This document shows positions 1-64,000 of a stretch of 64,000 nt of DNA, piece by piece. Location: the NCBI GenBank assembly GCA_050287085.1, contig JBNKBE010000015.1:1-64000 (forward strand), written 5' to 3'. The stretch is from Polyangiaceae bacterium (GTDB lineage: Bacteria; Myxococcota_A; Polyangia; Polyangiales; Polyangiaceae). A program made the translations under genes and the position numbers. The notes beneath the pieces are model-generated. The model saw only the letters and a program-made list of their open reading frames with translations. It did not search any database and was not told where the DNA came from. Numbering within the stretch: position 1 is the first letter of the stretch; each line of letters begins with the position of its first letter.

Positions 1-126
1 TCTGTGGTGCCTGCGGCTTATCGTCTCTGCTGATGGCTGCGGGTATGGCCTCGACGAGAGAACCTGTGAGCAGGCACGGGGGAACAGCAGTGGTTGCGGT
101 CGTGGAAATCACGATGTGGCCAGATT

Positions 127-804
127 TCACGGCGCCGGCCGGCGAATTCCGGGAATACATTGATACGCTCTCCTCAACAGATCCACCTCGTCGCTCCCCC
201 GCGTGCCGAGGTATTCGCGCAGCTCCACCAGAAACGCACAGGTTCCCCTTGAGGGAATCACGCCCTGGCTGAGCACTCCAGGGGAGGAACGCACCACTCG
301 GAGCGTCCCAAACTCGCCCTCGCGACTATCATAATCAGCAGGCCGCTGGACTCGGTGGAAGGCAACGTGCCTGGCCAGCAGCGGAGAAAGGGCGCTATTG
401 TCACTCCCTCGCGTGTTCACAAAGATAGGAAACAGCCATGGTTCGTTGACCAGCTCGCCAACGCGCTGCTCCAGCCGTGGGCTAGGCTGACACGTAGGAT
501 CGTGCAACACCAGCACCGGCGGAGGCTTGTCCTGTCCTCCGATGTGAATGATTAGGTGTAGCTCACACCTGTCCGCGTTGTCGGGGTCAATGGTGTCTAG
601 CGATTGAAGCCGCGCGGCTTCCACGACGCCGATCAGAGGGGTGGCCGTCGCCGAGGCGCTGGAGGCCGTTGTGGCGAACGACGACTGCGAGCTCGGGCCG
701 GTCGTGCTTGGAGCAGGAAGTGATCGGGGCTCGCCGTCGCAAGCCAACATGAGGTAGGAAGCTCCAACATGAAAGAGAGCAGCCACGAAAGTGTAGCGGG
801 TCAC
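127..804 (-). CDS. hypothetical lipoprotein
   Basis: 225-aa ORF with a hydrophobic N-terminus ending in lipobox-like MLAC, then a Ser/Thr/Pro linker. No recognisable domain. Confidence 0.5.
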   Translation of the reverse strand: MTRYTFVAALFHVGASYLMLACDGEPRSLPAPSTTGPSSQSSFATTASSASATATPLIGVVEAARLQSLDTIDPDNADRCELHLIIHIGGQDKPPPVLVLHDPTCQPSPRLEQRVGELVNEPWLFPIFVNTRGSDNSALSPLLARHVAFHRVQRPADYDSREGEFGTLRVVRSSPGVLSQGVIPSRGTCAFLVELREYLGTRGSDEVDLLRRAYQCIPGIRRPAP

Positions 805-885
805 GGAATCTGTTCCAGGTGAAAGCTCGAAGGCTCGTCAACAACGACAAGATGGCACAAGCTCCCATTCCTTGTAAAGCGCCAG

Positions 886-1233
886 GTGTCCGTTACTAGG
901 AGGCTGCAGCGAGGTGAACCCAAGCTCCGCATCACCTATTCCGTCATCCTCCCCAAGCTCGCACCGGATGACGTGACGACCTTCGTGCACGTCGAGCTCG
1001 ATAAGGTGGCACTCGCCCACAGCACCTTCACGGACAACGCACTCGAGCTCATCGTGCGCCCGTCGGAAGGCCCGCTGCGGCGCGCTCGCAACCTCTGCCT
1101 CTCCTGTCTGCTCGAAGCCGTCAGGAACTGCGTCAAGCAGGTCGGCCTGCGACAGGTCAACCGCGTCCTCCTGCGGTCTCACTGGCGGCAGGAACGCGAT
1201 CTGGACTATCCCGCGACCCTCTTTCGGACCTGA
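886..1233 (+). pseudogene. C-terminal remnant of an ExeA-like/transposon-associated AAA ATPase
   Basis: RITYSVILPKL...FTDNALELIVRPSEGPLRRARNLCLSCLLEAV resembles the lid region of ExeA-type AAA proteins. No Walker A/B motifs are present. Confidence 0.6.
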
Positions 1234-1422
1234 AGACGCCAGCCCTGCCGCCTACCGCGGCCGCGCTGGCGTCTTCCTTTGCCCGAGACTTACGACACCC
1301 TGGGGCTCGAACTAGGGCAAGAACTTGGAAAGCCGCTCGAAAACCATACGAGCACAGTTTGGTAGGGGTCTAAGACGTCAATTCGGCCGCTAACATCTAC
1401 GTTGCCGGCCAGCGCTACGCAG

Positions 1423-1870
1423 TCACTGCACCTCGCAGCGCGCGGTATCGGCGAGCAGGGAGTCAGCGAACTGCTCGGCGTCCGCGCAGCTAGCCGGTGG
1501 CTCGTGTGCAGTCGGGATCGGGCTCGGCTCATCGGGGTCGACAGCGTCATCAGCCTCGTCATCGTCGGTCGACGGAGCGCTGTCGTCGTCCCCCGGAGCG
1601 ATTGGCCCGTCGTCGTCGTTCGGCCCGGACGCGTCACCGCTCCGCAGCGCTGTATCGTCGTCGATGTCCTCATCCAGCGACGGGTTACCAGCGTACCGTC
1701 CGGCATCGTCGCCAGTGGTTCCACCTTCGCAGTGGCCCCAGGTCGCGTCATCCTCGCAGAACTGCCCGCCGGCGCACGCACCGATGCCCACGCAAGCTCG
1801 GGCGTCGCCTGGCTCGCAGCTCTTCACTTTGCTCCCGGTATCTTGTGTTGTCCCAGCCCTCTCACAAGAG
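1423..1870 (-). pseudogene. truncated Cys-rich secreted/lipoprotein fragment
   Basis: Cys module CEPGDARACVGIGACAGGQFC...WGHC plus an acidic linker. An in-frame upstream ASC lacks a hydrophobic signal peptide and a start codon. Confidence 0.4.
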
Positions 1871-1911
1871 GCGCGGCGTCCTACGGTTCGAAACCGGCCA
1901 AACGTTGCTGG

Positions 1912-3456
1912 CTATTCACTGCAGAGCGACCAAGCCTTCAGACCCTCGGGACGGCGTAGGGTGGGTCGAGCCCACCCCAAAAGGTCAGCCATAGTCCGCG
2001 CCGCTCGAGGGTCGCCGCAGTACCCACCATCCTTCGTCAAGAGGGCAAGCTCTGCTGGTAGCGCTCCACCGACAGCGAGCAAGGATCGCATCGCAGCATC
2101 ATAGACGAGTAGAACCTGCCCGGCGTCTGCAGGTCGGAGCCACGCAAGCTCGTTCGCAGTGGCGTATTCCCTGATGCCACCCACAACTGTCTCCGTCACC
2201 CTCTGGGCTCCAAGGGGCCGTGTGAGCTCAAGCACACTGGCCTCCAGTATCCCGCCTTGGGTCCTCCGAAGAGCGACTAGACTTTGGTCGCCGAGCCACT
2301 TCGAGCCAGCGAGCGGCGCCCTCGGAACGCGAATCGACGCTTCGCGTCCCTCCATGAGCTCAAATACTCGTTCGCTTGAGGCGGCGAGTTCGCCCGTCGG
2401 CGAGACGGACCAGGTCACGACATCGGCATCAGGCGACGCCCGTGGTAGCCCGTAGGTGTTGCCGTCTGGATAGTGAACGAAGGCGTTTCCAGAACCGTCA
2501 TCGGACACTATGGGGCCCGCGTCGGCCCAGACGGCATCAACGGAAGGTCGAAGTACCCGACGCCTGTCATGCTGCCAGTCGACTGTGAAGTAGGGCCCCG
2601 GGGCTAGGTCGTGGTTGTCGTGCAAGGCGACTAACTGTTTCCCCTGCTCGCGTAGCGCAACCCCAATGGAATTGGATTCCACGTGTACGGTTGTTCCCGA
2701 CGCAAGCTCAACTACTCGCGTCCGTTGGCTTCCTCCCGCATGCTCAGTAACCAGGAGATAACGTTCCGTCGCGTCGGTCAATGCGCGCCAGGCGCCCGGT
2801 GCGGTGAACGCAACTCCGTTATCCCGAACGCGACGGACCGCGATACCACCGTCGGTGGAGTAGACAGTGTAACCGCCGCGAGGGGTAATCATCAGCAAAT
2901 TGCGATCGGCACACTCGTCGCCGCACGGTAGCCGCTGCGTGGTCGATGAAGTCCACTCAAGCGACGTGAATGCGCCTTCGTTGTGATACCAGATGGCACC
3001 CGACTGCGTAAACACCGCCGGGTGAAGGAGTTCCTCGCACCGCTCGGTTTGCCGGTCCGCCAGCGACACCGTGGTCATGATAGGGATACGCCGACCATCT
3101 GACATGGCGAACTCTCCGCTGCGGAGCAGCACAACAAGCTCTCGCGAGTGCGGTAGCGCGGTGACGCAGGCGATGCTTTCGCCGTTTCCGGGAGCGTCCC
3201 GCAAGGCAAAGGTACGCCCGTCCAGAATGATGGCTCTTCCCGTGCCGAGCAGCACCGGACGCTCGCCCAGCACCACCCGCATGAGCTGAGCGGGTCTTTC
3301 GGGTCGTCCTAGGGCCGTATCGCTGCTCCTTCCCGGCGTTCTCCGCGCTTCCTCCGTCGGCGGCGCCTGGGTCGAAGCAGGTGCATACGCTGACTGTCCG
3401 CTTGTGCATGCTGAGGTCAGCGCAAGGACTAGGGCGATACGGGTTGTCCTGTCCAT
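1912..3456 (-). CDS. lipoprotein, possible beta-propeller; candidate immunity protein
   Basis: ATG at 3456 after AGAGGA. Signal/lipobox MDRTTRIALVLALTSAC and a beta-rich sequence. Overlaps the 3' end of the upstream peptidase ORF. Confidence 0.65.
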   Translation of the reverse strand: MDRTTRIALVLALTSACTSGQSAYAPASTQAPPTEEARRTPGRSSDTALGRPERPAQLMRVVLGERPVLLGTGRAIILDGRTFALRDAPGNGESIACVTALPHSRELVVLLRSGEFAMSDGRRIPIMTTVSLADRQTERCEELLHPAVFTQSGAIWYHNEGAFTSLEWTSSTTQRLPCGDECADRNLLMITPRGGYTVYSTDGGIAVRRVRDNGVAFTAPGAWRALTDATERYLLVTEHAGGSQRTRVVELASGTTVHVESNSIGVALREQGKQLVALHDNHDLAPGPYFTVDWQHDRRRVLRPSVDAVWADAGPIVSDDGSGNAFVHYPDGNTYGLPRASPDADVVTWSVSPTGELAASSERVFELMEGREASIRVPRAPLAGSKWLGDQSLVALRRTQGGILEASVLELTRPLGAQRVTETVVGGIREYATANELAWLRPADAGQVLLVYDAAMRSLLAVGGALPAELALLTKDGGYCGDPRAARTMADLLGWARPTLRRPEGLKAWSLCSE

Positions 3457-4112
3457 ACATCCAATCCTCTCGTGTATCGCCGGTACATTTCGACGTAGGA
3501 AACATTGGGTATCTCCATGTGTCCCCATTCGCGTATACTAGTCCACCGCCCCGCCCATACCAGTCCATTTCCTTCAACGAGAATGCCATAGGGTCCATAG
3601 AGCGCCGAGCTGCTAATGGTCGTGCCATCTAGATAGGTCCCGTTCCTGTAGATGCGAACGTCAAGGGCACCCCCGGACATGTGTGGTCCGATGCTGACGT
3701 GGGACTTTCCAGCTGCGACACGATCGAGTTGCTGTGCGGCATTCCGCATCCCACACACGCCGCAGTCGATGCGTGCGTCGACTCCGCCTTCGCGAAGCCA
3801 GGTGACGATGAAGCGCGCCCGTGCTACAAGTTCGGGGTTTATGCGGGGATCGGACAGGATCTGTTCAGTCTTTGGATCAAGACGGGGGTCGAGACGCTGC
3901 TGCTGGCTTGTTGGGGGTGACCCCCCAAACTCCCGTAGAAACGCCTCTTCTGGGTCTTCTTGCGCCATTAGAGCCGTGAGAATCCTAGCTCCGACCTTCA
4001 TCTCGTACAAGGCAGTGCTGGTCTCATACTCCCTGTAGTACGCCTGGGCCAGTGCCGAGATGACGTTCACGGCGACAGAACCCCAGTCGATCTGCTGGTT
4101 ACCCATCAGCAA
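3429..4112 (-). CDS. orphan polymorphic-toxin-like C-terminal region with M15-family (peptidoglycan) metallopeptidase domain
   Basis: M15 motifs R-x3-QQ, PHMSGGALD (HxxGxAxD), GLVWAGRW and EWGHME. The N-terminus GASIGAQLLMGNQQIDWGSVA resembles Rhs pre-toxin linkers. An in-frame stop lies 14 codons upstream of the TTG and there is no good start. Confidence 0.7.
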   Translation of the reverse strand: MLMGNQQIDWGSVAVNVISALAQAYYREYETSTALYEMKVGARILTALMAQEDPEEAFLREFGGSPPTSQQQRLDPRLDPKTEQILSDPRINPELVARARFIVTWLREGGVDARIDCGVCGMRNAAQQLDRVAAGKSHVSIGPHMSGGALDVRIYRNGTYLDGTTISSSALYGPYGILVEGNGLVWAGRWTSIREWGHMEIPNVSYVEMYRRYTRGLDVWTGQPVSP

Positions 4113-4409
4113 CTGGGCGCCGATGCTGGCACCGGGGGAGGTGCTCGGTTGCTATGGGCCGCGTGGTCGCCTTCGTCCTTGCGACTATGGGCGTTTACTC
4201 GCACCCATCACCCGGCGTCGCTACACAGTGGCGACGTCACTGCGAGGCAGAGCGTGAGCGAACCCAGGTGCGGTGCGCCGGCCGAGCTACCAGTATGGCC
4301 AACTCATTCCGCCTCGATCGTCAGCTAATCGAGCCCCTCCAACCGACAGCCCAGTGCAAGGTTGAACGTCAGTTCGAAGCCTTCGGCTCCCACGCCTATG
4401 GTCGCCCGG

Positions 4410-4500
4410 GTGCCCGCTGCGCGGAACAATCTCCTGGATGTGCCTGATGTCAGCCCTGTTCTCGAGCACCCAGGTCGCCATAGCGTGCTGCAAACGCAAC
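4410..4500 (-). pseudogene. XerC/XerD-like tyrosine recombinase remnant
   Basis: LQHAMATWVLENRADIRHIQEI is a degenerate box II (RHxxATxxLENGADIRxIQExLGH). The rest of the gene is missing. Confidence 0.7.
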
Positions 4501-4763
4501 ATATACCGGGTGCGGCTTAGCGATATGCCACCCCTGTCGACCGCCGCCGGGTGAAGCACCAGCGCGGCCTGGAGCTCCGCTGAGCATAGAAAACACGCGG
4601 GATACCCGAATGAAGACCCACTTATGCGCAGTAGTGCTCATAGGCCGATAAGACTCATTCGACCCGTTTTCGCGAGTTGATGACTCATGCAATTCGGCTT
4701 GTAGCCACACCCAAGAGCCCAGTACTGCGTTCCGACCACCCTTAGCTAAAACGGAGTATCGCG

Positions 4764-6347
4764 ATGACTATGCGACGCCAGGGACCAATTCTCGCGCTGG
4801 GAGTGCTTCTCGGGATCGCCGCCGCGTGCGGCAGCTCGAGCAGCGACGACGTTGGCGTAACAACAAATCCAAACACTGGAGGCAGCCCGGACGCGGGAAC
4901 GAGTTCTGACAACACCGAAACGGGAAGCGACGACGTCAATACCCCAACACCGGACGATTCGGGTGCGGACAATCAATTCGATGGCAACCCCGGTTTCTGT
5001 CCGGAAGGGCCGCCCGCAGAAGGGGCGGAGTGCATGACGCCGTTTCCAGCGAGCTGCTCCTACGACGACGGCGGGTGCGTCTGCAACGAGGGCGCCTGGA
5101 AGTGTTACTCGGACGCGGACTGCCCAGCGACAGCGCCTGACCAGGGGGCGACCTGTGATCTCAATGGGATGGAGTGCGGTTATGATGACAATGTGAATTG
5201 TTACTGCGACGACGCGGACGGCTGGGGTTGCCAAGCCCCATGCCCACAGGCGCAGCCCACCGATGGCGACTCCTGTGTCCGTCCTGTGAACTCCTCGTGC
5301 AATTACGCCGGGGGCTCCATTGTGCAGGGCGGGGGGTTTGGAAATGCCAACAACCAGGGCATGCCGGACACGAACTGCGCTTGCAGTGACGGGGCGTTTG
5401 CATGCTTCACCCAAGACGATTGCCCGACCGCTCCCCCGAGCTCTGGCGAGAGCTGTGACGTACCGACGCTCAATTGCGAGTTTGAGGGCGGCAACTGTGC
5501 GTGCGATGGCGACGGCAGCTGGAACTGCTTCTTCGATTGTCCGGAGACCTTCCCGGATGATGGAGCAGCCTGTGACCGACCAGAGCAAGCCGTGTGTCGC
5601 TATGGTGAGGGAACCTTGGTCCAAGGCGGCGGGATGTTCGGCGGTGGCAATCAAGGCTCGGATTCCGCCTGCAGCTGTTCAGACCTGAAGTTTGACTGCA
5701 TCTCCGAAGAGGATTGCCCCGCCAGCGCGCCGAGCAGCGCCGACGAATGCGCCGGTCTCAATGGCCTCGCCTGTGACTATGGTGACCTATCCTGCGCCTG
5801 CGGGAACATGGGCTGGAACTGTCAGTCCGCATGCCCTGCGGCCCCGCCGGAAACCGGTGACAGCTGCGCACGCAGTCCCAATCAACCTTGTCGCTACGGT
5901 GAAGGCGCCCTGCTGATGGGGGGCGGCATGATGAACAATGCCGCGGCCGACAACACCTGCACCTGCATCGAAGAGGCCTACAGCTGCTTCACAGCCGAGG
6001 ACTGTCCTGCCGCAACGCCCGAAGCTGGCTCCGCGTGTGAGCAGCCCGGACTCTTCTGCGCCATCGACGACCAGAATTGCTTCTGCTCAACCAATTCAAA
6101 CAGCTGGACTTGCTTCATGCCGATGACTCCTCCCGACAACGGAGCCGGGGGGCAGAGCAACACGGCCGGTGCAGGCGGCGAAGGTGGCAGCGGCGGACAA
6201 GACGCGGAGCCCGCCGCTGGCGCTGGCGGAGAGGGTGGTGCCGGTGGCACGGGGGGTAGTCCCGCTGCCGGCGCCGGCGGAGAGAGCCCTGTCGGCGGCA
6301 TGGGCGGAGAGAGTGCTGGCGCGGGCGCGGGCGGCACGGGGGAGTAA
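4764..6347 (+). CDS. Cys-rich repeat lipoprotein
   Basis: Lipobox IAAC, about 8 repeats of CP-x3-P-x2-G-x2-C...C-x-Y...C-x-C-x4-W/F-x-C, and a Gly-rich tail. Confidence 0.85.
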   Translation: MTMRRQGPILALGVLLGIAAACGSSSSDDVGVTTNPNTGGSPDAGTSSDNTETGSDDVNTPTPDDSGADNQFDGNPGFCPEGPPAEGAECMTPFPASCSYDDGGCVCNEGAWKCYSDADCPATAPDQGATCDLNGMECGYDDNVNCYCDDADGWGCQAPCPQAQPTDGDSCVRPVNSSCNYAGGSIVQGGGFGNANNQGMPDTNCACSDGAFACFTQDDCPTAPPSSGESCDVPTLNCEFEGGNCACDGDGSWNCFFDCPETFPDDGAACDRPEQAVCRYGEGTLVQGGGMFGGGNQGSDSACSCSDLKFDCISEEDCPASAPSSADECAGLNGLACDYGDLSCACGNMGWNCQSACPAAPPETGDSCARSPNQPCRYGEGALLMGGGMMNNAAADNTCTCIEEAYSCFTAEDCPAATPEAGSACEQPGLFCAIDDQNCFCSTNSNSWTCFMPMTPPDNGAGGQSNTAGAGGEGGSGGQDAEPAAGAGGEGGAGGTGGSPAAGAGGESPVGGMGGESAGAGAGGTGE

Positions 6348-6398
6348 CCCGCCACTGGCTCGGGCGCGGACGCGGGCGGCACGGGGGAGTAACCCGCC
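6326..6398 (+). repeat. 28-bp duplication spanning the stop codon
   Basis: cgcgggcggcacgggggagtaacccgcc at 6326 and 6371. The second copy can form a GC stem (gcgggcggc/gccgcccgc). Confidence 0.85.
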
Positions 6399-6451
6399 GC
6401 CCGCACCCGCGCCGGCGCCGGCAATGGCGAAGAGAGTAGCGCCGCGCCGGT

Positions 6452-6916
6452 TCAGAGACCAAGCTCCGTCAGGCCGGGATGCTCCTCGGGACGAGCCCCC
6501 GGCGCCGACCAATGAAACCGACGCTGAGACTCCACGATGGGCACGTCGTTGATGCTAGCTTCACGCCGCCGCATCAAGCCCTCCGCGTCGAACTCCCACT
6601 GCTCGTTGCCGTGTGCCCGAAACCACTGACCGGCGTCGTCGTGCCATTCGTACACGAATCGCACGGCGATGCGGTCCCCTGAAAAGGCCCACAGCTCCTT
6701 GATCAGGCGGTAGTCGAGTTCCCTAGACCACTTGCGTATCAGGAAGGCCTCGATGGCGTCACGCCCTGAAAAGAACTCAGCGCGATTGCGCCAGCGGCTC
6801 TCCGCGGAATAGGCCAGAGCCACACGCGCGGCGTCACGGGTATTCCACGCGTCTTCCGCCATGCGGACCTTCTGCATGGCACTCTGCCGGTCAAACGGCG
6901 GTAGCGGAGGCTTCAC
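6452..6916 (-). CDS. DUF1348 / NTF2-like family protein
   Basis: [21 protein letters not shown]...WRNRAEF...[17 protein letters not shown]...GNEQWEF. Confidence 0.9.
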
Positions 6917-6922
6917 GGCGGC

Positions 6923-7369
6923 TCACCAGGTCTTGTACGGCAAGAACTTGCCGTTCATGGTGATGACGACACGGTCGCCCTTGGGATCTGCCTCCTTGGA
7001 GACGTCCAGCTTGAAGTCGATCGCGCTCATGATGCCGTCTCCGAACTTCTCGTGAACCACGTCCTTCACGGCGGCTCCGTACACCTGCATGATTTCGTAG
7101 AAGCGGTAGATGAGCGGATCTGTGGGAATGGTCTGTCCCAAGGACTGACCCTTCATGGGGTACTCCGTTAGGGCCAGAGCCACTTCCGGGCCGAGCTCCA
7201 GCGCGGCGCACAGCTTGTCCGCGCATTCCTCGGTCATGGAGTTCTCCGCGTAGATGCATGACGCGATGTATACGTCGGCCTTGCCTACGGCCTCGCTCAA
7301 CGCGGCCCAGCTGACTCCCTTCGCCTTCTTGGCTGCCAAGATCACACTCGTCATCTCTGCTTTGGTCAT
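6923..7369 (-). CDS. cynS: cyanase (cyanate hydratase)
   Basis: 148 aa from ATG 7369, with signature PTDPLIYRFYE...HEKFGDGIMSAIDF...GDRVVITMNGKFLPY. Confidence 0.97.
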   Translation of the reverse strand: MTKAEMTSVILAAKKAKGVSWAALSEAVGKADVYIASCIYAENSMTEECADKLCAALELGPEVALALTEYPMKGQSLGQTIPTDPLIYRFYEIMQVYGAAVKDVVHEKFGDGIMSAIDFKLDVSKEADPKGDRVVITMNGKFLPYKTW

Positions 7370-7469
7370 GATTTGCTCCCGTGGTTCCGTGATTTCGCTT
7401 CGAATGGTTGTTGTTGATGTTGCAGCGAACAGCGCCGCCTCATGGCGCTGTTGCCACCAGTCTAGGGTC

Positions 7470-8369
7470 TCAGGCGTTGTCTCCCGTCGTAACGGCTCCA
7501 ATTCCAACGATCTGCGTCGCTTCGGAGGGCTTCTCATCGCGCGAACCGTCGTCGGCGCAGTCCCCCAGACCGGCGGGCTTCTTCGCGCGCTCTGAAAGAA
7601 AGTCGAGCAAGTTGGAACGCAGGTCGTAGTATTCGGGCAACTTGGACATCCGCGCTCGGTTGCGAGGACGTGGCATATCGACGGACACCTGCTCCGCTAC
7701 CCGCGCGTTGGGACCGTTGGACATCAGTAGGATCCTGTCAGACAGATAGATGGCTTCGTCCACATCGTGTGTGATCATGAACACCGTCTGACGCGTCTCC
7801 GCGCAGATGGCGACCAACTCGTCTTGGATGGAGCCTCGGGTCAGCGCATCGAGCGCTCCGAACGGCTCATCCATCAGCAAGATCTGTGGTTCAATCGCAA
7901 ACGCGCGAGCGATGCCCACGCGTTGACGCATTCCTCCGGACAGTTGAGCTGGACGGCGATCGATGGCTTCACGCAGCCCAACCATGTCGAGGTACTTGAG
8001 GCTATGCGCTTTGACCTGGTCTTTGCTCCAATCTGGGTGCTTCGCCCGCACTGAAAACATGACATTGGCCAGCGCGGACTTCCAAGGGAGTAGGCTGTGA
8101 TTCTGAAAGATGACGCCCCGGGAAAGCCCCGGTTCCGTAACCTGACGTCCGCCCACGAACACGTAGCCGCTAGTAGGTGCACTCAACCCGGCAATCGCGC
8201 TAAGGATCGTAGACTTGCCACAACCGGAGTGTCCGATAATGGAAACGAACTCTCCCTTTTCTACGCCAAATGTGACTTCGTCAAAGACGGTGAGTGGGTC
8301 ACCTTTCTTAGCGCCGTCGAAGCGCATACACAGGTTTTCGACATACAAATACGGTTTAGTGCTCATCAT
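7470..8369 (-). CDS. cynD: cyanate/nitrate-type ABC transporter ATP-binding subunit
   Basis: Walker A GHSGCGKS, LSGGMRQR, LLMDEPFGALD, ITHD. NrtC/D-like and adjacent to cynS; the symbol is context-based. Confidence 0.9.
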   Translation of the reverse strand: MMSTKPYLYVENLCMRFDGAKKGDPLTVFDEVTFGVEKGEFVSIIGHSGCGKSTILSAIAGLSAPTSGYVFVGGRQVTEPGLSRGVIFQNHSLLPWKSALANVMFSVRAKHPDWSKDQVKAHSLKYLDMVGLREAIDRRPAQLSGGMRQRVGIARAFAIEPQILLMDEPFGALDALTRGSIQDELVAICAETRQTVFMITHDVDEAIYLSDRILLMSNGPNARVAEQVSVDMPRPRNRARMSKLPEYYDLRSNLLDFLSERAKKPAGLGDCADDGSRDEKPSEATQIVGIGAVTTGDNA

Positions 8370-8410
8370 CACCTCGGTGCGTCTCGGCCAAGGCCGCGCC
8401 GCCCACATTC

Positions 8411-9238
8411 CTAATCAGTGTACCCAACCTTCAAAGTGACCTGCGCAAGCACCCAGTCCAAAAACATGCCCACCACGCCGATCATCAAGATGGAAAAGAT
8501 GACCGCACTGAGGTCGAGGTTGTTCCACTCATTCCAGACGTAGTAGCCAACGCCGGTTCCCCCGACGAGCATCTCCGCCGCAACGATGACCAACCAGGAG
8601 ATGCCTATCGAGATCCTCATTCCGGTCAGAATCGTGGGCGCTGCCGCCGGTAGAATCACCGTGAGCGCCGTCCTGATTGAGGAGAGCTCCAACGTCCGCG
8701 CCACGTTGATGAAGTCCTGCCGAACACTTGAAACACCAAAGGCCGTGTTGATCAGAATGGGCCATAAGGAACAAACGAAAATTACGAAGATCGACGACGA
8801 GACGGAGTCCTTGATGACGAACAGCGCCAGCGGCATCCACGCCAGCGGCGAGATGGGTTTGAGCAACTGGATGAACGGATTCAGGGCCCGCAACATCAAG
8901 GGCGACATGCCGATGAGAAACCCCGCGGGAATAGCAACGGCCAACGCCGCGAAGTACCCTGTGAGGACTCGACCTAGGGAGTAGAGGAGCTGCAGACCAA
9001 TACCCTTGTCGTTGGGCCCGCGGTCGTAGAACGGATCTGACAACTGCTCGGCCGCAAGTGCAAATACCTTGGACGGAGGTGGTATCCTCGCGGTTTCACC
9101 CGCCGCCGCTACCAGGGCTTCATACTCACTGGCCGCTTCACCGCCTTCGGCCCGGCCCGTTACGGACTGCCATACCGCAAGCACGCCGATGAGGATCAAC
9201 AGAGATAGCAGCGCGGACTTTTTGCCACTGGAAAGCAC
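8411..9238 (-). CDS. cynB: cyanate/nitrate-type ABC transporter permease
   Basis: NrtB-like PFYDRGPNDKGIG...PISPLAWMP...WLVIVAAEML...VWNEWNNL. The symbol is context-based. Confidence 0.9.
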   Translation of the reverse strand: MLSSGKKSALLSLLILIGVLAVWQSVTGRAEGGEAASEYEALVAAAGETARIPPPSKVFALAAEQLSDPFYDRGPNDKGIGLQLLYSLGRVLTGYFAALAVAIPAGFLIGMSPLMLRALNPFIQLLKPISPLAWMPLALFVIKDSVSSSIFVIFVCSLWPILINTAFGVSSVRQDFINVARTLELSSIRTALTVILPAAAPTILTGMRISIGISWLVIVAAEMLVGGTGVGYYVWNEWNNLDLSAVIFSILMIGVVGMFLDWVLAQVTLKVGYTD

Positions 9239-9242
9239 GACT

Positions 9243-10778
9243 CTAACCTCGTTTGATGGGGAAACTCTGGATGTAGGCGTCGGGTGTGCTCGGGTCGAAC
9301 TCCTTGCCCATGATGGTGTACTTCTCGTAGGTCGAGCTGGGAGCTTCGTAGCCCAGATCCTTCATCACCTTGCCGCAGTCCGTGGCGATGTAGACCTGTT
9401 CCGCAATCTTCTTGTAGTCGATGTCTCCCTCGACATAGCCCCAGCGCTTCATTTGGGTTAAGATCCACACCGCCATGGAGTGCCAAGGAAACGGGTTGAA
9501 ATCGATGCGGCCCGGTACCTCCTTGACGCCGCCCAACCCGTCGGCAAACTTCCCCGTCAATACCTGCTCCACCACGGTAACCGGCTGATTCAGGTAGTTC
9601 TTGGGGGCAATCGCAGCGGCGATCTCCTTGCGATTCTCCGCCTTCGAAGAGTAGTGCGTCGCATCCACGATAGCCTTGAACAGCGCTCCGAACGTATTCG
9701 GCATGCTCGTCGCAAACTCCTTGCTCGCCGCGAACGCGCAACACGGATGCCCGTCCCAAATCTCCTTGGTCAACAGGTGAAGATAGCCAACCTTCTCGTA
9801 TACGGCGCGCTGATTGAAGGGGTCGGGGGCCAGGTAGCCATCCACGTTGCCAGCCTTTAGGTTGGCGACCATCTCCGGTGGCGGCAAGACGCGGATTTGG
9901 ATGTCCTTGTCCGGGTCCAAGCCATGCTCGGCAACGTAGTAGCGCAACAAGAAGTTGTGCATCGAGTAGTCGAATGGCACCGCGAACTTGAACCCCTTCC
10001 ATTGCTTGGGATCCCTCTTGTCCACATGCTTCATGTGCAACGTGATAGCCTGACCATTGATGTTCTCCACTGCCGGCATGATGTACGGCGTCGCCGTAGA
10101 ACCCGCGCCCATGGTGATGGCCAGCGGCATGGGCGTGAGCATGTGGGATGCGTCATACTCCTTGCTGAGGGACTTATCGCGAGCCACTGCCCAACCAGCT
10201 GTCTTGATGACGTCCACGTCCAGGCCGTACTTTTTGTAGAAGCCAAGCGGGTGCGCCATGATGATGGGCGTCGCGCACGTGATCGGCACGAAGCCCACCG
10301 CCAGCTTCGATTTCTCGAGCGGGTTCTTGGAGCTGGGGGCGGTCGCGCCCTTGGCCGTTGCTTCGACTTCTTCCTTGGCGGCATCTTTGCAGGCGGCTAG
10401 CGGTAGCACGCTCGACAGGGCGGCGTAGAAGGTGCTCTTGCCAACGGTGCGAATGAACGCACGACGTGCCAGCTCATTGCCGCCGAATAGGGCTCGCACC
10501 ACCGCGCCTTCCACCGCGCGGTCCATGAGCGACTCCTCGGAAGCGTAGGGGTCGTCCTCGGATTCGCTTGCGGCCGCATCCTGGCGGTGAGAGGGGGCAC
10601 TCGAATGACTGAACCGACCCTGCCCATCGCGTGCCGCGATGCACGCCGCGTGGTCGTGCTCGTGGTCGTGGCATGTAGAGCCGTGCGAATCCCCAGAGGG
10701 CTCGAAATGGGCGTGTAAGCCGTGACGGAGATCCGTATCGGGGGAGAATGGGTCACATAGGGGTCCGCGCTTGGTCAT
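9243..10778 (-). CDS. cynA: CmpA/NrtA-family substrate-binding protein (cyanate)
   Basis: GFVPITCATP, AVPFDYSMHNFLLRY, PPPEMVANL, WDGHPCC. Internal ARRAFI (Tat-like) and LAAC motifs follow a His-rich extension. Confidence 0.9.
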   Translation of the reverse strand: MTKRGPLCDPFSPDTDLRHGLHAHFEPSGDSHGSTCHDHEHDHAACIAARDGQGRFSHSSAPSHRQDAAASESEDDPYASEESLMDRAVEGAVVRALFGGNELARRAFIRTVGKSTFYAALSSVLPLAACKDAAKEEVEATAKGATAPSSKNPLEKSKLAVGFVPITCATPIIMAHPLGFYKKYGLDVDVIKTAGWAVARDKSLSKEYDASHMLTPMPLAITMGAGSTATPYIMPAVENINGQAITLHMKHVDKRDPKQWKGFKFAVPFDYSMHNFLLRYYVAEHGLDPDKDIQIRVLPPPEMVANLKAGNVDGYLAPDPFNQRAVYEKVGYLHLLTKEIWDGHPCCAFAASKEFATSMPNTFGALFKAIVDATHYSSKAENRKEIAAAIAPKNYLNQPVTVVEQVLTGKFADGLGGVKEVPGRIDFNPFPWHSMAVWILTQMKRWGYVEGDIDYKKIAEQVYIATDCGKVMKDLGYEAPSSTYEKYTIMGKEFDPSTPDAYIQSFPIKRG

Positions 10779-10850
10779 GCATCACTTCCTTCGATGTTTC
10801 GCTCCGCGAGGTTTCGGGAGCGGTTTGTAAGAGCGATGCTCAATAGATAA

Positions 10851-10866
10851 AGCAACGCGCGTGCCA
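10851..10866 (-). promoter_or_regulatory. sigma54 (-24/-12) promoter of the cyn operon
   Basis: Minus strand reads TGGCAC-GCGCG-TTGCT, a perfect consensus, about 75 bp upstream of the cynA ATG and next to an enhancer-binding protein gene. Confidence 0.9.
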
Positions 10867-11226
10867 CGCGTTTATCTCCGGCAAAGCAGGCGGCTCCCCA
10901 CGGGTGGCAGGGAACACCGTCGTGGCTTGCACGATATTTGGTGAATCGACTCAACGCGACGCCGATGAACTTGGACCACGTTTGGAAACATCTTGGACGC
11001 TCACGACAAGAGGAACACTTGGCGACTCTCGAAGAACGTGCGTCACCTCATTCCCGGCGTGTTGGCAGCGCAACACGTGCGCCGCCCCTTTTGATATCAG
11101 CGGGCGGGCGCGTGGCGGCCCTCGCGCGACAATCCAAGCGCTGTGCTGCTCGCACAAGATTCACGAGCGCCGCTCGTACGGCGAGCACGTTAGCCCGTGG
11201 CCGCACTGGTGCATCACGCACCTTCG

Positions 11227-12891
11227 TTAGCGTTCTATGCCCAGCTTTTTCATGCGATGGCGAAGCGTGTTTGGGTGAAGCCCGAGCACCGCACCGGCAC
11301 CGGCAGGCCCGGAGAGTCGCCAGTGGGTCTTCGCAAGCACGGACAGGATGTGTTGCCGCTCCACCTGCTCCATGGTTTGTGGAGGTGCCTCCACAGCTTC
11401 CGCCTCGATTGGGACAACGGAGGCCGACGGTGGCAACAGCTGAGTGGCGGGAAGCTGTCCGGATGGCCATGCGGCACTCAATGGTTCCGGCGAGCTCATG
11501 CTCACCAGTCCCTGATCTTCAGCGAACGCAAAACAGGTATCTGGGATGTCGAAGGTAGCGTCGTCCGACAGAATGGCAGCTCGCTCGATGACGTTCTGCA
11601 GCTCACGTACGTTGCCGGGCCAGTGGTACTCGCGCAGCCGTGCAAGCCCCCTATCGCTAACGCGGCCAACGCCGCGCCCGAGCCGCACCTCGAGCAGGCT
11701 GAGGAAGTGATCGACCAGCCGAGGAATGTCAGAGATCCGCTCACGCAAAGGCGCGACGAAGATGGGCACGACGTTCAACCGGAAGTATAGGTCAGCGCGA
11801 AACCGTCCTTGCTTGACGAGGCTACGCAAGTCCCGGTTCGTCGCCGCGATAACGCGGACGTTCGCTGTCAACGTGTCATTGCCGCCAACGCGCTCGAACT
11901 CCCGCTCTTGCAAGACGCGCAGCAGCTTGCTCTGCGTTTCCGGTGTAAGCTCACCCACTTCGTCCAGAAAGAGCGTACCGCCCTCCGCCTGTTCGAAACG
12001 TCCCGCGCGTCGTGAAACGGCGCCAGTGAACGCGCCCTTTTCGTGACCGAAGAGCTCACTGTCAGCTAGGTGAGTTGAAATGGCAGCGCAGTTCACCCTC
12101 ACCAGGGGCCCTTCGCGACGTTGGCTCAAGCGATGAATGTAGCGCGCCACAAGCTCCTTGCCGGAGCCGGTTTCGCCAGCGATGAGCACGCTGGAGTCGG
12201 TAGCAGCAAAGCGGGTGACCAGGTGCATCATCTCGCGCAGCACCGCACTGTTGCCGACAATTTGCTGAAATCCCCGAGCGCTCTCGATCTCCTGACGCAA
12301 GCTGGTATTTTCGCGTTGCAACTGCTCCTTGAGACGTTCCACCTCGGACAGGGCGCGACGTAAGCGTTCTTCGGTTTGATGACGAATGGAGATGTCGCGG
12401 AACACTACGACGGCACCGATGAGCTTGCCGTCGTCGAAGATGGGCGTGCTGGTATAGTCCACAGGAAAGCAGCTACCGTCCTTGCGCCAGAACACCTCGT
12501 CACAGACGTTTCGAATCATTCCGTCGGCGAACGCTGCGTAGATGGGGCACTCTTCACGCGGGTAGTGTTCCCGGTCTCCATGGGAGTGGTGCACAACGTC
12601 ATGCATGGACTGCCCCAGGAGCTCCTCAATGGAGTGTCCAGTCATGCGCGCAGCGGCTGGGTTCACGAAGGTACAGCAACCATGGAGGTCCAGCCCATAG
12701 ATGCCCTCGCCAGCGGCATTGAGAATAAGCTCGGCCTGAGCACGCCAGCGCTTAGCGTCGGGCGACGCGCTGGAATCCGCCCCAGCGATGAGCCGGGGAA
12801 ACGAGCGGGCGAAATCAAGACGCTGAGGCTGACGCACGGCGACCATGGACACCGTGGTGACATAGTCCACCTCCTGTATTCGACAGGACAC
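11227..12891 (-). CDS. PAS-domain sigma54-dependent transcriptional activator (Fis-type HTH)
   Basis: PAS region (GEGIYGLD...FWRKDGS), [39 protein letters not shown] and a C-terminal HTH. Start uncertain. Confidence 0.95.
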
Positions 12892-13295
12892 ATCGGAGTT
12901 CCTGGCCTGTTTCGTTCCAGCATCGAGACGGTAGCAACGCTCGGCCTCGGGACCCCGGGAGTCCTACGAGAAGCCCGTAATGACCGCGAAAATTCCTTGG
13001 TTCCGGCGGCCGGCACCGAAACCACGGGAGGCAACGCTACCGCCAAGTAAGCGCGGAATCCATCCGGTGGGCGCATCGACGTTCAAAGCCGCGGCCGGCA
13101 CGGAGCTAGGGCGTTTTGGACTCCGCAGGCCAAAGGCATACTACGCTGACCGCTCCTCTTGCCGGGGCGGGCTGGTCGCTAGCTTCTCCAGCTACCCGAG
13201 TAGCTCAGCAGTGCTCCTCACGCGCCCACCTTGGGGCGGTCTCGACTGGCTCGCTACTGACTTTCCCATCCGCGGGGCCTAAGCTCTGCCAAGTC

Positions 13296-13853
13296 ATGCG
13301 CCCCAACTGGTTCATCGCGTTCCCCATCGACGGGCACTTCGTTCACGAGCTGGGCGAAGCGCCCCCTGCCCATCGCCGCTTTCACCCGAGCGACGTTCAC
13401 ATGACGCTCGCCTTTCTTGGCGCCGTCTCCGAGGCGGCCGCGAACAGCGCGTGGGATGTGCTCGGCGAGCAACTCGTGCAAGCGCCGCTACCCCCCTTCG
13501 AAATTTCGCTTGGTCCGCTGGTGCCCATGGGCGGCGCCAAAGCCTACAGCGCCCTGTCAGCACTCCTCGAGCGTGGCAACCCCGCGGCCGTCGAAGCCAT
13601 TGCCCGGCTGCGGGACACTCTCGCCGACGCTGCCGGTGCGCGCCGAGATACTCGCCCGCCAAAACCCCACGTAACGGTCCTGCGTCCAGCACGCCGCGCC
13701 AGCGACGCCGAGCGCCATGCCGCTCTCGACTGGTGCGCGACTCGAGACCTGCACCACGTCACGGCCGTCATCGATCAGATCGCGCTGTACACTTGGAACA
13801 CACCGCGCATCGATGGCTACTTCCGGATCGTCAAGCAACGCTCGCTCAGTTGA
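13296..13853 (+). CDS. thpR: RNA 2',3'-cyclic phosphodiesterase (2H family)
   Basis: Two HxT motifs (HMTLAFLG, PHVTVLR) and an N-terminal FIAF motif. Confidence 0.85.
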   Translation: MRPNWFIAFPIDGHFVHELGEAPPAHRRFHPSDVHMTLAFLGAVSEAAANSAWDVLGEQLVQAPLPPFEISLGPLVPMGGAKAYSALSALLERGNPAAVEAIARLRDTLADAAGARRDTRPPKPHVTVLRPARRASDAERHAALDWCATRDLHHVTAVIDQIALYTWNTPRIDGYFRIVKQRSLS

Positions 13854-14093
13854 CAGAGCTTGGGCCACGCTGGGGGTTCGGGAGGACTTTTCAGAGGGCT
13901 TGGCTTGGGGGTCGATTCCCTGCGCGGCGCGCAGCGTCGCATCCCGCACGGCACGTCTCTCCAGCGCCCCTGCCGACAAGAGGCGTCGCGGCGTTTGCCC
14001 GGAACCCGCTGGACCGATCTTCACGGCCAAGGCGACCAATACGTCCCTGCGCGCGAGGGTGACACACGCCACCTAGCGTTGTAGCGTCCGGCC

Positions 14094-14921
14094 ATGGCGG
14101 ACTTGCCTCAGGGCTCGCTCAAACGATACACCCAACACGCATGGACGTGTTTGCTCGGCACAGCGCTCGTCACGGGAGGCGTGGTCCTAGCGGCTTGCGC
14201 CAGCACACCCGCCGCGTCTGCTCGAGCCACGAACTGCTGCCCGCAACCGAATGAGCCCGTCGGCAAACCGACCACACGGGCTCCGGCGATCAGTGAAACG
14301 CCCGCCGGTGCAACGGCGGGCGCAGCGCCGCCAGCCCCCGTCACGCCCGCGGCGGCGCAGCCACCGAAAGAAGCGCTGAGGCTGCGGCCGCTCGTTCCCA
14401 CAGCGTTTGCGAGCCAGCTTGCCGAGCTCGGGTTTGACGCAGGACGGCTCCCACCTTTGAGCGAGGTTTCATTGGGCGTCAAGAGCGACCTCATGGCGCT
14501 GATGAGCCGCTCGCTGGGTGTTGAGTGCACAGTGTGCCACGCCAGTGAAACAGACTTTCGCGCAGAAACGCGCAACAAGGCCATCACACGGAAGATGTGG
14601 AGCGAGTTCGTGGTAGGACGCGCCTTGAAAGAGGGTCCCGTGTTTTGTGACAGCTGCCATCAGGGGCAGGCCCAGGTGCTACAACGCGAGCGGCGAGCCG
14701 ACGTCAAGGCCTACATGAAGACAGAATACGCGCGATTGATCGACTCCGCTGGGCACGCAGCGGGCTGTGAAGACTGTCATGGCCGCCCCCTTCAGCCCCA
14801 GATCTTCGCTCAGCTTTGGGCCGTCCCACCGCTGAGCCAAGATGCCGCAAGCGCCGGCGTCAGCGAAACGCCGAACTCGGCGAACTCCGGTGGTCCCGGT
14901 GCGACGGCTGGCACACCATGA
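14094..14921 (+). CDS. triheme cytochrome c lipoprotein
   Basis: Lipobox LAAC and CxxCH motifs CTVCH, CDSCH, CEDCH. MSRSLGVECTVCH resembles reaction-centre cytochrome c-like domains. Confidence 0.85.
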   Translation: MADLPQGSLKRYTQHAWTCLLGTALVTGGVVLAACASTPAASARATNCCPQPNEPVGKPTTRAPAISETPAGATAGAAPPAPVTPAAAQPPKEALRLRPLVPTAFASQLAELGFDAGRLPPLSEVSLGVKSDLMALMSRSLGVECTVCHASETDFRAETRNKAITRKMWSEFVVGRALKEGPVFCDSCHQGQAQVLQRERRADVKAYMKTEYARLIDSAGHAAGCEDCHGRPLQPQIFAQLWAVPPLSQDAASAGVSETPNSANSGGPGATAGTP

Positions 14922-17131
14922 GGCGTCGCATCGGCTCGGCTGCCCTTCGCGGCGTCGTCTGCCTGGCCTTGGCGCTGCTACCGGGGTGCAAGTGCAATAG
15001 CGAGCAGGCGCCTGCCCCTCAGACTACGCCCGTTACGCCACCGGAGCCCGCTCGGCCCGCACCCTCGGCGTCTGGAGCTCCGTCGCCGAGCGACGCGCCC
15101 CAGGTGCACGCGCTGGTTGGCGCGTCCATCGCCGTCACCAGCGCCTCTGATGGTCTGCTCGTCGCGGATGAAGACCGCTCGCAGCTGCACGCCCTGCCCC
15201 TACCCCTCTCTGCCGACGCCCCCAAGCCGGTGACTTTGCCGGGCCCTCCAGCTCAGCTCGCTACGGACGGAGATCAGGTTTGGGTAACCGTGCGCAAGCC
15301 TTCAATGCTTTGGGTGGGCAAGCGGGTCGCTCAAGCCGCGGGTGCAGTCGACGTGCAAGAGCTGGCCCGCATCCCGCTGCCAGGCGATGCGTGGGGACTG
15401 GCCGTATCCACGGACCGAAAGCGGGCACTCATCACCAGCGCCTGGACAGCACACGTCTCGCTCGTCGACCTCGACAGGAGGAATGTGCTCTGGACCAAAG
15501 AAGTCGCGCGCGAACCGCGCGGCGTAGCCTTCAGTGACGACGGTCAGTCAGCCTTCGTCACCCACCTCGTGGGAGCTGAACTGACGCGCATTGTACTCAC
15601 TGAGCCGCCGCAACTCGAACCCATAGCCCTTCCGGCAGCCCCGCTGCGCTCCCCCGGACGAGCCCTCACGGCATCGCTCGGATACGCCGGCGTGTTTGCC
15701 CCAGACCAGCGGCGATTCTTTGCGGCGCGCCACGCCCTGGGCGCGCTCGGCAAGAACTCGTGGTTCGGCGCGATGACCATCGATGTCCTCGACGTCGCCC
15801 GGCTCGAGTCTCTGGCACCAGGCCGCCCTCGCGTCCGGCTCGAAGTTCGCTCGGAGCTCGCCAATCAACTGCTCTCGGGGCAAGACATCATCACGGCAGG
15901 CAATGCCCTCACCCCTGTGGTCCAGCCCCGGGCGATGGTCTTTCGCCGCACCACCCGGTCGCTGCTGGTCGCCGGTGAGGGCGACGACCGCATCGGGGAA
16001 TTCGACGCTCTGGCCCTAGACCCGACGCTCGCCGTCTTGGCGCAGTACCAAGTGGGGGCCGACTATCACCCGAACGTCCACGTCGCCAAACACTGCGCGG
16101 CACCCAGTGGTCTGGCGCTTAGCGCCGACGAGCAACAGCTCTGGGTTTACTGCCGCGCTACCAACGACGTCGCCTTGGTTGAGCTCAATAGCTACCAGGC
16201 TACCGTAGCCACGAACGCACGCCATGCCCCGGATGCCGGCGCGGCACCCAATCCGGCTCGGTCCAGCCCGAGCGCCCCGAAGGGCACCCCATTGCTCACC
16301 CGCTCTGACGAGTTCGAACGCGTTGCTGACCACGTCTTGGCGCGGCTCAGTCTCGACGAGGATCCGCTAGGACCGGGGGGCGCCACGGGGAGAAAGCTGT
16401 TCTACAACGCGACGGATCACGTCGTGAGCGGCGGGTTGGCCTGCGCGGGTTGTCATCCCGAGGGGCGCGACGATGGCCACACCTGGCACGAAGCCCAGTT
16501 CACCACCGAAGACGGCGACAGCACGAACTTCACGGGCGGCGCCGAAAATATCCCTCCAGAGGCGCACACGTCGGGGGTCGCGCGCCGTACGCCGATGCTT
16601 GCCGGCAGGGTGCACGCAGGCGGCCCCTACGGCTGGCACGCGGAGAGCCCCACCCTGATGAACCGGGAGCGCCTCGGCTTTGGGCTGCACCGGTGGGGCG
16701 CCCCCTCGGAAGCCTCTCCGGAGCAGGTAGAGATGCGGGCACGGGCCCTCTCTGACTTCTTGCGACGTGGCCTCGTGGCTCCCGCTCACCCCAGCGCGCC
16801 GCTCACCCCGCAGCAGCAGCGCGGGCGAGAACTGTTCTTGAGCCAGCCCCTGCGCTGCGTCGAGTGTCACGATCCGGCCAAGAGCTACACGACGCGGCGC
16901 GCCTTTCCTTTGCCGCCACTGCCGCCTCCAGAGGGTTTCGAAGCCGACCCCAACCCGGCGTTCAAGATCCCAACGCTGACCTACCTCAAGAACCGTGCGC
17001 CCTACTTTCACGACGGATCCGCGGCCAACCTGACGCAGCTGATCGAAGAAAACGGGGTACGTATGGGCGACACGTCGCACCTGAGCCAACCAGATCAAGC
17101 CGCCCTGGTGGCCTTCTTGGAGACGCTATGA
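14918..17131 (+). CDS. lipoprotein with YVTN-like beta-propeller and C-terminal diheme cytochrome c (peroxidase/MauG-like) domain
   Basis: LPGC lipobox, propeller blades (REPRGVAFSDDG, PSGLALSAD), GRKLFY...CAGCHPEG, GRELF...CVECH, FKIPTL...APYFHDGS. ATGA overlap with the previous gene. Confidence 0.88.
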   Translation: MRRRIGSAALRGVVCLALALLPGCKCNSEQAPAPQTTPVTPPEPARPAPSASGAPSPSDAPQVHALVGASIAVTSASDGLLVADEDRSQLHALPLPLSADAPKPVTLPGPPAQLATDGDQVWVTVRKPSMLWVGKRVAQAAGAVDVQELARIPLPGDAWGLAVSTDRKRALITSAWTAHVSLVDLDRRNVLWTKEVAREPRGVAFSDDGQSAFVTHLVGAELTRIVLTEPPQLEPIALPAAPLRSPGRALTASLGYAGVFAPDQRRFFAARHALGALGKNSWFGAMTIDVLDVARLESLAPGRPRVRLEVRSELANQLLSGQDIITAGNALTPVVQPRAMVFRRTTRSLLVAGEGDDRIGEFDALALDPTLAVLAQYQVGADYHPNVHVAKHCAAPSGLALSADEQQLWVYCRATNDVALVELNSYQATVATNARHAPDAGAAPNPARSSPSAPKGTPLLTRSDEFERVADHVLARLSLDEDPLGPGGATGRKLFYNATDHVVSGGLACAGCHPEGRDDGHTWHEAQFTTEDGDSTNFTGGAENIPPEAHTSGVARRTPMLAGRVHAGGPYGWHAESPTLMNRERLGFGLHRWGAPSEASPEQVEMRARALSDFLRRGLVAPAHPSAPLTPQQQRGRELFLSQPLRCVECHDPAKSYTTRRAFPLPPLPPPEGFEADPNPAFKIPTLTYLKNRAPYFHDGSAANLTQLIEENGVRMGDTSHLSQPDQAALVAFLETL

Positions 17132-17727
17132 AACGCCCCACGACTTTGACGTATGCGCTGCTCCTGGCCCTCGTGCCGCTGTGCCTGGGTTTTGAGCAGT
17201 CCCAGAAAGCCGCCACAAGCGCGTCCATCCCGGACGCCGGCGCTGGCGGCGGCCCGGTATGGCCTGACCAAAAAAGCGCGGCCCCGAGCAGCGCCGAGTG
17301 GCGCACCGCGCCTTCCGTGGCACCTACGCGCCAGTGGGGGCGCCTGGCCCAATCGTGCACCGTCAAGCGGGTCCGAGAATGGGCCCACGTGCGCTGCGCG
17401 GATCTCGTCGTCTCGGCGATGACGCAGGTGGGCGGCAGCAACACGGGCCTCAGCTTCCACCTCGACAGCGCCCTTGATAACGGTGTGCCCAAGTCCGGAG
17501 TCGCGCTGTTTCCCCTTCGCAAAGGCGATCGACGCGCTCTCTTGTTCTGGACCCTGGGGCCCGGCTACGACGGGCCGCTCACGGTCGTGCCCGGCGTCAT
17601 GGTCCAAGCCGAGTGGACCGGTGACGAAGCCGTGCTGGTCTTGCACGACGCCCTCCACGAGCCAGTGCCGACAGCCTCTAGCCTGCGCCGACGCGAGTCC
17701 GCGCGTTTGAAGGAGTCCACGCCATGA
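17128..17727 (+). CDS. secreted hypothetical protein
   Basis: Signal peptide MKRPTTLTYALLLALVPLCLG, with ATGA overlaps at both ends. Confidence 0.75.
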   Translation: MKRPTTLTYALLLALVPLCLGFEQSQKAATSASIPDAGAGGGPVWPDQKSAAPSSAEWRTAPSVAPTRQWGRLAQSCTVKRVREWAHVRCADLVVSAMTQVGGSNTGLSFHLDSALDNGVPKSGVALFPLRKGDRRALLFWTLGPGYDGPLTVVPGVMVQAEWTGDEAVLVLHDALHEPVPTASSLRRRESARLKESTP

Positions 17728-18773
17728 AGTCTTTCTGTTTCTCATCACTCTTCAGCTCGTCCTGGAACTCCGCCCTACTTCTCACACTCGGCAGCGTCGC
17801 CTGCTCGCCCTCGGCCGGAACGGGGCAGCCCGCCTCGCCGCGCGCCGATACGGCCCCCACCGCGACGGCGGCGGCAACGAGCGCGACCCCTGCCCTTGGC
17901 TCAGCACTCGTTACCCCAAATCCGGCTATCCCGGCGCAGCCCGGAGCCGCTGCGCCGCCTCCGGCAGCCACCGCACCGCCCGCGCCAACGCCGGCCAGTG
18001 GCGCTCAGAGCACTGCGGCTCAGGGCACTGCGGCTCAGGACACTGCGGCTCAGGGCACTGCGGCTCAGGCCGAAGCCGCGCCGTCAACGGGCCCCTGTCC
18101 CCCCCACATGGCACACGTCCCCGGCGGTGCATTTCAGCGCGCCGGGACCCGAGGTCCCCAGCCGGTTCCAGACTTGTGTGTCGACGAGCTGGAGACCACA
18201 GCCGCGGAGTACGCCCAATGTGTCGAGGTCGGAGCTTGCAGCAGCGATGGCCTGTCGTGCTCGGCGCAGTCCACGTTCGACAAGCCGGACAAGGCCTCCC
18301 ACCCGATCACCTGCGTCACCTTTGAGCAGGCCAAGACCTATTGTGCTCACCATGGCAAGCGCTTACCCACGGTCGACGAGTGGGAATGGGTAGCGCGCGG
18401 CGGCGAGGCGGCGCGCCCCTACCCGTGGGGCGACGCCGCACCGGAGGCTCAGCTGTGTTGGACGGGCAAAGCCAAACAAATCGAAACCTGCCCCGTCGGG
18501 AGTTTTCCTGACGGCGCAAGCCTGCACGGCATCAAGGACCTGGCCGGCAACGTGCTCGAATTCACAACGACCGCGTGGGATGAATCGAGCCCAACGCGCA
18601 TGGTACGCGGCGGCGCCTGGCGAGAGGGGGTCCCCTATCTCTTCAAAACCTCGCGGCTCGGCGGAGTCGGCATTGACTACCGCTGTGGCTTTCTCGGCAT
18701 CCGCTGCGTGCAGCCCGCAAAGCCAGAGGGCACGCCCCCAGCAGACGCGACGCCACGAGCTGCCACCCCCTAA
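17724..18773 (+). CDS. SUMF1/FGE-sulfatase family lipoprotein
   Basis: CPPHMAHVPGG, HPITCV, KRLPTVDEWEWVARG, YPWG, DLAGNVLE, RGGAW, GIRC, plus an SVAC lipobox. Confidence 0.9.
   Translation: MKSFCFSSLFSSSWNSALLLTLGSVACSPSAGTGQPASPRADTAPTATAAATSATPALGSALVTPNPAIPAQPGAAAPPPAATAPPAPTPASGAQSTAAQGTAAQDTAAQGTAAQAEAAPSTGPCPPHMAHVPGGAFQRAGTRGPQPVPDLCVDELETTAAEYAQCVEVGACSSDGLSCSAQSTFDKPDKASHPITCVTFEQAKTYCAHHGKRLPTVDEWEWVARGGEAARPYPWGDAAPEAQLCWTGKAKQIETCPVGSFPDGASLHGIKDLAGNVLEFTTTAWDESSPTRMVRGGAWREGVPYLFKTSRLGGVGIDYRCGFLGIRCVQPAKPEGTPPADATPRAATP
18003..18069 (+). repeat. 15-bp in-frame tandem repeat (about 4.5 copies, AQ[S/G/D]TA)
   Basis: gctcag(a/g)(g/a)cactgcg x4 plus a partial copy. Confidence 0.9.
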
Positions 18774-18952
18774 GAAGCAGCCCCAACTCAACCCCCGCCG
18801 TCGCGCTCACCGACGCCGGCGGAAACGACGTGCCCGCGACGCGAAGCGTTCTGGCGCTCAAGTCCTTTCCGGCCACCGTACTCACGCCGGATGCCCTGCT
18901 GAGCGCCGCGGGCTGGTCGGGCCCGAACTCCGCCGCCGGAAGAACGCGCTTG

Positions 18953-19453
18953 CTAGTCGAAGGACAAGCGCTGCTTGGGACGCTTGGCGTCGAAGGCGAA
19001 CTTGAGATCCTCGAAGTCGGGAATGCCGGACGCGATGGACACCCGAAAGCCCGCGGAGAAGGCGAGCGGTTCGATGGGGAAGCCCAAGAAGTTGTGGTCG
19101 ACGGTGCCGTTGCCGTTCTCGTCGTGAAATGCGAACAACGCATAGTCGCCGTAGGGTAGTGATTCGAGCATCGCCACCGCGGCTCCGCCGCGCAGGTGCA
19201 ACCTTGCTTCGCGAAACCCCTTGCCCTGCGGCACTGCATCGCCCTTGCGGAAGAGTTTGACGATGACCTGACCGCGGTCGTGTTCGGCTCCGTCGACATC
19301 GACTCGCAGACTACCCCGCGCCGGAGCGGAAGCCGCGTTAGCGGCGCCCAGGACGCAAGTGACGCAAACAGCACGGGTCAAGACCGCGACAGGAAGGCCC
19401 AATGAAACGAAACGAGGCAAGGATGGGACGCGGGGTGATGTGATGTGGGACAT
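18953..19453 (-). CDS. DUF2141 family secreted protein
   Basis: LPYGDYALFAFHDENGNGTVDHNFLGFPIEPLAFS...PDFED. Confidence 0.9.
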   Translation of the reverse strand: MSHITSPRVPSLPRFVSLGLPVAVLTRAVCVTCVLGAANAASAPARGSLRVDVDGAEHDRGQVIVKLFRKGDAVPQGKGFREARLHLRGGAAVAMLESLPYGDYALFAFHDENGNGTVDHNFLGFPIEPLAFSAGFRVSIASGIPDFEDLKFAFDAKRPKQRLSFD

Positions 19454-19514
19454 GGAACGTCCTTCTTCTGTTGCGTGAAAGGGTGTGTTGGGCGGGTTCC
19501 GGGAACGCAGCGGG

Positions 19515-21905
19515 CTAGAGTGAATGAAGCGAGCGAGCGACGGTGGTGCGCGACGCTTGTGACGCGGGTAACAGGCTCGCCACGGTGCCTAGGGCAAAGA
19601 AGCCGAACACCATGCCCAAGAGAGCCGTGCCGTTGGCGACGAGGGGCAGCGGCACTTGAAAGCTCATTTGGCCGATGAGATTGCCGATAGCCCATGACAG
19701 GCCGAGACCCAGCGCGGTGGCGGTGATGGCGCTGATCCCCGAGACGAGCAGTGCCTGGGTGACGACCAAGTTGCGAAGCTGTTTTCGCGACGCACCCAGG
19801 GCTCGCAGCACCCCGAGCTCGCGCAGGTTCTCCGCTACGTTGGACGACAGCGCCGCTCCCAAGCCGAGGGCGCCGACGATTGCGGCGATCGCAGCCAAGG
19901 CCATCAAGGACTTCACCAGAATCTCGAAGTGTGCTGCCACGGCGTTCTGAAATAGTGTCAATGGCGCGACGGAAAGCACGGGCACGGAGGCCGCGAGCAA
20001 AGCCTCGTCGGTCGCCTTCATTGCCTGGTCGATGTCGCCCCGCGCCTGGATGCGTAGCAGCGTGGCGCCGTGGTCGCCTGGGACCACGGTATCGAAAGTG
20101 CGGGTCGAGACGTAGACGCCAGCGCCAGTGCCGATCTCCTCTACCATGCCAACGACGCGGAAGGTGTGATCTCGGCCTTCAACGGAAAGCACGAGGGGGT
20201 CCCCGATGACGATAGCCTCTGCGCCGGGCACGACTTGGTTGATGACGATCTCGTTTGGAACATCGTCGTGGAGCCAACGTCCCTGTTCGATCTGAAAAGA
20301 GGCGAGCTTTGAGTCCTTCGGGACTGCGTACAAGCGAAATGCCCCATGACCGCCGTCGGGATAGGTCGTTTGAATGGGGAGTTGATCGCCGGCGCCCATG
20401 CCCACGTCCATTCGCGACCACGCTTCGAGCTTAGACACACTGGGCAACGTCGACAGAGAGGCGCCTGCGATATCGGATCCCCGAGGGACCTGCATCTCGA
20501 AGTCGTAGTGACGCGTCTCGGTCAACCGCGCCGTGAGGAAGCGCCAGGCACCCGAGGTGTTCACCGCCGATAGGAAGATGCCTCCCGAAACCGTGAGAAC
20601 AGCGATAGCGAGGGCGAAGCGGCGACGACGACGTAGGGCTTCACGCAGCGCGTAGCGCAGGAAGTATCCCCCGCGGGTCAACTGCGCGATAGCCATTTCA
20701 AAGCGCGAAGTGCCGAATCCGGAGCCGTCGGTCCCATGATCGGAAAGGGCCTGTGTGACGCTCCGACGCGTGGCGCGCCGCAATACGGGCAAGGTGACCG
20801 CGAGGGGGACGCTCAACGCTACCGTCACTTGGAATGCCACGGCGAGCCACGACGGCTTCGCGTCAAGGAGGTCGAAGTTGAGCAGGCGCGTGATAGAACG
20901 AGCCATCAGATCGGCGCCCAACGAGCTTGGCCACCAACTAAGTACAAGGGCGATGAGCGCCAGCACCAGGACCGCCAGTATGTAGGTCGAGAGCAGTCGG
21001 GCCCGGCTGGCGCCCAAGGTCTTGAGCACGGCGATTTCGCGTACCTGCCGCGCCATCAAACTGTCGATCAGCGATGCGGTCAGCAAGCTCGAGAGCAGCA
21101 GGGTGAGTCCTGCGAACAGTACGAACAACGTCAGTACTGTCGTCATCTGCGATTGATGCGGATGACGCCCAGGCGGAGGAATGCGCAGCGCCGTGACGTG
21201 GCCGAGTCCTGCGCTCTGCAGGAACTGCGATACCTCGCGGGCGCTCTGCTCGAGTGCTGCGACGTCGTCGAGGTCGCTCGTCGGTGAGTAGCGTAGCTCG
21301 GAAAAGGTTACGGGCTGCCCCCAGGCCTCGAGATCCTCTGCGCGAACGTACACGTAGATGGCCTGCTCAGTACTCGCGGGCGCGAGCGCCGGCTCGTGGG
21401 CGATGCCGGACACCGGGATACTCGCACGAGCGCCGCTGGGCAAATCCAGGTGAACGACGGTCGGACTCTCGTCGCCCAATACGACAAGCGAGCTGCGCTC
21501 CAGGAGTACAGTGCCCGCCGTGGGCGGCCATGCTCCGGATTGTGGGAACACCCTGGCGATGGGCATATGTTCGAAGTCGTCGATGACGAAGACCACGGCG
21601 CGTCGCTTTTCATCCGTACCCGGCAACGCGAAACGCCCCTCCAGACGGGCGCGGCGCGTGGCTGCCTGCACGCCGCTCATGGCTCGGACCGCGGCCAACG
21701 CCTCTTCGCTGACGGCTTCCATGTCGAGCAAGATCGCTGCGGGTTGCGAGTCCATGTAGTTTCGCGGTGCCTCGCGTAGCAGCACGCTGCGCGCCCGGAC
21801 CAAGCTGCCCCAGCCCACGAGCCCCGTGACGAGGGCGGCGAGCATGACAACCAGACGCGCTCGAGTGAACCAAGCGTCTCGAAAGACCTTCTTCAGGCTG
21901 AGCAT
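19515..21905 (-). CDS. FtsX/MacB-like ABC transporter permease
   Basis: Two FtsX repeats (REIAVLKTLGAS, RELGVLRALGAS) with multiple TM segments. Confidence 0.9.
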   Translation of the reverse strand: MLSLKKVFRDAWFTRARLVVMLAALVTGLVGWGSLVRARSVLLREAPRNYMDSQPAAILLDMEAVSEEALAAVRAMSGVQAATRRARLEGRFALPGTDEKRRAVVFVIDDFEHMPIARVFPQSGAWPPTAGTVLLERSSLVVLGDESPTVVHLDLPSGARASIPVSGIAHEPALAPASTEQAIYVYVRAEDLEAWGQPVTFSELRYSPTSDLDDVAALEQSAREVSQFLQSAGLGHVTALRIPPPGRHPHQSQMTTVLTLFVLFAGLTLLLSSLLTASLIDSLMARQVREIAVLKTLGASRARLLSTYILAVLVLALIALVLSWWPSSLGADLMARSITRLLNFDLLDAKPSWLAVAFQVTVALSVPLAVTLPVLRRATRRSVTQALSDHGTDGSGFGTSRFEMAIAQLTRGGYFLRYALREALRRRRRFALAIAVLTVSGGIFLSAVNTSGAWRFLTARLTETRHYDFEMQVPRGSDIAGASLSTLPSVSKLEAWSRMDVGMGAGDQLPIQTTYPDGGHGAFRLYAVPKDSKLASFQIEQGRWLHDDVPNEIVINQVVPGAEAIVIGDPLVLSVEGRDHTFRVVGMVEEIGTGAGVYVSTRTFDTVVPGDHGATLLRIQARGDIDQAMKATDEALLAASVPVLSVAPLTLFQNAVAAHFEILVKSLMALAAIAAIVGALGLGAALSSNVAENLRELGVLRALGASRKQLRNLVVTQALLVSGISAITATALGLGLSWAIGNLIGQMSFQVPLPLVANGTALLGMVFGFFALGTVASLLPASQASRTTVARSLHSL

Positions 21906-22723
21906 CGTTCGGCACCTTCGGGCGAGGAGGACATCGCGCCAGCGACTTGTGGATGCCCCGAACGGACGTCGCTAACGATGCGACCGTCAGCAACCGCGAG
22001 GACGCGGTCGAAGTGCTTCAAAACGTCGCGTTCGTGGGTAGCAACGAGTACAGTGGTGCCACCGCGGGTCAACTCTGCGAGTAGCTGTAGAACGTGTTCG
22101 GCAGTCGTCGAGTCGAGGTTGCCCGTCGGCTCATCCGCGAGCAGCAGCGCGGGATCGTTGGCAAGCGCGCGGGCAATAGCCACGCGTTGTTGTTGTCCGC
22201 CAGACAGCGTCGTGGGCAGCTTGTGAGCCTGACTGCTCACCCCGACTCGCGCGAGCAACTCGCGGGCGCGTTCGGCCTGTTGTTTGCGGGCGATGCGCCC
22301 ATGGAGTTCCATGGGCAGGACGACATTTTCCAGCACCGTCAGGGTGGGCAGCAGCTGGAAGAATTGAAAGACGATGCCAACGTGACCCGCGCGGAAGCGA
22401 GCTAGTCCGTCTTCGTCGAGATCGGTCAGTTCGACGCCGGCGACGCTCACGCGACCGCGAGTGGGCCGGTCGATACCGGACAGGACATTCAATAGGGTCG
22501 ACTTGCCGCTCCCACTCGAGCCGACCACGGCCGTCAGTTGGCCGCGATAGAGGGTGAGGTCCACGTCGCGCAGAGCATGAAAGGGCTCGGCGGGGCCTGG
22601 TAGGGTGTAGGCTCGAGAAACGCCGTACAGCTCTGCAATGGGGGGCATGGGTGCTGAAAGCGTCGAATCGGGCGAGGCCGATTCGGACTTGTGTCGCTGG
22701 ACGCGATGCGTGTTTTCGGACAT
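21893..22723 (-). CDS. LolD/MacB-type ABC ATP-binding protein
   Basis: [41 protein letters not shown]. Start at 22723 or 22649. Confidence 0.92.
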
Positions 22724-22795
22724 GGTGTCCAGTATCTGCGTCGCCCCTCGGACCCGCCAGCGACACATGTCGCGGGTCGTTCGCTTCTGAACACA

Positions 22796-23440
22796 ATGGC
22801 GCTTTTGTCCGAGATCGTCATGACTTCCCCCAATGCCCCCCGCGCCGCCGACCGTCGCGTACAGCGCAGCCAACGCGCGCTGCAGTCCGCCTTGTTTCAA
22901 CTGATGCTTGAAAAGGGATACGGCGACACCTCGGTATCCGACATCACCGAACGAGCGAACGTCGGGCGCTCCACGTTCTACGCGCACTTTGCCGACAAAG
23001 AGGACCTACTCCAGCAGTGCCTACAAGGTCTTCGTAGCTTTCTGACGGACGAGACCATCGTGGGGCCTGAACGCGAAGGGCCCACGCACCCCGCGTTGTC
23101 CTTCTCGCTGCCGATGTTTCTTCATGCGGCGGAGCAGCGACGGCTCTTTCGTTCTGTGATGGAGGAGCCCAATGACGCGCCCGTGCAACACCACCTGCAG
23201 CAGATGTTCGTCGATCTGGTCACTGAACGCTTGAGTCCTGCTGGGCAAGCGCCGTCGCCGGAGGTGGTGCTACAAGCACGCTTCATCGTCGGCGCCTTCT
23301 TGGGGGTGCTCATGCATTGGGTGGTCGACGACGAAGCCGCCACGCCCCAGCAGGTGGACCTTCAGTTTCGAAGGATGATGATGGGCGGGCTAGAGTCCTG
23401 GGTCGCGTCGAAAGGGTCGCCGTCGTCCGCGCGCGAATGA
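22796..23440 (+). CDS. TetR/AcrR family regulator
   Basis: DRRVQRSQRAL...SVSDITERANVGRSTFYAHFADKEDLL. Divergent from the ABC genes. Confidence 0.93.
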   Translation: MALLSEIVMTSPNAPRAADRRVQRSQRALQSALFQLMLEKGYGDTSVSDITERANVGRSTFYAHFADKEDLLQQCLQGLRSFLTDETIVGPEREGPTHPALSFSLPMFLHAAEQRRLFRSVMEEPNDAPVQHHLQQMFVDLVTERLSPAGQAPSPEVVLQARFIVGAFLGVLMHWVVDDEAATPQQVDLQFRRMMMGGLESWVASKGSPSSARE

Positions 23441-23928
23441 TGCGCCCGCTGGGAGCGAGTCGAGCTGCGAGGAGCCACAGCGGCGACAGTCAAGCAACAA
23501 TCAGCCCGCCTCGAGCCGACCACGACCGAGGTATTCCTCGAACTCGCTGACAACGAACAGCGGCAGCACGCCGAGTTCGGGTGAGCAACCTTCCGAACTG
23601 CCGCTCACCCGCATCCGTTCTCTTACATAGCTCAGGAGGTTCGCTCGACAGCACACGTCGCTACGTGGCGCACGCCGATCACCCGAGAGCGGCGACCTTC
23701 GTCTCACACGGCAAGCCTGCGCTTGGGGGCGCGGGCGCCAACTCACGACAGCAACGCCTAGGTACGACGCGTGTCTCTCCATCGGTTTCGAGACAATCCA
23801 CATCGGATTAGCGATGAACACCCCGGTACTTCGTGCGAAGACCGATACTTCCACGCCCAATATGCATTTCTCGCTCCGACGAAGCACAGAGCTGCCGCCC
23901 ATCACCCGAACATGACATCAAGGGGGGG

Positions 23929-25674
23929 ATGAGAAAGGCACCACACCACCGACTCGGTCGCGCAAGCGCACTCGGAGCGTGCTCCGCGCTCGTGTTTGCC
24001 TGCTCTAGCGCTGGGTACGACACCCCAAGCGGCGCCGCTCCGAGCAGCAGCCTCGCCCCCTCGGCCGCTGGCGGTGGCTCACCTTCCACCCCCGACGGCA
24101 ACCCGATCTCAGCGCCTCCGAGCGGTACCGCAGATCCCCAGCCCGAGACGACGACTCCCCCCGGAGGGGATCCGAGCTGCCAAAACGCCGGTCCTGGACT
24201 TGCCCCGGCACGCTTGTTGTCAGCGAGTCAATACAACAACACGGTTCTGGAGCTATTTCGTGTAGACGGCGACCCGGGTACGGACTTGGGCAACGGCGTT
24301 TTCGACAGCCTAGACGACGTGCGCGTAGAACAACGTGCCGACGTGGCGGCGTCGGTCGCCCAACAGGCTGCTGCCAACCTCGACCAATGGGCGCCTTGTG
24401 TCCCTCCGGCCACGGGAGACGTCTCCGTGTGCGCAGCGCAGCTCATCGATCAAGTCGGCAGAAGAGCGTTCCGCCGTCCTCTGACGGACGGTGAGCGGGC
24501 GGAGATGACAACACTGTTCGACGCGGGTTTCCAGGACGGTGGGTTCAGTGCCGGTGTTGAATGGCTCCTGACGGGTATTCTGCAGGCGCCGGACTTCATG
24601 TATCAAATTGCGCTACCGCAACCCGGTGAGACGCCGGGTGAACCCCGTCAGTTGGGCCCCTACGAGTATGCGAGCCGCCTCGCCTACTTCGTCTGGGACT
24701 CGCCACCCGACGATGCCTTGCTCGACGCCGCCGCAGCTGGCGCGCTGTCGGACCCTGCCAAGCAGCAAGCTCAGCTTGACCGCATGCTAGAAGACGAACG
24801 TGCTCAGCGCGGAGTAGTGGGCTTCCACAGCCGCTGGCTGAACACCGTCGGGTTCAGGGAAATCGCACGCGACGTCCCGGAATTTGACGGGGCAGTGGCA
24901 AGTTCACTCATGACATCACTATTGATGAGCGTGACTGAACTCTACGAAGCCGGAGGGGCTCCGAAACTATCAGACCTCCTATCTGGCGAGACCTACTACA
25001 TGAATGATGTGCTGCGCCGCTTCTACGGGCTACCCGCAGGCGACGAAGGATTTACCCCGGTCACCCTGAGCGGCGAGGGTCGACACGGCATCGTCACTCA
25101 TCCGGCCCTCATGGCACTGCTGGCGCGCCCCGCCGAAAGCTTCCCGATTGCCCGTGGGTTGTTCGTCACCCGCAGCCTATTCTGCCGCGACATCCCGCTG
25201 CCGATGGGCTTAGAAATCCCCGAACTCCCACCGATTCAAGAGGGGCTTTCGACGCGCGCTCGACTGGAACAACACACTACCAACCCTGCTTGTTCTGGCT
25301 GCCACGCGCTATTCGATCCTGCTGGCTTTGCGCTAGAAAACTTCGACGAAGTGGGACGTTTCAGGACAATGGATCACGGCGCTCCGGTAGACACGGCCAG
25401 CAAGATGACCATTGGCAGCGACGCGGACGGCCCGTTCGCGAACGGCGAGGAATTGCTGACTCGGGTCGCTGGCAGCCACGACGTGGCCGCTTGCTTTGCA
25501 CGACGTTACTTGGAGTTTGCCTTGTCTCGACAACAACTGACTCCGGAAGAGTCCTGTGCCTTGAAAACCGTGGCCAGCGAATTTACCTCATCTGGAGATC
25601 TGAAGCAGCTGGTGGGTTCAATCGCGACGAACGATGCCTTTCGTCTTCGCTTGGCAGAAGGAGTTGCACAATGA
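23929..25674 (+). CDS. DUF1592/DUF1588/DUF1595-domain lipoprotein with a CxxCH
   Basis: RLLSASQYNNT, RAFRRPL, ASRLAYFVWDSPPD, PIARG, STRARLEQH...CSGCH...GFALENFD. Confidence 0.9.
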   Translation: MRKAPHHRLGRASALGACSALVFACSSAGYDTPSGAAPSSSLAPSAAGGGSPSTPDGNPISAPPSGTADPQPETTTPPGGDPSCQNAGPGLAPARLLSASQYNNTVLELFRVDGDPGTDLGNGVFDSLDDVRVEQRADVAASVAQQAAANLDQWAPCVPPATGDVSVCAAQLIDQVGRRAFRRPLTDGERAEMTTLFDAGFQDGGFSAGVEWLLTGILQAPDFMYQIALPQPGETPGEPRQLGPYEYASRLAYFVWDSPPDDALLDAAAAGALSDPAKQQAQLDRMLEDERAQRGVVGFHSRWLNTVGFREIARDVPEFDGAVASSLMTSLLMSVTELYEAGGAPKLSDLLSGETYYMNDVLRRFYGLPAGDEGFTPVTLSGEGRHGIVTHPALMALLARPAESFPIARGLFVTRSLFCRDIPLPMGLEIPELPPIQEGLSTRARLEQHTTNPACSGCHALFDPAGFALENFDEVGRFRTMDHGAPVDTASKMTIGSDADGPFANGEELLTRVAGSHDVAACFARRYLEFALSRQQLTPEESCALKTVASEFTSSGDLKQLVGSIATNDAFRLRLAEGVAQ

Positions 25675-27110
25675 GGTTGTCCGCTTCTAGGCGCGTCCAG
25701 CGCCGAGATCTGCTCCGGGTACTCGGTGGTGCAGCCCTTGCGCTTCCCGGACTCGAACTCTTTCAGGGGGAGAGTCGTGCCCAGACAAATGGCTCTCGCT
25801 CGAAGTTCATCGTCTTCTGCTATGCGCCGGATGGCGTAAACCAGAACGCGTTCTGGCCGACGGGGACGACCAACGATTTCACACTCAGCCCAACACTCGC
25901 GCACTTCGAGCCCTTCAAGGACAAGCTACTTGTTCTCGGGCCGATCATGGAAGGCAGCCGAGCGCGCAACGGCAGCGGCCTTTCGTACAACACGCTACCC
26001 CCTCAGCATCAAGCGCCTGTCACGCTAGCTGCACGCATCGGCACCAACGGCTGCACCGACGTCAGCTGTACCAACGGCGGCCTTCCCTACGTGCAGCAGG
26101 AGGCGGCTGTCAACCGCATCGATGGTCCCTCCATCGATCAAGTGATAGCCAATGCCGTACAAGCCGACAGCACGTTTGGGTCGCTGAACTTCGGACTGCA
26201 CCCGATCGGGGGGGATACTCCGTCGGATATCAACTATCAGCAAGATGGCGCACCGCTGAGGCGGCTATCGAGCGCAGACGATGCCTGGAGATACGTCTTC
26301 GGGGACACAACGGGTGCCATGACGCCTGTCAAGAGCTCGTCGGCAGCCGCGAAACACGCTGCCGTTACGGACTTCCTCCACAGCCGCTTCGCAGACCTGC
26401 GCCCCGCACTCAGCACGACCGACCGCGAGCGACTCGACGGGCATCTTTCGGCGCTAAGAAGCTACGAACAGCGCTTGGAAGAGCGCCTGAATGGTGAGGC
26501 GCTCAGCGCCGAGTGCGCTAACCCCATGCGGGCCATGGTGGCCACCGATCCGGATGCCATCCGCACGGGTGCCGACACCGAGACGCTGTCCCCGTTCTTC
26601 ATGGATATCATATCCACGGCGTTCGCCTGCAATCTGACAAAAGTGGCGTCTGTGACCTTCGGCTATCCTGGCGGCGGCGACGCCGGCGGATTGCGCATGC
26701 CTTGGCTTGGGTTCAACGATCCGCTGCACTTTGTTTCTCACCACGGCAACGGTCAGGACAAGCTCAACAAGTATCAACAGATGAATGCCTGGATAGCGGG
26801 TCAGGTAGCGGGGCTCATGGAACGCCTGGCGGCCCTTCCGGCTACCTCGGGCAATGGAACGCTGCTGGACGAAACCACCATCTATTGGTTCAATCGCCAC
26901 GGTGACGGAGACTCGCATACCAACTTCGCACTACCCAACGTGATTCTCGGAGGCACAGGCGGCTACTTCGAGATGGGTCGTTGGCTGCAGCTTCCCACCA
27001 CCAATCCGACGCAGGTCTTGATCTCGTTGGCCCACGCTATGGGGGTAGAAGTCGACCGCTTTGGCCAGGACATCTTCGCCGATACCTCGCCGCTGGCCGG
27101 ACTGACCTGA
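25671..27110 (+). CDS. DUF1552 family Tat-exported protein
   Basis: RRDLLR Tat motif, GPSIDQVIA, LDGHLSALR, AFACNLTKV, H-x2-SHH, GTLLDET, GGTGG. ATGA overlap with the DUF1592 gene. Confidence 0.9.
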   Translation: MRLSASRRVQRRDLLRVLGGAALALPGLELFQGESRAQTNGSRSKFIVFCYAPDGVNQNAFWPTGTTNDFTLSPTLAHFEPFKDKLLVLGPIMEGSRARNGSGLSYNTLPPQHQAPVTLAARIGTNGCTDVSCTNGGLPYVQQEAAVNRIDGPSIDQVIANAVQADSTFGSLNFGLHPIGGDTPSDINYQQDGAPLRRLSSADDAWRYVFGDTTGAMTPVKSSSAAAKHAAVTDFLHSRFADLRPALSTTDRERLDGHLSALRSYEQRLEERLNGEALSAECANPMRAMVATDPDAIRTGADTETLSPFFMDIISTAFACNLTKVASVTFGYPGGGDAGGLRMPWLGFNDPLHFVSHHGNGQDKLNKYQQMNAWIAGQVAGLMERLAALPATSGNGTLLDETTIYWFNRHGDGDSHTNFALPNVILGGTGGYFEMGRWLQLPTTNPTQVLISLAHAMGVEVDRFGQDIFADTSPLAGLT

Positions 27111-27219
27111 ACCCTGCTGGCGACGTCGGGATGGACGTACTCCGCGCAGGGTCCTCCTTGGGCGCAAGCCGCTTCTGCCAACCCCTTGCCCGGCGCAAGG
27201 CCGGTAGCCGACCCTCTTC

Positions 27220-27774
27220 CTAGCGTCCGCCCGGCGCTCCCGGGCGCGGGTGAATGCCAGTAACTCCCTGCACCAAGCGGCGGTAGCTGCTCCGGGGGTA
27301 TCGGGTGATGAACGCTCGCGTACGCTCGCGTGCTTCGGCCAAGTTCCCGGTGTCCACCAGCAGCGTGACGATCTTCGCCCGGCGCGCCTCGGCGGGTTTG
27401 CCCACTTCGCCGTACCAGTCTTCGCCCGCCAAGGCGTATGCTAGCGCGCGCTGCTTGTCCTCTCTCTCGAGTGCCTCAAGCTCCACCCAGTAGTCGCGCT
27501 CGCTTTGCGGACGCTCGAAGACGGGCTCCGCCTCGGCGCGCGATAGAGTCGCGGTCGCGTTGGGCCAGGCCGCAAGCTCCACGCTCGGACTGGTCGTCGG
27601 CTTGGCCGCGGGACTCACCGCGCGCAATTCGTTCCCATCGTCCGCGGGGTCGAGCGCCGGCGTGAGCAAGACGCCCGGCGCTTCGCCTCGGCTCCCCGCC
27701 AATAGCAGCGTTGCCGCCGGCACGAGCAGCAGCGCGCCCGCGACGAGCAGCGACTTCTTCAGTCCCGACTGCAT
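27220..27774 (-). CDS. membrane-anchored hypothetical protein with TPR-like C-terminus
   Basis: N-terminal TM helix; EARRAKIVTLLVDTGNLAEARERTRAFITRYPRSSY. Confidence 0.7.
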   Translation of the reverse strand: MQSGLKKSLLVAGALLLVPAATLLLAGSRGEAPGVLLTPALDPADDGNELRAVSPAAKPTTSPSVELAAWPNATATLSRAEAEPVFERPQSERDYWVELEALEREDKQRALAYALAGEDWYGEVGKPAEARRAKIVTLLVDTGNLAEARERTRAFITRYPRSSYRRLVQGVTGIHPRPGAPGGR

Positions 27775-27786
27775 GACCCGCGCAGC

Positions 27787-29388
27787 CTAGAACGTGACCG
27801 CACAGCCCTTGTCCGCCTGGAAGGCGCTGACCAGGGTGAGGTCGAGCTCTTCCGGGCCTGGACGGGCGACGCAGCCGTCGAAGTACTGCCATGGCCAGGC
27901 GCCGGCGTAGCCAGCCGCATACCAGCTCTCGATGATGTCGCGGAATAGCAGCTCGTCATCGAAGGGGTTGTGGAACATGTAGAACTCACCCATGACGACA
28001 GGCAGATCCGGATAGCCGAGCTCCGCAGGAGGCGTCGTGTAGGGCCAGTAGTCGTTCACCCAGGAGTAGATATGCGGTTGATTGAACTCGAGGTCCGTGA
28101 TGTCCTCGAAAGCCCAGGCCCACTTCGCGGCTGCCCAGCCCACGCTGCGAAGCGCCCACGGCGTGGTCGTCTTGAGCGCGGCGAGAGACTCGCTGATGAA
28201 GGCTTTCATCGATTCGAGCGACACGGCCTGAAGCTCGGGGTTTGGGGAGAAGTCACCGCCGTCGGGCGCGGTGCCCGTTGCCGCGATCGCCCACTCGGGC
28301 TCGTTGACCACGTCCCAGCCGAGCACGCGCGACGCGTAGGGGCTGTCAGCGACGGCCTGGGCAACGGGCACGACCACGTTGTTCACCAGGGCCGCCCTGC
28401 CCACTTCTGTCTCCACCAGCGCTGAGATCCCAGGAACCTCCACGACGTCACCCTCCACGCGCGTTGGCCGGAAGGCGTCAAAGGAAAAGATCGTGGGCAC
28501 CAGGTACAGGTCGTTACGCTGGGCGAGCTCGACGGCCATTTGGATGTCTGCTATCGCTGCTTCCGTGAGGCCCGTGGGCGCGCCGGAAGCAGCGAAAACG
28601 ACGCCGTCACCGCGCATGTCGGGGAACATCCACCACCGGATCACGCTGGCGCCGTTGGCCTTCATGTTCGCCAAATCCGCGTTGTAGGTCGCAGGACGAC
28701 TGGCAACCCCTTCGAGGCTCCAAGCCTCGAGCCCGCCGAAGTCGGTCCCAAAGTCGCGCCAGGCGTAGTTGATGCCGAGGGCGAAGCGTTGCTTGCATGC
28801 GTAGCTGAGCCCGCTCGTCGAGGCGCACTCGTCGACGGGAGCCGCCGCGCAATCGGTGACCGGCGCCGCGCCCGCCTCTGCGGCCAGATCCGGTGGCGTT
28901 GCCCGAATGCCACAGTTGGCGCCTGGCAGCTCGCCGCAGCGGCCACAGCTTAGGTTGCAGTAGTCTACGAGCCAAGGCTCTTCGCACTTGCCCCAGCCCG
29001 CCTGCTCCTCGCAGGTGTAGCCGTCGTCGCCTGGGTACTCGTCCGTGCACTCCCCGGAGTCAGCGCCAGCCGTTCCGGGCGTCGTGCCCCCCGCCCCAGG
29101 TTCAGTCCCGCCCGTGCCAGGCGCGGTGCCGCCCGTGCCAGGCGCGGTGCCGCCCGCGCCAGACATCTGCCCACCGGCTCCGGACGCAGTGCCGCCCGCG
29201 CCAGCCGCGGGTCCCGCGCCAGCCTGACCCACCCCACCGCCCTGACCCACCCCACCGCCCTGTCCAGCGGCGGGAGGAGAGGGTGCCGCGGCGCCGGTGC
29301 CCGCTGGCGCCTCTGAATCCTCCCCAGAGCAAGCCCCTAAGGCAACGAGCAGCCCAGCAGACGAAATCAGTCGGAAGAGTCTATCCAT
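27787..29388 (-). CDS. GH5-like (clan GH-A) glycoside hydrolase lipoprotein with small Cys-rich module
   Basis: LGAC lipobox, Gly linker, CEEQAGWGKC...CNLSCGRC, GINYAW, RWWMF, WDVVNEPE (acid/base), HIY, VMGEF (nucleophile). Confidence 0.8.
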   Translation of the reverse strand: MDRLFRLISSAGLLVALGACSGEDSEAPAGTGAAAPSPPAAGQGGGVGQGGGVGQAGAGPAAGAGGTASGAGGQMSGAGGTAPGTGGTAPGTGGTEPGAGGTTPGTAGADSGECTDEYPGDDGYTCEEQAGWGKCEEPWLVDYCNLSCGRCGELPGANCGIRATPPDLAAEAGAAPVTDCAAAPVDECASTSGLSYACKQRFALGINYAWRDFGTDFGGLEAWSLEGVASRPATYNADLANMKANGASVIRWWMFPDMRGDGVVFAASGAPTGLTEAAIADIQMAVELAQRNDLYLVPTIFSFDAFRPTRVEGDVVEVPGISALVETEVGRAALVNNVVVPVAQAVADSPYASRVLGWDVVNEPEWAIAATGTAPDGGDFSPNPELQAVSLESMKAFISESLAALKTTTPWALRSVGWAAAKWAWAFEDITDLEFNQPHIYSWVNDYWPYTTPPAELGYPDLPVVMGEFYMFHNPFDDELLFRDIIESWYAAGYAGAWPWQYFDGCVARPGPEELDLTLVSAFQADKGCAVTF

Positions 29389-29818
29389 AACATCCTACCA
29401 AGACGCGCCAGCCCCCTCGACAGGCGCAAGAAGACGAGGTCGCATTCTTCTTTATGACAAAGTTGGCGGGCGCGCACTCCACAAAGCGCCTCCCATCGCC
29501 GGGATCACTCGCCGCGCTTTGTCGTAAGGCCCCTGGAGCCCTACGCCTAGAACCCCGGACGGCGACCCTTTAACCCGCAACGATCATTCTTTTTGAGTTG
29601 AGCTCGTCGTTTCCTTGCTGCAACAATCTTGCATCAAGGCGAGAGCTACCAGAGCTGACAAAGGACGGCATCACGGCGGTCCGCGCCGCCTAACGCCCGC
29701 CGTGACGTACCACCGACGGGACTCGCACGGTCGACGACTCGAACGTGTTTGGGCTGGCTCACCTTTCGAGTTGCGCCTGCCAAACGAATGAGCCAAAAAT
29801 GGACGGGTGGGTTGGCCA

Positions 29819-29900
29819 CAATTCGTAGGAGCCGCAGTTCGTAGGAGCCGCAGTTCGTAGGAGCCGCAATTCGTAGGAGCCGCAATTCGTAGGAGCCGCA
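29819..29900 (+). repeat. 16-bp tandem repeat x5 containing AGGAG, abutting a start codon
   Basis: ca(a/g)ttcgtaggagccg at 29819, 29835, 29851, 29867 and 29883, followed by caATG. Confidence 0.95.
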
Positions 29901-31394
29901 ATGAATCGCACGTCTGGGAGCAAGAACGCAGTGAGAAGCCTATTGTCGACTGGTGAGCTCCTGTTGCTCGCGCTGGGTGCTTGGGCTACGGCCTGCGGGG
30001 GTCAGTCGGAGAGCACGCCCCCGAACGGAAGTGACTCGAGCCAGACCGCGACTGGGCAAGCGGGTAGCAGCAGCGAAGGCGCGCCGAAGAGCCCGGAAGG
30101 TGGCGGCGGAGCTGACTCCACCAAAGACGTTGCCGGCCCCACGATTGCGGAGGCGGGCTCCACAGGTACCGTTGTCGATTCCGCAGGGAGCGGCGGCGAC
30201 ACAGGTGGCGCAGCCGGATCACCCGCGACTGGCCAGGGTGGCGGCAACGACGAGGGCGCCACTGATGGGGATGGCGAAGCGGGTAAAGCCGGAGCCGACG
30301 CCGACATGGGTGAAGCTGAAGCCGACGCCGACATGGGTGAAGCCGAAGCCGACGCCGACGCGTCTGGGACACTCTCCTTCGCTGAGCCCATGTTCTACCC
30401 CGGGGGAAGCTGGGCCATGGACATAGGCGTGGCAGATCTCAACGGGGATGGCGCCCTCGACGTGGCTTCGGCCGACTTCAGCAACGTCACCGGCGGAGTC
30501 TTCGTATGGTTGAACCAGGGAGACGGAAGCTTCGCTGCGGCCAGCCCCTACCTGCTCGGCGAGCATGGGGTCTCGATCGAGGTGGCCGACATCAACGGCG
30601 ACAAGAAGCCCGACCTGATCACTGCAACCGAGGATAGCCTCAGCGCGCTTTTGAACAACGGCGATGGAACATTTCCGTTGCCGTCTCGCCTCGCCGGGAC
30701 AGGTTATGGAGTCCGCGCGTTGGACGCGAACGCGGACGGCCAGCTTGATTTTCTCGCCGGCACCACGCTGTACCTCAATCAGGGGGGCGCCCAGTTCGAC
30801 CTCTCCGCTAAGAAGACGGCGGGCAGGCCCTGGGTCGCGACCGATTTGAATGGTGACGGGATGACCGACGTCGTAGGCGCAGGGGTAGGCGTCTTCGTGT
30901 CGCTGGGCCTCGGAGCGGGCGACTTCGCGCCCAGCGTGCTGTACGACGTGGGCGTCGTCGGCAAGGGGACGACAACACGCGGGACAGCGGTGGGTGATAT
31001 CAACCACGACGGATGGCCCGACATTGCAACCGTCAACGACAGCGACGCGTCTGCGGCCGTGCTCTTCAACCAGGGCGACGGTACATTTTCCAAGCCCGAC
31101 CTCTACGCCACCGGCTCATGGCCGACTTCTGTCGCCCTGGGAGATCTCGACGCTGACGGGTGGCCCGAGCTCGTGGTGGCTAACAGTGGCGCCGCCACCC
31201 TGCACACCAGTCGCCCCTACCTGGCGGTATACCGCAATCTCGGCGACGGCACGTTCGCCCCCCCCGAGGAGTTCCTGGAAGTCGGCTACCCCTACGCCGT
31301 CATGCTGGCAGATCTGAATGGAGACGGCAAGCTGGACATCACCGTCGGTGACGGCGGTGGCAGGCTCGCGGTCGTCCTAAACACCACGCGCTGA
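29901..31394 (+). CDS. FG-GAP/VCBS repeat lipoprotein
   Basis: ATAC lipobox, acidic Gly linker and seven DxNxDGxxD-type repeats. Confidence 0.9.
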   Translation: MNRTSGSKNAVRSLLSTGELLLLALGAWATACGGQSESTPPNGSDSSQTATGQAGSSSEGAPKSPEGGGGADSTKDVAGPTIAEAGSTGTVVDSAGSGGDTGGAAGSPATGQGGGNDEGATDGDGEAGKAGADADMGEAEADADMGEAEADADASGTLSFAEPMFYPGGSWAMDIGVADLNGDGALDVASADFSNVTGGVFVWLNQGDGSFAAASPYLLGEHGVSIEVADINGDKKPDLITATEDSLSALLNNGDGTFPLPSRLAGTGYGVRALDANADGQLDFLAGTTLYLNQGGAQFDLSAKKTAGRPWVATDLNGDGMTDVVGAGVGVFVSLGLGAGDFAPSVLYDVGVVGKGTTTRGTAVGDINHDGWPDIATVNDSDASAAVLFNQGDGTFSKPDLYATGSWPTSVALGDLDADGWPELVVANSGAATLHTSRPYLAVYRNLGDGTFAPPEEFLEVGYPYAVMLADLNGDGKLDITVGDGGGRLAVVLNTTR

Positions 31395-31516
31395 CCCGGG
31401 TTAGGCTCGCGGACGGGAACGCCTGTCGCGAGCTGGTCGCTAAGCTGTTAAGCCGGACACTGGCATCATCGGCGAGCTCAGATGCGCCCCAGGTAACTTG
31501 GACTGTGCTTTGTGCG

Positions 31517-32164
31517 CTACCGCCTGCACGTTCCGCTCGCGCAGCGCAACTCGTCCGGGCAGAGCAGGGTGTCGCTGCAGAGCAACACACACCCATTGAA
31601 GTAACAGGCCTTGTCCGCGTTGCCGGTGAGTGGTTCGGGACATTCGTCCCCCGGTCCCTGGGTGTGCGGGCACTGGGGCACGCACCAGGAGTTGCACGAC
31701 GAGCCCGGCAATGGGCAATCAGGATCGTCCTCGCACAGACCGTAGGGCTCGAGCGAGCCGCCACCTCCGCTGCTCGCATCTGCGCCGCCGGAGCCTCCAC
31801 GGCCGCTGACTGCATCTGCACCGCTTGAGCCGCCACCGCCGCTGACTGCACCTGCGCCGCCGGAGCCGGTATCTGCTTCTCCGGCACTGCCCGCACCGCC
31901 GTTGCCTGCATAGGAGCCGGCATCTGCTTCTTCGGCGCCCATACCGGTCCCGCCATGGGCGGTGCCCGCGCCGCCGGCGTGGTCTTCGCTTGCGCCGCCT
32001 GTGTTTTCCCAGTCAGCCTCTCCGCCGGTGGACCCGCCGTTGACTGCCCCCTCCTTGTCAGAGGCTCCAGCGCCGTCCGAGGACGCACCTGCACCTCCGC
32101 CGTTCGTCGTGTCCTTGGCGCAAGCGGCGAGGCTGAACCCGGCGACCGTCAGCGCAAGACCCAA
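31517..32164 (-). CDS. Gly-rich, Cys-rich small lipoprotein (5' end possibly frameshifted)
   Basis: LAAC lipobox and a C-terminal Cys cluster. An ATG with a strong RBS at 32237 is out of frame. Confidence 0.65.
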   Translation of the reverse strand: MGLALTVAGFSLAACAKDTTNGGGAGASSDGAGASDKEGAVNGGSTGGEADWENTGGASEDHAGGAGTAHGGTGMGAEEADAGSYAGNGGAGSAGEADTGSGGAGAVSGGGGSSGADAVSGRGGSGGADASSGGGGSLEPYGLCEDDPDCPLPGSSCNSWCVPQCPHTQGPGDECPEPLTGNADKACYFNGCVLLCSDTLLCPDELRCASGTCRR

Positions 32165-32439
32165 CTTTTCTCACCAGCGCGTCGCGGGCCTGGGCACGGC
32201 TCTCGCCAGCGGCTGCCGGTGTGTAGTGCTCGACCATGACGCCTCCCCCACGCTAGAGCGTGTCGAGATCCTCACCTAGACCCCGCAGCCCTTGCTGACT
32301 GTCATGCGGGCAAGAGCCTATTGAAGTCAACCCGCGAAGCACAAGCTACCTCCAAAGGGGGTAGCTCGAGCCCGCCCGCGACGAGCCCACCCGCCGCGGC
32401 AGCGACCGGCGCTACATCACTCTTCCGCAGGCCCTGAGC

Positions 32440-32487
32440 TTTGAATCGAGACGCGACGCTTCGCGTGCGCCCGCGTCTCGATTCAAA
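32440..32487. repeat. intergenic palindromic hairpin (related to the one at 46493)
   Basis: TTTGAATCGAGACGCG-16 nt-CGCGTCTCGATTCAAA. Confidence 0.85.
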
Positions 32488-32890
32488 TAACCCAAGAACG
32501 ACCCCAGTCGCGAGCACTTGCAGCTTGCGGCCGCGCCGCTAGCTCGTCCGGACACCGCCCAGTGTCACTGTGAGCCACCCGCAGACTGCTCAGGCCAGGG
32601 TGCCGGTCATGCGCCGGGGAGTAGTTCGCTGCGCCGATACCCGGCCAGCCTTCCTCCGATGCTGCAACGCAGGCTAGGGTCACCGCATCTGCCCACCAGG
32701 CTGGCGCCACGTATGCCGGACTTATGGCCGGATGCGGCGAATACTCCCACGACGGCTTCTCCACACGGCGGTTCCACGCCCTAGGCGCTCTGTTTCATGA
32801 GGGGTTGGAACAGGCCAGGCTGGGATACGCTCCTATGCCTCACGAGTGCGATTGCAAAGCAGGCTGGAGAACGGCTATTGGCCAAGGGCC

Positions 32891-35800
32891 ATGCTGTCGT
32901 CCCTCCCCTTCGCACGCCGCGCTCTGTCAGTGATTCGCGACTTGGTATTTCTGTCGTGTGTATGCCCCGCGATCGCTTCCGCGGGTGCGTTGCCCGCGCC
33001 GGAGCCAATCGGCCCGTACCTAAACGGCGCATTTCCTGATACGGCACCGACCATCGAATGGGGCGTTGTCGACGCGTTTCCAGCGCTCGAGTTTATCAGC
33101 CCGGTCCAGATTATGGAGATCCCCGGATCTTCCAAAGTTGCCGTCGTAAGCAAGCGTGGGCGTATCTGGGCGGTGGACAACGACGAGTCTGCTACCGTCA
33201 AAGACCTCGTTCTCGATATCAGCGCACAGACTCTGATCCACGACGACGGTGGGTTATTGGCTATTGCGTTTCATCCCCAATTCGACGTTCCTGGTGCCCA
33301 AGGGGAAGGTCAGCTCTTCGTATGGTACCGCTACACGCCGGACCCAGCTCACGTGGGACGGCAAGGCTACTTGCGCCTTTCGCGCTTCGACGTCGACCCG
33401 GCAACGCTGGTCGCGGACGGGCAGTCGGAGTTCGTTCTCATCCAGCAATACGATGCCCACGACTGGCACAACGGCGGCAGTCCGCGATTTGGCGCTGACG
33501 GCTTCCTGTATTTCTGTGTGGGCGACCAGGGTGAAGAAAGCTACGCCGGAGGAACTCGCCAGCAGACCGACAAGTACCTGTTTAGCGGTGTTTTCCGGAT
33601 TGATGTCGATCAAGATCTGAGCCGCAGTCATCCTATTCGGCGCCAACCCCAAAGCTGGGAGACACCGCCATCGGGCTGGCCTCCGAGTTTCACCCAGGGC
33701 TACACCATTCCGAACGATAACCCGTGGCAAGACCCGAGCGGGGGAACCCTCGAGGAGTTCTACGCGTTGGGGGTCCGCAGTCCACACCGAATGGCGTTCG
33801 ACCCGGTCACGGGCGCGCTTTGGCTTGGCGACACGGGCGCCGGTCTTCAAGAAGAGATCAACTTGATCGAGAAGGGCGCCAACTACCAATGGCCCTACGT
33901 CGAGGGCACGTTTCGCCACCAGAACACGCCATCTCCCCTGATAGGCTTCGAGCGTCAGCCGGTGCACACGTTCCCGTCAGGCGCGGTGGTAGGTGGCTTC
34001 GTGTATCGCGGGACACGTTATCAAAGTGAGCTGGAAGGCAAGTATCTGTTCAGCGACTTCAACAGTGGGCGCGTTTTCACCCTCACCCATGACGCCGCGA
34101 CCAACACCTGGAACAACGAGCTGCTCGTCGACCTCGCCGACACCGGCATTCCCGCTACCCAGCGCCTGACCGGTGTCTCGACGCTCTCCGATGGCGAAAT
34201 CTATCTCACCTGGCTTTACCAGTACCGCACCAGCATCGAGCAAGGAAAGGTCTTCAAGTTGGCGCCGTTGCCTCCGGCCGGAGGAGAAGTTCCTCCGACG
34301 CTATCAGCCACGGGAGCCTTCACGGATCTCCAGACCCTCGCGCCTGCTGCGGGCCTCATCCCCTTCGACGTCAATCAACCCTTGTGGTCTGATGGCGCGA
34401 CGAAGTCGCGCTGGCTGGCGATCCCCAACGACGGAACCCACGACTCGGCGGCGGAGCAGATCACCTTCTCGGAAAATGCTCCCTGGACCTACCCGCCCGG
34501 AAGCGTTCTGGTCAAACACTTCGAACTCGGTGTCGAGGACGCCGACCCCACGCAGAAAGTCCGTCTCGAGACGCGGTTCTTGGTCATGCAAGCCAACGGC
34601 GGTGCCTACGGCCTGACCTATCGCTGGAACGACGCTGGCAGCGAAGCCTATCTGCTAAGCGGCGCCGAAACTCGCGACCTGGACATCGCACTCGCCGGAG
34701 GCGGCACGCGGCAACAGACCTGGACATTCCCCAGCCGACAGGATTGCAGCGAGTGCCATACGTCTCAGGCGGGGTACGCTCTCGGGCCGCACACGTGGCA
34801 GCTCAATCGGGACTTCGACTATCCCAACGGCAGCACCGACAACCAGCTCATGACGTTCCGAGACCTCGGAATATTTGCTAACCCGTTTGCGGCAGGAGAT
34901 CTCGATACCCTGCCCAAGGGCGTCAACCTCAGCGATGCCAGCAAGACGCCGGCCGAGCGCATCAACAGCTACTTGGCTGCCAACTGCTCTCAGTGTCACC
35001 GCCCGGGTGGAATCGAATCTGGGCTGGACGCGCGCTTCGACTTCCCCGTCGAGTCTCTGATCGGCGCCCCTGCCATTGCTCACAGCTCCACCGCCAACGT
35101 CATCGTTGCAGCCGGTGATCGGTGGAGCTCCGAGCTCTACATTCGCGACGCTTCCATAGGAGCCGGAGCTATGCCACCGCTCGCCAAGTCGATGGTGGAC
35201 GAGACCTACGTCGCAGTGTTGGAGGCGTGGATAGACGGTACCTGTCCGGACTGCCCAACGTGCAACGATGGCAGCCAGAACGGCGATGAGACCGGCGTCG
35301 ACTGCGGGGGCGCAATCTGCTTCCCCTGCCCGGGCTGCACCGATGGGGTCCAGAACGGGGACGAAACGGGTATCGACTGCGGTGGCTCTGTGTGTGGAGC
35401 GTGTTCGGTCTGCGAGGCCACAGGCTATGATGCTGCAGAAATGACGCCCTCAACGGGAGGTCAGGTCGGCGATGGCTGGAACCTCTGGTCGAACGGAATG
35501 CTTTCGGTCGACCACGACTTTGTGGCGGGTGAAGCCATCGTGACTGTAAGCGCCCGTGGTGAGTTTGCCGGTGGTGAGTGGCCCAACATGGTGCTCAGTC
35601 TAGACGGCATTCCGATCGAAAGCGTCGAAGTCGCGAGCTCCAGCCTGAACGACTACGTCTTCCAATTCCAGGCATCGGCAGGTGTACAACAACTCGGCGT
35701 CGAATTTACCAACGACTACTACCAGAGCCCGGATGACCGGAACTTGATAGTCGCGCATGTCGAGATCGATTGTGCCGGCCCCCCTCCTGATCCGTTCTGC

Positions 35801-37492
35801 GGAGACGGCACCTGCGATCCAGCCGAGACGTGTTCCACCTGTGCGATGGATTGCGGCGTGTGCCCTACCTGCAATGATCAGCAGCAAAACGGCAACGAGA
35901 CCGGCGTCGATTGCGGCGGGTCCTGTCCCGCATGTCCGACGCTCCCCACGCAGGTTTGGCTGGAGGCAGAAGCCGGAACACTCAGCGGGAGTCCCGCATT
36001 CCAGGTCGGCAGCGACGCCACGGCGTCCGGGGCCGCCTATCTGTCGCCTACCTCGAACAACCTTTCCTCACCCGGCCCCAACCGGGCAAGCTATGGCTTT
36101 GAAAGCGAGGCGGGCAGCTACGTACTTTGGGCTCGGGTCATCGCGCCGAACAGTGACGACGACTCGATCTGGGTGAGCGTGGACGGCGGCAGCTTCATCC
36201 GTTGGAACAACATCCAGGCGAGTAGCACTTGGACCTGGGATACCCTGCACAACAGCGACAGCGGCGACGCACAGGTCACCCTGAACCTCTCGGCGGGCTC
36301 TCATACGGTAACCCTCGCCAATCGCGAAGACGGATTCCGTGTCGACAAGCTGTACTTGACCGCGGAAGGAGATGTGCCCTCGGGCCTCGGCGGGGGTTCT
36401 GGTTGCGAGCCGGATACCTGCGCCTCGCTCGACGCAGCCTGTGGCTCCGTCAGCGACGGCTGCGGCGCATCGCTCGACTGCGGTAGCTGCGCAAACGGAC
36501 AAGTCTGCGACGCCAACAACCAGTGTGTACCAGAAGGCGGAGGTGTCGTTCCGACCAGTGGCAACACTTACGAGTTGCACAACGTTGGCGATGGCTCTTG
36601 TCTCTCGCGGGTCGATGCGGCCACCGACAATGCCGCGGCCTTGGCGTGCACTTCGAGCGTCGATCAGCAATGGCTGCTCTCCACGGTCGGCGCCTACTTC
36701 AAGCTCGAAGTGGCTGCCACGGGAGACTCCCTCGACGCCGAGGGTGCGAGCACCGCGACCGGCACGAATCTCCTCTTGTGGGCCTACGGAGCGGGTGCGA
36801 CGAACCGCGAATATACGCTGACCGCGTTGGGCAACAATGAGTACCAGCTCGAAGCGCGGCATGCCGCAGGACAATGCGCCGTCAAGAATGGCACCAATGT
36901 CGAGCTGGGGCCGTGCAACGGCGCCGCGACGGCACGCTGGACGTTCCACGACGGCTCTAGCTGCACTCCTAGCTGCGCCGGGCTCGAGTGCGGCGGAGAT
37001 GGTTGCGGCGGGTCGTGTGGTACGTGCGGCGCCAACGAGATCTGCGACGCGGCTCAACAGTGCGTGCTGGCACCAGGGGAGATCCCGAGCTCCGGCAACG
37101 CGTACGAGCTTCATGGCGTGGCTGGCGGCGGATGCCTCACCCGGATTGACGCCGGCACTGACAACGCGCGGGAACAAAGCTGCATTGGGACGAGTGATCA
37201 GCAATGGCTGCTGACAGCGGTGGGGAGCTACTACAAGCTCGAAGTGCTCACCACGGGCGATTGTCTAGACGCGGAAGGTGGTCGCTCTACCGCGGGAACG
37301 AACCTCCTGTTGTGGCCGTACGGCGGCGGAGCTGCAAACCGAGAATACGCATTGGTAGCGCTCGGCAACAACACCTACCAACTGCAGGCGCGACACGCGC
37401 CAGGTCAGTGCGCGGTGAGTAACGCTGGCAACGCAGAGCTTGGCCCCTGTACGTCCAGCGCCTCGGCATGGACCTTCCACAGCATTCCGTAG
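32891..37492 (+). CDS. secreted multidomain glucose/sorbosone (PQQ-type) dehydrogenase-cytochrome c protein with Cys-rich repeats, CBM-like and ricin-B-like domains
   Basis: GLLAIAFHPQF, WHNGG...FGADGFLY, IPNDNP, GVRSPHRM. LWSDGATKSRW...RLETR with CSECH and CSQCH. CNDGxQNGDETGVDCGG repeats. FTNDY...DRNL (CBM60-like). WLEAE module. Two QQW-containing ricin-like repeats. Confidence 0.88.
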   Translation: MLSSLPFARRALSVIRDLVFLSCVCPAIASAGALPAPEPIGPYLNGAFPDTAPTIEWGVVDAFPALEFISPVQIMEIPGSSKVAVVSKRGRIWAVDNDESATVKDLVLDISAQTLIHDDGGLLAIAFHPQFDVPGAQGEGQLFVWYRYTPDPAHVGRQGYLRLSRFDVDPATLVADGQSEFVLIQQYDAHDWHNGGSPRFGADGFLYFCVGDQGEESYAGGTRQQTDKYLFSGVFRIDVDQDLSRSHPIRRQPQSWETPPSGWPPSFTQGYTIPNDNPWQDPSGGTLEEFYALGVRSPHRMAFDPVTGALWLGDTGAGLQEEINLIEKGANYQWPYVEGTFRHQNTPSPLIGFERQPVHTFPSGAVVGGFVYRGTRYQSELEGKYLFSDFNSGRVFTLTHDAATNTWNNELLVDLADTGIPATQRLTGVSTLSDGEIYLTWLYQYRTSIEQGKVFKLAPLPPAGGEVPPTLSATGAFTDLQTLAPAAGLIPFDVNQPLWSDGATKSRWLAIPNDGTHDSAAEQITFSENAPWTYPPGSVLVKHFELGVEDADPTQKVRLETRFLVMQANGGAYGLTYRWNDAGSEAYLLSGAETRDLDIALAGGGTRQQTWTFPSRQDCSECHTSQAGYALGPHTWQLNRDFDYPNGSTDNQLMTFRDLGIFANPFAAGDLDTLPKGVNLSDASKTPAERINSYLAANCSQCHRPGGIESGLDARFDFPVESLIGAPAIAHSSTANVIVAAGDRWSSELYIRDASIGAGAMPPLAKSMVDETYVAVLEAWIDGTCPDCPTCNDGSQNGDETGVDCGGAICFPCPGCTDGVQNGDETGIDCGGSVCGACSVCEATGYDAAEMTPSTGGQVGDGWNLWSNGMLSVDHDFVAGEAIVTVSARGEFAGGEWPNMVLSLDGIPIESVEVASSSLNDYVFQFQASAGVQQLGVEFTNDYYQSPDDRNLIVAHVEIDCAGPPPDPFCGDGTCDPAETCSTCAMDCGVCPTCNDQQQNGNETGVDCGGSCPACPTLPTQVWLEAEAGTLSGSPAFQVGSDATASGAAYLSPTSNNLSSPGPNRASYGFESEAGSYVLWARVIAPNSDDDSIWVSVDGGSFIRWNNIQASSTWTWDTLHNSDSGDAQVTLNLSAGSHTVTLANREDGFRVDKLYLTAEGDVPSGLGGGSGCEPDTCASLDAACGSVSDGCGASLDCGSCANGQVCDANNQCVPEGGGVVPTSGNTYELHNVGDGSCLSRVDAATDNAAALACTSSVDQQWLLSTVGAYFKLEVAATGDSLDAEGASTATGTNLLLWAYGAGATNREYTLTALGNNEYQLEARHAAGQCAVKNGTNVELGPCNGAATARWTFHDGSSCTPSCAGLECGGDGCGGSCGTCGANEICDAAQQCVLAPGEIPSSGNAYELHGVAGGGCLTRIDAGTDNAREQSCIGTSDQQWLLTAVGSYYKLEVLTTGDCLDAEGGRSTAGTNLLLWPYGGGAANREYALVALGNNTYQLQARHAPGQCAVSNAGNAELGPCTSSASAWTFHSIP

Positions 37493-37501
37493 CCTGACGT
37501 G

Positions 37502-38154
37502 GCGCGAGACAGCGGACGCCGCTGGAATTGAATGGGCCGGGCCGAACTCGCGGCAAGCCCGGCGCGAGTTCGCAAAACCCAACCTGGCAAACCGGCACGG
37601 CAAACCTCAAGCCCGGCGCGAGTTAGCGCAAACCTAGCGCAAACCTAGCGCAAACCTAACCAGGTTAGCACGCACGCAAACCTAACCGCAAACCTAACCA
37701 GGTTAACCTCAACCGCAAACCTAACCAGGTTAACCTAACCAGGTTAACCTAACCAGGTTAACCTAACCTCAACCTGGCAAACCTGGCAAACCTAACCAGG
37801 TTAGCAGAGCAACCTGGCAAACCCACGCACGCAAACCTCGCGCAAACCTAACCAGGTTAACCTAACCTCGCAGCACGCAAACCTCACGCAAACCTAACCA
37901 GGTTAGCACGCATAACCTCGCAAACCTAACCAGGTTGGCAAACCTAACCAGGTTAGCAGAACCTGGCAAACCTAACCAGGTTAGCAGAGCGGGCGAACTG
38001 GCGGCGAGCCCGGTGTGGCGCGAGTTAACCCTTGGCCCGCGGCGAACCCTAACCAGGTTGGCGCAGGGAGCACGCGGCGAACCCTTCGCGAACCATACCG
38101 AACTCGCGGCGAGCCCGGAGCCGCGCAAGACTGGACGCCGCGGGATTGAATGGC
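37502..38154. repeat. left mosaic repeat array flanking the HUH transposase
   Basis: About 11 exact AACCTAACCAGGTT (e.g. 37653, 37691, 37718, 37732, 37746, 37789, 37845, 37891, 37923, 37941, 37969), plus many truncated GCAAACCT units. Bounded by imperfect direct repeats. Confidence 0.95.
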
Positions 38155-38313
38155 TCGAGCGCGCAGCGTGGCCCGGACCGCCACTTCTCCGTATTCCACA
38201 AGCGCGACCGCACGTTTCGCACGTTTCACCGGCGCTCAACGGCACGTCGGTGCCCACCAAACGCAGCGGCGCCGTCTTCGCTTGAGGTCCCTGACGAGCC
38301 AACTAGCGCCAAC

Positions 38314-39201
38314 TCACCCCGGGGGCTCGACGGCTACGCCGTACAGCACCCGCATCCGCCAAGTTCCCGCGGGAAACTTCTGTGACCGGTCTCCGCCGCA
38401 CCAGGCTCGGAGCGCTTCGCGGTAGGCGGAGCGAAACGCCTGCTCGATGCTGATGAAGGCGACGCGGATGGAAATGTTACGTGCGGCCACCACGGGGTTG
38501 ATGCGGCGCTTCTCTTCGTAGCGGGTTGCACGCTTCGAGAAGGACTTCTTGCGCACCGCCGCGGCTCCGAGGAAGCGGAGTCCTTGGCGCTCGACCTCCC
38601 GCCGGGCGTGCTCTACGTGTGTGGCAGCCGCCACAGAGAGAGACTGCTCCCAAGCGTCTTCATCATGCACGTACGGAGGGGGCACGATGGCGAACTCGAC
38701 GTACTTCGGCATGCCACCGTTCGGGTCGAAATAGACGTCGGGGCGCTTAGTCTCGCGCCGCGTGCCAGGCTTCCAATGGAGCACGCCCGGCCATCGTCCA
38801 GGACGATCGACGAGCCCAGCAGCAACAGGATTGGCGACGACGTAGGCGATCTTGTCGAGCACGTCGCCCCGTGCCGGAAGGCGGACAGCACTGTAGGACT
38901 CAGCGGACCACAGATTCTCCCACTGCCCCTGGGTGGCGTTGAGTGCCTTAGCTGTCAATCGATGGAACTCACGAGCGAACTCCGGCAGTCGCCCCATCAC
39001 GTCGGTGACGACGAGGTGATGGTGATTGCTCATCACCACGAACGCGTGCACCTGAACACCGGTGAGCGCCGCGGCGTAGCCCAGGCAGTACTCGAATATG
39101 GCGTTAGTGCGCGGTTCTGGGCGGAGGCGAAACGTGCGCTGGTAGACGCGACGGGTGAGCAGATAGGTTGCACCAGGAACGACTCTGCGCGGATGGGCCA
39201 C
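38314..39201 (-). mobile_element. HUH Y1 transposase, REP-associated tyrosine transposase (RAYT)-like
   Basis: N-terminal YLLTRR, HUH motif VMSNHHHLV, catalytic IAYVVANPVAAGLV...WPG. 295 aa, no tnpB, flanked by repeat arrays. Confidence 0.9.
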
Positions 39202-39212
39202 GACTTACCTTG

Positions 39213-39228
39213 AGCAACACCCATGCCC
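39213..39228 (-). promoter_or_regulatory. candidate sigma54 promoter of the transposase
   Basis: Minus strand GGGCAT-GGGTG-TTGCT (GG-N10-GC). Predicted +1 at about 39202; GTG start at 39201. Confidence 0.6.
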
Positions 39229-39334
39229 GCGATAAACGTTGCATCGCCCAACCAGATTGCGAACCAGTGCGCTGTTCGCCACTTGTGGACAGGTCGGTAG
39301 CCATGCCTCATGCCGACGCCACTGCGCTTGGAAT

Positions 39335-40003
39335 GGGTAACCCAAGGGCACCGCAGGGCACCCCTGGCACCAACCTGGTTTCGCTGGTTGCCGCGCCGGA
39401 CGCTGCCACGCCAAGCGTCGACATCGCGCACGCAGGGTTCAACCTGGTTAGGGCACCCCGTTGGCGCCAAGCGTCGACCCCGCGCGCGGCAAGCTCGTCA
39501 CCAACCTGGTTAGGGCACCCCAGGGCACCCCGGTTCAGGGCACCCCGGTTCGGTTGACATCGAAGGGCACCAAGGGACGCTGCCGCGCCAAGCGTCGACC
39601 CCCGCGCGCGGCAAGCTCGGCACGAACCTGGTTTCGCTCAACCTGGTTAGGGCACCCCGCGGAGAACCCCAACCTGGTTAGGGCACCCCGAGGGCACCCC
39701 GCGAGGGCACCCCGAGAACCCCAACCTGGTTAGGGCACCCCAGGGCACCCCCGAGGGCACCCAGCGCGTCGCTCAACCTGGTTAGGGCACCCCAAGGGCA
39801 CCCCGCCGGTTAGGGCACCCCGCCCAGAACTCCAACCTGGTTAGGGCACCCCGAGGGCACCCCGCAGCCCCGAGGGCACCCCGAGGGCACCCCGAGGGCA
39901 CCCCCGAGGGCACCCAGCGCTGGTCGACATCGCGCGCGGCACCAACCTGGTTTCGCTGGTTTCACCAACCTGGTTTCGCTGGTTAGCCCTCGCTGGTTAG
40001 CCC
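39335..40003. repeat. right mosaic repeat array flanking the HUH transposase
   Basis: Seven CAACCTGGTTAGGGCACCCC, about 20 AGGGCACCC in total, and recurring CACCAACCTGGTTTCGCTGGTT and CGCCAAGCGTCGAC modules. Confidence 0.95.
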
Positions 40004-40533
40004 AGTTCGTCGAGAATCGCCTGGGCTCGCGTGTTTGCGGCGTCGAAGGGGTCACGCCGCTCTGAGCTGGGACGCGCATCCCGGGCGCCCACGAGCGCGA
40101 ACCCACTCTGCACAAGGAAAAAGCCCCATGCCGCGAGCGCGTCGTCGAAGGGTCCGGTCCCAGCCAACACCATTGAGAACGCTAGACCACCGCCGAGAAG
40201 CATCGCTTCTACGACGAGCGCCCGCTGTCGTTCGGACGGGTAGAGCACCAGGCTTCGAAGGAGGCCCAACGCAAGCAGGTTGACCAAGCCCAAGATCGCA
40301 GGGGAGGTTCCCAGCATCCACAGTCCGATCGACACGCAGAGCAGAAGCGCGCTAGCGCCTACCGCGCCCCGAGTTTTCGGCGCAACGAAGAACAGGTAAC
40401 TGGGTACCAGCCAGAGCAACGCGAAGAGGTAGGAGCGGTGGTAGCCGCCCGTGGCAGCCCACGCGGCAAACGTCCCCAGACCTGCTCCCCCAGCAAAGAG
40501 CAGCGCACGACCGAAGCCACCGCGCCGGCTCAC
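39997..40533 (-). CDS. multi-pass membrane protein
   Basis: About 6 hydrophobic segments; 4-nt overlap with the PspA-family gene. Confidence 0.8.
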   Translation of the reverse strand: MSRRGGFGRALLFAGGAGLGTFAAWAATGGYHRSYLFALLWLVPSYLFFVAPKTRGAVGASALLLCVSIGLWMLGTSPAILGLVNLLALGLLRSLVLYPSERQRALVVEAMLLGGGLAFSMVLAGTGPFDDALAAWGFFLVQSGFALVGARDARPSSERRDPFDAANTRAQAILDELG

Positions 40534-41066
40534 GGCTCACCCCCGCTCACCCCAGCGCGGCGCCTCAGGAGCTCGATCTCGATGTCTTCGTCCGTCACCG
40601 CCATGGGACGAGCGAGGGGACCTGGTTCGCCCTGCTCTTCCCGCTCCGTGAAGTGCCGCGCGCGCGCCCAAAGTGTCTCGAAGGTGGCTTGCTGCTCCTC
40701 AAGGAGCTGGCGCAGGTCTTGTTGTTCTTCGGCAAGCACGCGGCCGCGCTCGGCGATCTGCACCAGCCTTCGGTCCATGGGTAGCCGCTGACGAATGGCG
40801 TGGCGCGCTAGATCTTCCTTGTCGTTGGCCAGCGCCAGATCGATGTCGCGCTCAAGCTCGGTCTGGCGCGTCTTCAACCGCTCGCCCTCTCGCTCGAGCG
40901 CTTTGTTCTCGGCCGCCATGGCGTCGAGCTTGGCTCGCTTGCGGTTGAGCTCGGCCTCCGCTTCGCGCAGGTGCTGCCTGAGTAGCAGCGCCTTGTCTTC
41001 TACGGCATCGATCACGCCGTGACTTTCTGCCTTGAGGGTCGTCCCCACTCGTTCGAACCATCCCAT
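40530..41066 (-). CDS. PspA/IM30 family protein
   Basis: MGWFERV...IDAVED..LLLRQHLRE, coiled coil, ALANDKEDLARHAI. RBS AAGGAG. Confidence 0.85.
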   Translation of the reverse strand: MGWFERVGTTLKAESHGVIDAVEDKALLLRQHLREAEAELNRKRAKLDAMAAENKALEREGERLKTRQTELERDIDLALANDKEDLARHAIRQRLPMDRRLVQIAERGRVLAEEQQDLRQLLEEQQATFETLWARARHFTEREEQGEPGPLARPMAVTDEDIEIELLRRRAGVSGGEP

Positions 41067-41094
41067 GATGAAGTCTCCTTCTTGTGTGTCCCGC

Positions 41095-42597
41095 TTACCT
41101 GTAGCTGCCGGCGCGACGCGCCTTGATTGAGCTCGATTGAACGCGTTTGCTGAGGTGGTTCTTCTTCTCAGCCACATCGGGTCCGTCGAACACCGACCCG
41201 ACCTCGGACTCCAGCTGCCGGGCTTGATCCACAGCCTCGCTAACGGCGGGGCTCGGCTCTGGCGCTGCGGCGTTCATCGCCTCGTAGCGAGTGCGCCACG
41301 CAGCGATGGCCTTCTGCGCTTCTTCCTTCTCGCCGCGCTGTACCAGGGCCGCTACCTCGGTGCGCATCTTGTTGTACGCGTCAACGCCGACCGCTTCCCC
41401 CCATGCTTCGGAGTTCAGACCCGCGAAGAACGCCTCACGGTCACTGACGACATCAAGCGTCGGCAACTGGGCAAGCTCGAGCTGTCGCGGAGCGCCGTCT
41501 TGCGTGTACTCGACGCGGAACGTTCCGAGCTCCAGTCGCTCGCCCGTTGGCCGTGCGCGTAGCGTCAGCCAAAGCTTGCGCACCTGACCGGCGTACAGCG
41601 AGCCGACGTGGAAGCGCTGGATTCCCCCGGCGTTTTCGATCGGGTAGCCAGCGGCGTCCAACACCTCTACACCTCTCTCGCTGGAAAACGTCACCGCGAC
41701 CGAGCTCGCGAGCGTTTGTCTAGCCGAGTCGAACTCCTGCGAGATGATCTGTCCGAGACCCGCTTCCCCGTCGAGATAATAGTAGTTGCCCGTTCCACGA
41801 TCGGCGAGGCGACTCATCAGGGTTTCGTTGAAGCCTTCACCCACCCCGATCGTCGAGATGACGTATTCACCCGGAACCGCACGACCGGCTCTGGCCCCGA
41901 GACCCTCAAGTGAGGGGTCACCTTCGTTGGCATGGCCGTCGGAGAGCAACAGCATGCGACGCGCCCGTCCCGTGCCAGGGCCCGCAAACATAGGCGTCGC
42001 CAGATCCAGCCCGGCGCTCATGTTGGTCCCTCCGGCGGTGTCGAGCCGGCCGATGACGCTCCGCCAGCCTCGCTTGACGTCCGCTGTCGCCACAGCCAAG
42101 GGAATGTCTACGCGTGCGCCCGACTCGTAGGTGACCAGGGCGAAGCGATCCTCGCCGGAGAGGTTATCGAGCAGGCCAAGAAGGGCGATCCGTGCCGCCT
42201 CGAGCTTCGTGCCCGACATCGAGCCTGAACGGTCGAGAACAACAACCACGTCCGTGGGTCGCCTGACCGCCGCGCCGTCGAGTGCATCGGCGGACAACTG
42301 GAGTTGGACACGGACCTCCCCGTCTCCACCCCGCAGCATAGCGGCTCGGTCCACCACGGCGCCCACATGCACCTTGCCATCCGCAGACTCCGCCTTCACT
42401 TGGGGCGACAATGCAGGCGCTGGTAAGTGCAGGACTGGCGCTGGAGCCACCAGGCCCGCGGGCGTGCCGTGCCTTGCCGGAACGAGGAGCCAGTTCTTGG
42501 CCAAGGCGCTGGCGGCGATGGTCAAGAGCGTGAGCGCTCCGACCAAGATCAGTCCGCTCCGGCCGCGGTTTATGAAGAGTTTCTGCTTGATGGACAT
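41095..42597 (-). CDS. membrane-anchored vWA domain protein
   Basis: MIDAS VLDRSGSM, GGTNM, LLSDGHAN, and an N-terminal TM segment. Confidence 0.9.
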   Translation of the reverse strand: MSIKQKLFINRGRSGLILVGALTLLTIAASALAKNWLLVPARHGTPAGLVAPAPVLHLPAPALSPQVKAESADGKVHVGAVVDRAAMLRGGDGEVRVQLQLSADALDGAAVRRPTDVVVVLDRSGSMSGTKLEAARIALLGLLDNLSGEDRFALVTYESGARVDIPLAVATADVKRGWRSVIGRLDTAGGTNMSAGLDLATPMFAGPGTGRARRMLLLSDGHANEGDPSLEGLGARAGRAVPGEYVISTIGVGEGFNETLMSRLADRGTGNYYYLDGEAGLGQIISQEFDSARQTLASSVAVTFSSERGVEVLDAAGYPIENAGGIQRFHVGSLYAGQVRKLWLTLRARPTGERLELGTFRVEYTQDGAPRQLELAQLPTLDVVSDREAFFAGLNSEAWGEAVGVDAYNKMRTEVAALVQRGEKEEAQKAIAAWRTRYEAMNAAAPEPSPAVSEAVDQARQLESEVGSVFDGPDVAEKKNHLSKRVQSSSIKARRAGSYR

Positions 42598-42709
42598 GCT
42601 GCCTTCCGTCGGGTTTGGAGCGCCGCTCGGCACTCGCTGTGGTCAACTAGGACTAGCGTTGGGCGGCGATCCATGCTCCCAAGCTTGTGTAAAAGCTGCG
42701 GCGGGAGGA

Positions 42710-42726
42710 TTTACATTCGATTTACA
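42710..42726. promoter_or_regulatory. OmpR/PhoB-type direct-repeat operator
   Basis: TTTACA-N5-TTTACA (11-bp period), with an additional TGTAAA at 42688, between the divergent vWA and response-regulator genes. Confidence 0.65.
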
Positions 42727-42769
42727 CTCCCCGAGGATCCCACGCGGAATTTGGGCGTACACTGACGTC

Positions 42770-43462
42770 ATGGGAGAGCCTAGCGCGCCGCGCCTGCCCG
42801 TCCTCGTCGTGGAAGACGAGAAGAGTATTCGAGACGGGATCTGCGACGTGCTGGCGTATCGCCACTACGCGCCGACCGGGGTTGAGACGGGTGAGGCGGG
42901 GGTCGAGCAGGCGTGTTCGGGGCGCTACTCGCTCGTCGTGCTCGATGTTATGCTGCCGAAGATGAACGGGTTTGACGTGTGTGTTCACATCCGCCGCGAG
43001 CAACCTGAGCTACCCGTCGTGATGTTGACCGCCATGGGGGCCGAGGAGGACATCCTGCGCGGCTTCGAATCCGGCGCGGACGACTACGTCACCAAGCCGT
43101 TCAGCGTGCGCGAGTTGCTCGCTCGTATCGAAGCACTGCTCAAGCGATCGGGAAAGCTCGCCAGTGGGGCATTCAGTTTCGGACCCTGGCAAATCGACGC
43201 CGCGCGACTGATGGCGAGCCAGGGGGACGCCCAGATCGAGTTGACGCCCCGCGAGCTGGCGATCCTACGACTGCTGAAGAAGGAGCCGGGCCGCATCGTG
43301 AGCCGCCGCGTTCTACTGCATCAGGTGTGGGGCTTCCAAAACGCCGACCAGCTCCAGACCCGCACCGTCGATGTGCAAGTGGGAAAGCTGCGCAAGAAAC
43401 TACGCTCCGCTGGTGACCTGATCGAAACGGTGCGCGGAGCGGGCTACCGAGTACGGGGGTGA
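42770..43462 (+). CDS. OmpR-family response regulator
   Basis: VVEDE, LDVMLP, GADDYVTKPF, LTPRE, RTVDV, ETVRGAGY. Confidence 0.95.
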   Translation: MGEPSAPRLPVLVVEDEKSIRDGICDVLAYRHYAPTGVETGEAGVEQACSGRYSLVVLDVMLPKMNGFDVCVHIRREQPELPVVMLTAMGAEEDILRGFESGADDYVTKPFSVRELLARIEALLKRSGKLASGAFSFGPWQIDAARLMASQGDAQIELTPRELAILRLLKKEPGRIVSRRVLLHQVWGFQNADQLQTRTVDVQVGKLRKKLRSAGDLIETVRGAGYRVRG

Positions 43463-43463
43463 C

Positions 43464-45224
43464 GTGAAACGGTTTCGACTCGTGTTCGCGATCGTGACTG
43501 TGGCCCTCGCCATGCCATTGGCCCTACTCGTGCTGTGGTCCGTGCGTAGCGTTGCCGAAGAGGATCGCTTTCGAACCCACGCGCTCGCGAGTCGCATCTT
43601 CGACGAGATGGAGGCCGAGCTGACCCAGGTGCTCGACGAGGAGTCGGGTCTACCCGCCGGGGCGGCTCGCTCCGACACGTCGCGAATGCGGCGGCTCACC
43701 GGAAGTTCCAGCTACCGAGCCGACTCCCATTCCTTCGTCGTGGGCTACTTCGAGGCGAATCACGCAGGCAACGTGGTAGCCGTGCCGAGACAACGCGGGT
43801 CGACGACCTCCACGGAGGAGCAGGCCAAGATCGAGGCGCTGGCCGAGAGCGTGTGGCAAGCGCCGGAGCCCGATGTCACACAGGCGCTTGCAGGGCAAAC
43901 GCAGCAGCAGGCAGACCCAGAGAGCGTCTACGCCCAGTTCGACAAACTGAATCGCAGCGGCGAAAAGCGCAGCGCGCGCTTGAAGAAGACGGTAAGAGCG
44001 CGTTCCAAGGAGATGGACAACCTGGACCAGCGCGCTGAGCAGCCCCGGATCCCGGCCCCCACTCAGTCCCAGTTGGACGCGGAGCCCCGCGCCCGGGCAC
44101 AGCGTTCACTCGGCAGTGATGCGCTAGGGGAGCTCACGTCTCGGCGCGCAGACTCGGACCATCTCTTGATCTTCCGCACCGTGACCGTGGCGGGTGGGGC
44201 CCAGCACGCCGGTCTCATCATCGACGTCCCGAAACTCGTCGAGCACTTCACACGTGAGATCATCGCTCCCAGCGATCTGGGCAGCTACGCCACGTTGCGT
44301 CCGCTTGCGGCCAGTGCCCCGCATCGCGACGCCACTGCGCCGGGGGGCGGGGAATTCATCCACCGCTTCGCCGAGCCCTACGGGCAGCTAGTGCTCAGCT
44401 TGACGCTCGCTGGACTGCCCAAGAGCGACAGTGCCGCCTACGTCTATTCACTTGGAGCAATGCTCGCGTTGGTGGCGGCGCTCGGCTTGTTGGCGGTCTA
44501 CCGTATGGTGAGCACCACAGTGGCGTTCGCGGAACGACGCAGCAACTTCGTTTCGGCGGTCACCCACGAGTTGAAGACGCCGCTCACGGCCATACGCATG
44601 TACAGCGAGATGTTGCAGGAAGATCTCGTGGCCGACCAACCCACTCGGGAACGCTACTACCGCACCATCACTGCCGAAACGGAGCGGCTCACGCGCCTGG
44701 TCAACAATGTGCTCGAGCTCTCGAACCTTGACCGCAACCAACGCCCGATGTCGCTGGTCGTGGGCGACGTCGGCCCTGTGCTGCGAGAGGTGGAGAGCAT
44801 CGTGCGTCCTCACGCCGCCGAGCAAGAGTTCGAGCTGCTGCTCGAAACTGCGGACGAGCTCCCCGCCGTGCAGTTCGAGCGCGACGCGCTCGTGCAGGTG
44901 CTTGTCAATTTGGTGGACAACGCGATCAAGTACGCGAGCACGGCTAGAGACAAGCGCATTCACCTGGTGGCCAATGCGAGCCCCGACAGAGGCGTCGTGC
45001 TGGCGGTGGCTGATCACGGGCCTGGCGTAGAAGACACCCATCTTCGCCACATCTTTGAGCCGTTCTACCGCGGCCAGCAGGAGCTGACCCGCACCGCGAA
45101 AGGCACCGGCATTGGTCTGTCGCTCGTGCGTAGCCTCGTCCAACGCATGAACGGTAGTGTCGGCGGGCGCAACACCACCCCCGGATTTGTGGTGGAGATC
45201 CGCTTGAGAGCCCCCCAAAGCTAG
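43464..45224 (+). CDS. membrane sensor histidine kinase
   Basis: Two TM segments, THELKTPL, NLVDNAIKY, DHGPG, IFEPFYR, GTGIGL. Confidence 0.95.
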   Translation: MKRFRLVFAIVTVALAMPLALLVLWSVRSVAEEDRFRTHALASRIFDEMEAELTQVLDEESGLPAGAARSDTSRMRRLTGSSSYRADSHSFVVGYFEANHAGNVVAVPRQRGSTTSTEEQAKIEALAESVWQAPEPDVTQALAGQTQQQADPESVYAQFDKLNRSGEKRSARLKKTVRARSKEMDNLDQRAEQPRIPAPTQSQLDAEPRARAQRSLGSDALGELTSRRADSDHLLIFRTVTVAGGAQHAGLIIDVPKLVEHFTREIIAPSDLGSYATLRPLAASAPHRDATAPGGGEFIHRFAEPYGQLVLSLTLAGLPKSDSAAYVYSLGAMLALVAALGLLAVYRMVSTTVAFAERRSNFVSAVTHELKTPLTAIRMYSEMLQEDLVADQPTRERYYRTITAETERLTRLVNNVLELSNLDRNQRPMSLVVGDVGPVLREVESIVRPHAAEQEFELLLETADELPAVQFERDALVQVLVNLVDNAIKYASTARDKRIHLVANASPDRGVVLAVADHGPGVEDTHLRHIFEPFYRGQQELTRTAKGTGIGLSLVRSLVQRMNGSVGGRNTTPGFVVEIRLRAPQS

Positions 45225-45623
45225 CGGACACCCAGGATGTGACCACAACGCACCGGCCCCGCGTCGGTGCCGGCATGCGCGGTCGCCGAATCCGCCTCGG
45301 CGTCGACAAGAATGCCATTCAGTCCTGAAGCGCAAGCCCGCTAATTGGACGTCCCCAGTAGCTTCAGGAACGGGCGGCATCGGTACCCCGCACAAGCAGG
45401 GAGCCGCTCAGTCGACGTCCGACATCATTCAAGCTCGTCCGCACCAGATGCCGTTCTTCTCCACGGACAACCTCCACATGCCTGCTTGCAGATGGAATTC
45501 GAACGATCTGTAGAAGATGCCACGGAGAGACTCGATGGGCCGAAGAAGCTTTCTTGGACTCCACGTCTTCTAAAGCACGAAGGCGCTGGCCGCACGCGTG
45601 TGCCTTCGCTATGGCACGACGCC

Positions 45624-46001
45624 ATGCGCTTCAGTGTTCTCTACGCCTGTCTCGCCGGCGCGCTCTTTCTGGTCGAGGTGGCGATCGCATTGCTCTTCGA
45701 CGACGCGTTCGTGCGTCCCTACCTGGGTGACGTCCTGGTGGTCCCGCTGGTGCAATTCAGCGTAGCTGCGCTGCTTCCAATCCGTCCCCGGCCCTTGGCG
45801 GTTGGCGCGTTCGCCTTTGCCTGCGCCGTGGAGCTAGCGCAGTACTTTCGGCTGGTAGAGGTGCTGGGCCTACAGCACCTCGCGGTGGCAAGAACCGTGC
45901 TCGGTACCGTGGCGTCAGCGGGCGACGTCGTCGCCTACGCCGCGGGAGCAGCGCTGGGCTGGCTGGTGCACGCCCGCTGCGAGCGGCCGGCTATAGCTTA
46001 A
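45624..46001 (+). CDS. DUF2809 family membrane protein
   Basis: FVRPYLGDVLVV...VELAQY...LGT...DVVAYAAG. Confidence 0.8.
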   Translation: MRFSVLYACLAGALFLVEVAIALLFDDAFVRPYLGDVLVVPLVQFSVAALLPIRPRPLAVGAFAFACAVELAQYFRLVEVLGLQHLAVARTVLGTVASAGDVVAYAAGAALGWLVHARCERPAIA

Positions 46002-46492
46002 ACACGGCCGCACTCCCGCGCAATGCACCCGGCCCTCGTGCGCTGAACTCTTGCCGGGATGCCATGGGACGTCGGGAAGGACGTCCGCGGCGGCGATCCA
46101 CTGGACGTCACCGCGCCGAACGGCCCTCACGCTGGGCCATCGCTCATGGTCGCAGCGTAGTTCCTGCGCGCTACGACGTCGAGCCGTAGGTATGGGTGCC
46201 GACCACCTTCACGTGCGGCAGCTCGCGCAGCGTCGACGCTGGCGCCGGCATCTTCCTCCGAACAAGGTGCCGGCGCCAGGGCGCACGCCGACGTTCCGGC
46301 CATGCCGATCGATTCATCTTCATCTCCCGGCCGCGAGAAGGTCACAGCACGACACTGGGTCCCCGCCAGCGGGGAGAGTGTTCACGCTTCACGCAAGAAT
46401 GCCCGCAAGCCAGCGGGGTTGGCCAAGGCGTGTGCTACGGCTCAAGCACGCCTCAAAGTGAATCAGTCGGGAGTCGCTCCCTAGCCTAATGG

Positions 46493-46534
46493 GGGTCGAG
46501 ACGCGGCGCTTCGCGGTACGCCGCGTCTCGACCC
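46493..46534. repeat. perfect 16-bp hairpin (possible bidirectional terminator or REP-like element)
   Basis: GGGTCGAGACGCGGCG-10 nt-CGCCGCGTCTCGACCC between convergent genes. Confidence 0.85.
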
Positions 46535-46618
46535 TAGACCTGCGATACTCCGCTCTGGCGGGGCCGACGGCTGGTCGCGCCCCGCGTACGAGTCTGGTCG
46601 AAGCGGAAGGCTCGTCCG

Positions 46619-49003
46619 TCAGTTGATGGTTTGCAACAGGGCCGAGTCGACGTGGAAGGTCACTTCGCCCGGTGTGCCGGAGCCGGTGTCACCCGTATTG
46701 AAGATGATTCCCCAGGAATCGATGGCCGAAGGGTCAAAGGTTGCATTCGGATCGAGCGAGGCGGCACTTTCGATCAAAGCGGCGGGAGAGACATCGATAG
46801 TCACCCAATCTTCGCTGTTGAGCGTCGTCCATCCGTGAGCGCCCCACCACTCGCCTTGAACGAAATAGACCATCACGCCGCCATCAAAGTCGCCGGTCCG
46901 CTTCACCTTGACGGAAAGCTTGTTGTCGATGAGGTTCAAGGCGCCACTAGCGGGCCCCACTTGTACCTGCTGATTTCGGTCAGTGAAAGCAGCTTGAACC
47001 GACAACGAACCGGGTGCTGGATCGCCCTCTACGCTGTCCCAAGTCAAAGTGCTCGCCTCGTCGATTGGCGACGTACCCGTGATGCTCCACCCCTCGGCGT
47101 CCGCGTCGAAGGTCGCGCCCTCAGCTTCTCCAAGCACCACTGGGGCGGGCCACGCCTGGTCGGGCAGGAAGTTATCGCTCGTACTCGCCACCAGAAGCGA
47201 TACCGACATCGGGGGCATCTCGTACTTGAACTGATTCGACGCGGCGGCTCGGACTGAAGCCCGCGCCTGGGGACGAGCCGTGAGGCCCACCGTGTCTGCG
47301 GCGCTCGCATCAAGCACGTAGACCTGCGCGCTCTTCAGCTCTTGGTCATGGGCGATATTCAACTCAACAATTTGTGCCGCGTCACTCTTGTTGATGAGGA
47401 CCACCTTCATCATCGAAGGGTCATCGGGGTCGAGAGCAGCGTATACGCTGGAAGAAACCGGATCGCTTGTCGTCGCTTCGACCCCCAAGCTGCCAAACTT
47501 GCCGCCCTGTCCATCGTAGTTGCGGTAGATTTGGTAGGCTCCGTAGGTGAAGTATTGGTCGTCTCCGGCAAACCAGTGGCTCGACTGTCCAACGCCCTCT
47601 CGACCGAAGATGCCCAGAACGTCCGCCGCGGCAAGCGCTCCGCTCACGTGGTTGTTGGCGCCGTAGTCCCACTCAGCGATGGCGAGCTTAGTGCCAGGGT
47701 AATGCTCGTCAATTTGCCCCTGGATGCGAGGGAGCAGCTGGATCGCCTCGCCTCCAATGGAATCGTTGGTGATCCAACTATCTTCGACGTACGTGGGATC
47801 CCAAAGGCTACGAGGGGCCTGCAACCGCGCTTCAACCGCGCCCGCCGTCGTCGTGCCATCGGTGACGCGTGCATCGTCACCGACAGCCTCGGGGTACCAA
47901 TGCAAGTCCACATAGTCGATGAGGCGCTGACCATCGGCCTCTTCGGCAGCGGCGCACTTGTCCAGGTAGTAGTTGAGGAACTCACCTTTCGCGGCGTAGT
48001 CATCACTACCGGTAAGAGTCTCCCAGCCGTACCAACCAAAGCTCGCATAGCCAGCTACCTCCGCCGTGGGAAGGATCTTCTTCACCATGCGGGCGCCCGC
48101 CAGGTTTCGCTCCACCACGTCATCGTAGGTCGGAGCCGTGGGCCAGAAGATCTCCCAAGTGCCGGACCAAAGGTCTGGTTCATTGTCGAGCGAAACGATC
48201 AGCTTGCTGCCAGGGTAGGTCTCCTTCGCCCAGTTGAGGAACTCGTCCTGGTAGACGGTGCCATCGCTTGTGTCGGGAGTGGTGCTGAACGCGCTGCCCT
48301 TCTCCAAAACGTTAGCCACAAAGCGCGAGGTGAGGAAGTCAGCCGTCTCCCGCACATCCGTCTCATCCTTGTCTGCCGCCACGTAGTCGTTGAGCTGGAG
48401 GGTTAGAAGGGCGCTGATCGACCCCGCTTCCGCCGCCTGAAGCACCCCGTCAACGGCAGCCCCCGGCACGTCACTCTCACTCAAGTACCCGTCGTTGTGA
48501 AAGTACCAATCGCTGCCGGCGTTGCTAGCGTTGGTTTCCCAGTTGTAGGCCGAGAAGCGATTGCCTCCAGCGCGTCCCACAGTGAAGCCCACCTCAGCGA
48601 TCAGAGCATTCACCTTCTCGGCTTCCATCTGTCCCACGTTCATCCCGTAAACGCTCTCCGAAATGGGATGAGTCTGTGCGCTGTCGATGGCCACAGTCAC
48701 GGTCGCTGCACCCGCTGGGGGGTCGACGATGCCGAGGTCTACGGGCGCAACTCCGCCCCCACCACCAGCCTGCGGTGCGGCGCCTCCTCCGCCGCCGTTG
48801 TCCGAGGAACCAGCGGCCCCGCCGCCAGCTTGCGGTGCAGCGCCTCCTCCGCCGTTGTCCGAGGAACCAGCGCCCCGATCGCCATCACCATTGGAGCAGG
48901 CAAAGCTCAAGAACAAGACGGAAATGCAAGACAGAGAAGGGAGGATACGAGAACGCACGAGGGCCATCCGGGGGAGTATGCGCACAAAGACCCCACGGAC
49001 CAT
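46619..49003 (-). CDS. glycoside hydrolase family 44 lipoprotein with C-terminal CBM-like domain
   Basis: GGNRFSAYNWETNASNAGSDW, LDNEPDLW, DLHWYPEA, RLQAPRSLWDPTY, LAIAEW, YRNYDGQGGKFG, plus an SFAC lipobox. Start at 49003 or 48967. Confidence 0.92.
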   Translation of the reverse strand: MVRGVFVRILPRMALVRSRILPSLSCISVLFLSFACSNGDGDRGAGSSDNGGGGAAPQAGGGAAGSSDNGGGGGAAPQAGGGGGVAPVDLGIVDPPAGAATVTVAIDSAQTHPISESVYGMNVGQMEAEKVNALIAEVGFTVGRAGGNRFSAYNWETNASNAGSDWYFHNDGYLSESDVPGAAVDGVLQAAEAGSISALLTLQLNDYVAADKDETDVRETADFLTSRFVANVLEKGSAFSTTPDTSDGTVYQDEFLNWAKETYPGSKLIVSLDNEPDLWSGTWEIFWPTAPTYDDVVERNLAGARMVKKILPTAEVAGYASFGWYGWETLTGSDDYAAKGEFLNYYLDKCAAAEEADGQRLIDYVDLHWYPEAVGDDARVTDGTTTAGAVEARLQAPRSLWDPTYVEDSWITNDSIGGEAIQLLPRIQGQIDEHYPGTKLAIAEWDYGANNHVSGALAAADVLGIFGREGVGQSSHWFAGDDQYFTYGAYQIYRNYDGQGGKFGSLGVEATTSDPVSSSVYAALDPDDPSMMKVVLINKSDAAQIVELNIAHDQELKSAQVYVLDASAADTVGLTARPQARASVRAAASNQFKYEMPPMSVSLLVASTSDNFLPDQAWPAPVVLGEAEGATFDADAEGWSITGTSPIDEASTLTWDSVEGDPAPGSLSVQAAFTDRNQQVQVGPASGALNLIDNKLSVKVKRTGDFDGGVMVYFVQGEWWGAHGWTTLNSEDWVTIDVSPAALIESAASLDPNATFDPSAIDSWGIIFNTGDTGSGTPGEVTFHVDSALLQTIN

Positions 49004-49430
49004 ATGGCTAACACGCCACTGGAGAAGCACTGTAACATTCTGATGCGGCTACTCGCGCCCGCGAGCTCCAGCGACACCTCCCGGGATCTAGCGGTGCGCA
49101 GGCAGCACATGAGGAACAGTCGCCGCTCATCCGCTGCAGCGGTTTGAGGTCCGGTGCGATCGACGTCGACGCCGGCCCGCAAAGCACGCCGCGCCGTGCG
49201 GGCCACCAAAGTGGGCAAGTCGAGCTCTGACTCAGGCTCACTTGTCGCGGCTCAAGGCGTAGCGCCTCATGCCCTTGCAGTCGCGAATCCCCCCTTCTCG
49301 GGCGGGATGTGCCCGCCGCGCCTTCTCAAGCTCTGCTGAAGGTGAACTCGTGTGGGCGAGTTCACCTGGGTCCCCCATGTGGATGACGCCGGCAAGCGTT
49401 GCTCTGATTGCTGGCAGTACCTGCCATGGG

Positions 49431-49684
49431 AAGCCTCCGCTGAGGAAGTCACGTTGGCGGACGTCATCCGGGCGCTCGACGGTCCCATCGCTCCCGTTCC
49501 GTGCCTGAGCACGACCGCGTATCGACGTTGCGAGGAGTGCAAGAGCGAGCGCACTTGCGGCGTGCGCTGGGTGCTTCGAGATCTGGATGACGCTACCCGC
49601 ACGGTGCTGGAGGGAACCACACTCGCGGATCTCGTCAAGCGCACGCACGACGCGGCGCCGGCCACCATCAACTACTCCATTTAG
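49431..49684 (+). pseudogene. 5'-truncated Rrf2 family regulator
   Basis: EEVTLADVIRALDGPIAPVPC...CEEC...C...LEGTTLADL is the C-terminal half of an Rrf2 protein. No wHTH or G-x-x-GGY is visible upstream. Confidence 0.8.
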
Positions 49685-49830
49685 CAGGCAGTTCACGCCT
49701 TTGCAGGATTGTCGCCGGCGTGGGCGATCAGCCTCCACTGCAAATGACCAGGGCTCCGACGAGCGCTCTGGACAGCGTTGGTGCGCCGATGCTAGATAGA
49801 CGACAATTTCTATCGGAATAGTATAGATAT

Positions 49831-51603
49831 ATGGCCTGGCAAGGTTGGCTTTCTCTTTCGTTGACCGTTGGCGCCTTGTTGGCACTCATTTTCACTCGAG
49901 TGGGGCCGCACGTCGTGATGATGACGGTGCTCACCGCGCTGAGTGCAAGCGGAGTGCTAACTGCAGCTGAAGCGCTGGGCGGATTCAGCAACGCCGGGCT
50001 CATCACGGTGGCGGCGATGTTCGTCGTTGCGGCGGGCATCCACCACTCCGGCGGTATCGACATTCTGGTCAACGGAGTCCTGGGGCGTCCGAAGACGGTT
50101 CGAGGGGCCATCGGTAGAATCGTGCTGCCCATCGCCTTTCTCAGCGGCTTCTTGAACAACACGCCCGTCGTGGCGACCATGATTCCGGCGCTTCATGCGT
50201 GGTCGCGTCGGATTGGTATTGCACCGTCCAAACTGATGCTGCCGCTCAGCTACTCCGCCATTCTCGGCGGCACCCTAACGCTCATCGGCACCAGCACCAA
50301 TCTGGTGGTGGACGGACAGTACCAGGCGCTCACCGGAAGTGCTCCACTGCCCTTGTTCTCGATCACGCCCATAGGGCTTCCGGTCGCGGTGATCGGCCTC
50401 GGGTTCATGTGGCTCGTCTTCCCACGCTTGCTACCGGATCGAAGCGCCAAGGAGACGTTCGCCAACCTTAGGGAGTTCACCCTCGACGTGACGGTTGCGC
50501 CCAGCGGGCCACTCGTCGGAAAGACCATCGTGGAGGCTGGGCTGCGACACCTGGGTCGGGTTTACCTCGCCGAGATCGTCCGGCAGGGCACGGTGTTGAC
50601 CGCGGTTTCCTCCCAGGAACGACTTGCCGCCGGGGACCGACTGGTGTTCGCGGGGGATACGGAGGCAATCTCCGATCTGCTGCGTATCAACGGCATCATT
50701 CCGTCGGTGGAGGGAGGTGAGTCGCCCATCGCCATCGACCGCGCAGATCGGCGCCTGGTGGAGGCCGTGGTTTCGCCCCACTGTGCAGCAGTGGGGTACG
50801 CCATCAGTGACGCGCGGTTTCGTGATCGCTACGGCGCGGTGGTGCTCGCCGTGGCCAGAAACGGCGAACGGTTGCCGGGCAACTTGGGAAGCATCGAGCT
50901 ACTAGCCGGCGACACGCTCTTGCTCGAAGCCCGCCCCGCATTCGTCAGTCGTCAGCGCTACAATCGCGACTTTTTGTTGGTCAACGAGCTGGACGCCGAA
51001 CCGCCTCGCCACGAGCGCGCGTACCTCGCTTGGGGCGTACTGCTTGCGGTCGTGCTCATCGCCGGGTTCGGGTGGATGAGTATGCTCGACGCGGCACTCA
51101 TTGGTGCAGGCCTGATGCTTGCCACCGGTTGCTGCACCGTCAGTCGAGCAGAAAAGAGTCTCGAGATTACGGTGCTCATCACCATCGGCGCCTCATTTGC
51201 CCTGGGTACGGCGCTGGAAAAGACCGGCACGGCGGCAATGCTGGCGCGTCAAATCGTCGAGACTAGTGCCGGAGTACCTTGGCTGATGCTTGTGATGACC
51301 ATCGCATGTGTGTCCATCATGACGGAGATCATCACCAACAACGCCGCCGCGCTCTTGATGCTGCCCATCACGCTTCAGATGACCAAGCAGGCGGGCTTAG
51401 CGCCAGAGCCGTTTGTGTTCGCGGTGATGATGGCAGCCTCGGCCAGCTTTGCGACGCCGCTTGGATATCAGACCAACCTGATGGTCTACGGCCCTGGTCG
51501 CTATAAATTCACGGATTTCTTGAGAGTCGGAATTCCGATGAACGTCCTGGTCGGCGTGATCACCTTTCTGGCAATCAGTCTTCATTGGCCGCTCAGACCC
51601 TGA
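49831..51603 (+). CDS. SLC13/DASS-family permease with two TrkA-C domains (sulfate-type)
   Basis: SGFLNNTPVV, LGGTLTLIGTSTNL, two TrkA-C repeats, ITNNAAA, FATPLGYQTNLMVYGPG. Confidence 0.93.
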   Translation: MAWQGWLSLSLTVGALLALIFTRVGPHVVMMTVLTALSASGVLTAAEALGGFSNAGLITVAAMFVVAAGIHHSGGIDILVNGVLGRPKTVRGAIGRIVLPIAFLSGFLNNTPVVATMIPALHAWSRRIGIAPSKLMLPLSYSAILGGTLTLIGTSTNLVVDGQYQALTGSAPLPLFSITPIGLPVAVIGLGFMWLVFPRLLPDRSAKETFANLREFTLDVTVAPSGPLVGKTIVEAGLRHLGRVYLAEIVRQGTVLTAVSSQERLAAGDRLVFAGDTEAISDLLRINGIIPSVEGGESPIAIDRADRRLVEAVVSPHCAAVGYAISDARFRDRYGAVVLAVARNGERLPGNLGSIELLAGDTLLLEARPAFVSRQRYNRDFLLVNELDAEPPRHERAYLAWGVLLAVVLIAGFGWMSMLDAALIGAGLMLATGCCTVSRAEKSLEITVLITIGASFALGTALEKTGTAAMLARQIVETSAGVPWLMLVMTIACVSIMTEIITNNAAALLMLPITLQMTKQAGLAPEPFVFAVMMAASASFATPLGYQTNLMVYGPGRYKFTDFLRVGIPMNVLVGVITFLAISLHWPLRP

Positions 51604-51994
51604 ACCCGAGCGCGGCTCAGCGCGGCTCGGCTTCGCGCGCCTACCCCTGCTCCGGCGCTCCTGCCCAAAGGGGCGGGTGACGTGGCTCGGTGTCGCTGCG
51701 CCGCACGCTTCGGAGAGTGTTGCCGGCGCCGCGGGTGGAGGGAGCGGGCAAGGCCCGGCATCGCCAGCGGGAGCGTGTGCGACAAGGGCCCCTTGCCCCC
51801 GCCGCCGTCGCTCTGCCCGCCGCTTTCGCCGTGAGAGCCCGAGCTTACCTGCCATAGCCGCTGCGCCCGGTGGCCGCTGCGGTACGGCGCCACGCAGAAG
51901 GGGCGGTCCGCTCAGGCCGACAACACGAGACCGCGCCGAAACCCAGCAGCAGTCAGCCCTCGACACCTAGGGTGGTAGTGATATCGTGCAAGGG

Positions 51995-52363
51995 ATGGTG
52001 TGTCAGCTCATCTACCGGAGCCGCGTCGCTCGACGTGTGCGCTTGGCAGACGCCGAGGCTATTGCCACCGAGGCGGCGGCAAAGAATGCCAAACTATCCA
52101 TCTCCGGACTGCTCTTGTACACCCCAGCGTATTTCGTGCAGGTCTTGGAAGGCGAGCGGGGAGCGGTTGAATCGACGTTTGAGCGTATCGCAAAGGACAG
52201 CCGCCACGAAGAGGTCGTAGTCCTGGCCAAGACTGAAGTCCAAACGCGACAGTTTGGCGCTTGGGCGATGCGAGCGGTGACACCTCGCCGGGAGGTAAGC
52301 GCGGCGGTCCTGGGGCAACTCAGCGGCGACGCGGCGCGCGAGTTACTTCAGAGCTCGTGCTAA
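51995..52363 (+). CDS. stand-alone BLUF blue-light sensor protein
   Basis: LIYRS, N...ISGLLLY, FVQVLEG, IAKDSRH, RQFGAWAM (conserved Tyr, Gln, Trp, Met). Confidence 0.93.
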   Translation: MVCQLIYRSRVARRVRLADAEAIATEAAAKNAKLSISGLLLYTPAYFVQVLEGERGAVESTFERIAKDSRHEEVVVLAKTEVQTRQFGAWAMRAVTPRREVSAAVLGQLSGDAARELLQSSC

Positions 52364-52539
52364 CAGAGGTAGCCCAGAGCCGAAAGCGATCAGACTGGCA
52401 AGGTCCGGTGGGGTAGGTCCGGTGGGGTAGTTCCGGACCGACGATCAATCAGGGTTGCGTCGCACCAGGAGCGCGGCAAGGGCCACAACCCCGAGTCTGC
52501 TTGCGCCTCTCCCCCATCGGCGCTACGCCTTCCATCGCC

Positions 52540-52563
52540 ATGTGGTTGTACACCTTCGTTTGA
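52540..52563 (+). promoter_or_regulatory. candidate leader peptide MWLYTFV upstream of hflX
   Basis: ATG TGG TTG TAC ACC TTC GTT TGA, just downstream of TTGCGC-N17-TACGCC (52501-52529). Confidence 0.5.
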
Positions 52564-52730
52564 TCGTCGTCCTTCGAGTGCACTCGCTCTCGACGTGACC
52601 CGCAGTGAGTCCAGCGTTCACTATCTGTGGTGATTTCGCGCTGTTGACATGCGCTGCGTGCGACCGACCAACGTTATCCGTCCGGCGCGAGGCCCCTCAG
52701 CCCGCGAACGGCGCGAAGAAGGGCTACTCC

Positions 52731-53560
52731 ATGAGATTTCATTCGAAACCGATCGACGAGCACGCCGAGGTGCCCCTCGCTGACGAGGGCCAACTCGAAG
52801 CATTGACCACGTTCTGGGACGCAAGGCGACAGCGTTCCCAAACCCACTCTGAAGACAGCAACGCCTGCTACGTGTTGTCGGTCCTCCGAGACTGGAGGGG
52901 CGTTGCCGAGGCACAGATGGCCGAGATCACGGGTCTCGTGCAGGCCCAAGGAGACCGCATCGTCGGGTCGGAGAGCAGACGCCTCGACGACCCCGATCCC
53001 CGCACCTTGGTCGGGCGCGGCGTCGCTTCGCAGGCCGCGGATCCGAGGCATCGGCCTCGACATGGATCGGCAAGCGGGCGGGGTGATGGGCAGCCGCGGC
53101 GCCGGGGAAACGGCGTCCGAGCTGCTCGCCCGGCGTCTGGACGGGCGCCTCGCCGAGCTGAGGCGTCGGCTCGAACACCTCGAGACCTCCGACCGCGCCC
53201 GACGCAAACGACGCTCGGGCTGCGCCAGGGTGGCGCTGGTCGGCTACACCAACGCGGGCAAGACCTCGCTGATGAACGCGCTCACCGAGGCGGAACTCTC
53301 GGTGCGGGACCGACCATTCGAGACCCTCGACACCACCTCGCGCAGCCTCAGTCGCTACGGCGGCGACGTGTTGCTGAGCGACACGGTCGGGTTCATCCGC
53401 GACCTGCCCCAGCGGCTCTACGCCAGCTTCGAGACCACTCTTGCCGAGGTTGCAGAGTCCACTCTGCTGGTGGTGGTGCTCGATGTATCAAACCCCGAAC
53501 ACGAGGCGCACTTGGCCTCCACCGACGAAGTGCTCGAACGCTTGGGAGCCCGAGGCACGC
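52731..53560 (+). pseudogene. hflX: HflX-family GTPase, internally deleted/frameshifted and 3'-truncated
   Basis: N-terminal HflX region (EITGLV...PDPRTLVGRG) in one frame. GAGETASE, GYTNAGKTSLMN, FETLDT and DTVGFI in another frame. No NKxD (G4). Confidence 0.85.
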
Positions 53561-54072
53561 CGAGCTCGGGTCGCGTGCACACCCGCCACGAACGGATCGC
53601 CTACGTGGCGCAGAACGCAACCAACTGGTGCCTCGCCGAGACGCTGCTCGAGCGCCTCGGCGAGCCCCTGGACAACGCGGCCGCCCTGCTGCGGGCGCAC
53701 CGCTTCCCTTTCGCCCTCGCCGACCGACCGCTGCGGGAGCTAAGCCCCGGCGAGCGCCTTCGAGCCGCGCTGCTGTGTGCGTTCTCCGAGGGCCCCGAGC
53801 TACTCGTACTCGACGAGCCCACCGATCACCTCGACTTCGGGGGGCGCGCCGCCCTCGAGCGCATCCTTCGGGAGTGGCAAGGCGGCCTGGTAGTGGTGAG
53901 CCACGACGCGGAGTTCCTAGCGGCGATCAGGGTACAGGCCAGGCTGGAGCTGGTAGGACGAGTCACGAAGGACACTTCGTATATTATGCCAGACTGGCCC
54001 GCGGGTGGTAGCACGCCCCTGGACTGTTCCGCGCGATGCCTCGCACGGAACCCAGCCACGGAGATACGATGA
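53560..54072 (+). pseudogene. C-terminal half-domain of an ABC-F ATPase fused in frame to the hflX remnant
   Basis: IAYVAQ, LSPGERLRAAL, LLVLDEPTDHLD, LVVVSHD. Walker A is absent. Confidence 0.85.
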
Positions 54073-54719
54073 ACGAAACAATACTCAACGCCAAGGCCCG
54101 ACTCACCCTGCGACGCTCCCTACTGCTCGCCGCGCTAGGGGCGTCGGCATCCGGCTGCATGGGCAGCTTCGCGCTCTCGCGCAGTCTCTATGACTGGAAC
54201 GGCAAGCTTGGCAGCAAGTGGGTCAACGGAGCCGTCTTCATCGCGCTCCTCTTTGTCGCCGTCTACCCCCTGGTGATGTTCATCGACGCGTTCATTCTGA
54301 ACGCCCTCGAATTCTGGTTCGACAAGAAGCTCATCACGGCCAATGGCGTCGACCACAACGGCAATCGGGTCGCGTCGAAACGGATCGAGGACAACCTGGT
54401 GCGTCACGAGATTTCCAAGGACGGCGAGCTCCTCCAGGCCTTTCATTCGCGCCTGAATGAAGACGGCAGTCTGGAGCTGTTGGACGATCAGCTAGCGCTC
54501 ATCGCCTCCGTTCATCACGATGGCGATGGCGCGGTGGCACGTGACGCCTCCGGACGTTTGGTTGCACGCCTAGCACCGGAGCAGGTCGCCCACGTGCGCG
54601 ATGCAATGCGCAGCGGAAGCGGCCCAAGCGAAGGTGTCCTCGCCATGAACGAGGTCGTGCATCACAACGCCGAAATGGGCGAATGGGCGCGAGCTGGACA
54701 ACCGAGCTCGAGCTTCTAG
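54069..54719 (+). CDS. DUF3332 family lipoprotein
   Basis: SGCMGSFALSRSLYDWN...KWVN...D..ILNALEFW. Confidence 0.85.
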   Translation: MNETILNAKARLTLRRSLLLAALGASASGCMGSFALSRSLYDWNGKLGSKWVNGAVFIALLFVAVYPLVMFIDAFILNALEFWFDKKLITANGVDHNGNRVASKRIEDNLVRHEISKDGELLQAFHSRLNEDGSLELLDDQLALIASVHHDGDGAVARDASGRLVARLAPEQVAHVRDAMRSGSGPSEGVLAMNEVVHHNAEMGEWARAGQPSSSF

Positions 54720-55077
54720 GGCTCGAGCTTCTAGGGACTGAAAGCGGGTTCGCTCGGCCAAGATCGCCTCGCGAAATGGGTCGAGCTACCGCGGGTCGCC
54801 CTTGCTCGGCCCCGACGCATGGCTCCGCATGGCACCACGCCGCCCGCCTTGCACCCCGAGCAGGAGCGACGACAGGTTACGACGTCTCGCGGCCTGGGGG
54901 CGCTGAAACGCTCACGCACGCACGCAGCGAGCCTGCCTCGGATTCAAGTCTCATTTCAGCAGCGTCGGATCACGAGCTGGCGCCCCCATTGTGCTGGACC
55001 CCACGTCGGTGAGGCGATAGACCGCAAAGGCTTCGGCGTAGAGGCCGCCGAAACTGACTGGAGGGACCTCGGAACCA

Positions 55078-56565
55078 ATGCGACCACTGAGCTCTATCGC
55101 ATGCCGCGGGCTGCGCGGCTATGGCACCACAGGCCTATATTGTTGGGGACTCTTGTCTCTAGGCGCTTGCGGAAACACGGAATCCGGTAGCCCATCGCCG
55201 GGGCTGGAACCCGCAGCGGGCAGCGGTGCCCTCGCGGGCGGCGGCAGCACAGCGGAGCCCAACACGGCTGACGCCGCAGGCGCAGCGACGGATTCAACCT
55301 CGCCGAACCAACCGCCTCCCGGCGACGATACCATCACGCCGCCGGCGTCCACCGGTGAACCCGGCAACGGGGGCGCCGGGGGTACTCCGCCGGGGGAAAG
55401 TGGAACCGGCGCGGGTGGGGGCGCGGGCGGCGCTGGTGACATGAGCCCAACCGAAACGTCGGGGGGAGCGCCAGCGGCCGGGGCCGGCGGCACTAACGAA
55501 GCTGGCAGCGGCGGACAACCCGAGGAACAAGCCGGCGGCGGCTCGGGCGGTCAAGGCGAAGCGGAGCCCGAACGACAACCGCCGTACTGCGACACGGAGC
55601 CGGCCACGTTGGCGGAAGCCGGTGAGTGCACCGGGCGATTGATCGGCAACGCGATGCGGGCCGACCAGGTCAACGACGCTAGCATCACGACGGCAATGCG
55701 TGACTTCAACTACCTGACGCCGGAAAACGAGATGAAGTTCGACGCCATCGAGCCCTCGCCAGGCAGCTTCAACTTCGGCCCTGCCGATAGGCTGGTGGAC
55801 TTCGCCAAGCAAAACGGCATGAAGGTCAAGGGCCACACCCTAGTCTGGCGCTACCAGAACCCCAGTTGGCTCACCAACCTCACGAACGCAAGCGACGTCC
55901 GGGCCGCGATGATCCGTCACATCGAAGGCGTCATGGGTCACTACAAAGGCAACGACACCGTGATCGCCTGGGATGTCGTCAACGAGGCTATCAACAACGA
56001 AGGCAACGGCTACTGGGACTCACCTTTCGTGAAGATCGGTGACAGCTACGTCGACGAAGCCTTCATCGCGGCCCGTGAGGTCGACCCCAACGTCAAGCTC
56101 TACTACAACGACTACCGCGCGGACGGCATGAACGCTAAGTCCGATGCCATCTACGAGATGGTGCGAAGCATGGTCGAGCGGGGCATCCCCATCGACGGCG
56201 TAGGCCTGCAGCTACACACGGGCACCCCCAATGTCCAGTTCCCCTTGGACGAGATCCAGGCCAACATGCAGCGTATTGCCGATCTGGGCCTCGAAGTCGT
56301 CATCAGCGAGATGGATCAGCACGTCTGCGACGGCATCACACCGGAGCAGCAAGCGGAGTACCACCACGACGTCGTGGCTTTCTGCGTCGCCCTTCCGGAA
56401 TGCACAGCCATCACCTTCTGGGGCTTCGACCGCGACTCTTGGCTCAACACCTGGAACGAAACGAACTGCGCAGCTGGGCAGGACCCGAGTGGCACGCTTT
56501 GGAACAAGAGCTGGATGAAGAAGCCGGCCTACTACGGCGTGATGGACGCGCTGAACGGGCTATGA
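55078..56565 (+). CDS. endo-1,4-beta-xylanase, GH10, lipoprotein
   Basis: LGAC lipobox, TPENEMK, GHTLVW, WDVVNEA, YYNDY, IDGVGLQLH, ISEMD, ITFWG. Confidence 0.95.
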   Translation: MRPLSSIACRGLRGYGTTGLYCWGLLSLGACGNTESGSPSPGLEPAAGSGALAGGGSTAEPNTADAAGAATDSTSPNQPPPGDDTITPPASTGEPGNGGAGGTPPGESGTGAGGGAGGAGDMSPTETSGGAPAAGAGGTNEAGSGGQPEEQAGGGSGGQGEAEPERQPPYCDTEPATLAEAGECTGRLIGNAMRADQVNDASITTAMRDFNYLTPENEMKFDAIEPSPGSFNFGPADRLVDFAKQNGMKVKGHTLVWRYQNPSWLTNLTNASDVRAAMIRHIEGVMGHYKGNDTVIAWDVVNEAINNEGNGYWDSPFVKIGDSYVDEAFIAAREVDPNVKLYYNDYRADGMNAKSDAIYEMVRSMVERGIPIDGVGLQLHTGTPNVQFPLDEIQANMQRIADLGLEVVISEMDQHVCDGITPEQQAEYHHDVVAFCVALPECTAITFWGFDRDSWLNTWNETNCAAGQDPSGTLWNKSWMKKPAYYGVMDALNGL

Positions 56566-56766
56566 GCTTCAGTCCGCAAGTGCCATCAGACTGGGACGAA
56601 CCAACCGGGACGACGGCAAACAGCGGCCGCTCTGCTCACCGCGGCTAACTCGTGCGGCGGGCATCGCGTAGCCACTGAAGCGGCTACGGAATTGGCCTGA
56701 ATACGGACCAACGCGAGGGCAGGAAACTGCCCTCGCGTTGTACGCTCAGCGCCCGACTCAGGAAGT

Positions 56767-58038
56767 CTACAGTGCGTTGAAGAACTGCCAGACCTCTTGC
56801 GGCTGCCAACGTTGGCCTCCCTCGCGGGGGGGATCAGGCGTGTGTGGACCCACGAACGAGCAGAACTCAACCGGATAGTCCTCGTCGCAGCCCATGAAAT
56901 TGGTACACACGTGGTCTCCATTGGCGCGGGCCGGCGTCATCATGGTGCAGCCGTTCAGGTTGGCGTAGGTCGTAGCCATCGTGACACCACCGTCGTATCC
57001 GAGCACCCCGTCCTGGGTGCCGTGGGATGCATAGAAAGCCACCGCCTTGCTCGGATTACACCCCCCGGCACTCAGCTGCGCTGCGCCGTTGTAGACGGCA
57101 ACGGCGCGCACTCCCCAATCGGCTTCCGCGCCGTCCAACGGGCGCGAGCAAGCTGTGCGGTAGGACATACTGCCGCCATAGCTCCAGCCGTTTGCGAAGA
57201 TCCTTCTCTTGTCGATGCAGAAGTTCTCTTCAATCTCGGCCACCACGGCATCCGCGAGCGCCACGTTTGACCCACCCGAATCAGGCCACCCGCACCCACC
57301 TTCAGCGATGCCGGTTCCGGTGCAGGGCGCGCCGCCCTTCTCACCGTTGGGAGCGACGAAAATGGTGCTGCTCGCCGCCTCGGGTATGTCTTTCAGCCAG
57401 TAGAAGTTCTGACTGTACATCTGCTTGTCGTTTCCGTCGAGCTGATGCCACGCGATGACCAAGTTGTACGGCTTGGTATTGTCGTAGTCCTCCGGCACGC
57501 TCAAGATGTAGCGACGGTCTCTGCCCGCGGCCGAAATCGGTATTGGGTTACCGTTGTTGTACATGTTGCTCGCAATGCCCGGCTCCTTGCCGCAGCCAGC
57601 GGACAGGTTCGCCGACATATCAGCTCCTCCGGCGCCGCCCTCACCCGCGCCAGCACCGCCCGCGTTTGCGCCGCCTTCGCCCCCGACGCCGCCGGTGCTC
57701 GCGCCCGCATCTCCGCCGACCGCACTCATCCCGGCTGCGCCGGCCACGTCGGGTCCAGAGAGGTCGCCTCCTGCACCGCCCGCGGGGCTGCCGCCGGCAC
57801 CCGCGGTATTAGGCGGGGTACCGCCCGTTGCGCCCCCGGGGCTACCTGGGGCGCCCGCGGGGCCACCCGCCGCGCCACCGGAACCACCGAGGCTCGGGGC
57901 AACGCCGCCGCTACCACCGGAGGTGGCAGTGTTCGCTCCTTCGCCGGGATCGCTGTCTCCCGAGCATCCAGCGAGAGTGACGGGTGCTGCGATGGACGAG
58001 CAGAGGGCAAGAAGAAAGATGGATCTGTCGCGAGTCAT
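56767..58038 (-). CDS. alpha/beta-hydrolase lipoprotein (CE1 feruloyl esterase / PHB depolymerase-like)
   Basis: LAGC lipobox, SAGCGK, CIDKRRIFANGWSYGG, SHGTQD, GPH, VWQFF. Confidence 0.85.
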   Translation of the reverse strand: MTRDRSIFLLALCSSIAAPVTLAGCSGDSDPGEGANTATSGGSGGVAPSLGGSGGAAGGPAGAPGSPGGATGGTPPNTAGAGGSPAGGAGGDLSGPDVAGAAGMSAVGGDAGASTGGVGGEGGANAGGAGAGEGGAGGADMSANLSAGCGKEPGIASNMYNNGNPIPISAAGRDRRYILSVPEDYDNTKPYNLVIAWHQLDGNDKQMYSQNFYWLKDIPEAASSTIFVAPNGEKGGAPCTGTGIAEGGCGWPDSGGSNVALADAVVAEIEENFCIDKRRIFANGWSYGGSMSYRTACSRPLDGAEADWGVRAVAVYNGAAQLSAGGCNPSKAVAFYASHGTQDGVLGYDGGVTMATTYANLNGCTMMTPARANGDHVCTNFMGCDEDYPVEFCSFVGPHTPDPPREGGQRWQPQEVWQFFNAL

Positions 58039-58301
58039 GAGAATGAGCCTTTTTGAAAGAACAGAGTGACAGAGAAGCCCCGCCGCCTCCCGAACGCAAC
58101 CAAAACTGCAAGCTACGGACCCCAGGCCAACAGCCTCGATGAAGAATTCCTCCCTCCGTATGCCAGGTGCGTCTCAGACGACCGCCGAGACGCCGATCGC
58201 GGCGTTGGCATCCCACTTGCGGCCGGCGCAGCGGTGTAACGGACAAGCGGCGCCGTCGTGACGGGTCGGCGTAGCCGGCAAGTCACGACAGCACCGCCGA
58301 G

Positions 58302-58900
58302 TCACAGGCCCGTGCAGCTGGGCATGACAAAGGGCTGCGGCGATGGGAAGTTGCCGCCCACCGTGAACGTCAGCGAAGCGCCCGAAGCCAAAGCAGGCCG
58401 ATACCACTGCTGGGTCAAGGTCACGCTGTTGCCGTCGTACGTCGGCGACACCGAAGCATGTCGCGCAGATCTCCGTCGAAGTTCTGCTCGGTCAGAACAT
58501 GGTTTTCCCAGACGTCGAACTTCAACTGGCCCGACAGATTGAAGAAGGCGGCATAGCTGATGGTCTTGCCCTCGTGTGGGAATTGCCCGCCCACAGTCTG
58601 GACCGCGGGCAGTCCGCCGTAGGACGTGCCCCCTCCCCGGTAGTGCTGCAGATAGCTCACAAAGGCTTCAGCCGAACTCGAGAGAGCGGTGTAGTTCTCA
58701 AAGTACACCCAGAGATCACGCGGCTCGTAGAAGTGCGCATACCATGGTTCGCGCAGTGTTCCGTCCGAATACTTCGCTCGGTTTTCGAGGCGCTGACCCG
58801 CAATGAAGATGTCGGCAAAGTCGGTCGCCGCCAGAAGGTCGTTCTGGATGTACTGCTGGAGATCGCCCGTCATGAGTTCGACGACATAACGGAGCATCAT
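58302..58900 (-). pseudogene. fragment of a secreted enzyme joined out of frame to a CBM2-like C-terminus
   Basis: ORF 58900-58421 has typical coding bias but no signal peptide. A second frame near 58460-58302 reads SVSPTYDGNSVTLTQQWYRPALASGASLTFTVGGNFPSPQPFVMPSCTGL*. Confidence 0.5.
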
Positions 58901-59514
58901 GTACCCAGCGCTCGAATACGGATCGGGCTTAGACGGACTCCCTGGAGTCCATAGGAGTCTGGGTTTCTAGGCAGACTTTTTGGCTTCCGGTCCCCGCCAA
59001 AAGTGCACGGGCCACATCCTATACGCTCCCACAAACGAAGGTTTTCAATTTTCTCCCTACTTCCGGGTGAGCCGATCTCCAGCTGCGATCCGCTGAGTCC
59101 CGCTGCTCTGCCACGAGCAGGGCTCCCGATGCGCTGAGCAATCAGAGCATCGAGGCGGCATCTTCCCGTGGTGCGCAGGCAGCACTTGGTCTGTCGGGAT
59201 GAGCCCGCCCCAGAGCCCGCGGGCATCGCAAGAGGTGCTTGCGTCGGGCACGATCCAGGCGTCGTCGATGCAAGTGAGGACGCCCGAGGGTGTGCCCCTG
59301 GGGTTTCAGTCATTCGTCTGACTGCGAGGTCCCGTCATCGGGCTGTCAAGCGAAATCCAGGGCGCTAAGAGTCCCGTTCCTCAGCCGTACCCTGCGCCTG
59401 TTCCTGGCTCGCCGCTCAACGTCGGTGCCGCGTGACAACGTCGGCGCGCGGCGCTGCGGCCTCGTCGGTCGCAACCGCAGCGCCTCAAACCAAAGCTCTT
59501 CGAGAAGCGACCGC

Positions 59515-60690
59515 TCAGTCGCGCGGTGCGATCTCGGAGAAGAAATCCCAGAACGCGCGCGGCGCGAAGTCGTCGCGGCGGTCGTGCCCTTTGCCGCTGG
59601 AGAGGCAGTACTGCAAAGGATAGTCACCACACCCCTCGAAACGCTGGCACGGACTGGGCTCGACAGGCATCGCGGAGTCCGGCGTGCAACCGTTGGCGGC
59701 GACCAAACGGTCCATGGCCGACTTGTGGTCGTTCCATTGGTTGTTCGGATCGGCCTGGTCCTGAATGTACATCTGCGCGACGTTGCCCTCAGCGCACTCA
59801 GGCGTGTCAAGCCTTCTCACGAACGCCCAGTCTTCCCCCGCAACGGTTCCGAGAGCGCGGAATGGGCCCGGCATCTTGCACGCTATGTGCGTTACAAGCC
59901 AAGCGCCGCTGCTGTAGCCAACGCCAAAGAGCCTGTTCTCGTCCACGCAGGCGCTCTCCTTGATCTGAGCGATCATGGCCTCAACGAAGGGTAGATCGAA
60001 GCTCACCGTGTCGTTGTCGACGGCTCCCGTAGCAAGATCGTTCCAGCAGTCCGCGACAGAAGCTCCGCGGACGTGGATGGCGTCCGCCCCAGCAACGTTC
60101 TCCATCGGTACGTTGTTGGTCTTGCCACCGCATCCGTGAAAGAGGAAATTGACGGGGTAAGCGCGATCCGGATCGTACCCTTCGGGCAAACGCACCGCCC
60201 AATTGCGCTGCTGCCCCTCGATGGCCAACGCGGGCTGATTCTCCCAGCTCCCAAGCGCGGCGAATGCCGCTTGGCCGCAACCGACACTTGGCGCGACGTC
60301 GTTTACGCTCGGCTCCGGTTCGTCCGTCGCGCCGCTACCGGCTACGCTTTCCGCCCCGCCAGTCCCGCCGTCACCGCCCGCGCCCGCATCGCCGCCGAAG
60401 CCGGCCGCGCCGCCCGTACCCCCGGAGCCACCGACGCCTCCAGCGCCGGCTGCGCCTCCCGCGCCCGAAGTGGGCTGCTCGGGAGGCATCGCCATACCAC
60501 CGTTGCCCCCTGAAACCGTGGACGACTCCCCCCCACTCTCCGGCCCCAGCGCCGTACTTCCTGCCCCCGCGCTCGTAGCCAGTCCGCCGCCGCCGTTATC
60601 ACCAGGGCCCGCCTCCTCGGAGCCGCAGGCGGCCGCGACGAGCAGCAGAAGCCCTGCCGGCAATGAGCGAATGAGTTGGGTTCGATACAT
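59515..60690 (-). CDS. alpha/beta-hydrolase lipoprotein (CE1 / PHB depolymerase-like)
   Basis: ATG 60690 after GAGGAG. AAAC lipobox, SVGCG, LFHGCGG, CVDENRLFGVGYSSGA, GKGH, FWDFF. Confidence 0.85.
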   Translation of the reverse strand: MYRTQLIRSLPAGLLLLVAAACGSEEAGPGDNGGGGLATSAGAGSTALGPESGGESSTVSGGNGGMAMPPEQPTSGAGGAAGAGGVGGSGGTGGAAGFGGDAGAGGDGGTGGAESVAGSGATDEPEPSVNDVAPSVGCGQAAFAALGSWENQPALAIEGQQRNWAVRLPEGYDPDRAYPVNFLFHGCGGKTNNVPMENVAGADAIHVRGASVADCWNDLATGAVDNDTVSFDLPFVEAMIAQIKESACVDENRLFGVGYSSGAWLVTHIACKMPGPFRALGTVAGEDWAFVRRLDTPECAEGNVAQMYIQDQADPNNQWNDHKSAMDRLVAANGCTPDSAMPVEPSPCQRFEGCGDYPLQYCLSSGKGHDRRDDFAPRAFWDFFSEIAPRD

Positions 60691-61596
60691 CGAGCTATCT
60701 CCTCTGGTAGGGGTAGATCCCATATCGTTGCTGGCCGCGCGCGCTCCGCCGTAGCGAGCGTAATTCGCGAAATCCTGTATCGGCCGGCAGGGATCGTGGA
60801 CCCCGCTTATCTCACAGCTCACTGAGCAACGCTCCATGCATAGCCACATTTCCGTCGCAACGCGTATCCCACCTCGAACTTTACCGTCCAGACAGAGCGC
60901 ATAGCGCAGAACGCGCCTGACGCCGCAGCGCGCCAGCGCCGGACGCTGCGGGGTGAGGAACAGGTCACGGCCGCAGCGCGTGCCCCCGTTTGGGCGAGGA
61001 GCCCCGGACAACCCCGTGCCGCCGCGCGCAGGTTAAGAATTGAGACAAGTCCAGCTGGCGCCACCGCCGCGATGCCCCTCGTTGACCGCTTACTCGAGGG
61101 AGCACCTCGCACGCACCCGCTGACGTCATCCCCACACGCAGCTCATTGCGGAGCCGGCAGCACTCGCACTGCGTTGTGCTCGGGATTGCCGGTGAGGCTC
61201 GCTGTCCGTTGCATGAACCAACTGGGTGTATCAGCCGGTAGCGTGCCCGACATGGGCGAGGCCCACCTGGCGCCGGAACATGGGTCACGCCAATCATCGA
61301 CGCGCTACTACCGCCGTGAAGATGAGGAGGTCGATATCTTGCCGCGGTAACTGCCGTCGTTTCCGGAGACCGTAGTCCTGCCGCACGCAGGGCGAACGAA
61401 GCGCTGCCGCGTCGAACGGCGCTGTTGCATCGAGTGCACTTCGCCGTCCCATCTCCGGATTCGAGGCCGAATCCCTTCGGGCGTCGTGGCGCGGGAACGG
61501 TCGCGGTCGTCGCGCGGCTACACTTGTTCCCCTAGCCCTGGACCTGCTCGCCCGATCCCTCAACACCGACACAAATCGGTTGCGCATTGTGGGCGA

Positions 61597-62697
61597 ATGT
61601 TGCAAGCCAACCTCCCGTTGCGAGTCATCATCGTCGCCACTCAGATCAGTTTGCCAGGCCGGCACGGCGGAACCACGCACGTTGGCGAGTTGGTGCGGAA
61701 CCTCCAACGACACGGTGACGTGCTCGTGCTGGGCCAACGGGGTTCAACACAGCCGGGCGTGGTGGGCGTGGGACTGAAACTGCGAGTGGGTCGCAGAGCC
61801 AATCAGGCGTTGGCATACGCCTACCTCCCGAGAGCTCTTTCGGCAGCGCGGAAGTTCCGCCCTGATGTGATCTATGAGCGTGGCTCTTCCTACGGCCTCG
61901 GCGCGTTGCTGAGCGAACGCCTGGGCATTCCGATGCTGTGTATGGTGCTCGATGAGCACTATAGCAATCGGTCGTTGCGTCGTGCCTCCAAGATCATTTC
62001 GACCACGGAGTCCACAGTCCCGGCACGCTACCGAGACAAGTTCGTCAAGGTGAGTTGGGGTGCCAACACCGAGCGCTTCCACCCCGACGTCCCCCCCATC
62101 AACAGCCCACTGCTAACGCCCTTTGCTGGGAAGACCCTAGGCTACGTGGGCTCTTTCAAAGGTTGGCACGGTCTTGAAGACCTGGTGCAGGCGGCAACGC
62201 GACTTCGTGACCGCCCTGTCCGCTTTCTAATGGTCGGTGACGGCGCCGGCCGAGCGGATATCGAGGCGTTGGTTCGTGCTGCCGGACTGAGTGATCGCTT
62301 CATATTCGTGGGCTCAGTAGCGTATGAAGAAGTGCCGAGCTGGATCTCCGCCATGGACATTTGCCTCGCTCCGTTTCGAGAACAACAGCACGGCGCCTCC
62401 AAGTCGGGTTTTGTACTCGACCCACTCAAGGTCTTCGAATATCTCGCCATGGGCAAGCCTACGATAACCATCAGCAGCGACAATATCCGGGCACTGCTAC
62501 GTCACGGTGAACATGCGTGGCTGTTCGACTCCGGCAACGTCGCAAGCTTGACCGGCGCCATCGAGCACGTCATTGATGACCTTCCCGCTGCCACCGCCAT
62601 GGCCGAGCGTGGTCGCAACCTCGTCTTGGAACGTCATACTTGGGCAGCACACGCTTCTCACTTGCACCGGCTGTTCCGCGAGATGTCCCGCGGCTGA
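61597..62697 (+). CDS. glycosyltransferase family 4
   Basis: GGTTHV, YVGSFKGWHG, VGDG, PLKVFEYLAMGKP, HTW. Confidence 0.93.
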   Translation: MLQANLPLRVIIVATQISLPGRHGGTTHVGELVRNLQRHGDVLVLGQRGSTQPGVVGVGLKLRVGRRANQALAYAYLPRALSAARKFRPDVIYERGSSYGLGALLSERLGIPMLCMVLDEHYSNRSLRRASKIISTTESTVPARYRDKFVKVSWGANTERFHPDVPPINSPLLTPFAGKTLGYVGSFKGWHGLEDLVQAATRLRDRPVRFLMVGDGAGRADIEALVRAAGLSDRFIFVGSVAYEEVPSWISAMDICLAPFREQQHGASKSGFVLDPLKVFEYLAMGKPTITISSDNIRALLRHGEHAWLFDSGNVASLTGAIEHVIDDLPAATAMAERGRNLVLERHTWAAHASHLHRLFREMSRG

Positions 62698-62718
62698 GGA
62701 CACAACCCACGAGCGTCA

Positions 62719-64000
62719 TCACCGCTGCCGTCGCAGCCAGCTCCGCACATAGCTCCAGTCCTCGCTTTGGATGCGACGGGTGATGCTGCCCAGAAGGGCA
62801 AAACCCAGCACCACAATTAACGTGATGGCGCCGAGCTTCAGACCCGCTGGCGCGAACCAGTAGCGCTTGAGTGCAAGCGCCGGCAATGCCGCAATGGCAG
62901 CCACCAACACGGTCTTGAAGTAGTCTGCAAGCGGGAAGGTACGCCGCAAGGGCACTCCTGCGGCCTGGCTGATGAACCAACAGTAGGCGAGCACTTCTGG
63001 AACAAAGGCTATCACGGTGCCCAAGGCGGGACCCTCGAAGCCCAACAGCCACAGAAGGGGAGGACTGATCAACACATTGCAGCCCACCGCAATGAGCGCG
63101 GCGTGGAGCACCTTGCGCGGAGCGCCGGCAGCCGTAATGACGTTGCCGAAGGTAGCCACCCTGCCCATAGTCCAGACGGCATACCACCTGAACACCCACG
63201 CGGCGTTGACGTAGCTGCTGGTGAAGAGCACTTCCATCGTCTCTTCCGCGGCTACGACCAACACCATACAAATGGGCACCACCAACAATGAGACCTTGAT
63301 CGCCGTATTGCGCCAGACAGCGATGGCTTCCGCGTTGTTTCCCTGAACGAAGAGCTCGCGCCAGCGAGGCATGAACGCGGCCCCAACAGGGTAAACGAGG
63401 CCTGTCACGAGAGGGACTTGCCACGCACCAGCCTGGTACTCCGCAAATTGGGCCGCGGGGTAAGAGATCAGGATCAAGTATTGGTCCAGGCGCGAATTCA
63501 GGAGCGAGACGATGACCGTCACTCCCAGCGGAAACGCGAAACGGATCAACTCGCGCCCCGATATGGGCGATGGCTGTCGCTCCACACCGCGGTAGATACG
63601 CCGAAGGGAATACAAGAGCACCGAGCCATAGAGGTAGCCAAATGCCGTGATGGATCCGACAACCATCCATAGGTTCAATCCCAATGCGATGGGCGTCAGC
63701 GTGAACAAGGTCTGCCCGGCTGCGCGGATCGTGCTCACCAGCGTGACCGACTGCGCCCTCCGCTCCGAGACCAGCAGATTGTTCAGCATCCGGCTCGGCA
63801 CGTCTGCCAGTGGGTACAAGGCCATCACATAGAGGTACTTGAGTGACGGCGCGTCTCCGCTTCCGGACCCCACAGACGTCAGGACTCCGGGAAAGAAATG
63901 GTCCACGCTGGCGATAAGTAGTAGCGCCAACGAGGCGCATACACCCAGACCCAGCATGGAGGCGGCAAAGCGCCAGGCGATCGCCCGCCGCTCTACGATG
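62719..64000 (-). CDS. oligosaccharide flippase (Wzx/MOP family), 5' end outside window
   Basis: Many TM helices; LIRFAFPL...LD...FAEYQAG, LGFEGPALGT. Confidence 0.85.
   Translation of the reverse strand, partial: IVERRAIAWRFAASMLGLGVCASLALLLIASVDHFFPGVLTSVGSGSGDAPSLKYLYVMALYPLADVPSRMLNNLLVSERRAQSVTLVSTIRAAGQTLFTLTPIALGLNLWMVVGSITAFGYLYGSVLLYSLRRIYRGVERQPSPISGRELIRFAFPLGVTVIVSLLNSRLDQYLILISYPAAQFAEYQAGAWQVPLVTGLVYPVGAAFMPRWRELFVQGNNAEAIAVWRNTAIKVSLLVVPICMVLVVAAEETMEVLFTSSYVNAAWVFRWYAVWTMGRVATFGNVITAAGAPRKVLHAALIAVGCNVLISPPLLWLLGFEGPALGTVIAFVPEVLAYCWFISQAAGVPLRRTFPLADYFKTVLVAAIAALPALALKRYWFAPAGLKLGAITLIVVLGFALLGSITRRIQSEDWSYVRSWLRRQR

Follow-up and report, generated by a model that had tools for sequence, protein, structure and literature searches.

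Within the window analysed, a 64,000-nucleotide stretch of a Polyangiaceae contig (JBNKBE010000015.1, positions 1 to 64,000), an intact Y1 transposase gene lies between two repeat arrays (Table 1), as an earlier note on this DNA had described. As read from its sequence, the locus is one copy of a mobile element of ~1.3 kb, in which a gene for a Y1 HUH transposase is placed between two inverted ends. The transposase gene is single-copy in the source genome (G000), and a gene-less end array with three cores was found elsewhere in the same genome (G000:C50:1375-1530). Neither a sigma-70-like promoter nor a terminator-like site was found in the region, and a search of the region with Rfam returned no match at the gathering score; three miRNA matches lay far below it and are attributed to chance. 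No RNA data set was listed for this stretch, which has no bearing on whether it is expressed.

Table 1. Features of the transposase locus, in positions of the window.
Feature	Position	Strand	Remarks
HUH/Y1 transposase ORF	38314..39201	-	295 aa, GTG start, intact, without internal stop
HUH motif H60-H61-H62	39016..39024	-	Coordinates derived from the ORF; H60 invariant, H62 in at least 90% of 60 homologues
Catalytic tyrosine Y120 (YVVANP), 58 residues past H62	38842..38844	-	Y120, N124 and P125 invariant (60/60); aligns with the tyrosine motif of 4ER8
Innermost downstream end core AACCTGGTTAGG	38048..38059	-	254 nt past the stop codon; family median distance 215 nt
Downstream (left) end array	37503..38155	-	12 cores and nested direct re-copies
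Innermost upstream end core AACCTGGTT, tail TCGCTGGTT	39372..39380	+	170 nt ahead of the start codon; median in the family 143 nt
Putative inner source of the right-hand tail AGGGCACCCC	39355..39364	+	17-8 nt inside the first core; read from the sequence
Upstream (right) end array	39335..40003	+	11 exact 9-nt cores, 7 with AGGGCACCCC tail; many tail-only units
Outermost blunt 2 x 14-nt duplication	39976..40003	+	Unit overlaps the last codon and stop codon of the neighbouring 178-aa gene

The predicted protein is a HUH/Y1 tyrosine transposase of the TnpA-REP class 2 type (Y-x3-NP). When the query was aligned with 59 homologues out of 120 among the matches listed (60 sequences), residues H60, H62, W98, Y120, N124 and P125 were conserved. 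Pfam assigned no family to the query protein; Y1_Tnp was weakly matched in 47 of 60 homologues, and the NCBIfam model NF047646 scored 62.6 bits, under its cut-off of 80. The predicted structure had a mean pLDDT of 89, and the closest solved fold was that of E. coli TnpA-REP, 4ER8 (Z 13.2, rmsd 3.0, 155 aligned; Foldseek E 1.5e-5), followed by those of IS200/IS605 transposases (Z 7-8). A C-terminal extension of ~150 aa has no Pfam match, and because the structure search hardly probed residues beyond ~203, we claim no fold for the C-terminal part.

The 12-mer AACCTGGTTAGG occurs 12 times on the minus strand (37655-38059) and seven times on the plus strand (39441-39845), and both sets point outward from the gene. 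The full left consensus, AACCTGGTTAGGTTTGC, has nine occurrences, all in the left array, and the full right consensus, AACCTGGTTAGGGCACCCC, has seven, all in the right array, so that the shared outward core and the side-specific tails reported earlier are both present. In the whole 6.2-Mb genome there are 20 copies of the 12-mer core, 19 of which lie within the two arrays. Repeated 10-mers cover 79% of the left array and 90% of the right, versus no more than 58% in any of 9,290 other 660-nt genome tiles. The arrays had also been distinguished from REP hairpins with GTAG feet, and we agree: a search of both flanks for GTAG found a single occurrence (39297), outside the repeats, and of six repeat-unit strands, five showed no advantage in folding over their shuffles (z -0.76 to +0.74), while one multi-unit stretch reached z -3.08. 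Almost all of the array sequence is copied from the element end itself, and short microsatellite-like runs and variable C-runs are present inside the arrays.

Several details of the arrays are visible at the locus itself. The outer edge of the left array (37503-37570) resembles its inner part (38099-38155), with 75% identity between 38122-38145 and 37503-37526, and the tail of the innermost core on this side is a repeat of the sequence 26-14 nt inside that core. On each side the tail matches the sequence lying just within the first core, which makes a local origin of the side-specific tails probable. The outermost 14-nt duplication on the right overlaps the stop codon of the neighbouring gene, indicating that it formed in place; a 51%-identical homologue of this 178-aa neighbour terminates at almost the same residue. 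With 14 and 12 motif matches, the query arrays are the joint-largest sampled. Logan contigs of run X1 covered all 30 bins, with exact pieces of 88-209 nt inside the arrays, and carried a single fixed substitution, at 38132, as well as minor variants in the right array at a depth of ~4. Run X1 is possibly the source and is therefore not independent support, and because no piece spans the whole stretch, the exact numbers of units are not proven.

De novo motif finding was performed on 201 flanks, from which the query and six other loci were left out (five same-locus duplicates and one weak match), and yielded AACCNSGKTNNG on the outward strand. This conserved motif, with the family end core AACCNSGKT, is directional, and the quasi-palindrome described earlier is not the part that is conserved. 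Between 20 and 520 nt from the gene, 127 of 182 ends had the motif on the outward strand and 60 of 182 had it on the other; further out it was found at 23 of 165, all counted in-sample. When the model was frozen and applied to 60 new loci, the corresponding counts were 49/113, 8/113 and 9/108, from a model that misses clades whose core is one base longer. Among 122 loci with both flanks, the core was present at both ends in 56 and at one or both in 92, and 59 had several cores at one or both ends. Cognate ends were more alike than non-cognate ends (tail identity 0.50 vs 0.37 at 39 loci, whose kin are not independent). Each element end consists of a directional core, AACCNSGKT, followed by a tail of ~10-12 nt, and the expectation that homologues would carry their own inverted-core ends, with local repeats and co-varying sequence, was borne out.

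The family is represented by 1,223 sequences (representatives at 50% clustering) reaching E 1e-30. Its named relatives are mostly Polyangiaceae or Myxococcales records, and the ESM Atlas returned only unnamed or transposase-named Myxococcota clusters. Members are present in 23 of 61 relatives and, among 151 genomes of the class, in 71; their distribution is patchy, and they are often multicopy, a single genome giving up to 15 scored matches. Gene copies at different loci within one genome were 100% (L032/L044), 99.7%, 98.8% and 98.7% identical, and on the evidence of these sequences the family is recently mobile in relatives. Because the family is multicopy and recently mobile, the earlier note's picture of a solitary, domesticated enzyme is not supported; in the source genome the gene is single-copy, accompanied by the gene-less end array. 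Gene-less ends were also found in relatives, and 21 end-motif matches were counted in the 9.5 Mb of genome G049, most of them adjoining a gene copy. Searches of plasmids gave only six weak N-terminal matches, and no conserved neighbour gene was seen in the flanks examined. There was no excess of target-site duplication at 39 loci (longest shared flank word 4.69 on average vs 4.56 for mismatched pairs), a comparison in which re-copying of the ends could mask short duplications. A search for an empty site found none; it matched the neighbouring gene in only one of 17 other genomes of the genus, at 51% identity, which is too distant to fix the insertion point. With respect to gene 3' ends, 70 of 118 ends were oriented toward, 46 away and 2 were uncalled by a crude gene caller, a difference too weak to claim a preference.

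Y1 genes between non-REP inverted repeats have been described as TIRtrons/TIRYTs (Di Nocera et al. 2013, PMC3733652), and TIRYTs have been equated with TnpAY1 subclass 2.1, which is RAYT group 1 (Quentin et al. 2018, PMC6006769). The element studied here resembles them in having a RAYT-like Y1 HUH gene flanked by inverted repeats unrelated to GTAG REPs, in the set distance of these repeats from the gene, and in the occurrence of gene-less repeats elsewhere. By gene type and flanking repeats it falls within the broad TIRtron definition, a group with 26 published TIRYT proteins. The earlier suggestion of an undescribed system is not supported, since TIRtrons are published (PMC3733652) and a nick-extend-rejoin reaction has been proposed for BIMEs (PMC3333891). 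There are nevertheless differences from TIRtrons: the end motif here is AACCNSGKT, the HUH motif reads NHHH, and the family shows recent multicopy mobility. The motif GGGGWSAS, common to some but not all published TIRs (PMC3733652), is not enriched in our family: 16 of 179 tails match at least 7 of its 8 positions, as do 9 of 179 control windows; the right tail of the query matches at 7 of 8 positions and the left at no more than 5. Nested blunt re-duplications of the ends, as seen here, are not described for TIRtrons in the passages of PMC3733652 that we consulted.

In TnpAY1 subclass 2.1, as defined in PMC6006769, HuH and Y are ~58-67 aa apart and REPs are lacking; here, likewise, the distance is 58 aa and there are no GTAG-footed repeats. 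The class 2 signature Y-x3-NP is invariant in all 60 sequences. Where subclass 2.1 has NHVH or NH[YF]H, Y[IV][EH]LNP and an SS tail, however, our family consensus reads NHHH, YVAANP and WPGV. Subclass 2.1.2 carries a C-terminal DnaA-C/HTH domain and subclass 2.1.1 an extension of its own (PMC6006769); no DnaA-C/HTH Pfam family was detected in the 60 members at E 0.1. The 55-aa insertion and HuH-to-Y distance of ~110 aa that mark subclass 2.3 rule it out, given the spacing of 58. The motifs of the protein match none of the listed subclasses exactly. We found no biochemistry for the TIRYT/RAYT group 1 branch in the literature and no description of such end arrays, in a search that covered subscription journals sparsely.

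The REPtron/RAYT systems, as described for E. coli TnpA-REP (4ER8; PMC3333891, PMC8266576), share with our element the closest fold, Y-x3-NP and flanking mosaic repeats, and the model in Figure 7B of PMC3333891 for REPtron/BIME is close to the mechanism that we infer below. Membership in REPtron/RAYT groups 2-3 was rejected on three grounds: there are no GT[AG]G-footed hairpins here, the cognate repeat is not abundant genome-wide (19 of 20 copies are local), and the gene is not an immobile single copy: although G000 has just one, a genome of the class may yield as many as 15 scored matches, and copies at separate loci of one genome are 98.7-100% identical. The elements here move as a unit, which REPtrons are said not to do; ssDNA cleavage at CT/CA guided by GTAG is a feature of REPtron groups 2-3, whereas the seams here are without a CT signature and the units, from 8 nt to 1.2 kb long, are anchored at one end. 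IS91/ISCR elements (PMC13181058) are similar in their HUH enzyme and in their fixed start and variable stop ('one-ended' events), and they make no target duplication, of which no excess was seen here, but IS91 has unlike oriIS and terIS ends and a tetranucleotide target, in contrast to the equivalent inverted ends, both reiterating, and the TnpA-REP fold found here. The IS200/IS605 group (IS608, ISDra2) is likewise related by its Y1 HUH fold, with single-strand chemistry coupled to forks (PMC5027513); identity with this group was rejected because our protein has Y-x3-NP instead of Y-x3-Q and is twice the length, and because the ends are inverted and without stable hairpins, in contrast to same-strand subterminal hairpins.

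When an end is read outward, the interior is followed by the core and the tail, after which come further copies, each beginning at some point further in and ending once more past the tail. Of 118 perfect tandem units of at least 8 nt, at 62 ends, 64 had their outer seam at +16 to +23, counting from the first A of the core (54 of 104 when the query is left out), whereas 9.9-22.1 would be expected. In an independent set, for which the motif model was frozen, 43 of 64 units had their outer seam in this interval versus 5.7-14.0 expected; loci and units in these counts are not independent of one another, and 54 of 118 and 21 of 64 units lay outside the interval. Seams at the first core (216 ends) numbered 40 in the 8-nt interval, or 23 per kb, as opposed to 23 in 38 kb of inner non-coding linker, or 0.6 per kb. 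Some outer seams were at +4 or +8/+9, and could be the mark of a second or of the true cut. No cut-site dinucleotide was reproducible, CC/CG ends being present in 21 of 30 blunt units in the first set and only 6 of 21 in the second.

Zero microhomology was observed in 30 of 61 and 21 of 41 in-interval two-copy units (20 of 41 in the first set when one unit per end was counted), and a simulation of blunt joining gave 52%. Of the 42 units that were 12 nt or longer, 7 had microhomology of at least 3 nt; for background tandem units in the source genome, a control inflated by coding repeats and partial third copies, the figure was 199 of 309. The inner starts of perfect units ranged from +15 to -96 and were non-random, with peaks at +9 to +11 (38 of 102) and at +4/+5, and had no dinucleotide consensus. 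Unit lengths ranged overall from 8 nt to ~1.2 kb, and included units of 114, 202, 296, 594, 683 and 1,231 nt that restart well within the element and are joined at +17 to +22. No inverted copies of gene-internal DNA were found among 296 ends, every inverted match being to the array of the opposite end. A left-versus-right extension test on first copies only was not significant (7 of 9, p 0.18), and the analysis of perfect tandem units was used instead.

Arrays differed even where the genes did not. The L032 and L044 genes are 100% identical and lie 13 kb apart, and have different end arrays, while same-locus records with 99.7-100% identical genes also carry differing arrays; single-unit differences separate L004/L074 from L075, and occur among L070-L072, and the longer differences may be due to assembly. 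The pattern of copies indicates that in the arrays each element end has been copied locally time and again, with growth at each locus. The feature is real and belongs to an element of a known but unstudied, TIRtron-like kind; its value is in the replicated seam geometry.

We consider it fairly probable that the arrays arise as a side effect of the transposase, which would act again and again on the ends of its own element through a nick, inward synthesis and rejoining at the tyrosine-linked strand. The earlier note had proposed repeated cutting and rejoining, or primed re-synthesis, at the two ends, and the look of the seams, with a fixed outer end and blunt joins, agrees with this. The enzyme would recognise the core, nick the inward-reading strand ~8-14 nt outside it, and stay linked through its tyrosine to the 5' end of the element. 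DNA synthesis would proceed inward, either from the freed 3'-OH of the flank or as nascent-strand synthesis when a fork passes, and the new 3'-OH would attack the phosphotyrosine, inserting a tandem copy as long as whatever had been made. Stalling at a bound core would produce the common tail-only units and account for the peak of inner starts at +9 to +11, while run-through past the core would produce partial or whole-element copies and perhaps also the intermediate of transposition. Because each new core would be a new substrate, the arrays would nest. The chemistry of HUH enzymes, with a 5'-phosphotyrosine and attack by a free 3'-OH, is established (PMC3333891), which makes nick-extend-rejoin the simplest single reaction that would give all unit classes. 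Amplification of BIMEs was proposed in Figure 7B of the same paper to occur by a nick, host extension, and 3'-OH attack on Tyr-5'P that adds a unit, and Y1 enzymes act at replication forks (PMC5027513). The assignment of the cut to the inward-reading strand is provisional, as the sequence would fit either strand. Further points that count against this model are the irreproducible cut-site dinucleotide, the non-random inner starts, the third to half of units whose seams lie outside +16 to +23, and the presence of a core at both ends in only 56 of the 122 loci.

Identical blunt direct units would also be produced by excision and re-insertion with two cuts, in a peel-and-paste-like process or by sister-strand exchange, in which an outer cut and a variable inner cut release a fragment that is rejoined at the same end. 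The TnpA-REP of E. coli cuts at CT sites that lie over 400 nt away from its REP, and excision and re-integration have been modelled for BIMEs (PMC3333891). Characterised TnpA-REPs need CT or CA (PMC8266576), however, whereas the inner starts here have no dinucleotide consensus, and the units almost always adjoin their source, so that we regard this route as unlikely, if worth serious attention. The true nick might instead be at the outer edge of the core (+8/+9), on the outward-reading strand, with outward synthesis of 9-13 nt before rejoining. Inner starts do peak at +9 (14 of 61 and 9 of 41), and both query tails join the core at that boundary and match the sequence just inside, but such a nick fails to explain the 100-1,231-nt units that start deep inside the element and end at +17 to +22, and we judge it improbable.

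A passive role for the transposase, with ordinary VNTR growth at a site rich in repeats and bound by protein, where host replication slips or repair takes place, is less credible still. The short runs and variable C-runs suggest that secondary slippage probably contributes once arrays exist, but the seams are without microhomology and at a fixed distance from the core, and perfect tandem units of at least 10 nt are concentrated near the gene, where 49 of 140 ends in one set and 45 of 108 in the other have them, compared with 9 and 13 further out. As for function, the earlier note had offered a sequence diversifier or recorder, or scars of abortive transposition; the scars fit best, and nothing points to a selected diversifier or recorder. 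Arrays that differ between near-identical records, the minor X1 variants in the right array and the large size of the query arrays might be expected of a host-selected device, but the patchy multicopy distribution, the lack of a conserved neighbour in the flanks examined, the absence from the region of a sigma-70-like promoter, terminator or gathering-score Rfam match, and the derivation of nearly all array sequence from the end itself make it very improbable. The chance that the arrays are an artefact of assembly is negligible: read support consists of short-read contigs only, and depth rises to 34.8 versus ~13 over a 14-nt tandem at 37708-37858, but exact contigs lie inside the arrays, and other assemblies, in two independent sets, show this geometry again.

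How the repeats that flank genes for RAYT-like enzymes are built has been an open question since ~2010, and the products described here provide a replicated signature, in which the outer end is fixed, the inner end is free and the joins are blunt. This signature predicts a binding motif, a cut interval and a strand, all of which are testable with short oligonucleotides. If our preferred mechanism of nicking, inward synthesis and rejoining is right, it would lend support from natural genomes to a form of amplification that has so far only been proposed, and would represent an HUH enzyme acting without a hairpin or a fixed cut-site sequence. It is conceivable, although we are inclined to doubt it, that these elements constitute a distinct class of HUH insertion sequence, common across the myxobacterial class and with two equivalent inverted origins, whose enzyme would read a directional non-hairpin motif, cut at a measured distance without cut-site sequence or guide pairing, and join the 5' end to any nascent 3'-OH. 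Were that so, one reaction would give rise to end arrays, partial tandem copies, whole-element tandems and transposition, and the arrays would record successive events in readable form and offer a natural model of the origin of REP/BIME mosaics. Re-copying of ends might also account for the numerous transposase fragments in these genomes.

In the related genome G049, end-motif matches without an accompanying transposase gene were present at four positions (see the table below), each lying about 2–9 kb from full copies of the element, and two identical element copies were separated by 13 kb. This proximity of gene-less motifs to full copies, together with the identical pair, suggests local hopping within that genome. 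L163 looks like an element with an internal deletion; the match at L176 may have arisen by chance.

A gene-less end array also occurred in the query's own genome (L145, G000:C50:1375-1530), with three outward cores and tails resembling those of the query, beginning a few bases past an apparent stop codon. An HMM search of this genome returned a transposase match only at the query gene, and none elsewhere.

Among the relatives, partial or whole-element copies were found in tandem at L039 (G037:C34), L242 (G089:C42) and L243 (G089:C35). At L242D and L243D, a restart, or point at which a new copy begins, fell inside the flanking repeats of the opposite end, as if copying had run past the far end of the element. 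The upstream flanks of L241-L244 (G089) carried other tandem arrays, with units of 6 nt and about 22 nt, and the upstream core of the adjoining elements looks to be missing or altered. In the subgroup L057-L064 (G057 and G037), the C-terminus was much longer and the stop fell approximately 380–420 nt further downstream; several of its members had a different downstream end motif.

Within the query's right array, at window positions 39453-39663, minor contigs of sequencing run X1, with a depth of about 4 (of 10–20), contained small indels and one extra seam, or junction of a re-copied end unit; these may represent population variants or mis-laid repeats.

Gene-less end-motif matches in G049, and genes and repeats neighboring the query element
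Feature	Location	Strand	Description
L176	G049 C9:288884		end-motif match without gene
L163	G049 C9:301774		end-motif match without gene
L180	G049 C12:54563		end-motif match without gene
L181	G049 C21:35978		end-motif match without gene
Modular protein, 1,548 aa	window 32846-37492	+	glucose/sorbosone dehydrogenase domain, cytochrome-c-like stretch, CBM60, several ricin-B-type lectin repeats
Likely membrane protein, 178 aa	within window 39997-45224	-	read from translation
PspA/IM30 gene	within window 39997-45224	-	PspA by Pfam
VWA-domain gene	within window 39997-45224	-	VWA by Pfam
Tandem repeat	window 29815-29902		16-nt unit, 5.5 copies, 95% matches; unrelated

The gene encoding the large modular protein ends close to the element, its stop codon lying 10 nt from the left array. 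On the side of the right array, the three minus-strand genes are divergent from two others in the same interval, whose translations suggest a response regulator and a histidine kinase.
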